From contig JANMDU010000058.1 in the NCBI GenBank assembly GCA_031376455.1, positions 45,388-109,387 on the forward strand: DNA of 64,000 bases, read 5' to 3'. Of this stretch, positions 1 to 64,000 are shown in pieces. This DNA comes from Variovorax sp. (GTDB lineage: Bacteria; Pseudomonadota; Gammaproteobacteria; Burkholderiales; Burkholderiaceae_C). A program made the position numbers and the translations under genes. How positions within the stretch are numbered: position 1 is the first letter of the stretch; each line of letters starts with the position of its first letter. The notes under the pieces were generated by a model. That model did not search any database. It was given only the letters and a program-made list of their open reading frames with translations, and was not told where the DNA came from.

Positions 1-283
1 AGACAGCCACACCGCTTTTCTCTTCGACAAGATCAACTTCTTGATGGATGCCGTGGTCGGTTTCATCAACATCAACCAAAACAAGATCATCAAAATCTTC
101 TCCGTAGCCAGCGTTGCTTTGTTGCCGCCCACTTTGATCGCCAGCATTTACGGCATGAACATGCAAATCCCAGAAGTGCAAGCTCTAGGCGCATCCGCTT
201 ACCCATTCGTTGTGGCGCTGATGCTTTGCAGCGCGATTTTGCCGATGTGGTACTTTAGAAAGCGTGGCTGGCTCAAGGGCTAG
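1..283 (+). CDS. corA: Magnesium/cobalt transporter CorA, 3' fragment (gene starts before the window)
   Basis: C-terminal KINFLMDAVVGFININQNKIIKIFSV...PPTLIASIYGMN: CorA GMN motif plus final TM helix. Confidence 0.93.
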   Translation, partial: DSHTAFLFDKINFLMDAVVGFININQNKIIKIFSVASVALLPPTLIASIYGMNMQIPEVQALGASAYPFVVALMLCSAILPMWYFRKRGWLKG

Positions 284-348
284 TTTTTTAGGTCTTTTAG
301 GCAGTTAGCCGGCGTATTTATTGCGCAGAGTGCTATTAATTTTGGAGT
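280..348 (+). repeat. Family-1 ~68-bp element; left end overlaps the corA stop
   Basis: ggcagttagccggcgtatttattgcgcagagtgctattaattttggagt. Confidence 0.85.
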
Positions 349-380
349 ATTCGAAGAGTTTCTTTTTGGATGCAGCGGCT

Positions 381-454
381 GCGAGTTAGAGGCATTTCGC
401 CCGCCTTCATGGTGGAGTACCACAAATCAGTCGGGCGAAATGCCTCTAACTCGC
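381..454. repeat. 23-bp perfect inverted repeat with 28-nt spacer
   Basis: GCGAGTTAGAGGCATTTCGCCCG (381-403) / CGGGCGAAATGCCTCTAACTCGC (432-454). Confidence 0.9.
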
Positions 455-550
455 GGCCTGTCTGGTATGCAAAAAATCTTCGCGCGCCAATGATGGCAAA
501 TGCAAATCCTGTTTGCACACTGCGATCAAAACGCCGCCGAGCCAACCACC

Positions 551-699
551 GGCCTGTGGGAGCTGTATTCGGGCGGGCGATTTTTGCATCGCAGCGTTTG
601 AAAACGCGGCGCGTTTTCACTTCAACATTTCAGGCGACAGGTGTCGCCAAGCCCGCGAGAAGGAACCATGAGCCCGCCCGAATACGGCTCCCACAGGCC
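551..699. repeat. 28-bp inverted repeat (1 mismatch) enclosing two smaller hairpins; REP/REPIN-like
   Basis: GGCCTGTGGGAGCTGTATTCGGGCGGGC (551-578) / GCCCGCCCGAATACGGCTCCCACAGGCC (672-699). Confidence 0.88.
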
Positions 700-792
700 A
701 TGGAGCACCAACCATCTCAAACACATTTTTAAGCAAAACAGGCCGTGAGTCCAAGCATCACCTGCGCAGAGCGCTACGAAATAAATAGCGAA

Positions 793-1653
793 TCAAAACC
801 GCTCATCAGCTCCAAGATAACGCCATTGCCCCACCGGAAGTTGCCCCAGTTTGACATTCCCAATCCGCACGCGCTTCAAGCCCGTGACGTGCAAACCCAC
901 CACCTCACACATCCGCCGAATTTGCCTTTTTTTGCCTTCGCGCAGCACAAAACGAAGTTGCTCAGGATTCTGCCAATCCACCAAAGCACGCTTCAAAGGC
1001 TTGTCATCTAACACGATGCCATGCCGCAGTAGATTGAGCTTTTCGAGTGGAAATTGCGATTGCACATCTGGCGTTTGCATATTGCGATTGCTTGCATCTT
1101 TGGCTTTCACCAAACTCACGCGCACCAGATATTCCTTCTCCATATCCGAGTCTTCGCCAATCAGTTGGCGAGCAATCCGGCCATCTTGCGTGAGCACGAG
1201 CAAGCCCACGGAATCAATATCGAGTCGCCCGGCAGGCGCTAAGCCGCGCAATTGCTCGCGCGTAAAACGCAACGGGCTCGAATCAGCCAGCCAATGCGCC
1301 CGGCTGCCAATCAACACAACAGCGGGCTCATGCCCATCCTCGGCTTGCCCGCTCACATAACCGACCGGCTTATTGAGCAAAATCGTCACTTGCCCCGCTT
1401 GATGGCCTTGCGCTCGTTTATCGACCTCGACGCGATCTTGCGGCGTCACTTTAACGCCCATCGGGGCAATCTCTCCATTGACCTTCACCCAGCCACGCTC
1501 GATCCAATCATCGGCCTCGCGGCGCGAACACAAGCCCAACTCGGCCATGCGCTTGTTTAAGCGAATCGGCTCTTGCGGGATGGCAGGCGCTTTGATCACC
1601 CGGACCGCTCCCCCCGCTTTAGCCATCTTCACAGTTTGAGGAATATCGCTCAT
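793..1653 (-). CDS. rRNA pseudouridine synthase, RluF/RluB family (S4 domain)
   Basis: S4 motif RLNKRMAELGLCSRREAD, catalytic GRLDIDS, EGKKRQIRRM. Confidence 0.92.
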   Translation of the reverse strand: MSDIPQTVKMAKAGGAVRVIKAPAIPQEPIRLNKRMAELGLCSRREADDWIERGWVKVNGEIAPMGVKVTPQDRVEVDKRAQGHQAGQVTILLNKPVGYVSGQAEDGHEPAVVLIGSRAHWLADSSPLRFTREQLRGLAPAGRLDIDSVGLLVLTQDGRIARQLIGEDSDMEKEYLVRVSLVKAKDASNRNMQTPDVQSQFPLEKLNLLRHGIVLDDKPLKRALVDWQNPEQLRFVLREGKKRQIRRMCEVVGLHVTGLKRVRIGNVKLGQLPVGQWRYLGADERF

Positions 1654-1654
1654 C

Positions 1655-2386
1655 TCATGATGCCTTCACAAAAGCCGCTTGCCTAAGCGCAGGTATATCA
1701 GGCACTCTTAAGCCCCCATATTCAATGAGCACCAATTGCCGTAACTCCAGCTCACGCAGCGCTTGGTTGACCCGCTGACGCGATAAGCCGACCAAATTCG
1801 CCAGCTCTTGCTGCGTGATCCGTAAAATATTGCTCGTGCCCGGATACAGAATGGGATTGAGCAAACCGGCCAAACCCGCCGCTACGCGCGCCTCCGGGCT
1901 CGTCATCCGGTCGCTCTCTCGCGCCGCGATAAATTGCCCAACCCGCTCATTGAGCTGATTCATCACAAAGCGATTGAACGCAATGCTTTGATCCAGCAAC
2001 CAATGAAAGGTCTCCACTGGAATGCCCGCTACCACGCTGGGGCGAAGCGCTTGAATGTTGTAGCGGTAATTTTCTTGCTTCAATACGGTGCCCTCGCCAA
2101 ACCATCCGCCCGGCGGCACGCCAATCAACGTGATCGTGCGGCCATCAGCCGTCTCATTGCTCATCTTCAGCAGGCCATCGATCAATCCAAACCAATACGT
2201 CACCGGTCTGCCAAAACGCACCACGTAATCGCCCGTTTCAGCATCCCCGACTTGCAGCGCCGCACACGCACGAAGATGATGCTGCGGCTCTAGCACAGCC
2301 AGCCAAGGAATCGCATCGAGTTCTGCTTGCGTCGGCCCGCGCCTGCGTTTGGCGAGGCTGAGCTCTTGAGGGATGTGTTTGCTCAT
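1655..2386 (-). CDS. Crp/Fnr family transcriptional regulator
   Basis: cNMP-binding fold (GGWFGEG) and C-terminal HTH ITQQELANLVGLSRQRVNQAL; divergent from the acyl-CoA ligase/ABC cluster. Confidence 0.92.
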   Translation of the reverse strand: MSKHIPQELSLAKRRRGPTQAELDAIPWLAVLEPQHHLRACAALQVGDAETGDYVVRFGRPVTYWFGLIDGLLKMSNETADGRTITLIGVPPGGWFGEGTVLKQENYRYNIQALRPSVVAGIPVETFHWLLDQSIAFNRFVMNQLNERVGQFIAARESDRMTSPEARVAAGLAGLLNPILYPGTSNILRITQQELANLVGLSRQRVNQALRELELRQLVLIEYGGLRVPDIPALRQAAFVKAS

Positions 2387-2477
2387 AAAAAAGTCGGTAT
2401 TTGTAAGAGAGGCGACAGTTCAGAAAGCAACCGAGGAAAGCCACAAGGGTATTTCCTGCCAAGTGTTTCCCCTAGAT

Positions 2478-2493
2478 TGTCGTTATACAGACA
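2478..2493. promoter_or_regulatory. Candidate Crp-family operator TGTCG-N6-AGACA (second site 2402-2417)
   Basis: Crp-type 5-6-5 geometry in the divergent promoter next to the Crp gene. Confidence 0.5.
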
Positions 2494-2518
2494 TGATAAC
2501 GTCAAATGACTGGCTACA

Positions 2519-4474
2519 TTGCAATGCATGCAGCAAACTTTCCCTCAATTGCTTCTTCAACATGCCGCCGAGCGCCCGGATGCATCGGCTATGCGCGAAA
2601 AAGAATACGGCATTTGGCAAAGCCTGTCGTGGCGCAATCTGGCCAGGATGGTGGAAAGCGTTGCTTGCGGCCTGCACCAAGCAGGCTTGAAGCGTGGTGA
2701 ACACATCGTCGTCATTGGCAGCAATCGCCCGCGCCTGTATGCCAGCATGTTGGCCGCGCAATCTCTAGGCGCGATTCCTGTCCCGTTGTATCAAGATTCT
2801 GCTGCTGCGGAATGCGTTTTCCCCATCACCAATGCCGAGATTCGCTTTGGTATTGTGGAAGATCAAGAGCAAGTCGATAAACTGCTCGAAGTCCAAGAGA
2901 GTTGCCCGCTTCTCACGCATATTTGGTTTGACGATCCGCGTGGCCTACGCAATTACAACGATGCTGGTTTGGCTTCGCTGGATGCGTTGATTGCAGCAGG
3001 CGAGAAATTTGCATCCGCAAACCCAAGTTTTTTTAAAACCGAAGCTCTCGTCGCCCAGCCGCATGATGTGGCTGCTATGTTTTATACGTCTGGCACGACC
3101 GGCAACCCCAAAGGCGTGGTACACACGCATCTCTCGCTGCTTGATCGCAGCGCGGCTGGCGCGAAATTCGACAATTTAAGTTGCCAAGAAAATGTGTTGG
3201 CCTACATGCCGCCCGCATGGATCGGGCAAAACATTTTCAGCTATTCGCAATGGCTCGTTTGCGGCTACACCGTCAACTGCCCTGAGAGCGCCGCCACGGT
3301 GACGATTGACCTCAAAGAAATCGGGCCAACCTATTATTTTGCCCCACCGCGAGTGTTCGAAGGCTTGCTTACCAGCGTGATGATTCGCATGGAAGATGCG
3401 GGTGCGATCAAGCGAGTGATTTTCAAAACCTTCATGGATGTCGCCAAAAAAGTCGGCCCTGCCAAGATGGATGGGCAATCGATTGGTCTCGCAAGCAGCA
3501 TCATGTATGCGCTAGGCAACTTCTTTGTTTACAGCCCGCTGCGAAACAATTTGGGCATGAGCCGCGTTCGCGTGGCCTACACCGCAGGCGAGGCCATTGG
3601 CCCTGATCTCTTCACGTTTTACCGCTCGATTGGCATCAACTTGAAGCAGCTCTACGGCTCAACGGAGACAGCTGTGTTCGTTTGCTTGCAGCCTGATAAC
3701 GCCGTGCGTGCGGATACGGTAGGCGTACCGATTGAAGGCGTGGAAATCAAGGTCGATGACAACGGCGAAATTTTGGTGAAATCACCCGGTTTGCTCAAAG
3801 AGTATTTTAAAAATCCTGCGGCGACCGCTGAAGTAAAAACAGCCGACGGTTGGTATCGCACGAGCGATGCCGGCTTTATTGATGCCAGCGGCCAGCTCAA
3901 AATTATTGACCGCGTGAAAGACGTGGGCCGCATCAAGGGTGGCGCGAATGATGGCGCGATGTTTGCGCCGAAGTATGTCGAAAATAAACTCAAGTTTTTC
4001 CAATACATCAAAGAAGCTGTGGCTTATGGCGATGCACGCAGCCAAGTGTGCGTGATCCTCAATATCGACATGAATGCGGTGGGCAACTGGGCCGAGCGGC
4101 GCAACCTGCCTTATGCGGGCTACACCGATCTCGCACAAAAAGATGAGACGTACAAGCTGATCCGCGAATGTGTGGAATCCGTCAACGCTGATCTCTCACG
4201 CGACACGCTATTGGCAGGCAGCCAAATCAGCCGCTTCCTGGTGCTGCACAAAGAGCTCGATGCCGATGACGGTGAATTGACGCGCACCAATAAAGTCCGC
4301 CGAGGTTTTATTGGCGATAAATACCAACCATTGATTGATGCTTTGTACAGCGGCAAATCGGAGCAATTTATTGAGACGGTGGTGAAGTTTGAAGATGGCA
4401 GGAGCGGGAAGGTGAGCGCGACGTTGAAGATTTCCGATGCGAAGACTTTTGCTACTTTGGCCAAGGCTGCCTGA
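2519..4474 (+). CDS. Long-chain acyl-CoA ligase (AMP-binding); start may be 2528
   Basis: YTSGTTGNPKG, YGSTE and TSDAG adenylation motifs. Confidence 0.92.
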   Translation: MQCMQQTFPQLLLQHAAERPDASAMREKEYGIWQSLSWRNLARMVESVACGLHQAGLKRGEHIVVIGSNRPRLYASMLAAQSLGAIPVPLYQDSAAAECVFPITNAEIRFGIVEDQEQVDKLLEVQESCPLLTHIWFDDPRGLRNYNDAGLASLDALIAAGEKFASANPSFFKTEALVAQPHDVAAMFYTSGTTGNPKGVVHTHLSLLDRSAAGAKFDNLSCQENVLAYMPPAWIGQNIFSYSQWLVCGYTVNCPESAATVTIDLKEIGPTYYFAPPRVFEGLLTSVMIRMEDAGAIKRVIFKTFMDVAKKVGPAKMDGQSIGLASSIMYALGNFFVYSPLRNNLGMSRVRVAYTAGEAIGPDLFTFYRSIGINLKQLYGSTETAVFVCLQPDNAVRADTVGVPIEGVEIKVDDNGEILVKSPGLLKEYFKNPAATAEVKTADGWYRTSDAGFIDASGQLKIIDRVKDVGRIKGGANDGAMFAPKYVENKLKFFQYIKEAVAYGDARSQVCVILNIDMNAVGNWAERRNLPYAGYTDLAQKDETYKLIRECVESVNADLSRDTLLAGSQISRFLVLHKELDADDGELTRTNKVRRGFIGDKYQPLIDALYSGKSEQFIETVVKFEDGRSGKVSATLKISDAKTFATLAKAA

Positions 4475-4490
4475 GATCGACCGACATGAA

Positions 4491-4590
4491 GAACACGGAA
4501 GTCACGAAAGTAGGACGGAAGACACAGAAAACGGGACGCATTTTTCGTGCCTTCCGTGAAGTTTCCGTGTTTTCCGTGTTTTCCGTGTTC
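4491..4590. repeat. Family-2 palindromic element (CACGGAA type)
   Basis: Ends GAACACGGAA / TTCCGTGTTC; ~10-nt internal units. Confidence 0.85.
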
Positions 4591-4613
4591 TCCTATCACC
4601 CCGAAGAAAAATC

Positions 4614-5396
4614 ATGAGCAAGAAAATTGGTGACGTCATCCTTGACGTGCAAAACATCTCACTCGCCTTCGGCGGCGTGAAGGCGCTGTCTGATATCAGC
4701 TTCAATGTGCGTGAGCATGAAGTGCGCGCCATCATTGGGCCGAACGGCGCAGGTAAAAGCTCTATGCTGAACTGCATCAATGGCGTGTACACGCCACAGC
4801 AAGGCTCGATCACATTTCGTGGGCAAACGTTCAAGCACATGGATTCGCACCAAGTGGCCAAGATGGGCGTGGCGCGTACTTTTCAAAATCTCGCGCTCTT
4901 CAAAGGCATGAGCGTACTGGACAACATCATGAGCGGGCGTAATTTGCGCATCAAAAGCAATATCTTCATGCAAGCGCTGCGCTGGGGCCCCGCTGAGCGC
5001 GAAGAAAATGAACATCGTGCGAAGGTCGAAGAGATCATTGACTTTTTAGAAATTCAGGCTTACCGTAAAACGCCGGTGGGTCAATTGCCTTACGGTTTGC
5101 AAAAGCGCGTTGACCTTGGCCGTGCTCTCGCCATGGAACCCCAAGTGCTCTTGCTCGATGAGCCGATGGCCGGCATGAACATCGAAGAAAAACAAGACAT
5201 GTGCCGCTTCGTGCTCGATGTGAACGATGAATTCGGTAAGACGGTGGTGTTGATCGAACATGAAATGGGTGTGGTGATGGATATTTCAGACCGCGTGGTC
5301 GTGCTTGATTACGGCAAGAAGATTGGAGATGGCACGCCTTCGGAAGTGCGCAACAGCCCTGAGGTAATCAAGGCGTATCTAGGAACGGGGCACTAG
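4614..5396 (+). CDS. ABC transporter ATP-binding protein, LivG-like
   Basis: Walker A GPNGAGKS, LPYGLQKRV, LLLDEP. Confidence 0.93.
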   Translation: MSKKIGDVILDVQNISLAFGGVKALSDISFNVREHEVRAIIGPNGAGKSSMLNCINGVYTPQQGSITFRGQTFKHMDSHQVAKMGVARTFQNLALFKGMSVLDNIMSGRNLRIKSNIFMQALRWGPAEREENEHRAKVEEIIDFLEIQAYRKTPVGQLPYGLQKRVDLGRALAMEPQVLLLDEPMAGMNIEEKQDMCRFVLDVNDEFGKTVVLIEHEMGVVMDISDRVVVLDYGKKIGDGTPSEVRNSPEVIKAYLGTGH

Positions 5397-5397
5397 C

Positions 5398-6327
5398 ATG
5401 GGGTTCTTTCTCGAAACTCTACTTGGCGGCCTGATGGCGGGCATGCTGTATTCACTGGTGGCGCTCGGCTTTGTGTTGATCTTCAAAGCATCAGGCGTGT
5501 TTAACTTTGCGCAAGGTGCGATGGTGCTCTTCGCAGCATTGGCCATGGCACGATTCGCAGAGTGGTTCCCGCAGTGGACGGGGATTGAGAACAAGATCGT
5601 TGCCAATCTGTTTGCCTTTGCAGTAGCTGCAGTGATCATGTTTATCGTGGCTTATGTGATTGAGCGCTTGGTGCTGCGGCATTTGGTCAATCAAGAAGGC
5701 GCGACCTTGCTGATGGCTACTCTGGGCATCGCTTATTTTCTCGATGGCCTCGGCCAGACGCTTTTTGGCAGCGCGATTTACAAGATCGATATTGGTATGC
5801 CCAAAGAGCCGATCATGGCGTTTCAAAATACGTTTCAAGGCGGCATTTTGATCAGCCAAGAAGATTTGATTGCTGCATGTATTGCAGCAGGGCTGGTCGC
5901 GATGCTCTCGCTGTTTTTCCAAAAGACGACCACCGGACGAGCGCTCCGAGCTGTGGCGGATGACCATCAAGCTGCGCAATCAATTGGCATTCCGCTGAAC
6001 CGCATTTGGGTGATTGTGTGGTGCGTGGCGGGTATTGTCGCTTTGGTCGCGGGCATGATTTGGGGCAGTAAATTGGGCGTGCAGTTTTCGCTCACGACGG
6101 TCGCATTGCGGGCGTTGCCCGTTGTGATTTTGGGTGGCTTAACTTCCGTGCCCGGCGCAATTATTGGCGGGCTGATCATCGGTGTGGGCGAGAAGCTCTC
6201 TGAGGTGTATCTCGGCCCCATGGTGGGCGGCGGGATTGAAATTTGGTTTGCGTATGTGTTGGCTCTTGTTTTCTTGCTTTTCAGGCCGCAAGGTTTGTTT
6301 GGCGAGAAGATTATTGATCGCGTTTAG
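5398..6327 (+). CDS. Branched-chain-amino-acid-type ABC permease, LivH-like
   Basis: GVFNFAQG, GRALRAVADD motifs; multiple TM segments. Confidence 0.92.
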   Translation: MGFFLETLLGGLMAGMLYSLVALGFVLIFKASGVFNFAQGAMVLFAALAMARFAEWFPQWTGIENKIVANLFAFAVAAVIMFIVAYVIERLVLRHLVNQEGATLLMATLGIAYFLDGLGQTLFGSAIYKIDIGMPKEPIMAFQNTFQGGILISQEDLIAACIAAGLVAMLSLFFQKTTTGRALRAVADDHQAAQSIGIPLNRIWVIVWCVAGIVALVAGMIWGSKLGVQFSLTTVALRALPVVILGGLTSVPGAIIGGLIIGVGEKLSEVYLGPMVGGGIEIWFAYVLALVFLLFRPQGLFGEKIIDRV

Positions 6328-6351
6328 TCGGCCGCACAAGGAATAAGAATC

Positions 6352-7428
6352 ATGTTCTACAGAGAAAACGGTCAGTTCAAAACCAGTTACCGCGCCGACA
6401 GCCAGATCTTTGGCATCACGCAAGATCGCTACGGCATCGCCTTGCTGCTTCTTGCTGCTTTTATCGCTGTGCCGATGTTTGCCAGCGACTATATGTTCAA
6501 GGCGATCCTAGTGCCTTTTCTGATCCTCTCGCTGGCTGCGATTGGCGTGAACATTCTCGTAGGCTATTGCGGGCAAATCTCACTAGGCTCAGGCGCATTT
6601 ATGGCAGTCGGCGCCTATGCGGCGTATAACTTTTTTGTGCGCGTGGATGGTATTCCACTGATTGCAGCCCTCTTGCTAGGTGGTACGTGTGCTGCATTCG
6701 TTGGTGTGTTTTTCGGCATACCGAGCCTGCGAGTACGAGGCTTGTATTTGGCGGTCGCAACGCTTGCTGCGCAGTTCGTTTGCGACTGGGCTTTTCTGCG
6801 CATCAAATGGTTTACCAACAACTCCACCTCGGGCTCTGTGTCGGTCGCTGATATGAGCATCTTAGGTTGGAGCATCAACAGCCCGATGGATAAATATTTG
6901 TTTTGCCTTGGGATGGTGTGTGTGTTTGCGCTGCTGGCTAAAAACTTAGTGCGCTCGGCGATTGGCCGCGAGTGGATGGCGATTCGGGATATGGATGTGG
7001 CAGCAGCGGTGATCGGCATTCGCCCGATGTATGCCAAGTTGTCCGCCTTCGCTGTGAGCAGTTTTATTGTGGGTGTGGCGGGCGCGATGTGGGGCTTTGT
7101 GTATCTGGGCTCATGGGAGCCAGCTGCTTTCAATATTGATCGCAGCTTTCAATTGCTCTTTATGGTGATCATTGGCGGTATGGGCTCGATCATGGGCAGC
7201 TTTTTTGGCGCGGCGTTTATCGTGATTTTGCCAATTTTTCTCAACCAGTTCTTACCATTTTTGGGCAACTTGGTTGGCGTGACGATATCTACAGCAGGCA
7301 TCGCACACAGCGAAATCATGATTTTTGGTGCATTGATTGTGTGGTTTTTGATTGTGGAGCCGCATGGGCTGGCGAGGCTGTGGAGCTTGGGCAAACAGAA
7401 GCTGCGCATTTGGCCATTTCCGCATTGA
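6352..7428 (+). CDS. Branched-chain-amino-acid-type ABC permease, LivM-like
   Basis: GYCGQISLG, GREWMAIRD, IIGGMGSI motifs. Confidence 0.92.
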   Translation: MFYRENGQFKTSYRADSQIFGITQDRYGIALLLLAAFIAVPMFASDYMFKAILVPFLILSLAAIGVNILVGYCGQISLGSGAFMAVGAYAAYNFFVRVDGIPLIAALLLGGTCAAFVGVFFGIPSLRVRGLYLAVATLAAQFVCDWAFLRIKWFTNNSTSGSVSVADMSILGWSINSPMDKYLFCLGMVCVFALLAKNLVRSAIGREWMAIRDMDVAAAVIGIRPMYAKLSAFAVSSFIVGVAGAMWGFVYLGSWEPAAFNIDRSFQLLFMVIIGGMGSIMGSFFGAAFIVILPIFLNQFLPFLGNLVGVTISTAGIAHSEIMIFGALIVWFLIVEPHGLARLWSLGKQKLRIWPFPH

Positions 7429-7553
7429 GGCCACATTGATACCTTATGAGAGAAAAATGGCCAGGTTGGGCGTGCTCGCAAACACCTAGGCTGATTCAAA
7501 TTGGTGAGCGTTGAAATGTTTGTGTATTTATCTTTTTATTTAGGAGACTTCAA

Positions 7554-8891
7554 ATGAAACTTCGTCAACTCACAGCAGCCGTCTTGGTTGCAGCCTCAGC
7601 GCTCGGCGCCACGGCTTTATCTACTTCGGCCATCGCGCAAGAAAAAGTGCAGTTTTTCCCCAGCTTGACGGGCCGCACTGGGCCAGTCGCGCCTAATGCC
7701 ACACCGTTTGCCAACGGCTACTGGGATTACATGAAGCTCGTCAACGAGCGCGGTGGCATCAACGGCGTGAAGACGCTGGTTGAAGAATGCGAGACGGCTT
7801 ACGCCACAGATCGCGGCGTCGAGTGCTACGAGCGCTTGAAGGGCAAGCATGGCGGCGCAACCGTGTTTCAGCCCTTGTCCACCGGCATCACCTTCGCGCT
7901 GACTGAGAAAGTGCCGGGCGACAAAATTCCATTGATTACTTCTGGCTATGGCCGCAGCGATGCAGCTGACGGCAATATGTTCAAGTGGAATTTTCCACTG
8001 ATCGGTCATTACTGGGTCGCTGGCGATACCGTGCTGCAACACGTGGCCAAGCAAGCCGGCGGCTGGGACAAATTGAAGGGCAAGAAAATTGGCGTGGTCT
8101 ACCACGACAGCCCATTCGGCAAAGAGCTGCTGCCGATCATCAATGAGCGCGCAGCGATGCATGGCTTCACGATTCTTCCATTCCCAGTTGCTGCACCTGG
8201 AGTCGAGCAAGGTGCAACATGGCTGCAAATTCGCCAGCAGCGCCCGGATTACGTCGTGATGCAGACCTGGGGTGTGATGACAGCCACGGCCATCAAAGAA
8301 GCTGTGGCCAAGGGCTATCCGCGTGAGCAGATGTTTGGTACTTGGTGGTCTGGCGCTGAGCCAGATTTGAAAGATGTGGGCGCGGCTGCTAAAGGTTACA
8401 GCGCTGTGATGATGCAGCATGGCGCGGAACCTGGCTCTGATGTGGTGAAAGACATCTTGGCCAAAGTGCATGGCAAAAACGCTGGCACGGGCCCCAAAGA
8501 TGAAGTCGGATCTGTGCTCTATATGCGCGGCGTGGTCGGCGCGATGCTCTCGGTAGAAGGCGCGCGTACAGCGCAAGAGCGCTTTGGCAAGGGCAAGCCT
8601 GTGACGGGCGAGCAAGCACGCTGGGGCTACGAAAATTTGAACTTGACGCAAGCCAAGCTCGATGCACTCGGCTTTAAAGGCGTGATGCGCCCCGTCTCCA
8701 CCAGCTGCGCCGATCACATGGGCTCGGCTTGGGCGCGCGTGCATACATGGGACGGCGCGAAGTTCTCTTGGTCTTCAGATTGGCTGCAAGCCGACAACGC
8801 GATCATTCGCCCACTCGTGAAAGCTTCGGCTGATCGTTATGGTACTGAGAAAAAACTTAGCCGCCGCGAAGCCAGCGATTGTGGTTCCTAA
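7554..8891 (+). CDS. ABC transporter substrate-binding protein (Liv/PBP1 type)
   Basis: Signal peptide; RTGP, GGING, EECETAY PBP1 pattern; within the ABC cluster. Confidence 0.9.
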   Translation: MKLRQLTAAVLVAASALGATALSTSAIAQEKVQFFPSLTGRTGPVAPNATPFANGYWDYMKLVNERGGINGVKTLVEECETAYATDRGVECYERLKGKHGGATVFQPLSTGITFALTEKVPGDKIPLITSGYGRSDAADGNMFKWNFPLIGHYWVAGDTVLQHVAKQAGGWDKLKGKKIGVVYHDSPFGKELLPIINERAAMHGFTILPFPVAAPGVEQGATWLQIRQQRPDYVVMQTWGVMTATAIKEAVAKGYPREQMFGTWWSGAEPDLKDVGAAAKGYSAVMMQHGAEPGSDVVKDILAKVHGKNAGTGPKDEVGSVLYMRGVVGAMLSVEGARTAQERFGKGKPVTGEQARWGYENLNLTQAKLDALGFKGVMRPVSTSCADHMGSAWARVHTWDGAKFSWSSDWLQADNAIIRPLVKASADRYGTEKKLSRREASDCGS

Positions 8892-8990
8892 TCGGAACCC
8901 ACCCCCTGAGCCGCTAACGCGTCTTCCCCCTCTGCTGCGCGAGGGGGACACCGCCAGCCGACTGGCAAAGCCAGATCGGCGGCGGTTGCT
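8883..8990. repeat. GC-rich multi-hairpin, REP-like, between SBP and livF
   Basis: GGTTCC/GGAACC, TCCCCCTC/GAGGGGGA, nested CCGCC.GCCGA-CTGGC-aaa-GCCAG-.TCGGCGGCGG. Confidence 0.7.
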
Positions 8991-9071
8991 GGGAACACAG
9001 CTAGAGCAGGATTCTCCTGCTCTCAAATCACAAGGTCGCGTGCGATCTTGTGATTTGAGAAAGCTCACACC

Positions 9072-9920
9072 ATGACCACTCCCACAGCTGCTGAGGCAAG
9101 CAATATCGTCCTCAATGTCAACGGCATTGAGGTGATCTACAACCACGTGATCTTGGTGCTCAAGGGCGTGTCGCTGCAAGTGCCGCAGAGCTCGATTGTG
9201 GCGCTGCTCGGCGGCAATGGCGCGGGCAAGACGACGACCTTGCGCGCTGTATCTAACCTTCTCTCCGGCGAGCGAGGCGCAGTCACCAAGGGCAGCATTG
9301 AGCTGCGAGGCGAGCGCATTGAAAATCTCACGCCGGCGGATTTGGTCAAGCGCGGCGTGGTGCAGGTGATGGAAGGGCGGCATTGTTTTGCTCACCTCAC
9401 GATTGAAGAGAATTTGCTCACCGGCGCTTACACCGTGAAAAACAAAGCGCAGATTGCCGCAAATTTGGAGAAGGTCTACAACTACTTTCCGCGCTTGAAG
9501 ACGCGCCGCACTAGCCAAGCGGCCTACACCTCTGGCGGCGAGCAACAAATGTGTGCGATTGGCCGCGCGCTGATGGCCAATCCAACGATGGTGCTTCTCG
9601 ATGAGCCATCGATGGGTCTGGCGCCGCAGATCGTGGAAGAGGTGTTCAACATCGTGAAAGATTTGAACCAAAAAGAAAAGACGACTTTTCTTCTTGCCGA
9701 GCAAAACACCAACATGGCACTGCGCTACTCGGATTACGGCTACATCTTGGAATCCGGCCGCATCGTGATGGACGGTAAAGCTGCCGATCTCGCGTCGAAT
9801 GAAGATGTGAAAGAGTTCTACCTGGGTGTGGGCAAATCGGCTGATGGCGAAGAAGCTGGTAGCCGCAAGAGCTTCAAAGATGGCAAGAGCTACAAGCGCA
9901 GGAAGCGTTGGTTGGCGTAG
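9072..9920 (+). CDS. ABC transporter ATP-binding protein, LivF-like
   Basis: GGNGAGKTT, SGGEQQM, LLDEPSMGLAP. Confidence 0.93.
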   Translation: MTTPTAAEASNIVLNVNGIEVIYNHVILVLKGVSLQVPQSSIVALLGGNGAGKTTTLRAVSNLLSGERGAVTKGSIELRGERIENLTPADLVKRGVVQVMEGRHCFAHLTIEENLLTGAYTVKNKAQIAANLEKVYNYFPRLKTRRTSQAAYTSGGEQQMCAIGRALMANPTMVLLDEPSMGLAPQIVEEVFNIVKDLNQKEKTTFLLAEQNTNMALRYSDYGYILESGRIVMDGKAADLASNEDVKEFYLGVGKSADGEEAGSRKSFKDGKSYKRRKRWLA

Positions 9921-9932
9921 TGTCCAACAAAC

Positions 9933-10000
9933 AAGATTTTTAAACGAAATGAGTAGTTAGCCGGCGTATCTGCTGCGCAAATTGCTATTAAATTTATAGT
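9933..10000 (+). repeat. Family-1 element, intergenic
   Basis: gtagttagccggcgtatctgctgcgcaaattgctattaaatttatagt. Confidence 0.85.
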
Positions 10001-10027
10001 GAATAAGATGATCGCAGGAGTGATGCA

Positions 10028-11308
10028 ATGACGGACTTTTTTGACGCACTGGAGGCGCGAAGCTCCATGGAGCGCGAAGCTGCACTCATGGCCGCGCTGC
10101 ATACACAAATTGCACATGCGCAAAAGCACACTGCTGCTTTCGCTGAGATTTTGAAGGGCGTGGATGCTGCTGCAATCACCAGTCGCACGGCGCTCGCCAA
10201 GCTGCCGGTGACGCGCAAAACGCAATTGCAAGAACGCCAAAAAGCAGCGCACTCTGCAGGCAGTGATGTGTTTGGCGGCTTCTCTAGCCTCATACGCAAG
10301 AGCGGCTCTGGCAAGGATTCAGGCATGGGACGTATCTTTTCCAGCCCTGGCCCGATCTACGAGCCCGAAGGAAAGAGCGCAGACTATTGGCGCGCAGGCC
10401 GCGCCGTCTTCGCTGCGGGCTTTCGTGCAGGCGATCTGGCGCACAATGCATTTAGCTACCACATGACGCCTGGCGCCTACATGATGGAGAGCGGCGCACA
10501 CGCGGTGGGTTGCACTGTTTTCCCCGCTGGCACAGGGCAAACGGAGCAGCAATTGCAAGCCATGGCTGAGCTGCAACCTGATGGCTATTTAGGCACGCCG
10601 AGTTTCCTCAAAATCTTAGTGGAAAAAGCCCATGAAGCGAATCAAAAATTAAGCCTCAAAAAAGGCTTGGTGAGCGGCGAGGCCTTCCCTCCCAGCTTGC
10701 GCGATTGGTTCACTGAGCGCGATATGCATATTTACCAGTGCTACGCCACAGCTGATCTCGGCTTGATTGCTTACGAGACTGCAGCCAGAGAAGGCTTGAT
10801 CCTCGATGAAGGCGTGATTGTGGAAATCGTGCGCCCAGGCACGGGCGATGTGGTGCCGGAAGGCGAAGTGGGCGAATTGGTCGTGACGTCGCTCAATCCC
10901 ATCTACCCGCTGATTCGTTTCGGCACCGGCGATTTATCCGCTGTGCTGCCCGGCACTTGTCCCACGGGCCGCACGAATACACGCATCAAAGGCTGGATGG
11001 GGCGCGCCGATCAAACCACCAAAATTCGCGGCATGTTTGTGCATCCGGCTCAGGTGGCCGAAGTCGTCAAGCGTTTCCCAGAAATCACGAGAGCCCGCCT
11101 TGTGGTCAGTGGCGAGATGGCCAATGATCAAATGCTGCTCAAAGTAGAAACAACCCATATAGGCAAGCTTGACAACACAGCTTTCCAAGAAAAAATCGCG
11201 CATGCACTGCGAGACGTTACTAAGCTTCGCAGCGATGTGCAGCTGCTACAAATCGGTAGCCTGCCCAACGACGGCAAGGTGATTGAGGATGTGCGGAGTT
11301 ATCAGTAG
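10028..11308 (+). CDS. Phenylacetate-CoA ligase family protein (PaaK-like)
   Basis: SSPGP, QCYATADLG, RFGTGD, GRAD motifs. Confidence 0.88.
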   Translation: MTDFFDALEARSSMEREAALMAALHTQIAHAQKHTAAFAEILKGVDAAAITSRTALAKLPVTRKTQLQERQKAAHSAGSDVFGGFSSLIRKSGSGKDSGMGRIFSSPGPIYEPEGKSADYWRAGRAVFAAGFRAGDLAHNAFSYHMTPGAYMMESGAHAVGCTVFPAGTGQTEQQLQAMAELQPDGYLGTPSFLKILVEKAHEANQKLSLKKGLVSGEAFPPSLRDWFTERDMHIYQCYATADLGLIAYETAAREGLILDEGVIVEIVRPGTGDVVPEGEVGELVVTSLNPIYPLIRFGTGDLSAVLPGTCPTGRTNTRIKGWMGRADQTTKIRGMFVHPAQVAEVVKRFPEITRARLVVSGEMANDQMLLKVETTHIGKLDNTAFQEKIAHALRDVTKLRSDVQLLQIGSLPNDGKVIEDVRSYQ

Positions 11309-11310
11309 TT

Positions 11311-11379
11311 GCTACTGATTTAATAGCGCTTTGCGCAGTGAATACGCCGGCAAACAGCCGAAAAGGCTTAAAAAATCAG
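11311..11379 (-). repeat. Family-1 element between convergent genes; overlaps the rhodanese stop
   Basis: Reverse complement: ggctgtttgccggcgtattcactgcgcaaagcgctattaaatcagtagc. Confidence 0.88.
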
Positions 11380-11921
11380 TTCAGAGCCATCCTGACGGGC
11401 GAATCACGCTCTAGCAACGCGCTCGTACGCACGCGGCTGCCGGCCATGCGAGAAGAGCTTGCAGGCGCATCAAAGGAAACGAGATACTGCGGTACGCGTG
11501 GGCGAGATACAGTCTCTGTCGTCAGTCCATGCCCGCGCAGAGTCCATTCTTGTACGCCGCCAACCAGCCAAAGGACGCGACCCGAAGTGACCACAGCGAG
11601 GCGCTCCCACAAAGCCTTCGCGTTCGCATCGCCTGCATCGCCCATCACGAGCACGGTGCGCGAGCTGTCAATGCCAGCGTTTGCTAGCAAAGCAGCCAAG
11701 TTTTGCAAAGGCAATGACGCGGCATCGGCGGGAAGCGATGCTGCCTGCGCTAAGTGACCTAGGGCAAACGCATCAGCGCCGCGCACATCCACCACATACG
11801 CGCCTTGCGCCACAGCGCTTTGCGCATCATCAGCAGACACGGCAGACTGCTGGCCAGCGTGAACCGGCGCGATCAGCAAAAATAAAAGAAAAGCAGCCCA
11901 GATCAAGCGAATATTTTTCAT
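11376..11921 (-). CDS. Exported rhodanese-like domain protein
   Basis: Signal peptide; VVDVRGADAFALGHL and LVGGVQEW rhodanese patterns. Confidence 0.75.
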   Translation of the reverse strand: MKNIRLIWAAFLLFLLIAPVHAGQQSAVSADDAQSAVAQGAYVVDVRGADAFALGHLAQAASLPADAASLPLQNLAALLANAGIDSSRTVLVMGDAGDANAKALWERLAVVTSGRVLWLVGGVQEWTLRGHGLTTETVSRPRVPQYLVSFDAPASSSRMAGSRVRTSALLERDSPVRMALN

Positions 11922-12128
11922 AAGAAAACAGACTTTAGAGGCAGGGCGACATGCCGTCCAATACAGAGTTGTCAGATGCTCATGGCTTAAAGATATAAAG
12001 CGATAAGCCCATGATTCATATGGGATTTCGGGTAAGTCCTAGGGCTTGAAGAGTGGTTAACACGTAGCCCAAATAGCGTTTTGCCGCGTTAATATGTTGC
12101 AAGTCTTTTTTATTTCTTGGAGAAACCT

Positions 12129-13130
12129 ATGACTCTGTTTAATCGCCGCCTTACCCTCGTCGCAGCTTGCGCGGCTGCTATGGCAGCCGCCATGCCCGCA
12201 ACTGCGCAAGATTTCCCGATCAAAGACAAGCCGATCACCATCGTGGTGCCGTTTGCAGCGGGCGGCCCGACCGATCGCGTCGCACGCGATTTGGCTTTTT
12301 CACTGGCGAAGCCTTTGGGTGCGACCGTGGTGGTCGACAACGCCGCTGGCGGCCCTGGCGGCTTGATTGGTGCGAGCAAAGTGGCCAAAGGCACGCCCGA
12401 TGGCCACATGCTACTCGTGCATCACATCTCGATGGGCGTCTTTCCATCGCTCGTGCGCAATTTGCCATTCAACGTGCAAACAGATTTTGAATATTTGGGC
12501 ATGATTAACGAAGTGCCCATGACTTTGATTGGCCGCACCAGCTTGCCCGCCAACAATTTTGCCGAGCTACGCACATGGGCCAATGCCAACAAAGGTAAGA
12601 TTAATTTGGCTAACGCTGGCATCGCCTCTGCATCGCATCTGTGCGGCATGCTCATTCAAACCGCCCTCGGGGTGGACATGACAACCGTGCCCTACAAAGG
12701 CACAGCGCCAGCGATGAATGATTTGCTGGGCGGCCAAGTGGATTTGATGTGTGATCAAACCACCAACACCTCTGGGCAAATTGAAGGCAAGAAAGTCAAA
12801 GCGTTCGGCGTGACGACCGCTAAGCGCTTGACTACGCCTGCTCTGAAAGACTTGCCAACGCTGCAAGAAGCCGGTTTGAAGGATTTCCAAGTCGGCATTT
12901 GGCATGGCCTGTATGCACCCAAAGGCACTCCGCCTGCCGTGCAGAAGAAAATCAACGATGCTTTGCAGATGGCTCTAAAAGATCCTGAGTTCATCAAAAA
13001 GCAAGAAGCACTTGGCGCGGTGATCTTCACAGACAAGCGCGTGGAAATGGCGGATCACAAGCGCTTTGTGGCCAGTGAAATTGCCAAATGGGCGCCAGTG
13101 ATCAAAGCCTCTGGTGTTTATGCAGACTAA
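12129..13130 (+). CDS. Bug/TctC tripartite tricarboxylate transporter substrate-binding protein
   Basis: [24 protein letters not shown]; GGAG SD before ATG 12129. Confidence 0.93.
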   Translation: MTLFNRRLTLVAACAAAMAAAMPATAQDFPIKDKPITIVVPFAAGGPTDRVARDLAFSLAKPLGATVVVDNAAGGPGGLIGASKVAKGTPDGHMLLVHHISMGVFPSLVRNLPFNVQTDFEYLGMINEVPMTLIGRTSLPANNFAELRTWANANKGKINLANAGIASASHLCGMLIQTALGVDMTTVPYKGTAPAMNDLLGGQVDLMCDQTTNTSGQIEGKKVKAFGVTTAKRLTTPALKDLPTLQEAGLKDFQVGIWHGLYAPKGTPPAVQKKINDALQMALKDPEFIKKQEALGAVIFTDKRVEMADHKRFVASEIAKWAPVIKASGVYAD

Positions 13131-13155
13131 TGCCTGCTGAATAGCGTTCATCATC

Positions 13156-13184
13156 AAAAGCCACCTCAGTCAGGTGGCTTTTTT
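13156..13184 (+). terminator. Rho-independent terminator
   Basis: AAAAGCCACCT-cagtc-AGGTGGCTTTTTT downstream of the Bug gene. Confidence 0.8.
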
Positions 13185-13345
13185 CATGGGCGGCGCGGGT
13201 GTTCACCGATGCGCGTGCGATTTGGCTGCGTAATACTTTGCAGCATGCCTACGCTGCGTCTTATCGATTCGATCACTGAATTATCTTTACAGGATGTGGG
13301 CAGCACATTGCTTAGTGACGATCACAAACACATCAGAGATTTATC

Positions 13346-14398
13346 ATGACACCAATTTTCTCATCATTTTTTAAGCAAAAGAGGCCTTTTGCCGGCATAT
13401 ATACTGCGTGGAATGCTACTATTTTCATAGCAGTTATTATGGCACTACAACTCGGCCTATCAATTACTGCCTTTGCGCAAGCGTGGCCCAGCAAGCCAGT
13501 GCGCATCGTTGTGCCCTTCGCAGCGGGCGGCACGACCGATATCTTGGCGCGAGCGATTGCGCCTGAATTACAAAGAGCTTTTGGGCAAGCCTTCGTCGTC
13601 GAAAACCGCGCTGGAGCGGGGGGCAATGTGGGCGCGGAGCTTGTCGCAAAGAGCAATGATGGCCACACGATCCTCATGGGCACGGTAGGAACGCACGGCA
13701 TCAACAAAGCACTTTATCCCAGCTTGCCCTTCGATCCTGTCAAAGATTTTTCTCCAATCACTGTGGTGGCCTATGTGCCCAATGTGATGGTGATGAATGC
13801 AGAGAAAGCGCGCACTTTGAATATCAACTCAGTACAAGATTTCATCAGGTACGCCAAAGCCAACCCCGGTAAGCTGAATATGGCCTCCAGCGGCAACGGC
13901 ACCTCGATTCACTTGGCTGGCGAGCTGTTCAAAAGCATGGGCGATGTGTTCATGGTGCATTTCCCGTATCGCGGCTCAGGCCCTGCCCTGCTGGATTTGA
14001 TGGGCGGCAGCATGGATTTGATGTTTGACAATTTGCCTTCCGCTTTGCCGCAGATCAAAGCAGGAAAATTGAAAGCCTTGGCTGTGACGAGCAGCGCTCG
14101 CTCGAGCGCTCTGCCCGATGCCCCCACGGTCGAACAAGCAGGTGGCGCGGCGATGAAGGGTTTTGAAGCCAGCAGTTGGTTTGGCTTGCTCGCGCCTTCA
14201 TCCATGCCGGCCGCTCAGGTGCAACGCTTGCAACAAGAAACCGCCAAGGCGCTGGATCGCGCTGAAGTCAAAGACAAACTCGTCGCCCAAGGCGCATTGC
14301 CCGGGGGAAATAGTCCCGCAGATTTTGCCAAACACATTGATGCAGAAATCGCCAAATGGGCGAAAGTAGTCAAGGCATCTGGCGCGAAGGTCGATTAA
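13346..14398 (+). CDS. Bug/TctC family substrate-binding protein
   Basis: [31 protein letters not shown]. Confidence 0.92.
13364..13431 (+). repeat. Family-1 element in the Bug N-terminus
   Basis: ggccttttgccggcatatatactgcgtggaatgctactattttcatagc. Confidence 0.75.
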
Positions 14399-14410
14399 AA
14401 CGAACCCTCT

Positions 14411-14716
14411 TCAAACACCCCAAGTGATGGGAGTTTTGGCTTTCGCGCTGCGTTCCATCAGCAGCACCAGCGGCCAAGCGCGGGTGCGCAGGCTGATGCG
14501 CTTATTGCCTTTTTCTTCGGGCTCATCTGAGGTTGCTCCCGAAGACTCTTCCGAGGCAATTGCTGCTTCAAGTGCGGCTTGAGCAGCCACCATTTGTTCG
14601 GGCAACAAAATTCCTTTGGCGTCAATGCCTTTGCCCATGATCTCCAAGACTTGTCGGCCTGTAGCCTCCAGCATGATCACATCGCCGCTGGCATCAGATT
14701 TGAATTTGTAGAGCAT
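14411..14716 (-). CDS. DUF1840 family protein
   Basis: MLYKFKS..GDVIML and ISLRTRAWPL pattern, recognised from memory. Confidence 0.78.
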   Translation of the reverse strand: MLYKFKSDASGDVIMLEATGRQVLEIMGKGIDAKGILLPEQMVAAQAALEAAIASEESSGATSDEPEEKGNKRISLRTRAWPLVLLMERSAKAKTPITWGV

Positions 14717-15405
14717 CAGACTTTACCTTTGTTGACTGGGGGCAGCTCATCGCCAAGCGAAACCGGGCGTGTGGCGGGGAATTCAGAAGCGCCAAAGCTG
14801 GAGTTGTTCACGGGTATCGTCTCAATAAATCCAGTGATCGGTGCGGCTACCTCCATGGCATCAGAGCCCGGCGCGCGGGGCTCTGGCGAAAGCGGCGCAT
14901 CCGTCTTGCGCTGCGACAGGGAAGCACGCAACTGATCGTAGGCTACAGCACGCGAACTGACCGTCTCAGGCCACCACGCTTGGCTGCTTGAAAGCTCATC
15001 ATGCGGGCAACCCGCATCGGGCAAGATGCGCCAGAGCACCGCTCGCACAGCGCGTGCTACATTCCTATCGTCCTCGCGAATGCGCTTGAGGACTTGCTGC
15101 TCAAATGCGCTGGATTGTGCCCAGAGCTGTTCATCCCAAACACGCAAGCTCACCTGTAATTGAAAGTAAGCATTATCGTCGTCCGCAATCGTGACGACCT
15201 CGTAGCTCAACCAGTGGACGGGAATACCAAAGAAGCTGGCTGTGCGAAATGCTGCTGCCCGCACGATCTCTCTGGCAGCTTTCACATTCTGGAGTTCGAC
15301 GTTGAGCGGTATCGGCTTGCCTTCCATGTCAAAGTAGCCTGTTGAAGGCGAGTCTGCATCAGCTTGATCAGGAGTTTTACCGAGGATTGTTTTAAGCCAG
15401 CTCAC
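14716..15405 (-). CDS. Hypothetical protein; probable GTG start at 15405 (ORF open to 15546)
   Basis: Long ORF with globular core and low-complexity tail; its TGA overlaps the DUF1840 ATG. Confidence 0.7.
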   Translation of the reverse strand: MSWLKTILGKTPDQADADSPSTGYFDMEGKPIPLNVELQNVKAAREIVRAAAFRTASFFGIPVHWLSYEVVTIADDDNAYFQLQVSLRVWDEQLWAQSSAFEQQVLKRIREDDRNVARAVRAVLWRILPDAGCPHDELSSSQAWWPETVSSRAVAYDQLRASLSQRKTDAPLSPEPRAPGSDAMEVAAPITGFIETIPVNNSSFGASEFPATRPVSLGDELPPVNKGKV

Positions 15406-15550
15406 TGTTTTTATCTCTGAGTTTTGATTTGATTGATTGTAGTGAAGGGAAAAATGGGCACAGTGACCGCTCAACCCAAAAATTGACCGCTGAGCGATTG
15501 GTCTTGACACGCCGTAGATCAGGGCAGCCGCCACATCGTTTGACAAAAGA

Positions 15551-15570
15551 ATAGTTTAGGTTTAAATTAT
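15551..15570. promoter_or_regulatory. Candidate MarR operator
   Basis: ATAGTTTA-ggtt-TAAATTAT (1 mismatch), 2 nt before the abmA ATG. Confidence 0.5.
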
Positions 15571-15572
15571 TC

Positions 15573-17990
15573 ATGATGTTTTCAAATTCCATTCCCCCGG
15601 CTCAGCTATCGATCTTGTGTATTGGCGGCGGTCCTAGCGGCTTGTATTTCGCACTGCTGATGAAGAAGCGTTTTCCCGCGATGCGCGTGATCGTGACCGA
15701 GAGAAATAAAGCGTTTGATACCTTTGGTTGGGGCGTGGTGCTCTCTGATCAGACGCTTGGGAATCTGAAAATCGCCGATCCCGTCAGCGCGCAGCTGATT
15801 GGCGATGCGTTTAACCACTGGGATGACATTGAGGTGTTTTTCAAAGGCCGTAGCATGCGCTCCACCGGTCATGGCTTCTGTGGGATTGGCAGAAAGCATT
15901 TGCTCAATATTTTGCAAGAGCGCTGCCAAGAATTAGGTGTGGAATTGGTGTTTGAAGTCGATGTGCAAGATGACCAAGCACTCGCCGCGCAATATGGCGC
16001 GGATCTCGTGATTGCGAGCGATGGCCTCAACAGCCGCATCAGAACACGTTATAGCGCTACCTACAAGCCAGATATTGACACACGCCGCTGCCGCTTCGTC
16101 TGGCTCGGCACGAAGAAAACCTTTGATGCGTTTACCTTTGCGTTTGAGAAAACAGAACACGGCTGGTTTGCCGCGCATGCTTATAAATTCAATGAAGACA
16201 CATCGACATTCATTGTGGAGACACCACACGAGGTGTGGAAGGCGCACGGCTTGGATACGATGGAGCAGCCCGAAGCCATCGCCTTTTGCGAGACATTGTT
16301 TGCCAAGTATTTAGACGGCAACGCGCTGATGAGCAACGCCACGCATCTGCGCGGCAGCGCGATCTGGATACAGTTTCCGCGCGTGGTGTGTAGCAATTGG
16401 GTACACACGGCTGATGTGCAAGGCAAGCACGTTCCCATCGTGCTCATGGGCGATGCAGCGCACACGGCGCACTTCTCGATTGGCTCGGGCACCAAGCTCG
16501 CGCTAGAAGATGCGATTGATCTGGCTGACGAGTTCGTTTTGCATGCCAGCTTAAAAGATAAATCAGGCGTTACCCGGCAAGAAATAAACGAAAGAAGCTA
16601 TGCTTTTGATAGTGAAGCGATTGCGCACATCCTGCAAGCCTATCAAGCACGCCGCAGCTTGGAGGTGTTGAAAATCCAAAACGCCGCGCGCAATTCCACA
16701 GAATGGTTTGAAAATGTGGAGCGCTATGCGGGCATGGAAGTCGAGCAGTTTTACTACAGCCTGCTCACGCGCAGCCAACGCATCAGCCACGACAACCTGC
16801 GTCTGCGCGATGGCAAATGGCTGCTGGGCTATGAGAGCTGGTTTGGCAAACGCCCGAATGCCAAGCATCCCGTGCTACCCATGCTCACACCTTACACATT
16901 GCGCCAGGTGCAGCTCAAAAATCGCATTGTCGTGAGCCCGATGGCGACTTACAGCGCAGTGGGCGGCGAGCTGCAAGATTTTCATTTGGTACACCTTGGC
17001 GCGCGAGCCCTCGGCGGCGCGGCGCTTGTGATGGTGGAGATGACATCGCCCACGATGGACGGAAGAATCACACCCGGCTGCCCGGTGCTGGAGACTGACG
17101 CGCAGCAAGCCGCACTCGCTCGCATCGCACAGTTTTTCAAAACTAATGGCACAGCCAAGCTCGGTTTGCAGCTCGGCCACAGCGGCCCCAAAGGCTCTAC
17201 GCAGCTCGGCTGGGAAACGACAGATGAGCCCTTAGCCAGCGACAACTGGCCACTGATCGCGGCCAGCGCTGTGCCGTATGGCGCGCAAAACCAAATCCCA
17301 AAAGCCATGACGCGCGCCGACATGGACCGTATCACCGCTGCTTTCGTAGCCAGCACGCATCGCGCAGAAGCAGCGGGTGTGGAATGGCTCGAATTGCATT
17401 GCGCCCACGGCTACCTGCTCTCCAGCTTCATTTGCCCGCTCACAAATCTGCGCAGCGATGAATACGGTGGCTCTCTGGACAATCGTTGCCGCTATCCACT
17501 CGAAGTGTTCAAAGCTGTCCGTGCCGTGTGGCCACAAGGTAAACCCGTCAGCGTGCGCATCTCCGCCCACGATTGGGCAGAGGGTGGCAACACCGATGCC
17601 GATGCTGTTGAAATCGCACGCCTGTTTCAAGCCGCTGGCGCAGACATGATCGACGTATCGAGCGGCCAAACCACGCGCGCTGCCAAGCCCATTTATGGCC
17701 GCATGTACCAAGCGCCCTTTGCAGATCGTATCCGCAACGAAGTGGGCATCGCCACGATTGCTGTGGGCGCGATCACCGAGGCCGATCATGCCAACAGCAT
17801 CATCGCCGCAGGCCGCGCTGATCTCTGCGCAATTGCCCGCCCGCATCTGGCTGACCCCGCCTGGACACTTCACGCCGCCGCACAGCAGCAAAGCCGAGAT
17901 GTGCAATGGCCATTGCCCTACATAAGTGGGCGCGATCAGCTGTATCGCGAGATGGCTAAAACCCGTTTGATTGATGCTACTGGTCGCTGA
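15573..17990 (+). CDS. abmA: Bifunctional 2-aminobenzoyl-CoA/salicylyl-CoA monooxygenase-reductase (FAD monooxygenase + Old Yellow Enzyme domain)
   Basis: GGGPSG FAD motif, GDAAHTAHFSIGSGTKLA; C-terminal NRIVVSPM, HCAHGYL OYE motifs; operon context. Confidence 0.88.
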   Translation: MMFSNSIPPAQLSILCIGGGPSGLYFALLMKKRFPAMRVIVTERNKAFDTFGWGVVLSDQTLGNLKIADPVSAQLIGDAFNHWDDIEVFFKGRSMRSTGHGFCGIGRKHLLNILQERCQELGVELVFEVDVQDDQALAAQYGADLVIASDGLNSRIRTRYSATYKPDIDTRRCRFVWLGTKKTFDAFTFAFEKTEHGWFAAHAYKFNEDTSTFIVETPHEVWKAHGLDTMEQPEAIAFCETLFAKYLDGNALMSNATHLRGSAIWIQFPRVVCSNWVHTADVQGKHVPIVLMGDAAHTAHFSIGSGTKLALEDAIDLADEFVLHASLKDKSGVTRQEINERSYAFDSEAIAHILQAYQARRSLEVLKIQNAARNSTEWFENVERYAGMEVEQFYYSLLTRSQRISHDNLRLRDGKWLLGYESWFGKRPNAKHPVLPMLTPYTLRQVQLKNRIVVSPMATYSAVGGELQDFHLVHLGARALGGAALVMVEMTSPTMDGRITPGCPVLETDAQQAALARIAQFFKTNGTAKLGLQLGHSGPKGSTQLGWETTDEPLASDNWPLIAASAVPYGAQNQIPKAMTRADMDRITAAFVASTHRAEAAGVEWLELHCAHGYLLSSFICPLTNLRSDEYGGSLDNRCRYPLEVFKAVRAVWPQGKPVSVRISAHDWAEGGNTDADAVEIARLFQAAGADMIDVSSGQTTRAAKPIYGRMYQAPFADRIRNEVGIATIAVGAITEADHANSIIAAGRADLCAIARPHLADPAWTLHAAAQQQSRDVQWPLPYISGRDQLYREMAKTRLIDATGR
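16546..16613 (+). repeat. Family-1 element (diverged), in-frame in abmA
   Basis: ggcgttacccggcaagaaataaacgaaagaagctatgcttttgatagt. Confidence 0.6.
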
Positions 17991-18000
17991 GCGCCACTTA

Positions 18001-18112
18001 GAACACGAAAGCCACGTAAATGACACGGAACACACAGAAGAAGAACGAAATGCATTTTTCTTTTCTCGGTTTTTTTTGTGATTTCCGTGCAACCTTCGTG
18101 CCTTCCGTGTTT
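18001..18112. repeat. Family-2 palindromic element (CACGGAA type)
   Basis: gaacacgaaagccacgtaaatgacacggaa...ttccgtgcaaccttcgtgccttccgtgtttc. Confidence 0.85.
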
Positions 18113-18132
18113 CCAATCTAAAAACGAAAATC

Positions 18133-18618
18133 ATGGACATCGAAACCCGACTTCATACCGACCATGCGCAAGAACTGCGCCTGTGGCTGCGCATGCTCAC
18201 CTGCACACAAATGATTGAGCGCAACATCCGAGCCGCTTTGCGTGAAAAATTCGACACCACGCTGCCACGCTTTGACTTGCTGGCACAGCTCGAGCGCGCG
18301 CCGCTCGGTCTCAAGATGAACGAGCTGTCGCGCCGCCTCATGGTCACAGGCGGCAACATCACGGGCATCACGGATCAGCTCGTACTAGAGGGCTTAGTCG
18401 AGCGCATGAATGTGCAAGGTGATCGCCGCGCTTATCTCGTGCGCCTTACACCTGCAGGCCGCGAGAGCTTTGCCCATATGGCTGCGGAACACGAACTTTG
18501 GATCACGCAAGCCTTCGATGGCTTAGGAAAAAAAGACATGGCGCAATTGCATAAATTACTGGGCAATGTCAAAGACAGCGCCATAGCGATGAACCTAATG
18601 GCTGACACATCCGCATAA
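18133..18618 (+). CDS. MarR family regulator
   Basis: [35 protein letters not shown]. Confidence 0.92.
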
Positions 18619-18623
18619 AAATC

Positions 18624-19478
18624 ATGAAGCATTACATCTCTGAAAAAAATCCAATGCGCGCGCAATTCTCGCCACAAGCCACCTATGCTGCACAGCATTT
18701 TTCGTATGCATTCGATTCGGCAATAGCAACCATCACGCTCAATCGCCCTGACAAAAAAAACCCGCTCACTTTTGACTCTTATGGCGAGCTTCGCGATTTG
18801 TTTCGTCATTTCGTTTATGCCACTGACGTGAAAGCTGTGGTGTTTACTGGCAGCGGCGGTAATTTTTGCAGTGGCGGCGATGTGCATGAAATCATCGGCC
18901 CGCTCACCAAGATGAGCATGCCAGAAATGCTTGAATTCACCCGTATGACAGGCGATTTGGTCAAAGCCATCAAAGCCTGCCCGCAGCCCGTGATCGCAGC
19001 CATTGATGGCATTTGCGCAGGCGCTGGCGCGATGATTGCACTCGCTGCTGATCTGCGCTTAGGAACGCCGAATGCCAAAACCGCTTTTCTTTTCACGCGC
19101 GTAGGCTTGGCCGGCGCCGACATGGGCGCATGCGCTTTGCTGCCGCGCATGATCGGCCAAGGCCGCGCCGCAGAATTACTCTTTACAGGCCGCGCCATGA
19201 CAGCGCAAGAAGGATTGAACTGGGGCTTTTTTAATGCGCTGCATGAAAGCGCAGATTTGAGCGGCGCTGCAAACAAGTTCGCCGCCCTGCTCGCCGAAGG
19301 CCCCACCTTTGCGCACGGCATGACGAAGGCGATGCTGCATCAAGAATGGGCGATGACGATTGATCAAGCCATTGAAGCGGAAGCGCAGGCGCAGGCGATT
19401 TGTATGCAGACAAGTGATTTCAAGCGCGCTTACGATGCTTTTGTGGCGAAGCAAAAGCCGGTCTTCGAGGGGGATTGA
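18624..19478 (+). CDS. Enoyl-CoA hydratase/isomerase family protein
   Basis: [13 protein letters not shown] crotonase motifs. Confidence 0.92.
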
Positions 19479-19497
19479 CATGCGCAACTGTTATTTA

Positions 19498-19581
19498 GAA
19501 TGCAAAAGACGCGAAAAGAAAAAAGCGATGCTTGGTTTTCTCTTTTGCGGCTTTTGCGAAATTTCTGCGCCTTTTGCGTTC
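19498..19581. repeat. Family-2 palindromic element (CGCAAAA type)
   Basis: gaatgcaaaagacgcgaaaag...cttttgcggcttttgcgaaatttctgcgccttttgcgttc. Confidence 0.8.
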
Positions 19582-19610
19582 AACTCGCTGCGCGCTCAAG
19601 GAGCCTCAGC

Positions 19611-20819
19611 ATGAATCCACGCGCTTCCACCCAGCATTTGAGTCTGCCGTTTTTTGACGCGGCTCACAAAGACATTGGCAATTGCTTGGCGGATTGGCTG
19701 CCCAAGCAAGCAGTGAAAGAGAGCGATGATCGGGCGGCTTGCAAGGCTTGGGTGAAGTTGCTGGGGGCGAATCAGTGGCTGAAGTATTGTGTTCCGTCCG
19801 CACACGGCGGTGCGTTTGAGAAGATTGATTCACGCGCGCTAGTGATCTTGCGGGAGAACTTGGCTTTTCATTCTGCTTTGGGTGATTTTGCATTTGCAAT
19901 GCAGGGCTTGGGCACAGGTGCGATTTCGTTATCTGGCTCGCCTGAGTTGCAGAAAAACTATCTGCCTCAAGTCGCGCGTGGCGAAAAGATTGCCGCGTTT
20001 GCGCTGTCTGAGCCGGATGCGGGAAGTGATGTGGGCGCTATGAATACAGTAGCGTTTCACGCAGAAAATACGCCGGCTAGTGGCCATTTTTTCTATGAAA
20101 TTACAGGCCAAAAGACGTGGATCAGCAATGGCGGTATCGCTGATTTTTATTGCGTCTTTGCTAAGACAGATCTTGATGCGGGTTCACGCGGGATCAGTGT
20201 GTTTGTGTTGGATGCGGGCACGCAAGGCTTGGACGACAGCGAACACATCCAAGTGATGGCGCCTCATCCGCTCGCGGTGCTCAAGTTCGACAAATGCAAA
20301 GTGCCCAGTAGCCAAATGCTTGGCGAAGAAAACGGCGGCTTCAAGATTGCGATGGCAACGCTCGATATCTTCCGCCCCTCTGTTGCCGCTGCTGCTTTGG
20401 GGTTTGCACGCCGCGCTTTGCATGAAGCGCGCTCTTATGCGCAGCAGAGAAAAATGTTTGGCAAAACGCTGGCTGATCAACAAATCACGCAGGCCAAGCT
20501 GGGCGAGATGGCTGCACTGATTGATGCCGGCGCATTGCTCACCTACCGCGCGGCTTGGATGCGCGATGTGGCTCTGCCTGCCGGTGATGCATCACGAGAA
20601 GACTACACCGCTGCTGCTGCGATGGCAAAAATGGTCGCCACTGAAAACGCCAACAAAGTGATCGACATGTCGCTGCAAATGCACGGCGGCATGGGCGTGA
20701 AGGTCGGTACGCATATCGAAGCGTTGTATCGCGATATTCGCTCGCTGCGCATTTATGAAGGCGCCACCGAAGTACAGCAATTGATTCTCGGCAAATCTGT
20801 GCTCACTGGCGTGATTTGA
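19611..20819 (+). CDS. Acyl-CoA dehydrogenase
   Basis: ALSEPDAGSD, KTWISNG, YEGATEVQ; AAGGAG SD before ATG 19611. Confidence 0.93.
   Translation: MNPRASTQHLSLPFFDAAHKDIGNCLADWLPKQAVKESDDRAACKAWVKLLGANQWLKYCVPSAHGGAFEKIDSRALVILRENLAFHSALGDFAFAMQGLGTGAISLSGSPELQKNYLPQVARGEKIAAFALSEPDAGSDVGAMNTVAFHAENTPASGHFFYEITGQKTWISNGGIADFYCVFAKTDLDAGSRGISVFVLDAGTQGLDDSEHIQVMAPHPLAVLKFDKCKVPSSQMLGEENGGFKIAMATLDIFRPSVAAAALGFARRALHEARSYAQQRKMFGKTLADQQITQAKLGEMAALIDAGALLTYRAAWMRDVALPAGDASREDYTAAAAMAKMVATENANKVIDMSLQMHGGMGVKVGTHIEALYRDIRSLRIYEGATEVQQLILGKSVLTGVI
20037..20103 (-). repeat. Family-1 element, in-frame in the acyl-CoA dehydrogenase
   Basis: gctatgaatacagtagcgtttcacgcagaaaatacgccggctagtggcc. Confidence 0.75.
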
Positions 20820-20835
20820 GAAATTTCCACAAGAG

Positions 20836-22467
20836 GTGACTGCTGTGAAGACTGCACAACTTGATTCTTTTGTTCGCGATCAGTTGCCGCCGCAGGCGCA
20901 ATGGCCTGAATATCGGTTTGACCGCCCTGAGCTGCAGTTTCCGCAAGCGCTCAATGCCGTCGAGCAATTGCTTGACAACGCCGTGAGCAATAAAGGCTTC
21001 GCAGATCACGCGATGCTGCGCTCTGCGGTGCGCAACTTCACTTACGCGCAAGCGCAACAAGTGGTCAACCGCATCGCCGCATACCTGATCGAAGACTGCG
21101 GGCTCGTTCCCGGCAATCGCGTGCTGCTGCGCGGGCCCAATTCAATAGGCATGGCGCTTTGCTTCTTGGCTGTTGTGAAGGCAGGCTTGATCGCGGTGGC
21201 CACGATGCCGCTCTTGCGAGCCAAGGAGCTGTCGGAGATCATCCACAAAGCGCAGCCTGCGATGGCTTTATGTGATGGCCAGTGGCTGGCAGAGCTCGAA
21301 ACTGCTCATCAACAAACCCATGCACTGATGCAACGCGTGATCTGCTTTAACACCGAAGCTGATCAAGATTTGGGTGCGCTCTGTGCGAGCAAAAATGGCG
21401 ATTTCAAAGCCTGCCCCACGCTGGCTACCGATGTCGCCATGATGGCCTTTACTAGCGGCACAACCGGCTTACCCAAAGCTGCCGTGCATCTGCATCGCGA
21501 TTTGATGGCTGCTTGCGAATGCTGGCCGCGCCATGTGTTGCAAGCCAAGCCGAGTGACATCACACTCGGCTCGCCTCCTCTGGCCTTCACGTTCGGCCTC
21601 GGTGGCTTGCTGCTGTTTCCGATGTGGGCAGGCGCGAGCGTGTACTTTCATGACAAAGCCTACACGCCAGAAAATATGGTCGATGTGATCAACACGGTTG
21701 GCGCCACGATTTGCTACACCGCGCCCACGTTTTATCGCCAAATGGCCGCATTCGCCAAAGTCAAAGGCACGAAGAGTTTGCGCATCAGCGTGAGCGCAGG
21801 CGAAGGTTTGCCCGATGCGACACGCCAGCTTTGGAAAAAGGCCAGTGGTTTGGAGATGCTCGACGGCATTGGCGCCACCGAGATGTTTCATATCTTCATC
21901 TCCAGCGCCCGCCATGAGATCAAGAGCGGTGCGATTGGAAAAGTCGTGCCCGGCTACACAGCCAAGGTGGTGGATGATGATGGCAAGGAGCTGCCGCGTG
22001 GCCAAGTCGGCAAGCTCGCCGTGATTGGCCCCACGGGCTGCAAATACTTAAGCGACGAACGTCAAAAAAACTATGTCAAAAACGGCTGGAATTATCCCGG
22101 CGACGCCTTCATGCAAGACGACGATGGCTACTTTTTCTTCCAAGCCAGAGCCGACGACATGATCGTGAGCGCCGGCTACAACATCGGCGGCCCCGAGGTA
22201 GAAGATTGCTTGCTCAAACATCCCGCAGTGGCCGAATGCGGCGTGATCGGCCAAGCCGACGAGGAGCGCGGCATGATCGTCAAAGCCGTAATCGTTTTGA
22301 AGAGCGGGCATGTGGGCGATGAAGCGATGATCAAGACATTGCAAGATCATGTCAAAGCCCATCTCGCGCCCTACAAATATCCCCGTGCCATTGAATTTCG
22401 CATCCAGCTGCCGCGCACTGAAACCGGCAAACTACAACGCTTTAAATTACGAACTTTGGCGAACTAA
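20836..22467 (+). CDS. abmG: 2-aminobenzoate/benzoate-CoA ligase family
   Basis: FTSGTTGLPK, DGIGATEMFHIF, GYNIGGPEVE; in operon with abmA. Confidence 0.8.
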   Translation: MTAVKTAQLDSFVRDQLPPQAQWPEYRFDRPELQFPQALNAVEQLLDNAVSNKGFADHAMLRSAVRNFTYAQAQQVVNRIAAYLIEDCGLVPGNRVLLRGPNSIGMALCFLAVVKAGLIAVATMPLLRAKELSEIIHKAQPAMALCDGQWLAELETAHQQTHALMQRVICFNTEADQDLGALCASKNGDFKACPTLATDVAMMAFTSGTTGLPKAAVHLHRDLMAACECWPRHVLQAKPSDITLGSPPLAFTFGLGGLLLFPMWAGASVYFHDKAYTPENMVDVINTVGATICYTAPTFYRQMAAFAKVKGTKSLRISVSAGEGLPDATRQLWKKASGLEMLDGIGATEMFHIFISSARHEIKSGAIGKVVPGYTAKVVDDDGKELPRGQVGKLAVIGPTGCKYLSDERQKNYVKNGWNYPGDAFMQDDDGYFFFQARADDMIVSAGYNIGGPEVEDCLLKHPAVAECGVIGQADEERGMIVKAVIVLKSGHVGDEAMIKTLQDHVKAHLAPYKYPRAIEFRIQLPRTETGKLQRFKLRTLAN

Positions 22468-22473
22468 TCAAGG

Positions 22474-22610
22474 GAACGCAAAATTCGCAAAAACTACGCA
22501 GAAGACGCAAAAGTACCCTGATGAATTTTGGGTGCGAATCATTTCAGCAATGAACACCTCAATCCGTTCCACTTTTGCGTCGTTTGCATATTTCTGTGAA
22601 TTTTGCGTTC
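22474..22610. repeat. Family-2 palindromic element (CGCAAAA type)
   Basis: 13-bp perfect ends GAACGCAAAATTC / GAATTTTGCGTTC; arms about 41 nt. Confidence 0.88.
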
Positions 22611-22647
22611 TTCTCTCACTTCGCTATAACAATTGAGAAAGCCAACC

Positions 22648-23061
22648 ATGCTCCAAATACTCCAACCCCCCGATTGGGCTGCTGCTAAAGGCTACGCCAA
22701 CGGCATCGCTGTCACCCTCACCGCAGGCAGTCAGCTCATCTCCGTGGGAGGGCAGATTGGATGGAATGCGCAGCAGCAGTTTGAGAGCGATGATTTCATT
22801 GCTCAAACACGCCAAGCTTTGCTCAATGTGCGTGCGGTATTGGAGGCCGCAGGCGCAGGCCCTGAGCATATGACGCGCATGACTTGGTACATCACCGACT
22901 GCGAGGAATACAACACGCGGCTCAAAGAATTGGGCGGCGCTTACCGCGAAGTGATGGGGAAAAATTTTCCCGCCATGAGCTGCGTGGGCGTGGCGCGCTT
23001 GGTGGAAGCGCGCGCGAAGGTGGAGATTGAAGTTACTGCCATCAAATCTCAAAACTACTAA
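22648..23061 (+). CDS. RidA/YjgF family protein
   Basis: GYANG, GGQIGW, FPAMS, KVEIE. Confidence 0.9.
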   Translation: MLQILQPPDWAAAKGYANGIAVTLTAGSQLISVGGQIGWNAQQQFESDDFIAQTRQALLNVRAVLEAAGAGPEHMTRMTWYITDCEEYNTRLKELGGAYREVMGKNFPAMSCVGVARLVEARAKVEIEVTAIKSQNY

Positions 23062-23118
23062 TTTGATAGTACTCTACGCACATTTCATAATAGCTTATGG
23101 TCTTTTTCATAAAAAATT
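23054..23118 (-). repeat. Family-1 element (degenerate), overlaps the ridA stop
   Basis: actactaatttgatagtactctacgcaca matches the palindromic end. Confidence 0.55.
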
Positions 23119-23150
23119 CTCTCTGAGCAACACCATGATGCAAGCCAACC

Positions 23151-23963
23151 ATGCACATCCTTGACAACACAACCGTTCAGAATTTTCAGCGCGATGGCGC
23201 AGCTGTGTTGCGCGGTGTGCTGCCCACCATGCAGCTCATGCAACTCGAATTGGGCATCGAAGAAAATTTAGCAAACCTCAGCCCGCTGGCGATTACAGCC
23301 AGTGATGCCGATGACCCCGGCCTATTCGTTGAAGACTTTTGCACTTGGCAAAGCAACTTCCATTACGAGAGCATTTTGAAAGAAACAGCGCTGCCGTGGA
23401 TTGCGCGCGATTTGATGCAGAGCGAATCAGTACGGATTTATCACGACCATCTGCTGGTCAAAGAAGGTGGCACGCGCGCACCGACGCCGTGGCATCAAGA
23501 TCAGCCTTACTACAACATCTCAGGTCGCCAGAATGTGAGCTTTTGGATTCCGGTGGATTCTGTGCTCATCGAAAGCAGCTTGCGACTCATTGCGGGCTCA
23601 CACAGCGGCATATGGTTCATGCCGCGCACCTTTCGGGATGCACAGGCCAAGTGGTTTCCTGAAGGAGCGCTGCAAGAGTTGCCAAATATTGAAGCTGGCC
23701 TCAAAGCCGAGCCTGCGCAATTCAAAGAACTTTGCTGGGCACTCGAGCCCGGCGATTGCATCGCTTTTCACATGCTCACCTTGCACGCCACACGCGGCAC
23801 ATTGCCCGATCAACGTCGCCGCGTATTCAGCGCCCGCTACATCGGCGACGATGCCCGCCACGCCATTCGCCCTTGGCGCACCTCGCCACCGTTTGAAGGT
23901 TTGACCCAACGGTTGCCGGATGGCGCTGAGATGGACGATGCGCAGTTTCCGCGATTGCTTTGA
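23151..23963 (+). CDS. Phytanoyl-CoA dioxygenase (PhyH) family Fe(II)/2OG enzyme
   Basis: TPWHQD (HxD), distal H in TLHAT, RRVFS. Confidence 0.88.
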   Translation: MHILDNTTVQNFQRDGAAVLRGVLPTMQLMQLELGIEENLANLSPLAITASDADDPGLFVEDFCTWQSNFHYESILKETALPWIARDLMQSESVRIYHDHLLVKEGGTRAPTPWHQDQPYYNISGRQNVSFWIPVDSVLIESSLRLIAGSHSGIWFMPRTFRDAQAKWFPEGALQELPNIEAGLKAEPAQFKELCWALEPGDCIAFHMLTLHATRGTLPDQRRRVFSARYIGDDARHAIRPWRTSPPFEGLTQRLPDGAEMDDAQFPRLL

Positions 23964-23972
23964 CAGCGTAGT

Positions 23973-24614
23973 TCAGCTTTCGGCTTGTTGGTTGTGGAAA
24001 TCTTCGTAGATCTCTTTGATGGTTCTGCCATTGAACGTCCAATGCGGTGAGGGCTGTATCGCATAGTCGTCTGGCAAATCGAGTAGCTTGCGAGTCGCCG
24101 CAGTCAGTGAACACACCACGCCCGAAAACTCTACTTTCTTCTCTGCCACGATCACGGCTTGTTGCTGGCCATCTTTTGACATCAGCACGCTGCCATTGGC
24201 AATGCCCAACTCATGGAAATTCATCGGCGGGCGCATGCTGCGTTTGACGGCGAGAGCAGATTGCTTGTCTGCGCTAGGCAGATCGGCTTCAATCGTTTGC
24301 TCAAACTCTGCCGTGATGTCATCGACTTTCAACAGTTTCAAAACTGCAACCACGCGCTCAGGTTCGAGTTTAAAAAACTCACGGTTCGGATTGAGTCGCG
24401 TCATACCAAATGCCAGATGCAGCGCTTTCTCTACTTCGCTGGCGTCTTTTACCTTGCAGGCAAATGCGCAATCAAACGGAATCGGCACGCCGGTGCTGTA
24501 GAGCTGTTTCATACGCTCTTTCACCTCCCGCTGCGTTGTTTTGCCGATTTTGACCAAGCCCGGCATGGCGGGATTGGTCAGCACATAAACAATCTGACTG
24601 AGCTTATCCGCCAT
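23973..24614 (-). CDS. GIY-YIG-like nuclease (T5orf172 domain) with probable C-terminal RAMA-like domain
   Basis: IVYVLTNPAMPGLVKIGKT..V.ERM..L, E..LH, REFF; C-terminal SLTAAT...PSPHWTFNG. Confidence 0.82.
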   Translation of the reverse strand: MADKLSQIVYVLTNPAMPGLVKIGKTTQREVKERMKQLYSTGVPIPFDCAFACKVKDASEVEKALHLAFGMTRLNPNREFFKLEPERVVAVLKLLKVDDITAEFEQTIEADLPSADKQSALAVKRSMRPPMNFHELGIANGSVLMSKDGQQQAVIVAEKKVEFSGVVCSLTAATRKLLDLPDDYAIQPSPHWTFNGRTIKEIYEDFHNQQAES

Positions 24615-24615
24615 T

Positions 24616-25611
24616 TCAATCCACCCTCGCCCCACTCGCCTTCACCGGCTTCTCATACCTGGCCCGCTCGCCCTGCATGAAGGCGGCGAACTCAGATGCG
24701 CTGCTGGGCGATGGCTCGGCCATGAGGGTGGCGTAGCGGGTTTGGGTCTCGGGGGATTTGAGGGCGGTGGTCAACGCCGTGTTGAGTTTGTTCATCACTT
24801 CGGCGGGTGTGCCTGCGGGAGCAACGAGACCCCACCAAGTGTCGACTGCGAAGCCACTGAATAAATTGGGCATGGCCTCGGCGAGCGCGGGCACATCGGG
24901 CATGGTGCTGGAGCGTTTGAGGGTGGTGACGGCCAGCGCTTTGAGCTTGCCGCTGCGGATGTTGGGCGCGGCAGTGGCGAGGTTGTCGAAGTTGAAATCG
25001 ACTTGGGCTGAGAGCAAGGCCAGTTGCGCGGGATTGCCGCCGTTGTAGGGAATGTGGACGGCAAACACGCCAGCGCGCTGCTTGAACATTTCGCCGGCCA
25101 GATGGCCGCCTGAGCCGTTGCCGCCTGATGCGAAGTTGAGTTTGCCGGGGTTGGCTTTTGCGTAAGCGACGAAATCTTGCAGGGTGTTGATATTCAATCG
25201 CTTGGCCGTATCCGCATTCATCACCAGCACATTGGGCACGCGCAGCATTTGCGTGATCGGCGCGAAATCTTTGCCTGCGTCGTAGGGCATCTTGGCGTAG
25301 AGCCAAGGGTTGATAGCGTGTGTGGCGAGCGCGGCGATACCAATGGTCAATCCATCGGGTGCGGCTTTGGCCACAATGTCTGCGCCAATATTGCCGCCCG
25401 CGCCGGGTTTGTTGTCGATGATGACCGTGCCTAGGCTCGTTTTGACTTGCTCAGCAATGAGGCGAGCTGTCACGTCAATCGGGCCACCTGCTGCGTAGGG
25501 AACGACGAGGCGGATCGGCTTTTGTTGGCTAAAAGCGCTAGTAGCCGGCAGGGATATTGCGCTGAGCGCTATTGATTTAGTAGTGATGGAGAGGAGTTGG
25601 CGGCGTTGCAT
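24616..25611 (-). CDS. Bug/TctC family substrate-binding protein
   Basis: PIRLVVPYAAGGPID, DNKPGAGG. Confidence 0.92.
   Translation of the reverse strand: MQRRQLLSITTKSIALSAISLPATSAFSQQKPIRLVVPYAAGGPIDVTARLIAEQVKTSLGTVIIDNKPGAGGNIGADIVAKAAPDGLTIGIAALATHAINPWLYAKMPYDAGKDFAPITQMLRVPNVLVMNADTAKRLNINTLQDFVAYAKANPGKLNFASGGNGSGGHLAGEMFKQRAGVFAVHIPYNGGNPAQLALLSAQVDFNFDNLATAAPNIRSGKLKALAVTTLKRSSTMPDVPALAEAMPNLFSGFAVDTWWGLVAPAGTPAEVMNKLNTALTTALKSPETQTRYATLMAEPSPSSASEFAAFMQGERARYEKPVKASGARVD
25517..25584 (+). repeat. Family-1 element, in-frame in a Bug signal peptide
   Basis: gctagtagccggcagggatattgcgctgagcgctattgatttagtagt. Confidence 0.75.
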
Positions 25612-25636
25612 GATGGTGGTTTCTTTCTTGAGAGGC

Positions 25637-25717
25637 GAACGCAAAAACCGCAGAAAAATCCCAATTGATTTTCTGAATTTTTTGCGTCTTCTGCGTACCT
25701 CTGCGTCTTTTGCGTTT
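25637..25717. repeat. Family-2 palindromic element (CGCAAAA type)
   Basis: gaacgcaaaaaccgcagaaa...tttgcgtcttctgcgtacctctgcgtcttttgcgttt. Confidence 0.82.
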
Positions 25718-25739
25718 TATGGGTTGAGTGCCAAAAAAT

Positions 25740-26741
25740 TTAATCCAGCTTCGCCCCCGAGCGCTTGATGATGGGCTCCCATTTCTTGGCCTCATCAGCA
25801 ATCAGCTTGCCGAAGTCATCTGCACTCCCACCCACCGCATCAAGCCCTGCAGATTTCATGCGCTCTTGCACCACGGCTTCTTTCATGGCGGCGTTGATGG
25901 CGCTGTTGATGCGGTCAATCGTTGCGCGCGGTGTGCCAGCAGCCACCAGCACGCCGTTCCATGCGATGGCTTCAAAGCCTGCGAGCTCTTTCAAGCCGCT
26001 GCTCTCCACGGTGGGCAGCTCAGGCGTGAGGCTGTAGCGCGTTTTGCCTGTGACGGCCAGTGCTTTCATACGGCCTGCGCGCACCTGCGGCAAAATGAGC
26101 GTGGGCACGGTGGCGAGGATTTGTGTGTCGCCAGCAGCTGTGGCAAGCGCGGCAGGCGGGCCGCCGTTGAACGGGATGTGGACGGCGAATGTGCCCGTGA
26201 GCGCTTTCAGATACTCCATCGTGAGATGCGACGATGAGCCATTGCCCACCGAGGCGTAGTTGTACTTCCCAGGGTTGGCATTGAGCAGCGCGACCAGCTC
26301 TTTCATGTTGTTGGCAGGCACATTCGCGTTGACGGCAATGATGTTGGGCTGCGATGTGGTGATCACCACAGGGCTCAAATCTTTGAGCGGGTTGTAGGGC
26401 AGCTTGCTGTAGAGAAAAGGCGCAAACGCCACTGGGCCATTGAAACCAAGCAGCCAAGTGTGGCCATCGGGCGCGCTTTTGGCCACTTCGTTGGTGGCCA
26501 CGGTGCCGCCTGCGGCTGGGCGGTTTTCAATGACGATAGGTTGCCCCAGTGTGGCAGCCAGACGATCTTGCATCGCGCGGGCAATCGCATCGAGCGAGCT
26601 GCCTGCGCCGGAGGCAATGATCCAGCGGATGGGTTTGGAAGGGAAATTTTGAGAAAAAGCGGAGATAGCCGGCGTAGAGACTGCGCAAGCTGCTATGGTT
26701 TTGATAGTGTTTCGTCTAGTGATGAGACCAGGAAAAGTCAT
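25740..26741 (-). CDS. Bug/TctC family substrate-binding protein
   Basis: FPSKPIRWII, ENRPAAGG, NYASVGNGS. Confidence 0.92.
   Translation of the reverse strand: MTFPGLITRRNTIKTIAACAVSTPAISAFSQNFPSKPIRWIIASGAGSSLDAIARAMQDRLAATLGQPIVIENRPAAGGTVATNEVAKSAPDGHTWLLGFNGPVAFAPFLYSKLPYNPLKDLSPVVITTSQPNIIAVNANVPANNMKELVALLNANPGKYNYASVGNGSSSHLTMEYLKALTGTFAVHIPFNGGPPAALATAAGDTQILATVPTLILPQVRAGRMKALAVTGKTRYSLTPELPTVESSGLKELAGFEAIAWNGVLVAAGTPRATIDRINSAINAAMKEAVVQERMKSAGLDAVGGSADDFGKLIADEAKKWEPIIKRSGAKLD
26641..26708 (+). repeat. Family-1 element, in-frame in a Bug signal peptide
   Basis: ggagatagccggcgtagagactgcgcaagctgctatggttttgatagt. Confidence 0.78.
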
Positions 26742-26891
26742 GATGCGAGAGCCATTTGAGTTAAGTTAACCAAACTTTACCTTGCTTTGCATGCCCTTTG
26801 TGAGCGGGTTGCCACTGAGGCGCGTTGTAGGTGCATCTGCTCGATATTGTCATTGGCAGATGCAAATATTCCTTAACCGATGGAGAACACG

Positions 26892-27245
26892 ATGAAATTT
26901 CATACCGCAGTCGCTGCACTAAGCCTGGCTCTGGCTGGCTCAGTTTTCGCACAAACCACTACCCCTGTGGCACCCGCAGCGCCCACCACGCCCCGCGTGG
27001 ACAAGCGCGAAGCCAAGCAGCAGGCGCGCATTGACCAAGGTGTGGCCTCTGGCCAGCTTACTCAAAAAGAAACCACACGCCTAGAGAACGGCCAAGCCCG
27101 CGTCAATCAAGCAGAAGCCAGCGCCAAAGCCGATGGCCAAGTGACGCGCAAAGAAAGAAAGCATCTTGAGCACATGCAAGACAAACAAAGCCGCCACATC
27201 AAGCATCAAAAGAATGACAAGCAAATGGTCAAGCCAGCGGGTTAA
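26892..27245 (+). CDS. Small secreted charged alpha-helical protein of unknown function
   Basis: Signal peptide ending VFA-Q; repeated GQLT.KE..RL / GQVTRKERKHL; GGAG SD. Confidence 0.8.
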   Translation: MKFHTAVAALSLALAGSVFAQTTTPVAPAAPTTPRVDKREAKQQARIDQGVASGQLTQKETTRLENGQARVNQAEASAKADGQVTRKERKHLEHMQDKQSRHIKHQKNDKQMVKPAG

Positions 27246-27264
27246 TTGAGCCCGATGCAGCGAA

Positions 27265-28302
27265 TTAAGCTTTGGCTTTATCGGCTTCTGTGGTGAACGA
27301 GTCTGCGTAAAACTCATCTGATGGCAGGCCGCGCTGTGCGACAAAATCGCGTAACGCGGAATCCACCACAACCGGTGCGCCGCAGGCATACACTTGGGTA
27401 GCGCCCATATCGGAAAAATCATCCAGCACGGCTTTATGAACGAAGCCTGTGCGGCCTGTCCAACCATCTTCTGGCAAAGCATCTGAGACGACAGGGATGT
27501 AGCTCAAATTCGGCATCTCAGCCAAGCGCTCTTTGACCCATGCATCAAGGTATAAATCTTCAGGCCGGCGGCCACCCCAGTAGAGCACAGTGGGGCGCGT
27601 GATATTTTTGAATTGCATATGCTCGATCAATGCTTTGATCGGCGCAAATCCGGTGCCCGAGGCCAACATGACAATCGGCTTATCGCTCTCACGCAAATAA
27701 AAGCTGCCATAGGGCCCTTCGATGCGCAGAATTTCTTTTTCTTTCATCGCACCAAACACGTGATCCGTGAATTTTCCGCCCGGCGTGTGGCGAATGTGCA
27801 GCTCAATCATCGGCGCAGCGGCGTCTAACGTATGAGGCGCATTACCCATGGAATACGCCCGGCGCGCGCCATCGCGCAGCAAAAATTCAACGTATTGCCC
27901 CGCGTGATACTGCACCACATCGTTGGCAGGCAATTGCAGCTTGATGCGCATCACGTCGTGCGAGAGTTTTTCAAGCGCCATCACGCGGCTGGGCATTTTT
28001 TTGATCGGGAACGCGCCAGCTTCGGTGACTTGTTTGGATTCGAGCAATACATCGGAGAGTGGCTTGGCGCAGCAGGTGAGCACAAAGCCGTTTTCCTCTT
28101 CCTCGGCGCTCAAAGCTTTGGATTGATGCGGCCCATGCTCCACGGAGCCTGAGATTTTTTTGCATTTGCAACTGCCGCAGGCGCCATCTTTGCAGCCATA
28201 GGGCAAGCCGATGCCTTGGGCAATACCTGCCGCAAGAATGAATTGATCAGGATTCACTGCGAAGCTGCGATTGCTGGGCTGGATGGTGATTTGGAAAGAC
28301 AT
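27265..28302 (-). CDS. 2Fe-2S ferredoxin-NAD(P)H flavin reductase (CDP-6-deoxy-delta-3,4-glucoseen reductase-like)
   Basis: CKDGACGSCKC, LTCC, RAYS, ASGTGFAP. Confidence 0.9.
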   Translation of the reverse strand: MSFQITIQPSNRSFAVNPDQFILAAGIAQGIGLPYGCKDGACGSCKCKKISGSVEHGPHQSKALSAEEEENGFVLTCCAKPLSDVLLESKQVTEAGAFPIKKMPSRVMALEKLSHDVMRIKLQLPANDVVQYHAGQYVEFLLRDGARRAYSMGNAPHTLDAAAPMIELHIRHTPGGKFTDHVFGAMKEKEILRIEGPYGSFYLRESDKPIVMLASGTGFAPIKALIEHMQFKNITRPTVLYWGGRRPEDLYLDAWVKERLAEMPNLSYIPVVSDALPEDGWTGRTGFVHKAVLDDFSDMGATQVYACGAPVVVDSALRDFVAQRGLPSDEFYADSFTTEADKAKA

Positions 28303-28338
28303 GACAATAGGCGCTGTTAAATTCAAACAGCCTAGATT

Positions 28339-29265
28339 TTGCCTTCAAATCAAAACCCCCTCGGCGCACTGCCGCGCCGCTTTCGCCAACAACGCTTATT
28401 GATCGTCGGTTGTGGCGATGTCGGGCTGCGTGTGGCCGCCCAATTGCCTGCACATGTGCGCTGTCTCGCGCTCACCTCTTCTCCGGAGCGAGCGCCGCAG
28501 CTGCAAGCGTTGGGTATCCAGCCTCTTGTGGGCAATTTAGACGATACGAGCAGCCTGCACCGCTTGGCAGGCATCGCAGATCGCGTGCTCCATCTCGCGC
28601 CGCCACCCACCGAAAATAAAGATGAATGGTGGCGCGATCCGCGCACTGCGCATCTGCTGCAAGCCCTGCGCCGTCGCAGCATGCCAGCCAAGTTTGTTTA
28701 CGGCTCCACCACGGGCGTGTATGGCGATTGCCAAGGCGATTGGGTGAGCGAGCGCCGCGCCACGCATGCTCACACGCCGCGCGCGCATCGCAGAGTCGAT
28801 GCAGAGCAACAGATTTTGGCATGCGCTCGTAGTGGCTTGTCGGCCAGTATTTTGCGAATTCCCGGCATTTATGCCAACAACCGAGAAGGCGGCACACCAC
28901 GCGCGCGTTTGCTCAAAGGCACGCCGGTGCTAGAGGCGCAAGACGATGTGTACACCAACCACATCCACGCCGACGATCTGGCTCGCGCCTGCATTGCTGC
29001 GCTATGGCGCGGCAAACCGCAGCGCATCTATAACGTGGCGGACGACACGCAACTCAAGATGGGCGATTACTTCGATCTCGCTGCTGATTTGTACAGCTTG
29101 CCGCGCCCACCGCGCATCAGCCGCGATGCTGCGAATGGCCAATTACCTTTGATGTTGCTCAGCTTCATGAGCGAATCACGGCGTATCACGAACGAGCGTA
29201 TGAAACGCGAGCTGCGTGTCGTGTTGCGGTACAGCGGCGTCTTGGATGGGTTGCGTTTGACTTAA
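28339..29265 (+). CDS. NAD-dependent epimerase/dehydratase (atypical SDR)
   Basis: IVGCGDVG, STTGVYGD, NHIHADDLA. Confidence 0.88.
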   Translation: MPSNQNPLGALPRRFRQQRLLIVGCGDVGLRVAAQLPAHVRCLALTSSPERAPQLQALGIQPLVGNLDDTSSLHRLAGIADRVLHLAPPPTENKDEWWRDPRTAHLLQALRRRSMPAKFVYGSTTGVYGDCQGDWVSERRATHAHTPRAHRRVDAEQQILACARSGLSASILRIPGIYANNREGGTPRARLLKGTPVLEAQDDVYTNHIHADDLARACIAALWRGKPQRIYNVADDTQLKMGDYFDLAADLYSLPRPPRISRDAANGQLPLMLLSFMSESRRITNERMKRELRVVLRYSGVLDGLRLT

Positions 29266-29351
29266 ATCTGACCGCAATTCCACGATCGGTTTTCGTCAAG
29301 CCTTAGAGACTCGCCACTATTCTCTAACAGCGCGACATTGGAAAAAGACAG

Positions 29352-30260
29352 CTAGGCAGCTGTTCGCGGCATGGAGGTGTCAAGCTGAGCAGGCAATACG
29401 ATGCCTTCGGCCAAGTTGCCGGCTTGCTTCGCCAAACTCTGCGAGAGCTCTTTGCGATAACGATTGAGCTCAGAAGCCGTTGTAAAGCTGCGCTCCATGA
29501 GCAAGCTCATGTTGTGCAGGATGCGCTCTACGACTTTCGTCTCCCACACGGCATCAAAATTGATTTGTTTATCCAACCAATGCTCGAGCCACTCGGGGTT
29601 CGGCAAGCGGCTTTGAATCGTGTCGCGCGGGAAGAGCGCTTTATTCACATGCAAATTGGTGGGATGCAGGGCTTGCGCGGTGCGCCGCGCACTGGCCATC
29701 AGCACGCCGACCTTGGTGAAGGCTGCTTTGGCTTCATCGCCAAATTTGCCAATCGCGCGCTTCATGTAGCGCAGATAGGCACCACCATGGCGTGCTTCAT
29801 CTTGACTGAGCGTGGTGTAGATGTGTTTGATCACCGGCTCGGTATGCCATTCGCTGGCACGGCGATACCAGTGGTTGAGGCGAATTTCGCCACAAAAATG
29901 CATCATCAACGTTTCAAGCGCTGGCGCGGGCTCAAACTCGAAGCGCACATCGTGCAGCTCCTGCTCTGTTGGCACAAGCTCCGGGCGAAACCGTTTTAAG
30001 TACTCCATCAATACCAAAGAGTGCTTTTGCTCTTCAAAAAACCAGATCGACATGAAGGCTGAGAAATCAGAATCATCACGGTTGTCTCGCAGAAACATTT
30101 CAGTGGCTGGCAGAGCAGACCACTCCGTGATGGCATTCATCTTAATCGTTTGCGCTTGCTCATCAGAGAGCAGGCCGCTTTGAAACTGCGCCCAAGGAAT
30201 ATCTTTCTCCATGTCCCAGCGGACGGATTCAAGTTGTTTAAAAAGTTCAGGATAAAGCAT
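29352..30260 (-). CDS. Ferritin-like diiron protein, acyl-ACP-desaturase-like
   Basis: Two ExxH motifs (EEQKH, DEARH). Confidence 0.75.
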   Translation of the reverse strand: MLYPELFKQLESVRWDMEKDIPWAQFQSGLLSDEQAQTIKMNAITEWSALPATEMFLRDNRDDSDFSAFMSIWFFEEQKHSLVLMEYLKRFRPELVPTEQELHDVRFEFEPAPALETLMMHFCGEIRLNHWYRRASEWHTEPVIKHIYTTLSQDEARHGGAYLRYMKRAIGKFGDEAKAAFTKVGVLMASARRTAQALHPTNLHVNKALFPRDTIQSRLPNPEWLEHWLDKQINFDAVWETKVVERILHNMSLLMERSFTTASELNRYRKELSQSLAKQAGNLAEGIVLPAQLDTSMPRTAA

Positions 30261-30483
30261 ATGGGTATCCAATGTTTTCAATGATTCTAGCGCCGCGCTG
30301 TGACGATGCAAGAGGCGCATGGCGCAGAGTCCTGCTGACACTTAAGGGCAAATCGAAACGGGTCTTTGTTGCGTATGTCACAAATAACTCACTCTTATGA
30401 TCCAACAAGCTTCTCGACAGGGCGTTCAAACATCAAAGATGCAAGCAATAGCTGGAATCTTCGCTTGCGCATCATGTTAAAAT

Positions 30484-30497
30484 TTACTAATTAGTAA
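30484..30497. promoter_or_regulatory. Perfect 14-bp palindrome, candidate operator of the cfa/ufa operon
   Basis: TTACTAATTAGTAA, 26 nt upstream of the first ATG. Confidence 0.5.
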
Positions 30498-30523
30498 TAA
30501 TTCAGACAATATCGTCTTAACTC

Positions 30524-31822
30524 ATGAGTTTACCTCGCAAAATCGCCATCATCGGCTCAGGCATTACAGGCCTCGGAGCAGCGCACGCGTTGAGCGGCGC
30601 GGCCGAGGTCACGTTGTTTGAAGCGGGTCGCTATTTTGGGGGTCATGCCAATACAGTCGATGTGACCTTGCCCACACCACATGGCGAGCGCACGCACGGC
30701 ATTGATACTGGTTTTTTGGTCTACAACGAACGCACCTACCCCAATCTGATCGCTTTGTTTGAGCAACTCGGCGTACACACCAGCATGACGGAGATGAGCT
30801 TTTCTGTGCAATGCCGTGATGGCACCAGGCCACTGGAATGGAGTGGAGGCAGTCTAGATACCGTGTTTGCACAGCGCAGCAATCTGTTTCGTCCGCGATT
30901 TTTGAAGATGCTCATGGAGCTATTGCGCTTGAACAAGCTCTGCACGCAGATTGCACAGGCTGGTACGGAGGAGCAATTGGCGCAGCCCTTGCAGGATTTT
31001 TTGGCTGAGCATCGCTTCGGTCAAGAAGTCCGCGAATGGTATTTGCTGCCCATGCTGGGCTGTATTTGGAGTTGCCCGACAAGCCAAATGCTCCAGTTCC
31101 CGGTCTCCACTATGATCCGGTTTTGCAACAATCATGGCTTGATGCAGGTTGCCAACCGCCCTAAGTGGTGGACTGTGACGGGTGGATCGCGCAACTACGT
31201 CAAAGCCATCACCGACAAAATTTCAGACAAACGCTTGAATACTAGCGTCGTGCTTGTGGAAAGAGACGCTGGGGGTGTGCGCGTGATCACGGCGGGCCAA
31301 TCAGAGCGATTCGATCAAGTGATTTTCGCAACACATGCGCCGCAAGCGCTGGCTTTGCTGCGCGATGCCAGCCTGCATGAGCGCGAGATTTTAGGTGCGT
31401 TCAAAACGCAGGCCAATAAGGTTGTCCTGCACACAGAAGCTAGCGTATTACCCAAGGCAAAGCTGGCTTGGAGCGCTTGGAACTACGTGCGCGGCGATGC
31501 CGCCCAAGAAAGCAGCCGCGTCTGCTTGCATTATCTGATTAACAAATTGCAGCCAATCCCGTTTGCGCAACCCGTCGTGGTCAGCTTGAATCCGACGCAA
31601 GATATTTCTAGCGACAAGATCAAGGGTGAGTACGATTACTCGCATCCAGTGATGGATTTGCCAGCGATCGCTGCGCAAAAGCGACTGTCAGAGATCAATG
31701 GCAAAAACAAGATATGGTTTTGTGGCGCGTGGACGCGCTATGGGTTTCATGAAGATGGCCTGATGTCAGGCTTGGCGGCGGCTCGCGTGATCTTGAAACA
31801 GATTCATGGAGCAGCCGTATGA
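30524..31822 (+). CDS. FAD-dependent oxidoreductase (amine-oxidase-like; UfaD/RSP1091-like)
   Basis: IGSGITG, GGHANT, DTGFLVYN, GFHEDG. Confidence 0.88.
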   Translation: MSLPRKIAIIGSGITGLGAAHALSGAAEVTLFEAGRYFGGHANTVDVTLPTPHGERTHGIDTGFLVYNERTYPNLIALFEQLGVHTSMTEMSFSVQCRDGTRPLEWSGGSLDTVFAQRSNLFRPRFLKMLMELLRLNKLCTQIAQAGTEEQLAQPLQDFLAEHRFGQEVREWYLLPMLGCIWSCPTSQMLQFPVSTMIRFCNNHGLMQVANRPKWWTVTGGSRNYVKAITDKISDKRLNTSVVLVERDAGGVRVITAGQSERFDQVIFATHAPQALALLRDASLHEREILGAFKTQANKVVLHTEASVLPKAKLAWSAWNYVRGDAAQESSRVCLHYLINKLQPIPFAQPVVVSLNPTQDISSDKIKGEYDYSHPVMDLPAIAAQKRLSEINGKNKIWFCGAWTRYGFHEDGLMSGLAAARVILKQIHGAAV

Positions 31823-32607
31823 GTAACGCGGCAGGAGGCACTGAACATGTTAATGTGGCCATGATGGGTTTTGGTTGCGTACGCCACACACGCCTGCGTC
31901 CTGCGCGCAATGCATTCACCTATCCCACCTACTTCCTGATGCTGCCCATGCGCAGCATGGCCTTGAATGGTGCGGGAGATTTAGTGCGCAATAGAGGCGC
32001 TGCCATCAGTTTCTACGACAAAGACCACGGCGATGGCCGAGCTGATGCTCTGTCTTGGCTCGATGAGATCTTGCGCAATGAAAGCGTGGAGGACGCATCG
32101 GGCGAAGTGTGGCTGCATTGCTATCCGCGTGTGCTCGGCTACAGCTTTAAGCCGGTGAGCTTTTGGTATTGCCACCGCGCCGATGGTGCGCTTCGCGCGG
32201 TTGTGGTAGAGGTGAACAACACCTTCGGCGAGCGGCATGTGTATTTACTCGATCATGCGAAATTTGGCTGCGAACAAACTGCAACAAAGATGTTCCACGT
32301 TTCTCCGTTTTGCAACGTTGAAGGCCAATATCGCTTCCGTTTTATGACCACAACCGATCAACGCATTGTTCAACGAACGGTGGCTCGCATCGATTACGAC
32401 GATAACGCTGGCGCTTTGCTGCAGACCTCTGTCAGCGGCGATCTGCAGCCGCTCAACGCGCAAGCCGTGCGCAAGGCTATTTTTACTTTCGGCACGATGA
32501 CGCTGGGCGTGATCGCGCGAATTCATTGGCAAGCGGTGAAGCTGTTTATGAAGCGCGTTCCGTTTTTCTCTAAGCCCACGCCGCCCTCTGTTTTGGTTTC
32601 AAGATAA
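31819..32607 (+). CDS. DUF1365 family protein (UfaO/RSP1090-like)
   Basis: RHTR..P..NAFTY, FKPVSFWYC, EVNNTFGERH, K.FHVSPF. Confidence 0.9.
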   Translation: MSNAAGGTEHVNVAMMGFGCVRHTRLRPARNAFTYPTYFLMLPMRSMALNGAGDLVRNRGAAISFYDKDHGDGRADALSWLDEILRNESVEDASGEVWLHCYPRVLGYSFKPVSFWYCHRADGALRAVVVEVNNTFGERHVYLLDHAKFGCEQTATKMFHVSPFCNVEGQYRFRFMTTTDQRIVQRTVARIDYDDNAGALLQTSVSGDLQPLNAQAVRKAIFTFGTMTLGVIARIHWQAVKLFMKRVPFFSKPTPPSVLVSR

Positions 32608-32620
32608 CAAACAACACATC

Positions 32621-33850
32621 ATGCAAAGTTCAACCTCCGCGCAACAATTTGAGATTCCCGCAGGCGCGCCAGCCGCAGCGCGCACTTGCCTCAAACTTTT
32701 GCAACAACTCAAGCACGGCTCGCTCAGCGTTCAACTGCCGGACGGCAGCAGCCAGCATTTCGGCCAATCGAGTGACGTTGCAAAAATTCATGGCAACTTG
32801 AATTTACACAATTGGAATCCATGCTCAGCTGCGCTCAAGTCTGGCGATATTGGCTTCGCAGAGAGCTATATCGCAGGCGACTGGAGCACCGCCAATTTAG
32901 CCAGCGTGCTGCGCATCTTTGTGGCCAATCGCAGAGAAGTTGAAGACATCATCTATGGCACGTGGTTCGGACGTTTGGCTTACCGTATCAAGCATTTGCT
33001 CAATCGCAACACCAAGGGAAATTCACAAAAAAATATCCACGCACATTACGATTTAGGCAACGCTTTTTATGAGCTTTGGTTAGATCAGAGCATGAGTTAT
33101 TCCTCTGCGCTGTTTGAGGGCGATCTGTCCAAACCCATGATCGATGCGCAATACGCCAAGGTGCGCCGTGCGCTACGCATGGCGGGCGTCAAGCCCTCGG
33201 ATCGTGTTTTGGAAATTGGTTGTGGTTGGGGCGGCTTAGCGGAAATCAGTGCTCGCGAGTTTGATGCGAATGTCACGGGGGTAACTCTCTCCACTGAACA
33301 ATTAGATTTTGCGAAACTTCGCATGGAGCGCATCGGTCATGCTGTAAACGCTGATTTGCGTTTACAGGACTATCGCGATATTCAAGACGCGCCCTTTGAT
33401 GCGATTTGTTCGATTGAAATGGTCGAGGCTGTAGGGCGTGAATATTGGGCAGAGTATTTTTCTACCGTCGCCCGACTGCTCAAGAGTGGTGGCAAAGCAT
33501 GCATTCAAGCGATCACAATTGATGACGCGTTGTTTGAGCGTTATGTGAAATCCACAGACTTTATTCAACAGTATATTTTCCCGGGCGGCTGCTTGCCCAG
33601 CCCCAGTGAATTTAGAAAAGCAGCGGAAGCGGCTGGTTTAAAAGTCATCGATCAATTTGCGTTTGGCAAAGATTACGCAGAAACATGCCGACGCTGGCGT
33701 GCAGACTTTCTGCAAAAACGCGCAGTGATCTTGCCACTCGGCTTTGATGAAAAATTCATGCGGACTTGGGAGTTCTATTTGGCTTATTGTGAAGCGGCAT
33801 TCGAAGAGCAAAACATTGATGTCATGCAATTTACTTTGTTGAAAGCATGA
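32621..33850 (+). CDS. cfa: Cyclopropane-fatty-acyl-phospholipid synthase family SAM methyltransferase (UfaM-like)
   Basis: HYDLGN, LEIGCGWG, SIEMVEAVG, IFPGG. Confidence 0.9.
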   Translation: MQSSTSAQQFEIPAGAPAAARTCLKLLQQLKHGSLSVQLPDGSSQHFGQSSDVAKIHGNLNLHNWNPCSAALKSGDIGFAESYIAGDWSTANLASVLRIFVANRREVEDIIYGTWFGRLAYRIKHLLNRNTKGNSQKNIHAHYDLGNAFYELWLDQSMSYSSALFEGDLSKPMIDAQYAKVRRALRMAGVKPSDRVLEIGCGWGGLAEISAREFDANVTGVTLSTEQLDFAKLRMERIGHAVNADLRLQDYRDIQDAPFDAICSIEMVEAVGREYWAEYFSTVARLLKSGGKACIQAITIDDALFERYVKSTDFIQQYIFPGGCLPSPSEFRKAAEAAGLKVIDQFAFGKDYAETCRRWRADFLQKRAVILPLGFDEKFMRTWEFYLAYCEAAFEEQNIDVMQFTLLKA

Positions 33851-33856
33851 CGCGAT

Positions 33857-34453
33857 ATGAAATTTCTCACCACCTTTCGCCACCTAAATGCTACTGTAAT
33901 GATAGCATTTAGCGCTTATTTAATGCCGGCTAGCAGCTTATTTGCCTCTACAAATAGCGCTGCAACGCCTGCGGCGATTGCGCAGGCCATTGGAGGTGCG
34001 CGAGCTATCGGGCAAGCTCGGCTCACGGTGTATGGCTTCAACATCTATGACGCGAAACTTTGGGCTGCTGATGGATTTTCCTCAACAAGCTTTGTAACAC
34101 AACAGTTTGCGCTAGAACTTCGCTATCTGCGCAATTTCAAAGGCGAGATGATTGCCGAGCGTTCACTATCTGAGATGCTTCGATTGGGCGAGATCAGCGA
34201 TGAAAAGGCTTCGAATTGGCTTGCGAGTATGAAGAAAACCTTTCCCGATGTGAAGAAAGGCGATGTGCTGATAGGTATTCATCGGCCAGATGGCAGCGCC
34301 AGTTTCAATTTGAATGGCAAACCGATTGGCGATGTCATCGACGCAGAGTTCACGCGATATTTCTTCGGCATCTGGCTCAGCCCCAGAACGAGCGAGCCAA
34401 AAATGCGCAAAGACTTGATCGGCACAGTAGCTTTTGAGGCGAAGCCAAAGTGA
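33857..34453 (+). CDS. Exported chalcone-isomerase-like protein
   Basis: G..RL..YGF.IYDA.L, L.Y.R, F..IWL pattern; typical position in cfa clusters. Confidence 0.8.
   Translation: MKFLTTFRHLNATVMIAFSAYLMPASSLFASTNSAATPAAIAQAIGGARAIGQARLTVYGFNIYDAKLWAADGFSSTSFVTQQFALELRYLRNFKGEMIAERSLSEMLRLGEISDEKASNWLASMKKTFPDVKKGDVLIGIHRPDGSASFNLNGKPIGDVIDAEFTRYFFGIWLSPRTSEPKMRKDLIGTVAFEAKPK
33890..33956 (-). repeat. Family-1 element, in-frame in the CHI-like signal peptide
   Basis: gctactgtaatgatagcatttagcgcttatttaatgccggctagcagc. Confidence 0.72.
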
Positions 34454-35736
34454 TCCCTGTGCAGCCACTTATCCCCTCGTCGCCTTGGTCTGTGAGCCAA
34501 GGGCTGCGCTATGGTGCTTTGGGTATTGCTTTGGCTTTTGTGGCGTTGCCGCTTTATGTCTTGCTGCCTAATTTTTATGCGCGTGAATTCGGTGTGGGCT
34601 TGACGACACTTGGGGGCATTTTGCTAGGCGCGCGATTGTTTGATGCAGTGATAGATCCTGCGCTAGGCGGTTGGGCTGATCGTTTGTTTGGCCGCTCGGT
34701 CAAAAAGGCTTTGCGCGTGGCTTTCGCGGCAGCAGTGGTGCTGGCGCTAGGGTTTGCAGCTTTGTTTTTCCCGCCTGTGCGCGGCAACGATCTTCTGGTT
34801 TGGGTCACCGTTGCGTTGATCGTGACTTATGCGGCCTACAGCTTTGTGAGTGTGACGCATCAAAGCTGGGGCGCTCGGCTGGGCGGAGATGCAGCATTTC
34901 GCGCGCGCGTTGCCGCATGGCGAGAGGCACCGGGCTTAATCGGTGTGTTGCTGGCATCGACGCTGCCGATTGTGGCTGGGTTGCCTGCCATGGTGGCGGT
35001 GTTTTTTATGCTACTGGCTCTTGGCCTGTGGGCTTTGTCGCATGCACCGAGGCCCGCCGTGAGAACAACCAATGCGGCAGCAAGTCATGCCAAACAAGAT
35101 GTGATGCGGCCTTGGCAAAATGCACGCTTTCGCGCTTTGATGTTAATTTTTGTGTTGAACGGCATTGCCAGTGCTGTGCCAGCGACTTTGGTACTGTTCT
35201 TTGTGCAAGATTTGCTGCAAGCGCCGAAGGATATGGAGGCCGTGTTTCTAGGGGTCTATTTCATCGCCGGTGCTTTGGCCATTCCACTTTGGATGCAAGC
35301 TGTCAAGCGTATCGGTTTGGCGTGGGGCTGGTTGGCCAGCATGGTGCTCTCCATTTTGGTGTTTATCTGGGCTGCGACTTTGGGCGCGGGCGATGTATGG
35401 GCTTATGCAGCGGTGTGTGCTTTGTCTGGGGTTGCGTTGGGTGCTGATTTGGCGTTTCCCAGTGCATTGCTCACCGGTGCTATTCAAGCGCAAGGTGATC
35501 AAGATCAGCATGAGGGCGCCTATTACGGCTGGTGGAACTTTGCGACCAAGCTCAACATGGCGCTTGCAGCGGGCTTAGCACTGCCCTTGCTCGACATGTT
35601 TGGCTACACACCAGGCGCGCGCAGCCCGCAAGCTTTGCACGCTTTGGTGATTGCGTATTGTGTGCTGCCGTGCGCTCTTAAATTAATAGCGTCTGGCGCA
35701 TTGTTTATGGCGGCCAGAGGCCAAAAGTTCACTTAA
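34450..35736 (+). CDS. MFS transporter (GPH sugar/cation symporter-like)
   Basis: About 12 TM segments; ARLFDAVIDP motif. Confidence 0.88.
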   Translation: MIPVQPLIPSSPWSVSQGLRYGALGIALAFVALPLYVLLPNFYAREFGVGLTTLGGILLGARLFDAVIDPALGGWADRLFGRSVKKALRVAFAAAVVLALGFAALFFPPVRGNDLLVWVTVALIVTYAAYSFVSVTHQSWGARLGGDAAFRARVAAWREAPGLIGVLLASTLPIVAGLPAMVAVFFMLLALGLWALSHAPRPAVRTTNAAASHAKQDVMRPWQNARFRALMLIFVLNGIASAVPATLVLFFVQDLLQAPKDMEAVFLGVYFIAGALAIPLWMQAVKRIGLAWGWLASMVLSILVFIWAATLGAGDVWAYAAVCALSGVALGADLAFPSALLTGAIQAQGDQDQHEGAYYGWWNFATKLNMALAAGLALPLLDMFGYTPGARSPQALHALVIAYCVLPCALKLIASGALFMAARGQKFT

Positions 35737-35740
35737 AAGG
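35674..35740 (-). repeat. Family-1 element forming the MFS C-terminus and stop
   Basis: gctcttaaattaatagcgtctggcgcattgtttatggcggccagaggccaaaa. Confidence 0.65.
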
Positions 35741-35745
35741 AGTTA

Positions 35746-36315
35746 ATGATGTCTAGACTTGCTTCACGTCGGTTTTTACTCGCAGCAACGGGTGCGGCGG
35801 CTACTTTGGCAATCACAGGCTGCGGCACGCGCCCACAGGTGGCAGATTACGCCAATGAAAAACCTGTCTTTGATCTCAAAGCCTATTTCAATGGCCGCGT
35901 TGACGGCTGGGGCATCTTCACAGATCGCGATGGCAAAGTCGCGCGGCGCTTCATCGTCACGATGAATTGCTCATGGAATGGCGAAAATGGCATTCTCGAT
36001 GAAGATTTTATCTACAGCGATGGCAAAAAAGAAAAGCGCATTTGGCGCATGAAACGCATGACGGGCACTGATGGTGTCGTCCGCTACGAAGGCCGCGCGG
36101 ATGATGTGGTGGGCATCGGCAATGGCGAGCAACGCGGCAACGCGTTTCGCTGGGGCTACACGCTCGCGCTACCGGTCGATGGTAAGGTTTACGAGGTGCA
36201 GTTCGACGATTGGATGTACCAAGTGGACAACCAAGTCGTGATCAACAAAGCCACCATGAGTAAATTCGGTATTACGCTTGGCGAGCTAGTCGTCACATTT
36301 TCGAAGAAAATTTAA
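35746..36315 (+). CDS. DUF3833 family lipoprotein
   Basis: Lipobox ITGC; YFNG, LDEDF.YSDG, FDDWM, KFGI. Confidence 0.88.
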   Translation: MMSRLASRRFLLAATGAAATLAITGCGTRPQVADYANEKPVFDLKAYFNGRVDGWGIFTDRDGKVARRFIVTMNCSWNGENGILDEDFIYSDGKKEKRIWRMKRMTGTDGVVRYEGRADDVVGIGNGEQRGNAFRWGYTLALPVDGKVYEVQFDDWMYQVDNQVVINKATMSKFGITLGELVVTFSKKI

Positions 36316-36377
36316 ATCTCATCGGATTCCCGTTGGCTCTCCGTGTCCATCAGATCAAACATAACAAAGCAGCCATC

Positions 36378-37148
36378 ATGAGCCTGAACCCAAAAATCGC
36401 CAATTGGCATGGCAAACGTATTTGGCTCGTGGGCGCATCAACAGGCATTGGCCGCGCCACGGCTGAAGCGCTACATGCGCAAGGTGCCACAGTCATCGTC
36501 TCGGCGCGAAGCGCTGCGCCTCTGGCAGAGCTCGCGGCACTCTGTCCGGGCATGCAAACCATTGCGCTTGATGCCACCGATGAGGTCGCTGTGAAAGCGA
36601 CGGCCGCCCAACTGATTGCGGATGGCGGAATTGATCTCATGATGTACTGCGCCGGTGTTTATCAGCCGCTCCGTGCGCAAGAGCTGAGTAGTAGCACGAT
36701 GGCGCAGCATATGCAGGTTAACTATCTGGGTGCGGTGTACGTGACGGAGGCAGTGCTGCCAGCGATGCTCATCTCCAAGCGCGGGCATTTGAGCTATGTA
36801 TCCAGCGTGGCAGGGTTTCGAGGTTTGCCCAAATCTTTGGCCTATGGGCCAACGAAAGCAGCCATGATCAACATGGCAGAAACGCTGTATATTGATTTGC
36901 ATGATGAGGGTTTAGGCGTAAGCATCATCAATCCAGGATTCGTCGAGACGCCGCTCACTTCTCAGAATACTTTTCATATGCCAGCTCTAATTAAGCCTGC
37001 GCAAGCTGCTACTGAAATCATAGCGGGCTGGGAGACGGGTAAATTTGAAATGCATTTCCCGAAGCGCTTTACGAGCTGGCTAAAAATCATGCGCAGCATG
37101 CCGTATAGCGTGTATTTCAAGATGACACGGCAATTCACGGGGCTTTAG
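36378..37148 (+). CDS. Short-chain dehydrogenase/reductase
   Basis: GASTGIG, YGPTK (YxxxK). Confidence 0.92.
   Translation: MSLNPKIANWHGKRIWLVGASTGIGRATAEALHAQGATVIVSARSAAPLAELAALCPGMQTIALDATDEVAVKATAAQLIADGGIDLMMYCAGVYQPLRAQELSSSTMAQHMQVNYLGAVYVTEAVLPAMLISKRGHLSYVSSVAGFRGLPKSLAYGPTKAAMINMAETLYIDLHDEGLGVSIINPGFVETPLTSQNTFHMPALIKPAQAATEIIAGWETGKFEMHFPKRFTSWLKIMRSMPYSVYFKMTRQFTGL
36997..37024 (+). repeat. Partial family-1 element in the SDR gene
   Basis: ctgcgcaagctgctactgaaatcatagc (right half only). Confidence 0.45.
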
Positions 37149-37151
37149 AAA

Positions 37152-37595
37152 ATGCCTCACATTACATCTGATCCGCGCGTGCAGCGTATCGCAGATTTTT
37201 TTGAAACTTTGCAGCCTGCATCTGTGCAGCGAATGGATGAGCTTTATACGCAAGATGCCTATTTCAAAGATCCGTTTAACGAAGTGCGCGGGCTAGAAGA
37301 GGTGCAGCGTATATTCAGCCACATGTATGTCGCGCTCAACGCTCCGTATTTTGTGGTGACAAACACCGTGACGCAGGGCGATCAGTGTTTTGTCGTTTGG
37401 GATTTCAAATTCCGCTTCAAGCGCTTTGATACGGTGACTGTGCAAACCGTTCGTGGCTGCTCGCATTTGCAGCTTGCGCCGGATGGACGCATTGCTTTTC
37501 ATCGAGATTACTGGGATGCGGCTGAAGAGTTGTATGAAAAATTGCCCTATGTTGGGTCTTTGATGCGCTGGCTCAAAAAGCGCGCTAATGCCTGA
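37152..37595 (+). CDS. SnoaL/NTF2-like protein
   Basis: FKDPFNEV, HRDYWDAAEELYEKLP. Confidence 0.88.
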   Translation: MPHITSDPRVQRIADFFETLQPASVQRMDELYTQDAYFKDPFNEVRGLEEVQRIFSHMYVALNAPYFVVTNTVTQGDQCFVVWDFKFRFKRFDTVTVQTVRGCSHLQLAPDGRIAFHRDYWDAAEELYEKLPYVGSLMRWLKKRANA

Positions 37596-37608
37596 AAGAA
37601 AACAGATC

Positions 37609-38370
37609 ATGATCAAATATTTTCAAAAGACATTTGCAGTGTTATCGCTGTGCTTCGTAGCAACAGCAACGCAAGCGGCGGATCTCAAGGTGTTGACCGC
37701 TGGCGCTTTTAAGCCAGTGCTGGTTGCTCTGCAACACGAATTTGAAAAGCAAACCGGACATCGCTTAATCATTGACAACGATACAGCGGGTGGCTTGCAA
37801 AGGCGGATTGCGGCTGGCGAGGCATTTGATGTACTTGTGGTGACGCCTGCTGTCTTGACGACGCTCGGAAGCCAAGGAAAATTATCAGAGAGCAGCGCGC
37901 AGCGCTTGGCTCGCGTGGCCATCGGCGTCGCGGTTAAAAATGGTGATCGAGCGCCAGATATTTCCACGGTGGCAAATTTTCAAGCAGCGCTGCTAGCCGC
38001 ACGGGCTGTCGCCTATATCGATCCTGCAGCGGGCGGATCGAGCGGCATTTATCTCTCCAATTTGTTTGAAAAGTGGGGGCTCAAAGAGCGCATCAATGCC
38101 AAGGCTGTGCTCGTACCGGGCGGCTTGGTGGCGGAGCGGCTCTTGAACAGTCAAGCAGATTTGGCGGTGCATCAGATTAGCGAGATTTTGGCTGTTCAAG
38201 GCGTGACCTTGGTCGGGCCGCTTCCCGCAGAAATTCAAAACTACACGGTTTACAGCGGCGCAATTTCTAGCAGCAGTGCGCAAGCGATAGCAGCCAAGCA
38301 ACTCATTGATGCCTTGAACAGCCCAGCAGCTGCTGCTATTCTGCAGAGCAAGGGCATGGAGCGGCCCTAA
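37609..38370 (+). CDS. ModA-like periplasmic substrate-binding protein
   Basis: Signal peptide; DPAAGGSSG, QISE, GPLP.EIQNYT. Confidence 0.82.
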   Translation: MIKYFQKTFAVLSLCFVATATQAADLKVLTAGAFKPVLVALQHEFEKQTGHRLIIDNDTAGGLQRRIAAGEAFDVLVVTPAVLTTLGSQGKLSESSAQRLARVAIGVAVKNGDRAPDISTVANFQAALLAARAVAYIDPAAGGSSGIYLSNLFEKWGLKERINAKAVLVPGGLVAERLLNSQADLAVHQISEILAVQGVTLVGPLPAEIQNYTVYSGAISSSSAQAIAAKQLIDALNSPAAAAILQSKGMERP

Positions 38371-38378
38371 AGAATTCG

Positions 38379-39461
38379 TTAAACGGGCAGGGCGAGCAAC
38401 TGCCCAGATTGCACGACCAGCGCGCCATCCAGCGTCACAGTGCAGTGCTTCATCGGTAGATCAAAATGCCCCAACGTGTAGCGCCCAGCGCTCTCGTTTG
38501 CACCGGTGCTGTAGAGAAAACTTCCCGCCGCGCAGCGCAGCTCAGTGCCGTTGAAATCCCGTTTGTCAAACATGGCCATGCTGTCGAACCGCCCAGCTGG
38601 ATTGAGGCCGTAGCCCACATGTGAGACGGCGTAAGCCGCTTTGTGGCCATCGCGCGCCTCCCATGCGGAGAGATATTCGCGCATGAGCTGTGCATCGACG
38701 CCCGAGCCTTCAATCTTTACGATGTGATCGTTTTCAATCGTGAGCGCAATGGGCTGCTCAATGTAGCGTTTGAAGGCCAAATTCACATCGCCCGTACCAA
38801 GCACCAAACGGCCGTTGACACTGCCTGCTTTGGGAAAGGTAAGCACCAGGCCGCCGGGGAAATGCGTCATTGTGCCGGGCTTGCTGGTGCATCCCCAATT
38901 GCCGCCGCTGGGGGCGCCTTCTAAGGCGATGTGCAAATCTGTGCCCGCGCTGCTGCCCACATGCATCGTCCTTGTGCCGCGCAAACGCTTGCTATGCGCT
39001 TTCACGGTATGTTCCAACGCATCGTCAGGTAACAGACGGCAGAGGGCTTCGGGATGCTCGTTGCTGATGTAAATCACACGCGGCTGCGTGCTGCCATTCC
39101 CTTTCAAAATCGCAGGCAGCTCGGGAGCATGCATGAGGCCTTCGACGGTGCAGTCAATCACGAGATGGCAAGCTGCAAGGGCATGGATGACAGGAGCAAT
39201 GCCGCCGATGGCCGTGCTCGCGCCTGTGGAACGAATGATGGGTGACGTAGGCTGAGCAAGAGCAGGTCGCGTCGGCAGCGTCAAAATGAAATGTTGCGCG
39301 CCGATGCGAGCCAGAGCATGGCGCATGGCCTCGATCAAATCTGAACGCGATTGGCTTTCGCACAAAATCGCCGCTGTCTCGTTGTTTTGCAAGGCACAGC
39401 GGCGTAGTAGCAACTCAAAGCAATCGATCCAATGGGGTTCGAGGCGGCTTGGGTTTGTCAT
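38379..39461 (-). CDS. NicX-like / peptidase M29-fold protein
   Basis: SNEHPE, SHVGYGLN, HFDLPM; family assigned from memory. Confidence 0.65.
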   Translation of the reverse strand: MTNPSRLEPHWIDCFELLLRRCALQNNETAAILCESQSRSDLIEAMRHALARIGAQHFILTLPTRPALAQPTSPIIRSTGASTAIGGIAPVIHALAACHLVIDCTVEGLMHAPELPAILKGNGSTQPRVIYISNEHPEALCRLLPDDALEHTVKAHSKRLRGTRTMHVGSSAGTDLHIALEGAPSGGNWGCTSKPGTMTHFPGGLVLTFPKAGSVNGRLVLGTGDVNLAFKRYIEQPIALTIENDHIVKIEGSGVDAQLMREYLSAWEARDGHKAAYAVSHVGYGLNPAGRFDSMAMFDKRDFNGTELRCAAGSFLYSTGANESAGRYTLGHFDLPMKHCTVTLDGALVVQSGQLLALPV

Positions 39462-39514
39462 GGTGCAGCGATGGGCATTGAAGAGAGGGCATACTACATG
39501 AAAACTTTCATCAC

Positions 39515-40021
39515 ATGGCCTCATTCAACTCTCCATCCAACTCTGCGTCGCCACTCGCGCTGCGCTCAGCGCTCGGCTTGTTTGCCACGGGCGTCACCAT
39601 TATTACCACGCGTGCGCTTGACGGCAGCATGATCGGGCTCACGGCCAATTCGTTTAACTCAGTATCGCTCACGCCGCCGCTTGTGCTCTGGAGCATTGGG
39701 CAAAAGGCTGGCTCTCTGCAAGCATTTTTACAGGCCAAGCATTACGCCATCCATGTGCTGGCTGTTGAGCAGCAAGCCTTGGCTGAGCGCTTTGCAGGTA
39801 AAGCCACGGATCGGTTTGCGGGCGTGGTGATGCACGAAGGCAGAGGTGGCATCCCGCTCCTAGAAGGCTGCGCAGCCGTGTTTGAATGCGAAGCGAAGAG
39901 CCAGTATCCTGAAGGCGATCATGTGATTCTTGTCGGCGAAGTATTGGCCTGCCAACATGATGCAAGTCGCGCGCCGCTGCTGTTTCATGGCGGAAAGTTC
40001 TATACCGAGCATCCTTTATGA
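39515..40021 (+). CDS. Flavin reductase family protein
   Basis: FATGVTII, TANSFNSVSLTPPLV, GDH. Confidence 0.92.
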   Translation: MASFNSPSNSASPLALRSALGLFATGVTIITTRALDGSMIGLTANSFNSVSLTPPLVLWSIGQKAGSLQAFLQAKHYAIHVLAVEQQALAERFAGKATDRFAGVVMHEGRGGIPLLEGCAAVFECEAKSQYPEGDHVILVGEVLACQHDASRAPLLFHGGKFYTEHPL

Positions 40022-40944
40022 GCGTGCGTGCTCTGCCTCAGCGCAAAGATCATTTGGATGGGCTAGCGATTGTTTTACTCTTAGCTTGCTGCTTGTTTTG
40101 GGGCTTGCAGCAGGTGCTGGCCAAAGCCACACTCACTGAAGTACCGCCGGTGTTTCAATCGGCTTTCAGAGCGATTGGCGCGACCGTTTTGCTATCCCTG
40201 TGGTGCAAGTTGCGTGGTGTTCCACTTCTGGTGCGCGATGGATCGCTCTGGCTGGGGCTGCTAGCCGGTGCATTTTTTACCTTTGAATTTGCCTGCATTT
40301 ATCTCGCGCTTAGCCATACCGGCGCATCGCGCGTGACGGTATTTCTCTATACCTCGCCTTTTTGGGTGGCTGCGCTGCTGCCGATCTTCGTTAAAGCGGA
40401 GCGCATGAATCGGCTGCAGTGGCTGGGCTTGTCTTGCGCATTCGCGGCTGTGGTGTTCGCGCTTTGGGAGAGCTTGCAGAAAGCAGGCTCTGGGCGTTTA
40501 GGGGATATCTTAGCTTTGCTCGCAGGCGCTTCTTGGGGGCTCACCACGGTGGTGATCCGCGCGACATCGTTGGCAAAAATCAGCGCGGAGCGGTTGCTGT
40601 TTTATCAACTCGCTTGTAGTGCCGTCGTTTTGCCATTGATCTCGTGGGCTATGGACGAGCGCTGGCCATCGCTCGGCGGGCTCAGCAGCTTCGCATGGAT
40701 CTCGCTTTTCTTGCAAACTGCCGTGGGCGCATTCGCAAGCTATTTGCTCTGGATGTGGATGCTCACGCGCTATCCAGCAGGAAAGATGAGCGCTTTCGTT
40801 TTCCTCACGCCTGTATTTGCATTGGTGTTTGCAGCGCTCTGGCTGAGTGAACCAGTAACAGCCAATTTGGTGATCGCGATCGCGTTGGTTTGCCTCGGTA
40901 TCCTGCTGGTCAACAAGCGTTGCTCTGTTTTTAAAGCGCTATAA
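40018..40944 (+). CDS. DMT/EamA family transporter
   Basis: About 10 TM segments in two EamA halves. Confidence 0.9.
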   Translation: MSVRALPQRKDHLDGLAIVLLLACCLFWGLQQVLAKATLTEVPPVFQSAFRAIGATVLLSLWCKLRGVPLLVRDGSLWLGLLAGAFFTFEFACIYLALSHTGASRVTVFLYTSPFWVAALLPIFVKAERMNRLQWLGLSCAFAAVVFALWESLQKAGSGRLGDILALLAGASWGLTTVVIRATSLAKISAERLLFYQLACSAVVLPLISWAMDERWPSLGGLSSFAWISLFLQTAVGAFASYLLWMWMLTRYPAGKMSAFVFLTPVFALVFAALWLSEPVTANLVIAIALVCLGILLVNKRCSVFKAL

Positions 40945-41005
40945 AAAGAGTAGCGCTTTGCGCAGTAAATACGCCGGGTAAGTGCCAAAAAGGCTTAGAA
41001 ATTAC
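40938..41005 (-). repeat. Family-1 element; overlaps the DMT stop
   Basis: gctataaaaagagtagcgctttgcgcagtaaatacgccgggtaagtgccaaaaaggcttagaaat. Confidence 0.88.
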
Positions 41006-41012
41006 TCAAAGA

Positions 41013-42008
41013 TTATGTTTTTGGCAGCAAGCCCAACCGCTCAATCGTCGCGCGCTCTTGCGAGAAGGTGCGCACGGCATAGCGCGAATATTCTGCGCTG
41101 TCCATCCAGATCACGGGCTGGTGAAATTTATCAAATACTTCGAGCACCTTCGGATCTTGGCTGACTTTGAGCAAGGCCGCTTCGAGCACCTTGATCACCG
41201 CTGAATCCATGCCTTTGGGGCCGCCAATGCCAAACGGGGAATCAGAGATCGTGTCCCAGCCGCTTTCGCGCACGGTGGGCACTTCTGGGAAGGCTTTGGT
41301 GCGCTTGCTTCCTAGCGTTGCGAGATAGCGCAGCTTGCCCGATTGCACATGCGGGAAAAATTCAGTGGTGCCGCTCATGACCGGGATTTGGTTGCCCAAA
41401 ATGGCTTGCAAAATCTCGGCTGAGCCTTTGTAGGGAATGGGGTTGGTGGTGAAGCCGGCTTTTGCGGCGAATTCTTCAAAAGCCAAATGCGGCGTGGTGC
41501 CCGTGCCGGTGTGGCCGTAGTCGAGCTTGCCGGGATTAGCTTTGGCCCATGCCACCATCTCTTTGATGGTTTTGAAGGGCGCATCAGCCGTGGCGGCGAT
41601 GCCGAAGGCGTAGCCCGTGACGCAGGCGATATGCGTGAGATCGTTGACCGGATGAAAAGCCATTTTTTGCATATGCGGCAGGCGATACACGCCGAGCGGC
41701 AATTGCGTAAGCGTGTAGCCATCGGGCTTGGCGTTCAGCATCGCATTTGCGCCCAGCGTGCCACCGGCTCCGGGCTTGTTGTCTACTGTGACTGTAGCGC
41801 CGCCGAGTGCTCGCCCCATCGCCTCGCCAATCGCGCGCACCGCAGCGTCAGACGCGCCGCCTGCGGGCCAAGGGCAAATCAGCGAGATCGGGCGAGAGGG
41901 GAATTTATCCTGCGCTTTTGCCCAAGGGCTCACGAGTGCAGGGGCGGCAATCAGGGCGGCGGTTCGAGCGAGAGTTTGGCGGCGAGTGAATTTGGCGTTG
42001 GGGTTCAT
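41013..42008 (-). CDS. Bug/TctC family substrate-binding protein (Tat-like RRxxL leader)
   Basis: FPSRPISLICPWPAGGASD, PYKGSAE. Confidence 0.92.
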   Translation of the reverse strand: MNPNAKFTRRQTLARTAALIAAPALVSPWAKAQDKFPSRPISLICPWPAGGASDAAVRAIGEAMGRALGGATVTVDNKPGAGGTLGANAMLNAKPDGYTLTQLPLGVYRLPHMQKMAFHPVNDLTHIACVTGYAFGIAATADAPFKTIKEMVAWAKANPGKLDYGHTGTGTTPHLAFEEFAAKAGFTTNPIPYKGSAEILQAILGNQIPVMSGTTEFFPHVQSGKLRYLATLGSKRTKAFPEVPTVRESGWDTISDSPFGIGGPKGMDSAVIKVLEAALLKVSQDPKVLEVFDKFHQPVIWMDSAEYSRYAVRTFSQERATIERLGLLPKT

Positions 42009-44149
42009 GAGAGCGTCCTTTTCAGATGATTTTCAGCGTAACGCACATACCAATCCAAGCAATCCGGGTTTGCCATGGCATCTTTGTTCACCACTTTCTC
42101 TAGCGGCTGCCCCAGCATGAGTTTCTTGATCGGTAGCTCTTGCTTTTTACCGCTCAAAGTGCGCGGAATGGCATCAACTTGTAACGTCTCATTGGGTACG
42201 AAGCGCGGCGAGAGTTGTTTGCGGATGGCATCGTGTATTTTTTCTTTCAACGCATCATCCAGCATGAGGCCGGGGCGCAGAGCGACGAACAGTGGCATGA
42301 AGCTCGCCTTGCCCAAGTATTCCAAATCCACCACCAAGGCATCGAGCACTTCAGGTAGCGCTTCTACCGCCGAATAAATCTCACTCGTGCCCATGCGCAA
42401 GCCCGCGCGATTGATCGTCGCGTCACTTCGGCCATAGATAGTGCAGCCGCCATCCGTGCCGATTTTGAGCCAATCGCCGTGTCGCCAGACAAGGCGCTTT
42501 TCTCCTTGCGAATTGATCGTACTGTACATATCGAAATAGCTGGAGAGATAGCGCTCGTTGCCCGCATCGCCCCAAAAATACAGCGGCATGGAAGGAATCG
42601 GCTGTGTACACACCAGCTCGCCCACTTCGCCGATGACCGGTTGGCCATCTTCATTCCAAGCCTCTACCGCGCAACCGAGCAAGCGGCATTGCATTTGGCC
42701 GGGAATTTGCACTAACTCACGATGACCGCCAATGAATGCACCGCAAAAATCTGTGCCACCGGAGATGTTGCACCAGAAGATTTCCCAAGCCCGTTCGCCC
42801 AGAGCTTGACTCGTCCTGAGCTCGTCGAAGGGTCGAAGGGTGTGCTGATGGAGAGCTGCAAATTGCTCCGATCCCCAGCGCTGCACGTCTTCCGCCAACG
42901 GCGAGCCTGTGGAGCCCAGCGCACGCACTTGCCGCAGTTCATGCCCCGCTGTTTGCAATGCACCTGCGCTCACACCCGCCTTCATACAGTTAGCCCAATA
43001 CGCAGCGCCCGCACCAAAAAATGTGCAGCGATGCCGCGCCACAAATCGCCAAAGAATCGTCCAATCCGGCGCATCTTTCGAGCCGGATGGCGAGCCGTCG
43101 TAAATGCAAATCGTCGTGCCAGTAGCCAGCCCTGCCATCTGCGCATTCCACATCACCCAGCCCGTGGAGCTGTACCAGTGGTAGCGCTCGCCCCAGCTGT
43201 TGGCGTGATAACTGCAGCCCACATCATTGCCCAGCGATTTCATCGCGAGCAACGTCAGCACAATACCTCCATGGCCATGCACGATGGGCTTGGGCAAGCC
43301 GGTGGTGCCACTGGAGTAAACAATCCACAGCGGATGATCAAAGGGCAGCATCTCGGGCTTGAAGGTATCAATTTCTAAGCCTTTTCGATGGGTAGCAGGC
43401 ATAAAATCTGCGCACAGTGCTATTGATTTAATAGTATTTGATATTGCCCAAGGCGTGCGGAGCACGAGCAGATGGCTCACGCTCGGCAGCCCTGCGCACA
43501 GCTCCTGTACCACGCCCGAGCGGTCAAGCGCTTTGCCTGCGTAATGCACGCCATCCACAGCAATCAACACCTTTGGCGTGATCTGCTTGAAGCGATCGAG
43601 CACAGCCGGTGTGCCCATATCCGGCGCACACACGCTCCACACTGCGCCGATGCTCATCGTCGCCAAGCAAGCCACAATCGTCTCAGGAATGTTAGGCATA
43701 TACGCTGCCACGCGATCCCCGCGCTGCACGCCCATCTCGCGCAACGTGATCGCTAGCGACGCCACTTGAGATTTCAATTCGGGCCAGCTGAGCTCACGAA
43801 TCTCTCCCAGCTCGTTCTCGCTGACGATGGCCATCATGCCCGCTGCGTGCGAATCTGAAGCATGCCGCAACACCTGCGCCGCATAGTTCACCTGCGCACC
43901 AGGAAACCACTTGGCCTGCGGCATGCGGTCATCGGCCAATGCCGCGCTGTACGGCGTGGGTGACTCAATCTCAAAGTAATCCCAAATCGATTGCCAAAAT
44001 GCATCCAGCTCCGTCACAGACCATTGCCAAAGCGCGTCATAGGTTTCAAAACGCAGGCCGCGCTCGCGAGCAAGCCAGTCTTGATACAGGCGAATTTGCG
44101 CAATATTGGGTGGGCAAGCCAGTGATGAAGGCGTTAAAGTCATGAGCAA
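42005..44149 (-). CDS. Acetoacetate-CoA ligase
   Basis: YDALWQWSV, YSSGTTGLPK, ISGGTD, GRSDATINR.G.R.G. Confidence 0.92.
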   Translation of the reverse strand: MLMTLTPSSLACPPNIAQIRLYQDWLARERGLRFETYDALWQWSVTELDAFWQSIWDYFEIESPTPYSAALADDRMPQAKWFPGAQVNYAAQVLRHASDSHAAGMMAIVSENELGEIRELSWPELKSQVASLAITLREMGVQRGDRVAAYMPNIPETIVACLATMSIGAVWSVCAPDMGTPAVLDRFKQITPKVLIAVDGVHYAGKALDRSGVVQELCAGLPSVSHLLVLRTPWAISNTIKSIALCADFMPATHRKGLEIDTFKPEMLPFDHPLWIVYSSGTTGLPKPIVHGHGGIVLTLLAMKSLGNDVGCSYHANSWGERYHWYSSTGWVMWNAQMAGLATGTTICIYDGSPSGSKDAPDWTILWRFVARHRCTFFGAGAAYWANCMKAGVSAGALQTAGHELRQVRALGSTGSPLAEDVQRWGSEQFAALHQHTLRPFDELRTSQALGERAWEIFWCNISGGTDFCGAFIGGHRELVQIPGQMQCRLLGCAVEAWNEDGQPVIGEVGELVCTQPIPSMPLYFWGDAGNERYLSSYFDMYSTINSQGEKRLVWRHGDWLKIGTDGGCTIYGRSDATINRAGLRMGTSEIYSAVEALPEVLDALVVDLEYLGKASFMPLFVALRPGLMLDDALKEKIHDAIRKQLSPRFVPNETLQVDAIPRTLSGKKQELPIKKLMLGQPLEKVVNKDAMANPDCLDWYVRYAENHLKRTLS
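42791..42840. repeat. REP-like CCGTTCG..GAGCT.GTCGAAGGG fragment, in-frame in acetoacetate-CoA ligase
   Basis: ccgttcgcccagagcttgac-tcgtcctgagctcgtcgaaggg-tcgaaggg; internal direct duplications. Confidence 0.55.
43368..43435 (+). repeat. Family-1 element, in-frame in acetoacetate-CoA ligase
   Basis: aatttctaagccttttcgatgggtagcaggcataaaatctgcgcacagtgctattgatttaatagt. Confidence 0.78.
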
Positions 44150-44193
44150 GATATTAGCCCCTCAACCTCAGAGCGCATGCACGGAGATTCCCG

Positions 44194-44715
44194 ATGAGCC
44201 TACCCACAGATTTCACTTCTTTGCCTGCGCACATGGCCACACCCAAGCTACAAGCCGTCATGCATCTCACCGTGCGAGTGGCTCAACCGATTGAGGCGGG
44301 AGACATCACGCATGCGCTAGGCACAGGCAAACGCCGCATCATTCCGATCATCGGTGGGCAGGTTCAAGGCGCAGCTCGCGGCCATTCGATGCAAGGCGAA
44401 ATACTCGCGGGTGGCGCAGATTTCCAACTCGTCACCAGCGCGTCATCCGCCCAGCTTGATGCGCGCTACCTCATTCGCTTAAATGACGGCAGCCATATTT
44501 ACGTGACCAACAGCGCTGTGCGCACCGGCAGCCAAGAAGACATCGCGGCGCTGGTGCGCGGCGAAGCTGTGCCACCTGAACGCATCTATTTCCGTTGCGC
44601 CCCCCGTTTCGAAGTCGAGCGCGCAGATCTCGCGTGGATGACACAAACGCTTTTCATCGGCACGGGTGCGAGATTTCCAGATCGGGTGGAGATGGTGTTT
44701 TATGAGGTGAAGTGA
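44194..44715 (+). CDS. DUF3237 family protein
   Basis: RRIIPI.GG, GGADFQ, LDARY, YFR..PRFE. Confidence 0.85.
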   Translation: MSLPTDFTSLPAHMATPKLQAVMHLTVRVAQPIEAGDITHALGTGKRRIIPIIGGQVQGAARGHSMQGEILAGGADFQLVTSASSAQLDARYLIRLNDGSHIYVTNSAVRTGSQEDIAALVRGEAVPPERIYFRCAPRFEVERADLAWMTQTLFIGTGARFPDRVEMVFYEVK

Positions 44716-44813
44716 AAAGTATCAACACATTTCAAATGTGTCGATGCTTTTGAAAAAGAATGACAAGACATATGCTATGTGTCGAAATAACTCAATTTTT
44801 TCGACAATAAACG

Positions 44814-47800
44814 CTAGCAGAGCAGCCGCTTCAAATACTTCCCCGTATAACTCGCCTCACTCTGCGCCACCTGTTCCGGCGTGCCAACTGCAACCACTTG
44901 CCCGCCCCCCGAGCCGCCCTCAGGCCCCATGTCGATGAGCCAATCGGCGGTTTTGATCACGTCGAGGTTGTGTTCGATGATGACGATGGTGTTGCCTGCG
45001 TCTCGCAATTGATGGAGCACTTTCAAGAGCAATTCAATGTCTGCAAAGTGCAAGCCGGTGGTGGGTTCGTCCAAGATATAGAGCGTGCGGCCGGTGTCGC
45101 GTTTGCTGAGTTCGAGCGCGAGCTTGACGCGCTGGGCTTCGCCGCCGGAGAGCGTGGTGGCGCTTTGGCCGAGGCGGATGTAGCTCAATCCCACGTCGAG
45201 CAAAGTTTGCAGCTTGCGCGCAATCGTGGGCACCGTTTTAAAGAATTCGAAGGCATCGCCTACGGTGAGGTCAAGCATGGCCGCGATGTTTTTGCCTTTG
45301 TAGAGGACTTCCAAAGTCTCGCGGTTATAGCGCAAGCCTTTGCAGACATCGCAGGGCACATACACATCGGGCAAAAAGTGCATCTCCACTTTCACCACGC
45401 CATCGCCTTGGCAGGCTTCGCAGCGGCCACCGGCCACGTTAAAACTAAAGCGTCCTGCGCCGTAGCCGCGCTCTCGGGCGACGGGCATCTCAGCGAGCAA
45501 TTCTCTGATCGGCGTAAAGAGTCCGGTATACGTTGCTGGGTTGGAGCGCGGCGTGCGGCCAATCGGAGATTGATCGACGTTGATCACTTTGTCGAAATGC
45601 TCCAAGCCTTCCATCTCGGCATAAGGCGTGGGCTCATCGTGGCTGCGATAGAGGCTGCGCGAGACGGCTTTGTGCAGCGTGTCGTTGACCAGCGTCGATT
45701 TGCCTGAGCCAGAGACGCCGGTGACGCAGGTCATGAGGCCAACCGGAAAGTCAACGCTCACGTTTTTCAGATTGTTGCCCGTCGCGCCAATCAATCGGAG
45801 CAGCTGGAATTTCTCGTCTACCTTGATGGTGGGCTCTTTCTTCTTGTAAGTGCGCTCGGGGTAGCGAGATTTCGCAGCGTACACGACAGGCGCTTTGATC
45901 TGAAGCGGCAGCCAAGCGTGGCGTTTGCTTGGCACAGCGATTTGCCGCCGCCCGCTCATGAATTGCCCCGTGAGCGAGTCGGGCGCTTCTTCGATTTGCT
46001 TGGCCGTGCCCTGCGCAATGATGCGCCCGCCATGAATGCCTGCGCCCGGGCCAATGTCCACCACATAATCGGCCGCGCGAATCATGTCTTCATCATGCTC
46101 CACCACGATCACGCTGTTGCCCAAATTGCGCAAATGCTTCAGTGTGCTGATGAGGCGATCATTGTCGCGCTGATGCAAGCCAATGCTCGGCTCATCGAGC
46201 ACATACATCACGCCCGTCAGTCCGCTGCCGATTTGCGAGGCGAGGCGAATGCGCTGCGATTCGCCGCCCGATAAAGTCTCTGCGCTGCGCGAGAGGCTGA
46301 GATAACTCAAGCCCACATCGTTTAAGAATTTCAGTCGCGAAGCAATTTCTTTGATCACCTTGCCAGCGATCTCTGCTTTCGCGCCTGTCATCTTCAAGCT
46401 CTCAAAATAGCGCTGTGCTTCAATCAAAGTTGCGCTACCGATTTGGCTGATAGTCTTTGATTGCGATGCATCCTTTGAGTCAACCAGCCGCACATTGCGC
46501 GCTTCGCGCTTCAAGCGCGTGCCTTCGCAAGCCGTGCAAGGCTGCGTATGCCGATAGCGCGCTAAATCTTCTCGCACAAGGCTCGATTCCGTCTCCCGGT
46601 AGCGCCGCTCCATGTTGTGGATGATGCCCTCAAACGGATGCTTCTTCTTGACTTTTTTGCCCACAGACTCACCGCTTTCCATGGTGTAGTTGAAGGCAAT
46701 ATCTTCTTCGCCGCTGCCCTGCAAAATCACGCTCTGCACGTGCTCTGGCAACTCCTCAAACGCTTTTTCCACATCAAATTTATAGTGCTTCGCCAGCGAT
46801 TCGATTAAGGCAAAGTAATAGCCATTGCGCCGATCCCAGCCTTTGATTGCGCCGCTGGCCAACGACAAAGATGGAAAGGCCACGATGCGAGATGGATCAA
46901 AAAACTCCATCATCCCAATACCGTCACACGTCTCGCAAGCGCCCATGGGCGAGTTAAAAGAAAACAATCTTGGCTCTAGCTCGCCAATGGTGAAGGCGCA
47001 GACCGGGCAAGCAAATTTTGCGTTGAACCAATGCTCACTTGTCTTCTTGCCTACTTTTGTGGCTGATTTTTCAAGTGTTTTAGCCACTTCGCCGGCGTGT
47101 TTATTGCGCAAAACGCTATCATTTTCATCATCCATATTCACGGCAATCGCTCTGCCTTCAGCCAAGCGCAGCGCTGCTTCAAAGCTTTCAGCGAGCCGCT
47201 GTTTCATCTCCGGCTTGACTTTGAGTCGATCAATCACCACATCAATATCGTGCTTCTCGGTTTTCTTCAGCTTAGGCAGTTCATTGAATTCAAACATCTG
47301 CCCGTTGATCCGAAAGCGCACATACCCTCGCGCCTGCATATCCTCAAACACATCTGCGAACTCGCCCTTCTTCTCCCGCGCAATCGGCGCCAGAATCATC
47401 ACCTTTGCATCCTGCGGCCAAGCTAATACTGCATCCACCATTTGCGAAACCGTTTGCGATTGCAGCGGCAGCAAGTGATCCGGGCAATGCGGTGTGCCCG
47501 CGCGAGCAAACAGCAAGCGCAAGTAGTCGTGGATCTCGGTCACGGTGCCCACAGTCGAGCGCGGGTTGTGGCTCGTGGCCTTCTGCTCAATCGAAATCGC
47601 AGGCGACAAGCCTTCAATCACATCCACATCCGGCTTATCCATCAGCTGCAAAAACTGCCGCGCATAGGTCGACAAACTCTCCACATACCGCCGCTGCCCC
47701 TCGGCATACAGCGTGTCAAATGCCAGCGAAGATTTGCCCGAGCCCGACAAGCCCGTGATCACGACAAGTTGATTGCGCGGAATATCCAAATCCACATTTT

Positions 47801-47897
47801 TCAAATTGTGCGTTCGCGCCCCACGAATACTGATGTGGGTGTGCAGGGCTTGGCCGAGGTACGTGCCGTTTTGTGTGCTGTCAGCAGAGGAATTCAC
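44814..47897 (-). CDS. uvrA: Excinuclease ABC subunit A
   Basis: GARTHNLKN, two Walker A motifs ([16 protein letters not shown]), zinc fingers, LSGGEAQR. Confidence 0.98.
47064..47131 (+). repeat. Family-1 element, in-frame in uvrA
   Basis: gatttttcaagtgttttagccacttcgccggcgtgtttattgcgcaaaacgctatcattttcat. Confidence 0.85.
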
Positions 47898-47933
47898 AGT
47901 TTTACGCTTTTCAAAGTCAACCGAACATCATAG

Positions 47934-48065
47934 CGCGGATGGATTTTTTGCATCGCTTGTCTCAGTGCAGCATGTATGGCATTTGTGCCATGCCTGCTCT
48001 CGCCCTTGGCGGTTTGGTTGGTTGCCACTTGGGGCATAAAAACGCCGCCTCGGTCTCGGTCATGA
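47934..48065 (+). pseudogene. Possible relic of the 3' end of a YajR-like MFS gene
   Basis: Hydrophobic open stretch ...LAVWLVATWGIKTPP resembles the last MFS helix; sits at the usual uvrA-MFS-ssb position. Confidence 0.35.
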
Positions 48066-48162
48066 AAGCGCCGCTACGCTCTGCTGCATAATGCTTTTGC
48101 TACTCTTAGAAAGAGCAGCGCACTTCACCCAATTTAAGCACTGAAACATTAGGAACACACAC

Positions 48163-48687
48163 ATGGCCTCCGTCAACAAAGTCATTCTCATGGGCAACTG
48201 CGGGCGCGATCCCGAGATTCGTTATTTGCCCTCTGGCGGCGCGGTGGCCAATATCTCGATTGCCACATCCAGCAAACGCAAAGACAAAACCTCTGGCGAG
48301 ACGATTGAAGATACGCAGTGGCATCGCGTGACGTTCTACGACCGCTTGGCCGAGATCGTGGGCGAGTATGTGAAAAAGGGCAATCCTGTTTATGTCGAAG
48401 GCCGCTTGAAATACGGCAAATACACCGACAAAGACGGCATTGAGCGCAACACGGTAGATGTGGTGGCCACCGAGATGCAATTGCTTGGCGCTCGCCAAGG
48501 CGCGGGCTCGCCGGATGAAGGCGGCGGCGGTGGCGGTGGTGGTTACTCCCGCGCGCCTGCTCCAGCTTCGCGCCCACCCGCAGCCCGCCCAGGTTCTATG
48601 CCTGCCAGCTCTGCGTCTTCCGGTGCAGCGCCCAAAGCCAAGGCAGGCACTGGCTTTGACGACATGGATGACGATATTCCGTTTTGA
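48163..48687 (+). CDS. ssb: Single-stranded DNA-binding protein
   Basis: [11 protein letters not shown]-rich linker, acidic DDDIPF tail. Confidence 0.98.
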
Positions 48688-48718
48688 TCTTTTGGTTTCA
48701 CTGTTGGTCATATTTTGG

Positions 48719-48811
48719 GAACACGGAGAGCACGGAAGTTGCACGAAAGACACCAAAAAAGAGAGATGCTTTTTCCGTGCTTTTCGTGAAATATTTGTGA
48801 CTTCCGTGTTC
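48719..48811. repeat. Family-2 palindromic element (CACGGAA type)
   Basis: gaacacggagagcacggaagttgcacgaaag...ttccgtgcttttcgtg...cttccgtgttc. Confidence 0.85.
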
Positions 48812-48834
48812 TTTATGTTTGAGCACAATAAGCC

Positions 48835-49719
48835 TTGAATACCCGCCTAGTCCTTTATCTCGATCTGATTCGTTGGAATCGCCCGGCTGGCTGGCTGCTG
48901 CTGCTGTGGCCGACGCTCTCTGCTTTATGGATTGCAGCCGGCGGCTTCCCAGGATGGCATTTGATCATCGTGTTTACTTTAGGCACGATCCTTATGCGTA
49001 GCGCTGGCTGTTGTGTCAACGATGTTGCCGACGCAGATTTTGACAAGCATGTGAAGCGCACCGCTGGGCGACCTGTCACCAGTGGCAAAGTAAGCAAAAA
49101 AGAAGCGCTACTGCTTGGCGCTTGCCTATCTCTGCTGGCTTTCGGCTTCGTGCTCACCACGAATTTGCTCACGGTGCTGTATTCGTTTGCCGCGCTAGCG
49201 ATCACGCTCGCGTATCCCTTCGCCAAGCGCTTCGTTGCGATGCCGCAAGCCGTGCTCGGCGTCGCATTCAGCTTCGGGATTCCGATGGCCTTCGCTGCAG
49301 TATCGGGCGGCAACTCGCTAAACGAGTTGCAAGGCGGTGTATCCAAACTCGCTTGGATTTTGCTGCTTGGTAATCTCTTCTGGGTGCTTGCCTACGACAC
49401 GGAATACGCCATGGTGGATCGGGATGATGATCTGCGCATCGGCATGAAAACATCGGCCATCACGCTCGGGCGCTTTGATGTAGCCGCTATCATGCTTTTT
49501 TATGGTGTTTATATGCTTTTTTGGCTGATAGCCGGCATAGAATCTGCGCAAAATGCTATCAAATTAGTAGTATTGATCAGCATGAGTGGGCAAATCTTTT
49601 GGCATTGGCAGCTCATCCGCACGCGCTCGCGCGAGGGCTGTTTCAAAGCGTTTCGACTCAATCACTGGCTCGGTTTGACGCTGTTTATCGGCATCGTTGC
49701 AGCCAGCTTGGTCAAGTAA
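48835..49719 (+). CDS. ubiA: 4-hydroxybenzoate octaprenyltransferase
   Basis: [32 protein letters not shown]. Confidence 0.95.
49504..49571 (+). repeat. Family-1 element, in-frame in ubiA
   Basis: ttttttggctgatagccggcatagaatctgcgcaaaatgctatcaaattagtagt. Confidence 0.82.
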
Positions 49720-49767
49720 CCGCCCAAAGAAGCGCCAAAAAACGCCAGGAGGCCCCGGTGACTTTAG

Positions 49768-50448
49768 CTAAACGTAGTAGGCCGTGCGTGTCATCAGCTT
49801 AGAGATCGCTCGCATCGCTTGCTTGGCGGGCTCGGGCAGTTCGACAGCTCCCGCCTCTTGCGCCTCATGTGCATGCGCTATTTCGTCTTGCTGCATCACG
49901 GCAAGCACGGCGCGCGAGGCATGATCCGCGCTTGGCAAGCCACCAACGGAGGGCGCAGCTAGGTGCGATTCCAAATGCGCCTCTACCTGCCGCTCTGTCT
50001 CCACCATAAAGCCCAGGCTGACGTGCTCGCCAAAGCGAGAGGCCAGCAGCCCCATTCCAAATGCGCCCGCATACCACAGCGGATTGAGCAGCGATGCCCG
50101 AGCGCCCAGCGCCTTCAAGCGTTCAGCCGTCCAAGCCAAATGATCGCCTTCCTCTTGCCCAGCCTTGATAAATTGTGCGCGGAGCGCTTCATCTTTAGTA
50201 GCAAGCGCCTGCCCCGCATACAAAGCCTGTGCGCAGACTTCGCCAACATGATTGATCCTCATCAGCGCCCCAGCATGCGCACGCTCCCGAGCATCCATCG
50301 CATCAGGCTGGCCGCTGGTGTCAAACGTATCCAGCACGATAGGCGCAGCGCGGTTAGCCACAGGCTCAGCGAGCAAGGTGCGCAACGCGCGGTCTGCCGT
50401 TTGGATCAAAGCATCTGGCCAATTTAAGCGCACGTCTGTTGGTTTCAT
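49768..50448 (-). CDS. coq7: Demethoxyubiquinone hydroxylase
   Basis: MRINHVGEVCAQALY, EE.DH, ETERQVE.HL, DE..H. Confidence 0.93.
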   Translation of the reverse strand: MKPTDVRLNWPDALIQTADRALRTLLAEPVANRAAPIVLDTFDTSGQPDAMDARERAHAGALMRINHVGEVCAQALYAGQALATKDEALRAQFIKAGQEEGDHLAWTAERLKALGARASLLNPLWYAGAFGMGLLASRFGEHVSLGFMVETERQVEAHLESHLAAPSVGGLPSADHASRAVLAVMQQDEIAHAHEAQEAGAVELPEPAKQAMRAISKLMTRTAYYV

Positions 50449-50804
50449 GTTTAAAATTGTCGCATTAGGGGATGTAAAAGGTTACGGATAGCGCACATAA
50501 CCACGCCAGAGCCTGCGCTTTCGCCACAATGCACGCGGCTTCGAACTAGGATGTTCCCTGATACAAAATTGAATAATAAAGTATTCATTTTCAATATCGC
50601 GTCGTAAACCTACCACAAGCTGTTGCCTGTGCGCAACGAGTAGGTCGTGTTCAGGGTAAAAATTGGCGTGTTTCTTTGCTTGGCTGCCGTCGTTCGTGTC
50701 CAATAGAGCCAACTTCCCGAAACGGAGGTTGGCCCGGGACTCTGGAAGTTTGCGATAAGCAAACTTGCAACCGAAGCCCTATGTTTAACCTTGGAGAATT
50801 CTCA

Positions 50805-51914
50805 ATGAAAAAGACTCTCGTAGCACTGGCAGCCTTTGCTGCAACAGCAGCTTTCGCGCAATCCAGCGTGACCATTTCCGGCGTCGCTGACGTTGGTATC
50901 ACCTATGACAGCACCGCAACTGGCGCCAACGGCACCGGCAATGGCGGCGGCGGCAAGCTGCAACTCGGTACAGGTAACAACAACCGTATTTTGTTCACTG
51001 GCGTGGAAGATTTGGGCGGCGGCATGGCCACCACCTTCGCATTCCAACTCCGTTTGGATCCAACCCGTGGCACTAACGAGCGCGGCGCGAACTCCACCGG
51101 CAACCAAACCAACGCTCCGTTTGTTGCACCAGCAACAAACGCAAACCAGTTCACATCACGTCCACTGTTCCAAGGCGAGACCACTGTTGGTCTGCGCGGC
51201 GGTTTCGGCCATCTGAAATTGGGTCGCTGGTTGACAGCGGTTCAGTTGCCTAACGGCGGCATGATAGATCCATGGGGCGTGACAACTGTTGGTGGCAACA
51301 TTTACGCTCGCGGCTTCGCATCCGACTACATCCAAGGCGGCGAAGGCCGTGTTGGTAATGCATTGTTCTACAGCTCACCTAACCTGTCTGGTTTCGGCGT
51401 GAATGCTTCCTACGGCTTTGACAAAGGCCCGTCAGGCAAGCAACACCAAGCTATTGCTGGTACATATAACAACGGCCCAATCCAAGCAATGCTTGGTATG
51501 GAGCGTAACCGTTTCGGCGACAAGCTGACGCAGTTGGGCGGTAACTACAACCTCGGCGTTGCTCGTGTCTATTTGGGTTATGGCAAGATCGATGGCGGAA
51601 CAGCTGCTGACCGTTTAGGCGCAGCCTATCTCTCCACCGCTTCTGGCCCACAAGTCGCTGCTGATGGTTCTATCAAGAACCTCTCCTTGGGCGTGAACGT
51701 GCCAGTTGGTGCTGCTACTGTCCGCGCTGGTTTCAGCCGCTGGAATGGTACAGGCGCTGCTGGTCAATTGAAAGAGAACAAGTTTGGTTTGGGCGTGAAC
51801 TACGCATTGTCCAAGCGTACCTTCATCTATTCTGATGTCGCAAGCACCTCACGCAAAAACGCTGCTCTCAGCGCTCAGCGTCAGTTCGACTTGGGTATCG
51901 GTCACTCCTTCTAA
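50805..51914 (+). CDS. Gram-negative trimeric porin
   Basis: MKKTLVALAA signal, SSVTISG, EDLGGG, YALSKRT, terminal F. Confidence 0.93.
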   Translation: MKKTLVALAAFAATAAFAQSSVTISGVADVGITYDSTATGANGTGNGGGGKLQLGTGNNNRILFTGVEDLGGGMATTFAFQLRLDPTRGTNERGANSTGNQTNAPFVAPATNANQFTSRPLFQGETTVGLRGGFGHLKLGRWLTAVQLPNGGMIDPWGVTTVGGNIYARGFASDYIQGGEGRVGNALFYSSPNLSGFGVNASYGFDKGPSGKQHQAIAGTYNNGPIQAMLGMERNRFGDKLTQLGGNYNLGVARVYLGYGKIDGGTAADRLGAAYLSTASGPQVAADGSIKNLSLGVNVPVGAATVRAGFSRWNGTGAAGQLKENKFGLGVNYALSKRTFIYSDVASTSRKNAALSAQRQFDLGIGHSF

Positions 51915-51956
51915 TTTGATGCGGATCTAGCATCCGTTGAAAATTAAACAGGCTTA

Positions 51957-51988
51957 AAGCCATTCAGAGAAATCTGAGTGGCTTTTTT
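51957..51988 (+). terminator. Rho-independent terminator
   Basis: AAAGCCATTCAGA-gaaa-TCTGAGTGGCTTTTTT after the porin. Confidence 0.8.
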
Positions 51989-52146
51989 ATTTTTAAGTCA
52001 CAACGCAGAACTGCGCGCGAGACGAATCGGCTGTGCTTTCGTTGAAAGCAACCCAAATCGGGGTAAATCCTCGAACATCTGGCGCGATATTTGCTGCATC
52101 ATTCAGTGTCTCGAATAAAGCCCGCTTCGGGCGCGAAAGTAAGCTC

Positions 52147-53748
52147 ATGAACCTTAAACTATCTCTCATTTCGACGAGCATCGCAGCTAGTGTGATGCTG
52201 TCTGGCATGGTCAATTCGGCTGTAGCCAAAACCTTCAAATGGACAAGCGCGAGCGATATTCCGACGCTGGATATTCATTCACAGAATAACGCGTTGGCCA
52301 ATGGCGTGCATGCGGCTATTTATGAATCGTTGGTGTACTACAACAGCAAGACGTTTCAACCCGAGCCGATTTTGGCGACGGCTTGGAAACTGGTCAATCC
52401 TAAGCAAATGCGCATCACGCTGCGCCAAGGCGTTAAATTTGCGGATGGCAGCGCATTTACTGTAGACGATGCGGTGTTTTCTTTGCAGCGTGCGATGGCC
52501 AAATCGTCTAACTTTGGTCCTTACGTTTCTGGCTTTGATCGCATAGAAAAAGTTGACGGCACAACGCTCGATATTCACCTCAAAGGCCCCAATCCAGTGT
52601 TGATCAACCAACTCACCGAGTTGCGCATGATGAGCAAAGCTTGGGCGGAAAAAAATAAATCGGTCGATCCCAAAGACATCCGCACCAAAGATGAGAGCTT
52701 CGCGCACCGCAATGCGATGGGCACTGGTCCTTATATGGTCAAAGAGTGGATGCCCGATCAGAAACTGGTGATGGTAAAAAATCCCAACTGGTGGGGTTGG
52801 AATGCGAAGACAACGACAACCAACGTGACCGAGATTGTCTACACCCCCATCAAATCCGAAGCCACGCGAGGCGCAGCTTTGCTCTCCGGCGAGGTGGATT
52901 TTTCGCTCGATCCCAGCCCGCAAGATTTGCCTCGGCTGCGCGAAGCATCATCTTTGAAGGTGGTGGACGGGGCAGAGGCCCGCACGATTTTCTTAGGGAT
53001 GGATCAATTCCGCGCTGAGCTGCCTGGCTCTAACGTGAAGGGCAAAAACCCTCTCAAGGATGTGCGTGTGCGCAAAGCGCTTTACCAAGCCATCGACATC
53101 AATGCGATTCATAAAGTGACGATGCGCAACATGGCCGCGCCCACAGGCACCATGATTGCATCTCAGGTGAACGGCTGGACAAAAGCCCTTGACGCGAGAC
53201 ATCCGTTCAATATTGATGCTGCTAAGAAACTGCTGGAAGAGGCGGGCTACAAAGACGGCTTTGAAGTGGATTTTGCCTGCCCAAACAACCGCTACATCAA
53301 CGACGAGAGAATCTGCCAAGCCGTTACAGTGATGTGGTCAAAGATTGGCGTGAACGCTAAGCTGCGGACACAGCCTTTGGTAACGTACTTCCCGATGATT
53401 CAGCGCTATGAGGCCAGCATTTATATGCTTGGCTGGGGTGTGCCTACCTTTGATGCGCTTTACAGCTTGCAATCTTTGCACCGCACGGTGGGCGTGGGCG
53501 GCGATGGCAACTACAACGTGGGGCGTTATTCCAACCCCCAGATGGATGGCTTGATCGAGCGTATCAAGGTCGAGACAGAGCCAACATTGCGGCGTGATCT
53601 GATTGGCAAAGCTTTGAAGCTATCTCACGAAGATGTAGCCTACCTTCCTCTTCACAACCAAATCATCCCTTGGGCGATGAAGAAGAATATTGATGTGGTG
53701 CATCGTGCAGACAACCGCATCGATTGGCGCTTGGTCAAGGTTAACTGA
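52147..53748 (+). CDS. Family 5 (peptide/nickel) ABC substrate-binding protein, standalone
   Basis: LRQGVKFADG, GTGPY, VRKALYQAID. Confidence 0.92.
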   Translation: MNLKLSLISTSIAASVMLSGMVNSAVAKTFKWTSASDIPTLDIHSQNNALANGVHAAIYESLVYYNSKTFQPEPILATAWKLVNPKQMRITLRQGVKFADGSAFTVDDAVFSLQRAMAKSSNFGPYVSGFDRIEKVDGTTLDIHLKGPNPVLINQLTELRMMSKAWAEKNKSVDPKDIRTKDESFAHRNAMGTGPYMVKEWMPDQKLVMVKNPNWWGWNAKTTTTNVTEIVYTPIKSEATRGAALLSGEVDFSLDPSPQDLPRLREASSLKVVDGAEARTIFLGMDQFRAELPGSNVKGKNPLKDVRVRKALYQAIDINAIHKVTMRNMAAPTGTMIASQVNGWTKALDARHPFNIDAAKKLLEEAGYKDGFEVDFACPNNRYINDERICQAVTVMWSKIGVNAKLRTQPLVTYFPMIQRYEASIYMLGWGVPTFDALYSLQSLHRTVGVGGDGNYNVGRYSNPQMDGLIERIKVETEPTLRRDLIGKALKLSHEDVAYLPLHNQIIPWAMKKNIDVVHRADNRIDWRLVKVN

Positions 53749-53771
53749 TTCGCGTTGATTTGTTGTCTCCC

Positions 53772-53805
53772 AAAAGCCCGCTTGATTCGTCAAACGGGCT
53801 TTTTT
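53772..53805 (+). terminator. Rho-independent terminator
   Basis: AAAAGCCCG..TTGA-ttcg-TCAA..CGGGCTTTTTT. Confidence 0.78.
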
Positions 53806-53841
53806 CATGGCGTTTGTGGACGGCTCAAATGCACAAGCATC

Positions 53842-53856
53842 GTAAAGCTCTGTAAA
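53842..53856 (+). promoter_or_regulatory. CpxR/OmpR-family-type direct repeat
   Basis: GTAAA-GCTCT-GTAAA upstream of DUF1800. Confidence 0.45.
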
Positions 53857-53910
53857 CCTTGCCAACGATGTTGCGCAATCAGGCGTTGAGTTGATCACAG
53901 GAGTATCGCG

Positions 53911-55434
53911 ATGAAAACAACATGGATAGCGGCCTGCCAGCAGGTTGGCAGCACCGCTTTACTCAGCATCTGCGCGGCCAGTAGCTTTGCGCAGGCATTG
54001 CCAGACACCAGCCCTGCGGCCATTTGGCGAGCCACCTCTCGCCTGGGGTATGGCCCCACGCCCGCGCTCGTGCAATCCGCGCAGGCCGGCAGCAAAGCAT
54101 GGAGCTTGGCACAACTCGACGCCGCCCGCGCAAGCAGCCAACGCGCAGCCTTTGTGCCTCCTGTTTTACAGGTGCTTGCAGCCAGCCAGCAGCAAGTCAG
54201 TGCGCGTTATCATGAAGAACGTGAAACACGCAGAGACACTCGCACAGCTCTGGACAATCGTGCGGCCTTGCAAAAGGCAACCTCTCCGATTCAAGCGGGA
54301 GTGGCGATGAATTCAAGTGATGCATCCACCATATCACTCGCTGCACCCAGTTTAGGCAACGATCCGACAAACTACTCGCGCGACATTCAGCTTGCCGCCG
54401 GCGCTTGGCGCTTAGCTTCTTGCAGCAATCCCGAGATGGAAAATCCGCTGCTCTCGCGCATGACGGAATTTTGGTTCAACCATTTCAATGTGTTTGTAGG
54501 TAAAGGGACGGTTCGACCCTATGTCGGCAATTATTTGCTGACTGCGATTCGCCCGCATGCTTTGGGCAAGTTTGAAGATTTGCTGCTAGCTACCGCGCAG
54601 CATCCAGCGATGCTGATGTATCTCGATCAAGCGCAGAGCTCAGTGCGCGGCTTGAACGAGAACTATGCGCGTGAACTGATGGAGCTGCATACTTTGGGTG
54701 TTAACGGCGGCTACACGCAGGCCGATGTGCGCGAGCTCGCTCGCATCCTCACCGGGTGGAGCGTGGACATACAAAATGGCCAAGGCTTTGTGTTTCGCCC
54801 GCGCGCGCATGAAGAAGGCGCTAAGACGGTGATGGGGCGCACATTCAACGAAAGCGGGCAAGCACAAGGCATCGCGGCGATTAAGTTTTTAGCATCACAT
54901 CCAGCAACCGCGCAGCGTATCGCTGCGCGGTTAGCTACGTTTTTTGTAGCAGATAAGCCCGACAAGGCATTCACAGACCGCCTCGCCCGCACCTTCACGC
55001 AAACCGGTGGCGATCTCCATGCGGTCATGAAAAGTTTGATCGAATCGCCAGAGTTTTGGGAGAGCGGCAACACGCTTTTCAAGACACCGATGGATTTTGC
55101 TTGCTCCTGTCTTGCCGCTGCGGGCGCAGTGAAAGAGGATTCAAGCCGCAATCAAAATCTGCGCCAAGCCACAGGATTTTTGGCACTTGCTGGCCAGCCG
55201 CTGCATGGCTGGCAAACGCCGGATGGCTACAAGACAGATGCGACCACTTGGCTCGCCCCCGAAGCGCTCACGCGCCGCGCCGATTACGCTTTCGGTATCG
55301 CAGGCCGCGTTGACGAGCCTACGTTTTTGCAAAACTTTTATAGCAACGCAACACGAGAGCGCATTGCAAAAGAAACCGCCATCAACATGCGCATCGGTCT
55401 GCTGCTAGCCGCACCAGAATTCATGAGCAAATGA
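53911..55434 (+). CDS. DUF1800 family protein, exported
   Basis: FWFNHF, NENYARELMELHTLG, ILTGW. Confidence 0.92.
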   Translation: MKTTWIAACQQVGSTALLSICAASSFAQALPDTSPAAIWRATSRLGYGPTPALVQSAQAGSKAWSLAQLDAARASSQRAAFVPPVLQVLAASQQQVSARYHEERETRRDTRTALDNRAALQKATSPIQAGVAMNSSDASTISLAAPSLGNDPTNYSRDIQLAAGAWRLASCSNPEMENPLLSRMTEFWFNHFNVFVGKGTVRPYVGNYLLTAIRPHALGKFEDLLLATAQHPAMLMYLDQAQSSVRGLNENYARELMELHTLGVNGGYTQADVRELARILTGWSVDIQNGQGFVFRPRAHEEGAKTVMGRTFNESGQAQGIAAIKFLASHPATAQRIAARLATFFVADKPDKAFTDRLARTFTQTGGDLHAVMKSLIESPEFWESGNTLFKTPMDFACSCLAAAGAVKEDSSRNQNLRQATGFLALAGQPLHGWQTPDGYKTDATTWLAPEALTRRADYAFGIAGRVDEPTFLQNFYSNATRERIAKETAINMRIGLLLAAPEFMSK

Positions 55435-55444
55435 GGAGACACAA

Positions 55445-56830
55445 ATGACAAGCTTTCATTCGCTAGGCCATTCACCACTCAATCGCCGCAGCTTGATCGC
55501 GCAAGCCATGGCGCTTGGCGCAAGCGGCTTGATGAGTGGGCAAGTGTTGGCCCAGCGCGCACCGAGCGGCTCGCCAGCAGGCGCGTTGAATCAAGGCCGG
55601 ATGGTGGTTGTCTTCCTGCGCGGCGCGTATGACGGGCTCTCAGCGCTTGTGCCCTATGCGGATAAAAATTACTACGCCATGCGTCCGAATATCGCCATCG
55701 CCGCGCCCGATGGCTCGCGCGAGACGGCGCTCAGACTCGATGATCGTTTTGCCATGCATCCCGCACTCTCGCCCCTCATGCCGCTGTGGAATGAGGGCTC
55801 ACTCGGCGTGATTGCCAGCGCTGGCTTGGCTACGCCGAATCGCTCGCATTTTGATGCGCAGTATTTGATGGAGATTGGTTTGCAAGAGAAGAGCAGCACG
55901 CCGATGGGCTGGCTCAACAAGCTCTCAGCCAGCAGCGCAGGCTCAGCACTTGGCGTGGGCGAGGCCAATCCGGCGATTCTCTCAGGCCAAGCCGCTGTCA
56001 AGCTGATCCCGCGTGGGGATGCCGCTGCGCGCACCGGCGTGTTGGCCAACGAGAAACAACGCAGCGCCTTGATGGATTTGTATGCGGGCAATGACACGGT
56101 CAGCGAAGCATTTCGCCAAGGCGCGGGCAGCCGTATGCAGACCTCGCAAGAGCTCATCAATGAGCGCAATATGCGCACCGCGAATGCCAACGCCAATGCG
56201 GAAATAGACGGGATGGCCAATACAAACAATCGGCGCATGCTTGACAAACATGGCACGCCGCAAACCACTGCGGCACAAGCGGCACAAATGCAAGCTGCCA
56301 GCAATGGCGCGGCAGACCCTGTCGGCCTCGCTCTTGATGCTCAACACCTCGCCACGCTTATGCGCAACGATCCCAAACTGCGCCTTGGCTTCCTATCCGC
56401 CGGCGGCTGGGATACGCATGCCAATCAGGGCAATGCGGTGGGTGGCTTGGCCAATAATTTAGGCAATCTCGCACGCGGTCTGGCGCAATTGCGTAGCGAA
56501 TTCGATCAAAGTGGCGATCTCATCATCGTCATGAGCGAATTTGGCCGCACGAGCGCAGAAAACGGCACAAAGGGCACCGATCACGGCTTTGGCAACGCGC
56601 TCTGGCTGATCGGCAACCGTGTGCAAGGCGGCAAAGTGCATGGACTGTGGACGGGGCTTGCTCGTGGCAACTTAAACGACAACCGCGATCTGCCTGCACA
56701 TCACGATTACCGCGCCGTACTCGCGCAGGCTCTGCGCAGCACGTTTGCATTGCCTGATTCCCAGTTGCAAACGCTGCTGCCCGGTAGCAATTGGGATCAG
56801 CGCCTAGATGGATTATTTCGTAAAACTTAA
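55445..56830 (+). CDS. DUF1501 family protein, Tat-like leader
   Basis: NRRSLI leader; FLRGAYDGL, SHFDAQ, GGWDTH, SEFGRT, GTDHG. Confidence 0.92.
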   Translation: MTSFHSLGHSPLNRRSLIAQAMALGASGLMSGQVLAQRAPSGSPAGALNQGRMVVVFLRGAYDGLSALVPYADKNYYAMRPNIAIAAPDGSRETALRLDDRFAMHPALSPLMPLWNEGSLGVIASAGLATPNRSHFDAQYLMEIGLQEKSSTPMGWLNKLSASSAGSALGVGEANPAILSGQAAVKLIPRGDAAARTGVLANEKQRSALMDLYAGNDTVSEAFRQGAGSRMQTSQELINERNMRTANANANAEIDGMANTNNRRMLDKHGTPQTTAAQAAQMQAASNGAADPVGLALDAQHLATLMRNDPKLRLGFLSAGGWDTHANQGNAVGGLANNLGNLARGLAQLRSEFDQSGDLIIVMSEFGRTSAENGTKGTDHGFGNALWLIGNRVQGGKVHGLWTGLARGNLNDNRDLPAHHDYRAVLAQALRSTFALPDSQLQTLLPGSNWDQRLDGLFRKT

Positions 56831-56888
56831 AGCGTTTTTGGCAGTTCGCCGGCGTATTTATTGCGTAAAGTGCTATTCTTTTTGCAGT
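56821..56888 (+). repeat. Family-1 element; left end overlaps the DUF1501 stop
   Basis: tttttggcagttcgccggcgtatttattgcgtaaagtgctattctttttgcagt. Confidence 0.88.
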
Positions 56889-57015
56889 AACCTGTAGACT
56901 TCTATTTGCGTCGCAGCGTCTGAATACGACCGCCACAGACCACAGGCCTGCAAATGCGGCGAGGAGCAGCAGACTGTCCCCGCCTTGATAGCATAGTCAA
57001 GCGATTGTTGAAACA

Positions 57016-57699
57016 ATGCAAAGCATGTCTACTCTCTACCTCGTGCGCCACGGCCAAGCCAGTTTTGGTGCGGCTGATTATGACAATTTGAGCGATCTCG
57101 GCGCGCAACAATCCGCTGTGCTTGGTCTGTATCTCAAAGCAAAGAATATTTCTTTTGATGCCGCTTACATCGGCACGCTTCGCCGACATGCACAGACGTA
57201 CGCGGGAATTGCACAAGGCTTGGGATTGAGCGAGCAAGCGCGCGCTAGGCCTGGACTTAACGAATACGACAGCAATGCCGTCGTGCAGGCCATTCATCCC
57301 GAACCTTTATCGCAAGAGAATTCACCAGAGAACTATCGCAAACATTTCCGCTTGCTGCGCGATGGGCTGTCTGCTTGGATGGCGGGCACAGCATCGCCGC
57401 TTGGCATGCCGGCGTATCCCGATTTCGTCAAAGGCATCACCGATGTGCTCGATGAAGTGCGCGCGGAGTTTGGTGCCAAAGAGGATGCGCGCATTTTGAT
57501 TTGCTCCAGCGGCGGCCCGATCAGCACAGCCGTGGGCCACGTCTTAGGCACATCGCCTCAAGCCACGATTGAGCTCAATCTACGCATTCGCAACAGCAGC
57601 GTCACTGAATTCGCGTTTACGCCGAAGCGCCATATGCTGGTGACTTACAACACCTTGCCGCATCTTGAGGACAAGCCTGATTGGGTCACATACGCCTGA
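57016..57699 (+). CDS. Histidine phosphatase family protein
   Basis: LVRHGQ motif. Confidence 0.9.
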   Translation: MQSMSTLYLVRHGQASFGAADYDNLSDLGAQQSAVLGLYLKAKNISFDAAYIGTLRRHAQTYAGIAQGLGLSEQARARPGLNEYDSNAVVQAIHPEPLSQENSPENYRKHFRLLRDGLSAWMAGTASPLGMPAYPDFVKGITDVLDEVRAEFGAKEDARILICSSGGPISTAVGHVLGTSPQATIELNLRIRNSSVTEFAFTPKRHMLVTYNTLPHLEDKPDWVTYA

Positions 57700-57755
57700 G
57701 CAATTAGCGCTCAGTCTGCACCGGTGCTGTACGGTTTGTCACACTAGCCACGCAT

Positions 57756-57773
57756 TTGTCATATAAATTTCAT
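57756..57773 (+). promoter_or_regulatory. Candidate Pho box
   Basis: TTGTCAT-ATAA-ATTTCAT upstream of GDPD. Confidence 0.5.
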
Positions 57774-57818
57774 CGTTATGTCGTATGGTTCATAGATCTT
57801 TATTTTGGTAGAAGACAC

Positions 57819-59003
57819 ATGACAACCCATTCTGCAATGAAAAATATTTTGATCGGCCTCGTGGCGATTTCTTTGCTGGCAGCTTGCGCCAGCAAACCCA
57901 GCCCCGCACCCGGCCAGTACCCCACACTGAACGGCCAAGCGCCCTTGGTGATCGGTCATCGCGGGGCGAGCGGTTATTTGCCTGAGCACACGCTAGAGGC
58001 TTACAAACTCGCTATTGAACAAGGCGCAGATTTCATCGAGCCAGATTTGGTGGCCACGCGCGATGGTATTTTGATTGCACGCCACGAGCCCAACATCACC
58101 AACACCACCGATGTTTCCACACGCCCTGAGTTTGCTGCACGTAAAAACAAGCGCAAGGTAGATGGTGCAGATGAGGAGGGTTGGTTTGCGTCCGACTTTA
58201 CACTGGCAGAAATCAAAACTTTACGCGCGAAACAACCCGTTGCTGAGCGCGATCAAAGCCACAACGGCAAATTCAGCATCCCCACATTGGACGAGATCAT
58301 TGCTCTGACCAAAGAGCAAAGCGCCAAAACGGGTCGACAAATTGGCATCTATCCTGAGACCAAACACCCCACCTATCACAACGATCTCAAGCTCAACTTA
58401 GAAGATCGTTTGCTAGAAATTCTGGCCAAACATAGCTACACGCAGAAATCTTCTCCTGTGATCATTCAATCCTTTGAAGTGGCAAATTTGAAGTATTTGC
58501 GCAGCAAAACGCAGGTGCGCTTGGCGCAATTGATTGATGCGGATGATGTTAAGCCCGATGGCAGTATGGATTTGGCCGCACCTTTCGACAAGCCTTATGA
58601 CTTTGCAGTGCTTAAAGATCCGCGCACCTTTGCTAGCCTGCTCACACCTGCGGGCCTGGCCGAGATCAAAACCTATGCGGATGGCATTGGCCCTTGGAAG
58701 CCGTATTTAATGTCTGCACGGCAGGTGGATCGCAATGCTGACGGGAAAATGGATGATCTGAATGGCGATGGCAAGATGGATGAGCGTGATCGCGTATTGA
58801 TGCAGCCCAGCGCCGTGGTGCGCGATGCGCATGCTGCTGGATTGTTTGTACATGCATTCACTTTCCGTAACGAGCCTCGCCGCCTTGCGTCTGACTATGC
58901 CGGTGATCCGAAGGCGGAATATGAAATGTTTTACAAGCTCGGTGTGGACGGTGTGTTTAGCGATTTTCCGGACACTGCAGTGGCAGCTCGCAAGGCACGT
59001 TGA
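57819..59003 (+). CDS. Glycerophosphodiester phosphodiesterase, lipoprotein
   Basis: Lipobox LAAC; [25 protein letters not shown]. Confidence 0.93.
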
Positions 59004-59022
59004 TGCTATCGCCGGCGTGTGG

Positions 59023-59346
59023 CTAGCCTTGCCACACGCCGTAGCCTTTGGCTTGGAGCCGAATCGCCAATTCGACCTCGATTTTCTTCGCCGTCACATG
59101 CGGCATCGGGTTGAGGTGTTCGTAGAGTTCGGGCATTAAGTGCAATCCGAAATCGGTGACGAATTTGTTGGCTTGAATGCCGGCTTTGTGTTTGTCAAAC
59201 CGCGTATCGGGATCGAGCCCCGTCATGCCGACATACACGAAGGGCTGGCCCATCACGTAATCGGGGTTGCAGCGACGAAATTTCCCGCTGTTCCACACAC
59301 GATCATCAAGTGCGATCACATAAACGTGAGACTGGCCGCGCGGCAT
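59023..59346 (-). CDS. Small GIY-YIG-like protein
   Basis: HVYVI...VYVGMTG..P..RF..H..G and a late E..L helix. Confidence 0.7.
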   Translation of the reverse strand: MPRGQSHVYVIALDDRVWNSGKFRRCNPDYVMGQPFVYVGMTGLDPDTRFDKHKAGIQANKFVTDFGLHLMPELYEHLNPMPHVTAKKIEVELAIRLQAKGYGVWQG

Positions 59347-59369
59347 ACTGTGCGCTATCAATGTTTTGT

Positions 59370-60284
59370 TTACGCGTTGCTTGTGCCGGCTTCGCCTCGT
59401 AGGCGCAGCGCGATCTCATACAGCGCATTGCGTGGCTCGCCTGTAATGTCCGCAGCTATTCTGACGGCGGTTTTGGTAGGTAGCTCAGGCAGCAGCAGTT
59501 TTAAGATGCGTTCACCTTCTCCTGCGATAGATTCAGAGGCTGCTTGCGGATGAATCGCCAAAGCAAATTCGCCGATGCAGCGATGCTTGTCTTGTGCGAG
59601 CCATGCAGCAAAAGTATTTGAAGGCATCGTGGCGAGCTGCTCAAATTGTTTGGTCAGCTCGCGGCCCACGGTGATAGGGCGCGCTCCCAATGCCGAAAGA
59701 GCTGTCGCTAGGGCTTCAATGCGATGCGGTGCTTCCAGCAACACAATGGCACGCGGCTCTGTGCTCAAGCGCTGAATCTGCGCTTCTCTCTCTTTGGCTT
59801 TGGACGATAAGAAGCCTTCAAAAACAAAACCACCTGCATCGCCAACAAGCCCCGCTGCGCTGATCAGCGCCGTGATGCTGCTCGCGCCGGGCAGCGGCAT
59901 CACGCGATAGCCTGCTGTATGCACAGCCGCAGCTAGGCGCGCACCGGGATCGCTCACAGCGGGCGTGCCCGCATCGCTGACGTAGGCCACGCGTTCACCA
60001 GCCTGCAGCTTGGCAATAACGCCTGCAGCCGCTTCGCGCTCGTTATGCTCATGCAGCGCCAGCAGTGGTTTTTGGATGCCATAAATGCCCAGCATGCCTT
60101 GCGTGTGACGCGTGTCTTCGCAGGCTACTTTGTCGACCATCCCCAACACATACAAAGCGCGCAGCGAAATATCAGCGAGATTGCCAATCGGTGTGGCAAT
60201 CATGTACAGCGTGCTTGCTGGATACAGCTGCGCACCAGCTGCAGAATGCGCAGCGGCCAAGGCGGGGGAAAAATCGGCTTTCAA
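59370..60284 (-). CDS. rsmI: 16S rRNA (cytidine1402-2'-O)-methyltransferase; probable TTG start 60284 (ORF open to 60311)
   Basis: ATPIGNLADIS.RA, CEDTR, SDAGTPAVSDPG, RELTK. Confidence 0.95.
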   Translation of the reverse strand: MKADFSPALAAAHSAAGAQLYPASTLYMIATPIGNLADISLRALYVLGMVDKVACEDTRHTQGMLGIYGIQKPLLALHEHNEREAAAGVIAKLQAGERVAYVSDAGTPAVSDPGARLAAAVHTAGYRVMPLPGASSITALISAAGLVGDAGGFVFEGFLSSKAKEREAQIQRLSTEPRAIVLLEAPHRIEALATALSALGARPITVGRELTKQFEQLATMPSNTFAAWLAQDKHRCIGEFALAIHPQAASESIAGEGERILKLLLPELPTKTAVRIAADITGEPRNALYEIALRLRGEAGTSNA

Positions 60285-60311
60285 GGTCTGCTTTCGCGGC
60301 ACAATCACCAC

Positions 60312-60755
60312 ATGGAATTATTCAAGAGCATAGCGGCAAAAGGGATGACAACAGCCGCCGCTGCCTCGTCTGCTTTTCCTGCACGATTGACCACGAAAGC
60401 TGTGGGAGACAGCGGCGAAGAACTGGCATTGCGCTTCCTGCTCAAAAATGGTTTGCAGCTCATTGCGCGCAATTTCAAAACGCCGGGACGCGGCGGCGGC
60501 GAGGTAGATCTGATCATGCGCGCAGCCGATAGCACGCTGGTCTTCGTGGAAGTGCGCCAGCGCAAGAGCGCAAGCCATGGCGGCGCAGCGGCCAGTATCG
60601 GCACACAGAAGAAGCGGCGCATTATCTATGCCGCGCAGCATTACATCAGCCATCTTGTGCGCATGCCGCCTTGCCGCTTTGATGTGATCGCGCTCCATGG
60701 CGAGGGCGCAGAGGCGAAGATAGACTGGCTGGTCGCAGCTTTTGATGCATCCTGA
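60312..60755 (+). CDS. yraN: YraN/UPF0102 family protein; start uncertain
   Basis: G..GE..A, RN, GEVDLI, FVEVR, RFDVI; synteny. Confidence 0.9.
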   Translation: MELFKSIAAKGMTTAAAASSAFPARLTTKAVGDSGEELALRFLLKNGLQLIARNFKTPGRGGGEVDLIMRAADSTLVFVEVRQRKSASHGGAAASIGTQKKRRIIYAAQHYISHLVRMPPCRFDVIALHGEGAEAKIDWLVAAFDAS

Positions 60756-60849
60756 TGCAAATATGGCGTAAAAATCTCAGTTTGCACCCACAAATACAAG
60801 AAACTCTGCTATCAATTTAGTATCATTGCGGCAAGACCAATTGCCTACC

Positions 60850-61455
60850 ATGCTCGAACAACGCATTGAAAAAAATTTCATCGACAGCGCCGACTTAACC
60901 TACCAAGCTGCACTGGTGTTAGGCAAACCGATCGCACAGGCCACCGAAGCGCTGCTCGCCTGCGTCACCAATGGTGGCAAGGTGCTGATCTGTGGCAATG
61001 GCGGTTCGGCTGCGCAGGCGCAGCACTTTGCCGCTGCGTTCGTTGGGTGCTATGAGCGCGAGCGCCCTGAACTTGCCGCGATTGCTTTGACGAGCGACAG
61101 CGCCATCTTCAATGCGATGAGCCATGACAATGGGTTCGAGCTGATTTTTGCGAGGCAACTGCGCGCCCTCGGTACGGGGGGCGATGTGCTCGTGGCACTC
61201 TCGGCCAGCGGTAATTGCGCCAATGTGATCAAAGCCATCGAAGTGGCGCAAGAGCGCGAGATGATCGTGATCGCGCTCACGGGAAGTCAAGACGGGAAAA
61301 TAGGCGGCAAGATCGGTGCGATGCTATCTGAGACGGATGTGCATATTTGTGTGCCGCATGCTCGCGCATCGCGGATTCAAGAGGTTCATCTGCTCGCGCT
61401 GCATTGCTTGTGCGACGGAGTAGATGCCATGTTGTTGGGTGATCAGGAGAATTGA
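60850..61455 (+). CDS. SIS-domain protein, GmhA/DiaA family
   Basis: CGNGGSA, IQEVH; lies between yraN and BON like E. coli diaA. Confidence 0.88.
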   Translation: MLEQRIEKNFIDSADLTYQAALVLGKPIAQATEALLACVTNGGKVLICGNGGSAAQAQHFAAAFVGCYERERPELAAIALTSDSAIFNAMSHDNGFELIFARQLRALGTGGDVLVALSASGNCANVIKAIEVAQEREMIVIALTGSQDGKIGGKIGAMLSETDVHICVPHARASRIQEVHLLALHCLCDGVDAMLLGDQEN

Positions 61456-62123
61456 TGAACACTATGAATTTAATAGCACGTCGCGCAGTATTAATGCCGG
61501 CTACTGCTCTAGTAGGATCATATTTATTGGCCGGCTGTGTACCTTTGGTGATAGGTGGCGCAGTCGTGGGTGGCACGCTTGTTGCCACAGATCGTCGAAC
61601 TTCCGGCGCGCAGTTGGAAGATGAGGGCATTGAGTTGCGCAGCACCAACCGCTTGCGTGAAGCTTTCATCGAACGGGTGCATATCAATGCCAACAGCTAC
61701 AACCGCCAAGTGTTGCTGACAGGCGAAGTACCCACAGAAGCCGATAAAGTGCGGGCGCAAGAGATCGTGAGTCGCGTGGAAAATGTACGCAGCATCGTCA
61801 ATGAACTCGCCGTCTTGGGCAACACATCCCTGACTTCGCGCTCCTCCGATTCGCTCGTCACGGGCCGCGTGAAAGCAGGCTTTGTGGACGCGAAAGATTT
61901 ATATGCCAACGCCTTTAAAGTCGTCACCGAGCGCGGCACGACATATCTGATGGGCCGCGTCTCTCAGCGAGAAGCCAACCGCGCTACTGATATCGCCCGT
62001 ACCACGCCCGGCGTACAACGCGTCGTGCGCGTGCTGGAGATCATCAGCGAAGAAGAGTTGCAGCGCGCGCTCCCGCAACCCGCTAAGCCAAGCACTTCTG
62101 CGCCCACGAATCCCTCCAATTAA
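61452..62123 (+). CDS. Dual-BON-domain lipoprotein (YraP/DolP-like)
   Basis: Lipobox LAGC; DRRTSG...D, VLLTGEV, YLMG.V. Confidence 0.9.
   Translation: MMNTMNLIARRAVLMPATALVGSYLLAGCVPLVIGGAVVGGTLVATDRRTSGAQLEDEGIELRSTNRLREAFIERVHINANSYNRQVLLTGEVPTEADKVRAQEIVSRVENVRSIVNELAVLGNTSLTSRSSDSLVTGRVKAGFVDAKDLYANAFKVVTERGTTYLMGRVSQREANRATDIARTTPGVQRVVRVLEIISEEELQRALPQPAKPSTSAPTNPSN
61461..61527 (-). repeat. Family-1 element, in-frame in the BON lipoprotein signal peptide
   Basis: actatgaatttaatagcacgtcgcgcagtattaatgccggctactgc. Confidence 0.75.
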
Positions 62124-62154
62124 CTGGCCTGAGCTATTGGCAAGGCGTCTTTAA

Positions 62155-62230
62155 GAACGCGCAAGACACACAAGATACCTTCTCGGTTTTTTCTGTGACT
62201 TCCGTGCAAATCTCCGTGATTTCCGTGTTC
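62155..62230. repeat. Family-2 palindromic element (CACGGAA type, left arm eroded)
   Basis: ...ttctgtgacttccgtgcaaatctccgtgatttccgtgttc. Confidence 0.78.
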
Positions 62231-62270
62231 TTCTGTTTGAATGAGTCGACCACTCATTTCGTACCTGACA

Positions 62271-62307
62271 TGTAACTCAATCACAGGCACAATGTAATTT
62301 GATTACT
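62271..62307. promoter_or_regulatory. Two candidate HexR sites
   Basis: TGTAAC-TCA-ATCACA and TGTAAT-TTG-ATTACT, 22 bp apart, upstream of pyk. Confidence 0.6.
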
Positions 62308-62336
62308 TCGCAGTGACTAGAAAGTTTGGAGACAAT

Positions 62337-63782
62337 ATGAAAGAACGCATTCCCACGCACGCTACAAAAATCGTAGCGACCATTGGTCCGGCATCATCGA
62401 CAGTTGAAATACTGGAGGCCATGATTCGCGCTAAGGTGAGTGTAGTTCGGCTCAATTTCAGCCACGGCACAGCGCAAGATCATATTGACAGAGCGCATAT
62501 GGTGCGCGAAGCCTCGCGTCGCGCAGGCCGTGTGGTCGCAATCATGGCCGATTTGCAAGGGCCGAAGATTCGTGTGGGAAAATTTGCGAACAGCAAAGTA
62601 CAGCTGCAAAACGGAGCGGCTTTTGTACTCGATGGAGATCGCACGGAGTTGGGCGATGTGACTGCAGTAGGCTTGGATTACAAAGAGCTGCCGCGCGAAG
62701 TCAAAAAAGGTGATGTGCTCTTGCTCAACGATGGCCTGATCGTGTTGGACGTGACAGCGATCAAAGGTGAAGCGGTGCATACCGTGGTGCGCCTCGGTGG
62801 CGAGTTGTCCAACAACAAAGGCATCAACAAACAAGGCGGCGGCTTGACAGCGCCCGCGCTGACCGCGAAAGACATGGAAGACATCCGCACCGCGATGAGC
62901 TTTCAGGCCGATTATGTGGCGGTGAGTTTCCCGAAGAATGCGACCGATATGGAGATGGCTAGGCAGTTGTGCAATGTGGCTGGCGCGGAGTTCAAACACA
63001 AACCTGGCCTCATTGCGAAGATCGAGCGGGCAGAAGCGATTCCGCACTTGGAGGCGATCTTGCGCGCGAGTGATGGCATCATGGTCGCGCGCGGTGATCT
63101 GGCAGTCGAAGTGGGCAACGCCGCTGTGCCCGCGCTGCAAAAGCGCATGATCAAAATGGCGCGCGAGATGGACAAAGTGGTCATCACCGCCACGCAAATG
63201 ATGGAAAGCATGATCACCAACCCCGTGCCCACGCGCGCCGAGGTCAGCGATGTGGCCAATGCTGTGCTCGATGGCACAGACGCCGTGATGCTCTCCGCCG
63301 AGACGGCTTCCGGAAAATTCCCACTGGAGACGGTGCAGGAGATGAGCCGCGTGTGTGAAGCGGCGGAAGCGGCGGAAGACGTCAAACTTGATGCAGACTT
63401 TACCGGCAAGACCTTTGATCGCATCGATCAATCGATTGCGATGGGCGCATTGTTTACCGCGCATCATCTCGGCGCAAAAGCCATCGTCGCGTTAACCGAC
63501 AGCGGCTCCACGCCACTGTGGATGAGCCGTGCGCGGATTCATATTCCGATTTATGCGCTCACACCAAAGATCAGCACGCAACGCAAAATGGCGCTGTATC
63601 GCAATGTGAGGCCGCTCTTTATGGAAACTGTCGTCGACAAAGACAGCGCGTTAGCCGCAGCAGAAGCGCATTTGAAAGCGCGCGGTATCGTGAAAACCGG
63701 CGATGTGTATGCAATCACCTGTGGCGAGCCCATGGGCGCGCCGGGCGGCACGAACATGCTGAAGATTTGTAGCGCGAGTTGA
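62337..63782 (+). CDS. pyk: Pyruvate kinase
   Basis: TKIVATIGP, RLNFSHG, DLQGPKIR, ARGDL, ATQMMESM, DAVMLS.ET. Confidence 0.97.
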   Translation: MKERIPTHATKIVATIGPASSTVEILEAMIRAKVSVVRLNFSHGTAQDHIDRAHMVREASRRAGRVVAIMADLQGPKIRVGKFANSKVQLQNGAAFVLDGDRTELGDVTAVGLDYKELPREVKKGDVLLLNDGLIVLDVTAIKGEAVHTVVRLGGELSNNKGINKQGGGLTAPALTAKDMEDIRTAMSFQADYVAVSFPKNATDMEMARQLCNVAGAEFKHKPGLIAKIERAEAIPHLEAILRASDGIMVARGDLAVEVGNAAVPALQKRMIKMAREMDKVVITATQMMESMITNPVPTRAEVSDVANAVLDGTDAVMLSAETASGKFPLETVQEMSRVCEAAEAAEDVKLDADFTGKTFDRIDQSIAMGALFTAHHLGAKAIVALTDSGSTPLWMSRARIHIPIYALTPKISTQRKMALYRNVRPLFMETVVDKDSALAAAEAHLKARGIVKTGDVYAITCGEPMGAPGGTNMLKICSAS

Positions 63783-64000
63783 GTCCTTAGGTCTCGCTCT
63801 GCGTCTTTTCTGAGCCCGCCATCGCCACGGCACACCCACCTCCGCAAATGTCCCCCAGCGGGGTTTTGGTGTTGCATCGCTTCGGTGAGAAGCTTGCCCC
63901 GCCTCCTCCTTTATTTTGCTGCGATGGATGCGCCGCGCCGATGGCTGCGAACGTATCTGTTAACTCTCTAGCAACGTAGCTCAAACGAAATAGCGTTTTC

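Follow-up and report, generated by a model that had tools for sequence, protein, structure and literature searches.

How does a copy of a dispersed repeat come to lie inside the gene for a core DNA-repair protein, and what becomes of it there? The question is raised by uvrA in the window analysed here, the whole of a 64,000-nt stretch of DNA from a 3.4 Mb, 160-contig MAG of a freshwater member of the Comamonadaceae, whose genus is labelled 'Variovorax sp.' by NCBI. A sequence-only reading had proposed that a copy of a repeat, called family 1, interrupts this gene at 47064-47131 as a near-intact and recent-looking insertion. The features on which the argument turns are as follows, numbered along the window.

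44814-47897, minus strand: uvrA, 1027 codons from a presumed GTG start (ORF list and translation).

47130-47147, minus strand: upstream hairpin strand, AIAVNM followed by D, at the end of the UvrB-binding domain (strand in the AF2 model, structure alignment).

47067-47129, plus strand, antisense to uvrA: the family-1 repeat copy (nhmmer, consensus and orthologues).

47037-47066, minus strand: species-specific loop extension of 10 codons, residues 278-287 (absent or different in the other carriers).

47001-47036, minus strand: downstream hairpin strand and first CxxC of the zinc module (strand in the AF2 model, structure alignment).

287-348, plus strand: intergenic family-1 copy of the same subtype as the uvrA copy, the TTTT / GTATTTAT variant (E=3.6e-13).

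56827-56887, plus strand: intergenic family-1 copy, also of the uvrA-copy subtype (E=3.7e-10).

43373-43435, plus strand: family-1 copy in frame (antisense) in an acetoacetyl-CoA-synthetase-like gene (profile match).

49510-49571, plus strand: family-1 copy in frame (sense) in ubiA (E=3.1e-14, 54 bits).

The interrupted gene has the features expected of uvrA. Its product contains the UvrA-specific domains UvrA_inter (PF17760, residues 148-253) and UvrA_DNA-bind (PF17755, residues 334-446), two ABC ATPase modules (ABC_tran) and zinc modules, with invariant CxxC motifs (C164/C167 in alignment A1), and it matches the solved UvrA structures 2r6f and 3zqj with E=2e-56. Numbered from the GTG at 47897, the element occupies residues 257-277, that is, 63 nt or 21 codons.

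The segment is a true member of the repeat family. The 38-mer quoted in the sequence-only reading is present in uvrA, its intergenic relatives at 301-338 and 56841-56878 each agree with it at 30/38 positions (49/68 and 48/68 over the whole element), and the translation given there agrees with that computed from the ORF; the span was right to within 2-3 nt, the refined element being 47067-47129. The 18-nt core GCCGGCGTRTTTATTGCG is matched exactly at 308, 47091 and 56848, and with up to three mismatches there are 8 matches against 0.21 expected. In the genome-wide profile search the uvrA copy is found at 47069-47127 on the plus strand (E=6.3e-9, 37 bits, model positions 1-59 of 64). The blocks TTTTnAAG, GCCGGC, TGCGC and GCTA are all there, and the copy at 56827-56887 has, as in uvrA, TCG in place of TAG. 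The term 'near-intact' is too generous, however, as this species has a broken terminal hairpin, having lost the 3' RTAGC arm kept in the orthologues, and the score of 37 bits compares with 45 in G005 and G013, the highest among the orthologous inserts (31-45 bits in G005, G013, G014, G008, G004, G011 and G001). Scores are lower in the early-branching carriers: G007 reaches 18.5 bits and G003 8 bits, and G009 gives no match.

The reading of this likeness as chance, or as an assembly artefact, is refuted. Chance is at odds with the genome-wide E value and with orthologues that reach 45 bits. A mis-join that placed a repeat in uvrA could be suspected in a MAG of 160 contigs, repeats being the classic cause of mis-assembly, but the insert is common to ten species, among them the isolate genome G014 ('Variovorax sp. 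PCZ-1'), and the gap-free uvrA stretch is recovered from the independent metagenome assemblies X1, X2, X3 and X5, four separate runs whose contigs span both junctions.

Family 1 itself is large. A profile search built from the family finds 979 copies of a unit of ~66 nt in the host genome, in equal orientations (511 and 468), with about 300-440 of them in genes (444 by one count). All 15 genomes of the genus have it and the 26 other genera sampled lack it, and we found no description of it in Comamonadaceae in the literature. The unit has sharp ends and six conserved blocks over about 66 nt, and ends in a weak, AT-rich hairpin of 5-8 bp (GCTAY-N7-RTAGC). Pairwise identity between copies averages 62% and reaches 94% at most, with a median of 80% to the nearest neighbour. 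The spacing is slightly over-even, with 3 close pairs against 31 expected. By crude gene calls, 110/361 intergenic copies are found between convergent genes, spacers of that type accounting for 14% of the total, and 29 between divergent genes; the median distance to the nearest stop is ~20 nt. Inspection of the consensus ends revealed no terminal inverted repeats, and target-site duplications of k=3-6, sought across the family at all boundary offsets, were nowhere above expectation.

Several candidate identities for the repeat were rejected. A structured RNA or ssDNA finds no long-range covariation among 528 copies, where the top mutual information falls on neighbouring columns that define the AAA/TTT and ATAGAATC/GTATTTAT sub-variants; real copies fold no better than shuffles (z-scores between -0.4 and -1.3; the uvrA mRNA strand gives +0.6), with the antisense consensus alone reaching -2.6. 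No Rfam family was detected anywhere in the window. A RAYT/IS200 partner was discarded because the sole PF01797 (Y1/RAYT-like) gene, at C79:5354-6055, goes with another repeat: it is flanked by GACAAATTAAATAGGGTCAGA-type repeats, and the nearest family-1 copy is >1 kb away. A phage origin was dropped with 112 single core-pattern matches in IMG/VR, which is near chance by a rough estimate.

Alignment of UvrA from close relatives reveals both states of the site. Three congeners, G010, G012 and G002, have no insert and keep a 6-residue loop (EMDTQK-EH and similar), as do most other genera sampled, and ten congeners carry the same in-frame insert, a net gain of 54 nt or 18 codons, with region lengths that are all multiples of 3. 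The insertion relative to sister taxa that the sequence-only reading had anticipated is thus there; this species has 10 codons more. Among carriers the extra loop ranges from 18 to 28 residues, the 10-codon extension being represented elsewhere by SAGNAG, SG, SQENELVS, TTFAG or nothing. A partial duplication of the element as the source of the extension was rejected, the similarity not being significant (p about 0.4-0.5).

With the insert columns left out, the UvrA tree has the uninserted species at its base and groups the carriers together, which points to one gain, with weak support at the deep nodes and G010 in a trichotomy with the two carrier lineages. Over the rest of uvrA the carriers differ by a pS of 0.45-0.57 and a mean dS of 0.88. 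Because synonymous divergence among them is so high, the insertion, though real, is not recent, and 'recent-looking' gives way to a single gain at the base of the carrier clade. The uvrA copy is still younger than most of the family, which speaks to some extent for the sequence-only reading, because just 2/46 copies that can be mapped onto the basal G010 are absent there, this one and an intergenic copy.

A target-site duplication at the uvrA junctions, which had been proposed as a check, is not found there, just as none is found across the family. The exact junctions are therefore not definable, the more so as G010, G012 and G002, which have the empty site, differ too much from one another in this loop. 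The profile match of 59-63 nt compares with a net gain of 54 nt; either the element took the place of ~10 nt of native loop or its ends are like the target by coincidence, and the G010 empty site TTTCTGCGTA is identical to the 5' end of the element at 8/12 positions. A similar-looking insert occupies the same UvrA loop in L041 and L047, MAGs from another genus, and a doubtful one is seen in G018. That of L047 shares ATTGCG-AAA-CGCTATC-TTTTC with the genus insert and has weak relatives in L047's own genome; that of G018 shares 12/14 nt and no more. These inserts could reflect a gain older than the genus clade, lateral exchange or a second hit on the loop.

The copy is read in a rare frame. That the frame is a different one had been noticed from the letters, and it is neither of the two dominant frames; its class comprises 21/444 in-gene copies. 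All ten carriers keep this frame open, although two stops interrupt it in the consensus and just 25% of intergenic copies are free of stops there. The location had also been described correctly, since the solved structures of UvrA show a hairpin turn of 6 residues at this point. Structure alignment places the insert between residues 254 and 261 of B. stearothermophilus UvrA, at the tip of a β-hairpin that leads from the UvrB-binding domain to the first CxxC zinc module, just beyond the end of Pfam UvrA_inter at residue 253. The AF2 model gives segment residues 126-152 a pLDDT of <50, with flanking strands at 116-121 and 155-159, and >90 to the upstream strand (116-121) and the domain. The surface loop is hydrophilic and probably disordered.

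As protein, the insert evolves almost freely, and protein-level selection on it is weak (dN/dS 0.61, compared with 0.079 for the rest of uvrA). The dS within it is 0.57 against 0.88 in the rest of the gene, a contrast based on about 14 synonymous sites. The conserved open frame suggests that the loop would be translated in vivo; none of the RNA runs searched for the uvrA-copy sequence contains it. The loop is presumably neutral, with no sign of altered UvrA function. A promoter in the copy for antisense or ssb transcription was rejected, as there is no sigma-70-like site in 46800-48200 and the placement of the family is terminator-side.

It would seem likely, with a probability of about 0.8, that family 1 entered uvrA once and that the copy then persisted as a translated, tolerated loop. 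A single copy would have entered in the common ancestor of a subclade of 10-11 species of the genus, antisense to uvrA and in a reading phase that by chance was free of stops. Its landing place would have been the turn of the β-hairpin at the end of the UvrB-binding domain, shortly ahead of the first CxxC zinc module, with a net addition of 18 codons. Since then it would have been transcribed and translated with UvrA under weak protein-level selection, and the loop would have continued to change by in-frame indels, including the 10 extra codons in this species. Because there is no target-site duplication, terminal inverted repeat or associated transposase, we would favour a copy drawn from elsewhere in the family, through illegitimate or microhomology-guided recombination, over classical transposition.

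Insertion is not the sole origin of the family, however, since many in-gene copies are there without net insertion. When 27 host proteins were compared with the outgroup G021, 18 had ≤5 extra residues and 3 had ≥15; for pairs with ≥45% identity the length differences were -4, 0, 0, 0, 4, 7, 8, 9, 20 and 22. At C10:20975, C144:84478 and C132:2282 there is no indel relative to the outgroup, and where the two sequences differ the consensus sides with G000 by 22:0, 19:2 and 23:2, respectively. Likewise, the ubiA copy involves a net length change of 0 relative to other genera, GRFDV to WH(W/Y) being 39 residues in G000 and in three other genera.

The family also changes in concert. Counts of the GGC and GTT patterns (GGC:GTT) are 408:6 in G000, 84:102 in G007, 9:16 in G003 and 51:139 in G010. 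Among orthologous pairs, 32/53 have GTT in G010 and GGC in G000, and 0 the reverse. The difference is seen in 10/20 in-gene pairs and, in the genes whose translations were compared (acs and ubiA), changes the amino acids, and the variable positions beside the GGC/GTT site retain locus-specific states. The uvrA copy appears to follow the motif of its lineage, GCCGGC in crown species and CCGTTAT-like in G007 and G003: the codons are GCC GGC in seven crown species, AAC GGG (reverse complement CCCGTT) in G007 and AAG GGT in G003. Such tracking suggests a DNA-level process acting on all copies. Positions are kept meanwhile, with same-site partners for 55/60 G010 copies and 40/46 G000 copies, and the copy at 43373-43435 is retained at the same site in G005, G014 and G010.

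These observations bear on what happened in uvrA. An unrelated 18-codon expansion could have come first and been remodelled in place into a family-1 look-alike by DNA-level drive or conversion. Remodelling of this kind is documented at the three loci without indels, ubiA holds a 54-bit copy that added no length, many other genera have unrelated expansions of 4-31 residues in the same UvrA loop, and the match to the profile is weak or absent in G007, G003 and G009. Yet the insert is the size of one element, as are the other clear net insertions (+20 and +22 residues), most carriers are colinear with the profile over 59-63 of its 64 positions, AT-rich spacers included, and no carrier has an unrelated 18-codon loop. 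The weak scores of G007 and G003 are in part an artefact of setting a GTT-type copy against a GGC-type profile. We therefore regard this order of events as improbable. A role for the insert in UvrA itself, through tuning of UvrB/Mfd binding or a mutator phenotype, is harder still to credit. It adjoins the UvrB/Mfd-binding domain and has been retained in frame in ten species, and the idea has been raised for REP-tagged uvrA, uvrB and recBCD genes (Di Nocera et al. 2013, PMC3733652), but the relaxed dN/dS, the freely varying length of 18-28 extra residues and the low confidence of the loop in the predicted structure all speak against it. Moreover, the core repair gene is no special target, because with ~444 in-gene copies ~0.46 are expected by chance in a 3.1-kb gene.

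A single entry of a whole element into a permissive loop remains our preferred reading, and it leaves room for the question of why copies are kept. They may be putative DNA-level recognition sites of a trans-acting protein, perhaps part of an uptake-signal-like system, perhaps a nucleoid or structural protein, in which case the uvrA copy would be a functional site. The almost static positions across the genus, the one-way shift at a site whose neighbours hold their states, the equal orientations with over-even spacing and few close pairs, and the lower dS of the uvrA insert all point this way, and uptake sequences combine in-place origin, dialects and coding copies (PMC1626085, PMC2817400, PMC3630211). 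On the other hand, a composite unit of 66 nt greatly exceeds all known uptake sequences in length, motifs born by point mutation should not give net insertions like that in uvrA, the G009 copy has lost its motifs while the loop stays, and the dS contrast involves few sites, so that we think this possible but rather unlikely. As a tentative generalisation, family 1 could be a long composite DNA recognition motif, of six blocks and ~66 bp, made and kept at fixed positions by a directional process, and not a conventional mobile element. The process could be an uptake-signal-like molecular drive or a nuclease- or template-guided short-patch conversion. It may then overwrite native codons in hundreds of genes and shift the family from GCCGGC to GCCGTT within a lineage, and the uvrA copy would be a rare, datable whole-unit gain, kept and re-written at the protein's expense.

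Taken alone, the uvrA copy adds another instance of a small repeat that a protein loop has tolerated, and in-frame repeats in uvrA are already known, with Rickettsia palindromic elements (RPE) and intragenic REPs as precedents. The unusual part is the family, with its hundreds of in-gene copies, many without length change, and a joint GCCGGC/GCCGTT switch in some lineages. For such a family, changing in step across species, the uvrA copy is a dated marker and a calibrated case, with an empty site, a filled site and ten independently evolving descendants, one carrier being cultured (PCZ-1). Three questions are therefore directly testable here: whether such peptides are made and neutral, how a repeat enters a gene without a transposase, duplication or hairpin, and whether a copy whose age is known is rewritten as well when the family's motif switches in concert. 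If family 1 is a driven or protein-bound DNA signal, uptake-sequence-like genome shaping would be known from the Comamonadaceae too, and with a far longer motif, and a DNA-level force would be reshaping about a tenth of the proteins of a free-living bacterium.

Among known systems RPE are close, small non-coding repeats of which many lie in frame in unrelated housekeeping genes (Ogata et al. 2000, as presented in PMC10969869 and PMC3733652). In these accounts they resemble family 1 in being translated as extra surface peptides that fit the fold, in using particular phases, in vertical inheritance and in being shared between species, and the uvrA copy is likewise an in-frame ORF insertion at a predicted surface-exposed position. 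Family 1 differs in its length (66 nt rather than 100-150), in a free-living betaproteobacterial host genus, in having no stable palindrome or hairpin (the z-scores of -0.4 to -1.3) and in far more in-gene copies (about 300-440), many of which add no length. Because of the taxonomic distance, homology to RPE-1 to RPE-10 is unlikely.

Intragenic REPs lie in frame inside uvrA in Thioalkalivibrio and Opitutus terrae (Di Nocera et al. 2013, PMC3733652). Like REPs and BIMEs, family 1 is found preferentially downstream of genes, just after stops, in convergent and co-directional spacers, and is enriched between convergent and depleted between divergent genes. Its species-specific consensus also recalls the REP/PU units, which Gilson and colleagues in 1987 reportedly described as species-specific in E. 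coli and Salmonella. It differs from REPs in that there is no 20-40-nt palindrome, copies avoid each other and form no BIME-like pairs, the end motif RTAGC sits in a weak AT-rich hairpin and is not a terminal GTAG/CGTC tag, and no cognate RAYT flanked by family 1 was found, the sole Y1/RAYT-like gene being flanked by the other repeat. MITEs such as Correia, ERIC and the Coxiella QMITE are short, non-autonomous dispersed repeats able to fuse in frame with ORFs (PMC3184786, PMC5896051). Family 1 is similarly short, dispersed and in frame inside host ORFs, but terminal inverted repeats, target-site duplication, a parent IS and near-identical copies (the maximum being 94%) were not found.

Uptake sequences, the USS of Pasteurellaceae and the DUS of Neisseriaceae, have a core of 9-12 nt, extended to about 30 nt (PMC1626085, PMC2817400, PMC3630211). 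The family-1 unit, by contrast, is ~66 nt with six conserved blocks, and some copies, uvrA's included, are net insertions of a whole unit. As with USS and DUS, copies number about a thousand and point either way, and at least a third fall within coding sequence, where certain frames are preferred. Uptake sequences mostly arise in place, without gaps relative to outgroup proteins (PMC1626085); by the same test many family-1 copies may have done so too, given the 18 of 27 host proteins with ≤5 extra residues, next to 3 with ≥15. Orthologous sites are conserved in both, and family 1, like USS and DUS, has lineage-specific 'dialects'.

On the strand antisense to uvrA lies a copy of family 1, an interspersed repeat. 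The stretch that the sequence-only reading had named is present in the window, and its likeness to two intergenic copies (near 300 and near 56840) amounts to 30 matches among the 38 positions of the quoted core and about 72% identity across 68 nt. An 18-nt core is exact in three places, the uvrA copy and two intergenic copies; at up to three mismatches there are 8 matches against 0.21 expected. The family profile detects the uvrA copy at 47069-47127 with E=6.3e-9 (nhmmer, model positions 1-59 of 64), and the insert is also present in four metagenome runs.

Features of the window (window positions)
44814-47897, minus strand: uvrA, with Pfam UvrA_inter, UvrA_DNA-bind and ABC domains; matches solved UvrA structures at E=2e-56
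47067-47129: family-1 element in uvrA, 21 codons, residues 257-277; bounds from consensus and orthologues, not nucleotide-exact
47037-47066: extra 10 codons after the element in uvrA
49510-49571: family-1 copy in ubiA, 54 bits; site conserved in the basal congener G010 with the GTT dialect
43373-43435: family-1 copy in an acetoacetyl-CoA synthetase-like gene; site conserved in G010 with the GTT dialect
4484-4594, 18071-18111, 19542-19581, 22474-22513, 48770-48818 and 62188-62234: second repeat family

Seeded with the window copies and iterated across all 160 contigs of the 3.4-Mb assembly, the profile detects 979 copies, split 511 to 468 between the strands. An information profile computed from 528 ungapped copies shows sharp edges and a unit of about 66 nt, with the consensus aTTTTTAAGCaaaatnGGCnnnTAGCCGGCATAGAATCTGCGCAGAGTGCTATTAAATTAATAGCAa. 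The copies are diverged (mean identity 62%, maximum 94%, no identical pairs). For the family no target-site duplication was found, no long-range covariation among copies, no folding significantly better than that of shuffles and no match in Rfam. The exact core pattern GCCGGC-N8-TGCGC-N5-GCTA, with 408 occurrences in the genome under study, is present in 15 of 15 genus genomes and in 0 of 26 sampled from other genera; those of the genus are entered at NCBI as ‘Variovorax sp.’ or as MAGs of Comamonadaceae sampled from freshwater or streams, together with the isolate PCZ-1. Viral contigs were considered as a source, and by a rough estimate their pattern matches look like chance. Sub-variants exist in the first spacer (model positions 10-12, AAA or TTT) and the second (positions 29-36, ATAGAATC or GTATTTAT) and assort independently; TTT with GTATTTAT is the combination in the uvrA copy and in the two intergenic copies that match it most closely.

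With gene calls of our own, which are crude (3048 genes, 87.6% coding), 444 copies are fully contained in genes, 148 cross gene ends and 387 lie between genes; demanding a same-frame coding signal on both flanks lowers the in-gene count to 303. Intergenic copies sit about 20 nt past stop codons, are enriched between convergent and depleted between divergent genes, and show no orientation bias; copies also keep away from one another. Within genes all six phases are used, 193 and 154 copies falling in the two open consensus phases and 41, 21, 21 and 14 in the others. The uvrA copy is read in a different frame, as had been proposed; this is a minor one, a class of 21 in-gene copies (xYxxDSxLRNxYAGExPK) that also occurs in pyrD, dnaG, tsaB and pncB; by our reading the pyruvate dehydrogenase E1 gene would be a further host. 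Two or three copies each are present in four long single ORFs (1000-1450 codons; contigs C28, 12098-16583; C134, 5394-7391; C159, 40952-43503; C138, 109996-110978). The longest copy-free stretches, C126:1-34939 and C39:1693-30640 (35 and 29 kb, G+C 53-54%), are possibly recent acquisitions; this would agree with a motif that builds up only over time of residence.

A 266-residue segment around the uvrA copy was searched in 40 relatives and aligned. The insertion is indeed absent from sister taxa: in the congeners G010, G012 and G002 the loop has 6 residues (EMDTQK-EH or similar), likewise in most of the other genera sampled, and the gap against G020 and the outgroup G021 is 28 residues. Ten congeners share a homologous insert of 18 codons, identical in position and frame, and the orthologous inserts are strong family-1 matches (45 bits in G005 and G013). 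In G013 (C283, ~1783-2561) a frameshift follows a few codons downstream of the copy; either this MAG (76% complete) is misassembled there or its uvrA is broken. The empty site of G010 reads CTC|TTTCTGCGTA|TCC in the DNA alignment. Defining exact junctions and a target-site duplication had been proposed as a check; there is no duplication, and the junctions do not allow nucleotide-exact placement. In a single-protein UvrA tree built without the insert columns the uninserted species branch basally in the genus and the carriers group together, which fits one gain, with G010 and two carrier lineages forming an unresolved trichotomy. The insertion had been called recent-looking; this does not hold, as the mean dS between carriers in uvrA outside the insert is 0.88, so the event is old. 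It is nevertheless late relative to family 1. Among 46 copies in tight synteny with 360 kb of G010, 40 are clearly partnered there, 4 have a weak or same-sized degenerate partner, and 2 are missing, one intergenic copy and that in uvrA. In reverse, 55 of 60 G010 copies are partnered and the other five meet same-sized degenerate sites.

Many in-gene copies bring little length. Alignments of 27 host proteins, spanning the copy, against 400 kb of G021 show a median net gain of 3 residues, with three of the 27 gaining at least 15, orthologues and paralogues being mixed; pairs with at least 45% identity gave -4, 0, 0, 0, 4, 7, 8, 9, 20 and 22. Judging from these alignments, many in-gene copies would not be insertions. 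In three cases without indels native codons are shifted toward the consensus (22:0, 19:2 and 23:2 at differing positions), a shift to which the lower G+C of the genome contributes. Across the ubiA copy the 39-residue spacing is identical to that in three other genera, residues being replaced, not added. The uvrA copy therefore belongs to a minority of whole-unit net insertions.

Orthologous family-1 copies evolve in concert. Copies in G010 have CCGTTAT where the genome under study has CCGGCAT. Among the 53 orthologous pairs, GTT/GGC accounts for 32, GGC/GGC for 4 and the reverse for none; the GTT/GGC difference is seen in 10 of 20 in-gene pairs. It changes residues in both pairs translated (ubiA, G to V; acs, MP to IT), and variable positions adjoining the site retain locus-specific states. 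The uvrA copy appears to track this pattern, with codons GCC GGC in seven crown species, AAC GGG (element strand CCCGTT) in the early-branching carrier G007 and AAG GGT in another, G003.

Genome-wide counts of the two motifs
Genome under study (G000): GGC 408, GTT 6
Isolate PCZ-1 (G014): GGC 473, GTT 4
G010: GGC 51, GTT 139
G007: GGC 84, GTT 102
G003: GGC 9, GTT 16

Relative to UvrA of B. stearothermophilus, the insert is placed between residues 254 and 261, at the end of the UvrB-binding domain directly ahead of the first CxxC; Pfam UvrA_inter ends at residue 253. In an AlphaFold2 model of the segment from 38 aligned homologues, pLDDT is above 90 for the domain and below 50 for the insert (segment residues 126-152), which is flanked by strands 116-121 and 155-159. 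Its dN/dS is 0.61 against 0.079 elsewhere in uvrA, and its length differs between species, by a multiple of three among the ten carriers with an intact frame. The frame is open in all ten despite two stops in the same frame of the consensus, which argues for translation of the insert. It is concluded to be a tolerated, probably disordered, surface loop. As about 0.46 in-gene copies are expected by chance in a 3.1-kb gene, no particular reason is required for one to lie in a repair gene.

Other inserts occupy the same loop. Two MAGs of another genus, labelled Rhodoferax sp. (L047 and L041, both 1831-1980), have a 17-residue insert (SENDSGLRNADKGLSAK and similar) whose DNA has ATTGCG-AAA-CGCTATC-TTTTC in common with the genus insert; sequences weakly related to it occur in other parts of the genome that carries it. 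It may stem from a separate hit in the same site and frame, from lateral exchange or from an older origin. The likeness of a 31-residue insert in G018 is doubtful, with only a 12/14-nt match. A second variable UvrA site lies right after DVVIDRLKV(K/R), equivalent to window 47590-47620, where G007 and several Rhodoferax-labelled genomes carry 20-50 residues (HAPVRSDPVEGPVEVQAGSARTEYDN and similar; loci L012/L038, L072, L085, L088, L090, L091 and L106) and the genome under study has no insert. The second repeat family of the window has units of about 9-10 nt (TTCCGTG / TTTTGCG and complements) forming long palindromes, one of them between ssb and ubiA, adjoining uvrA. The lone Y1-transposase (RAYT/IS200-like) gene of the assembly, within C79:5054-6355, is flanked by a different repeat of the GACAAATTAAATAGGGTCAGA type, present upstream as three direct copies and downstream as an inverted pair, and is with these a separate REP-like system.

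Rickettsia RPEs are small repeats in frame within genes (PMC10969869), and intragenic REPs lie in frame within uvrA of Thioalkalivibrio and Opitutus (PMC3733652). An in-frame small repeat in uvrA is already known, and the nature of family 1 is the more interesting question. It resembles REPs in placement, but it does not pass the tests that define a REP, RPE or MITE: it has no stable palindrome, cognate RAYT, terminal inverted repeat or duplication. DNA uptake sequences mostly originate in place, as tested by gaps against homologues (PMC1626085), prefer certain frames where they lie in coding sequence (PMC2817400) and form dialects at orthologous sites (PMC3630211). Family 1 is like them in its preferred coding frames and orthologous-site dialects, and may be so in a largely in-place origin; unlike them, it is five times longer and sometimes inserts as a whole unit.
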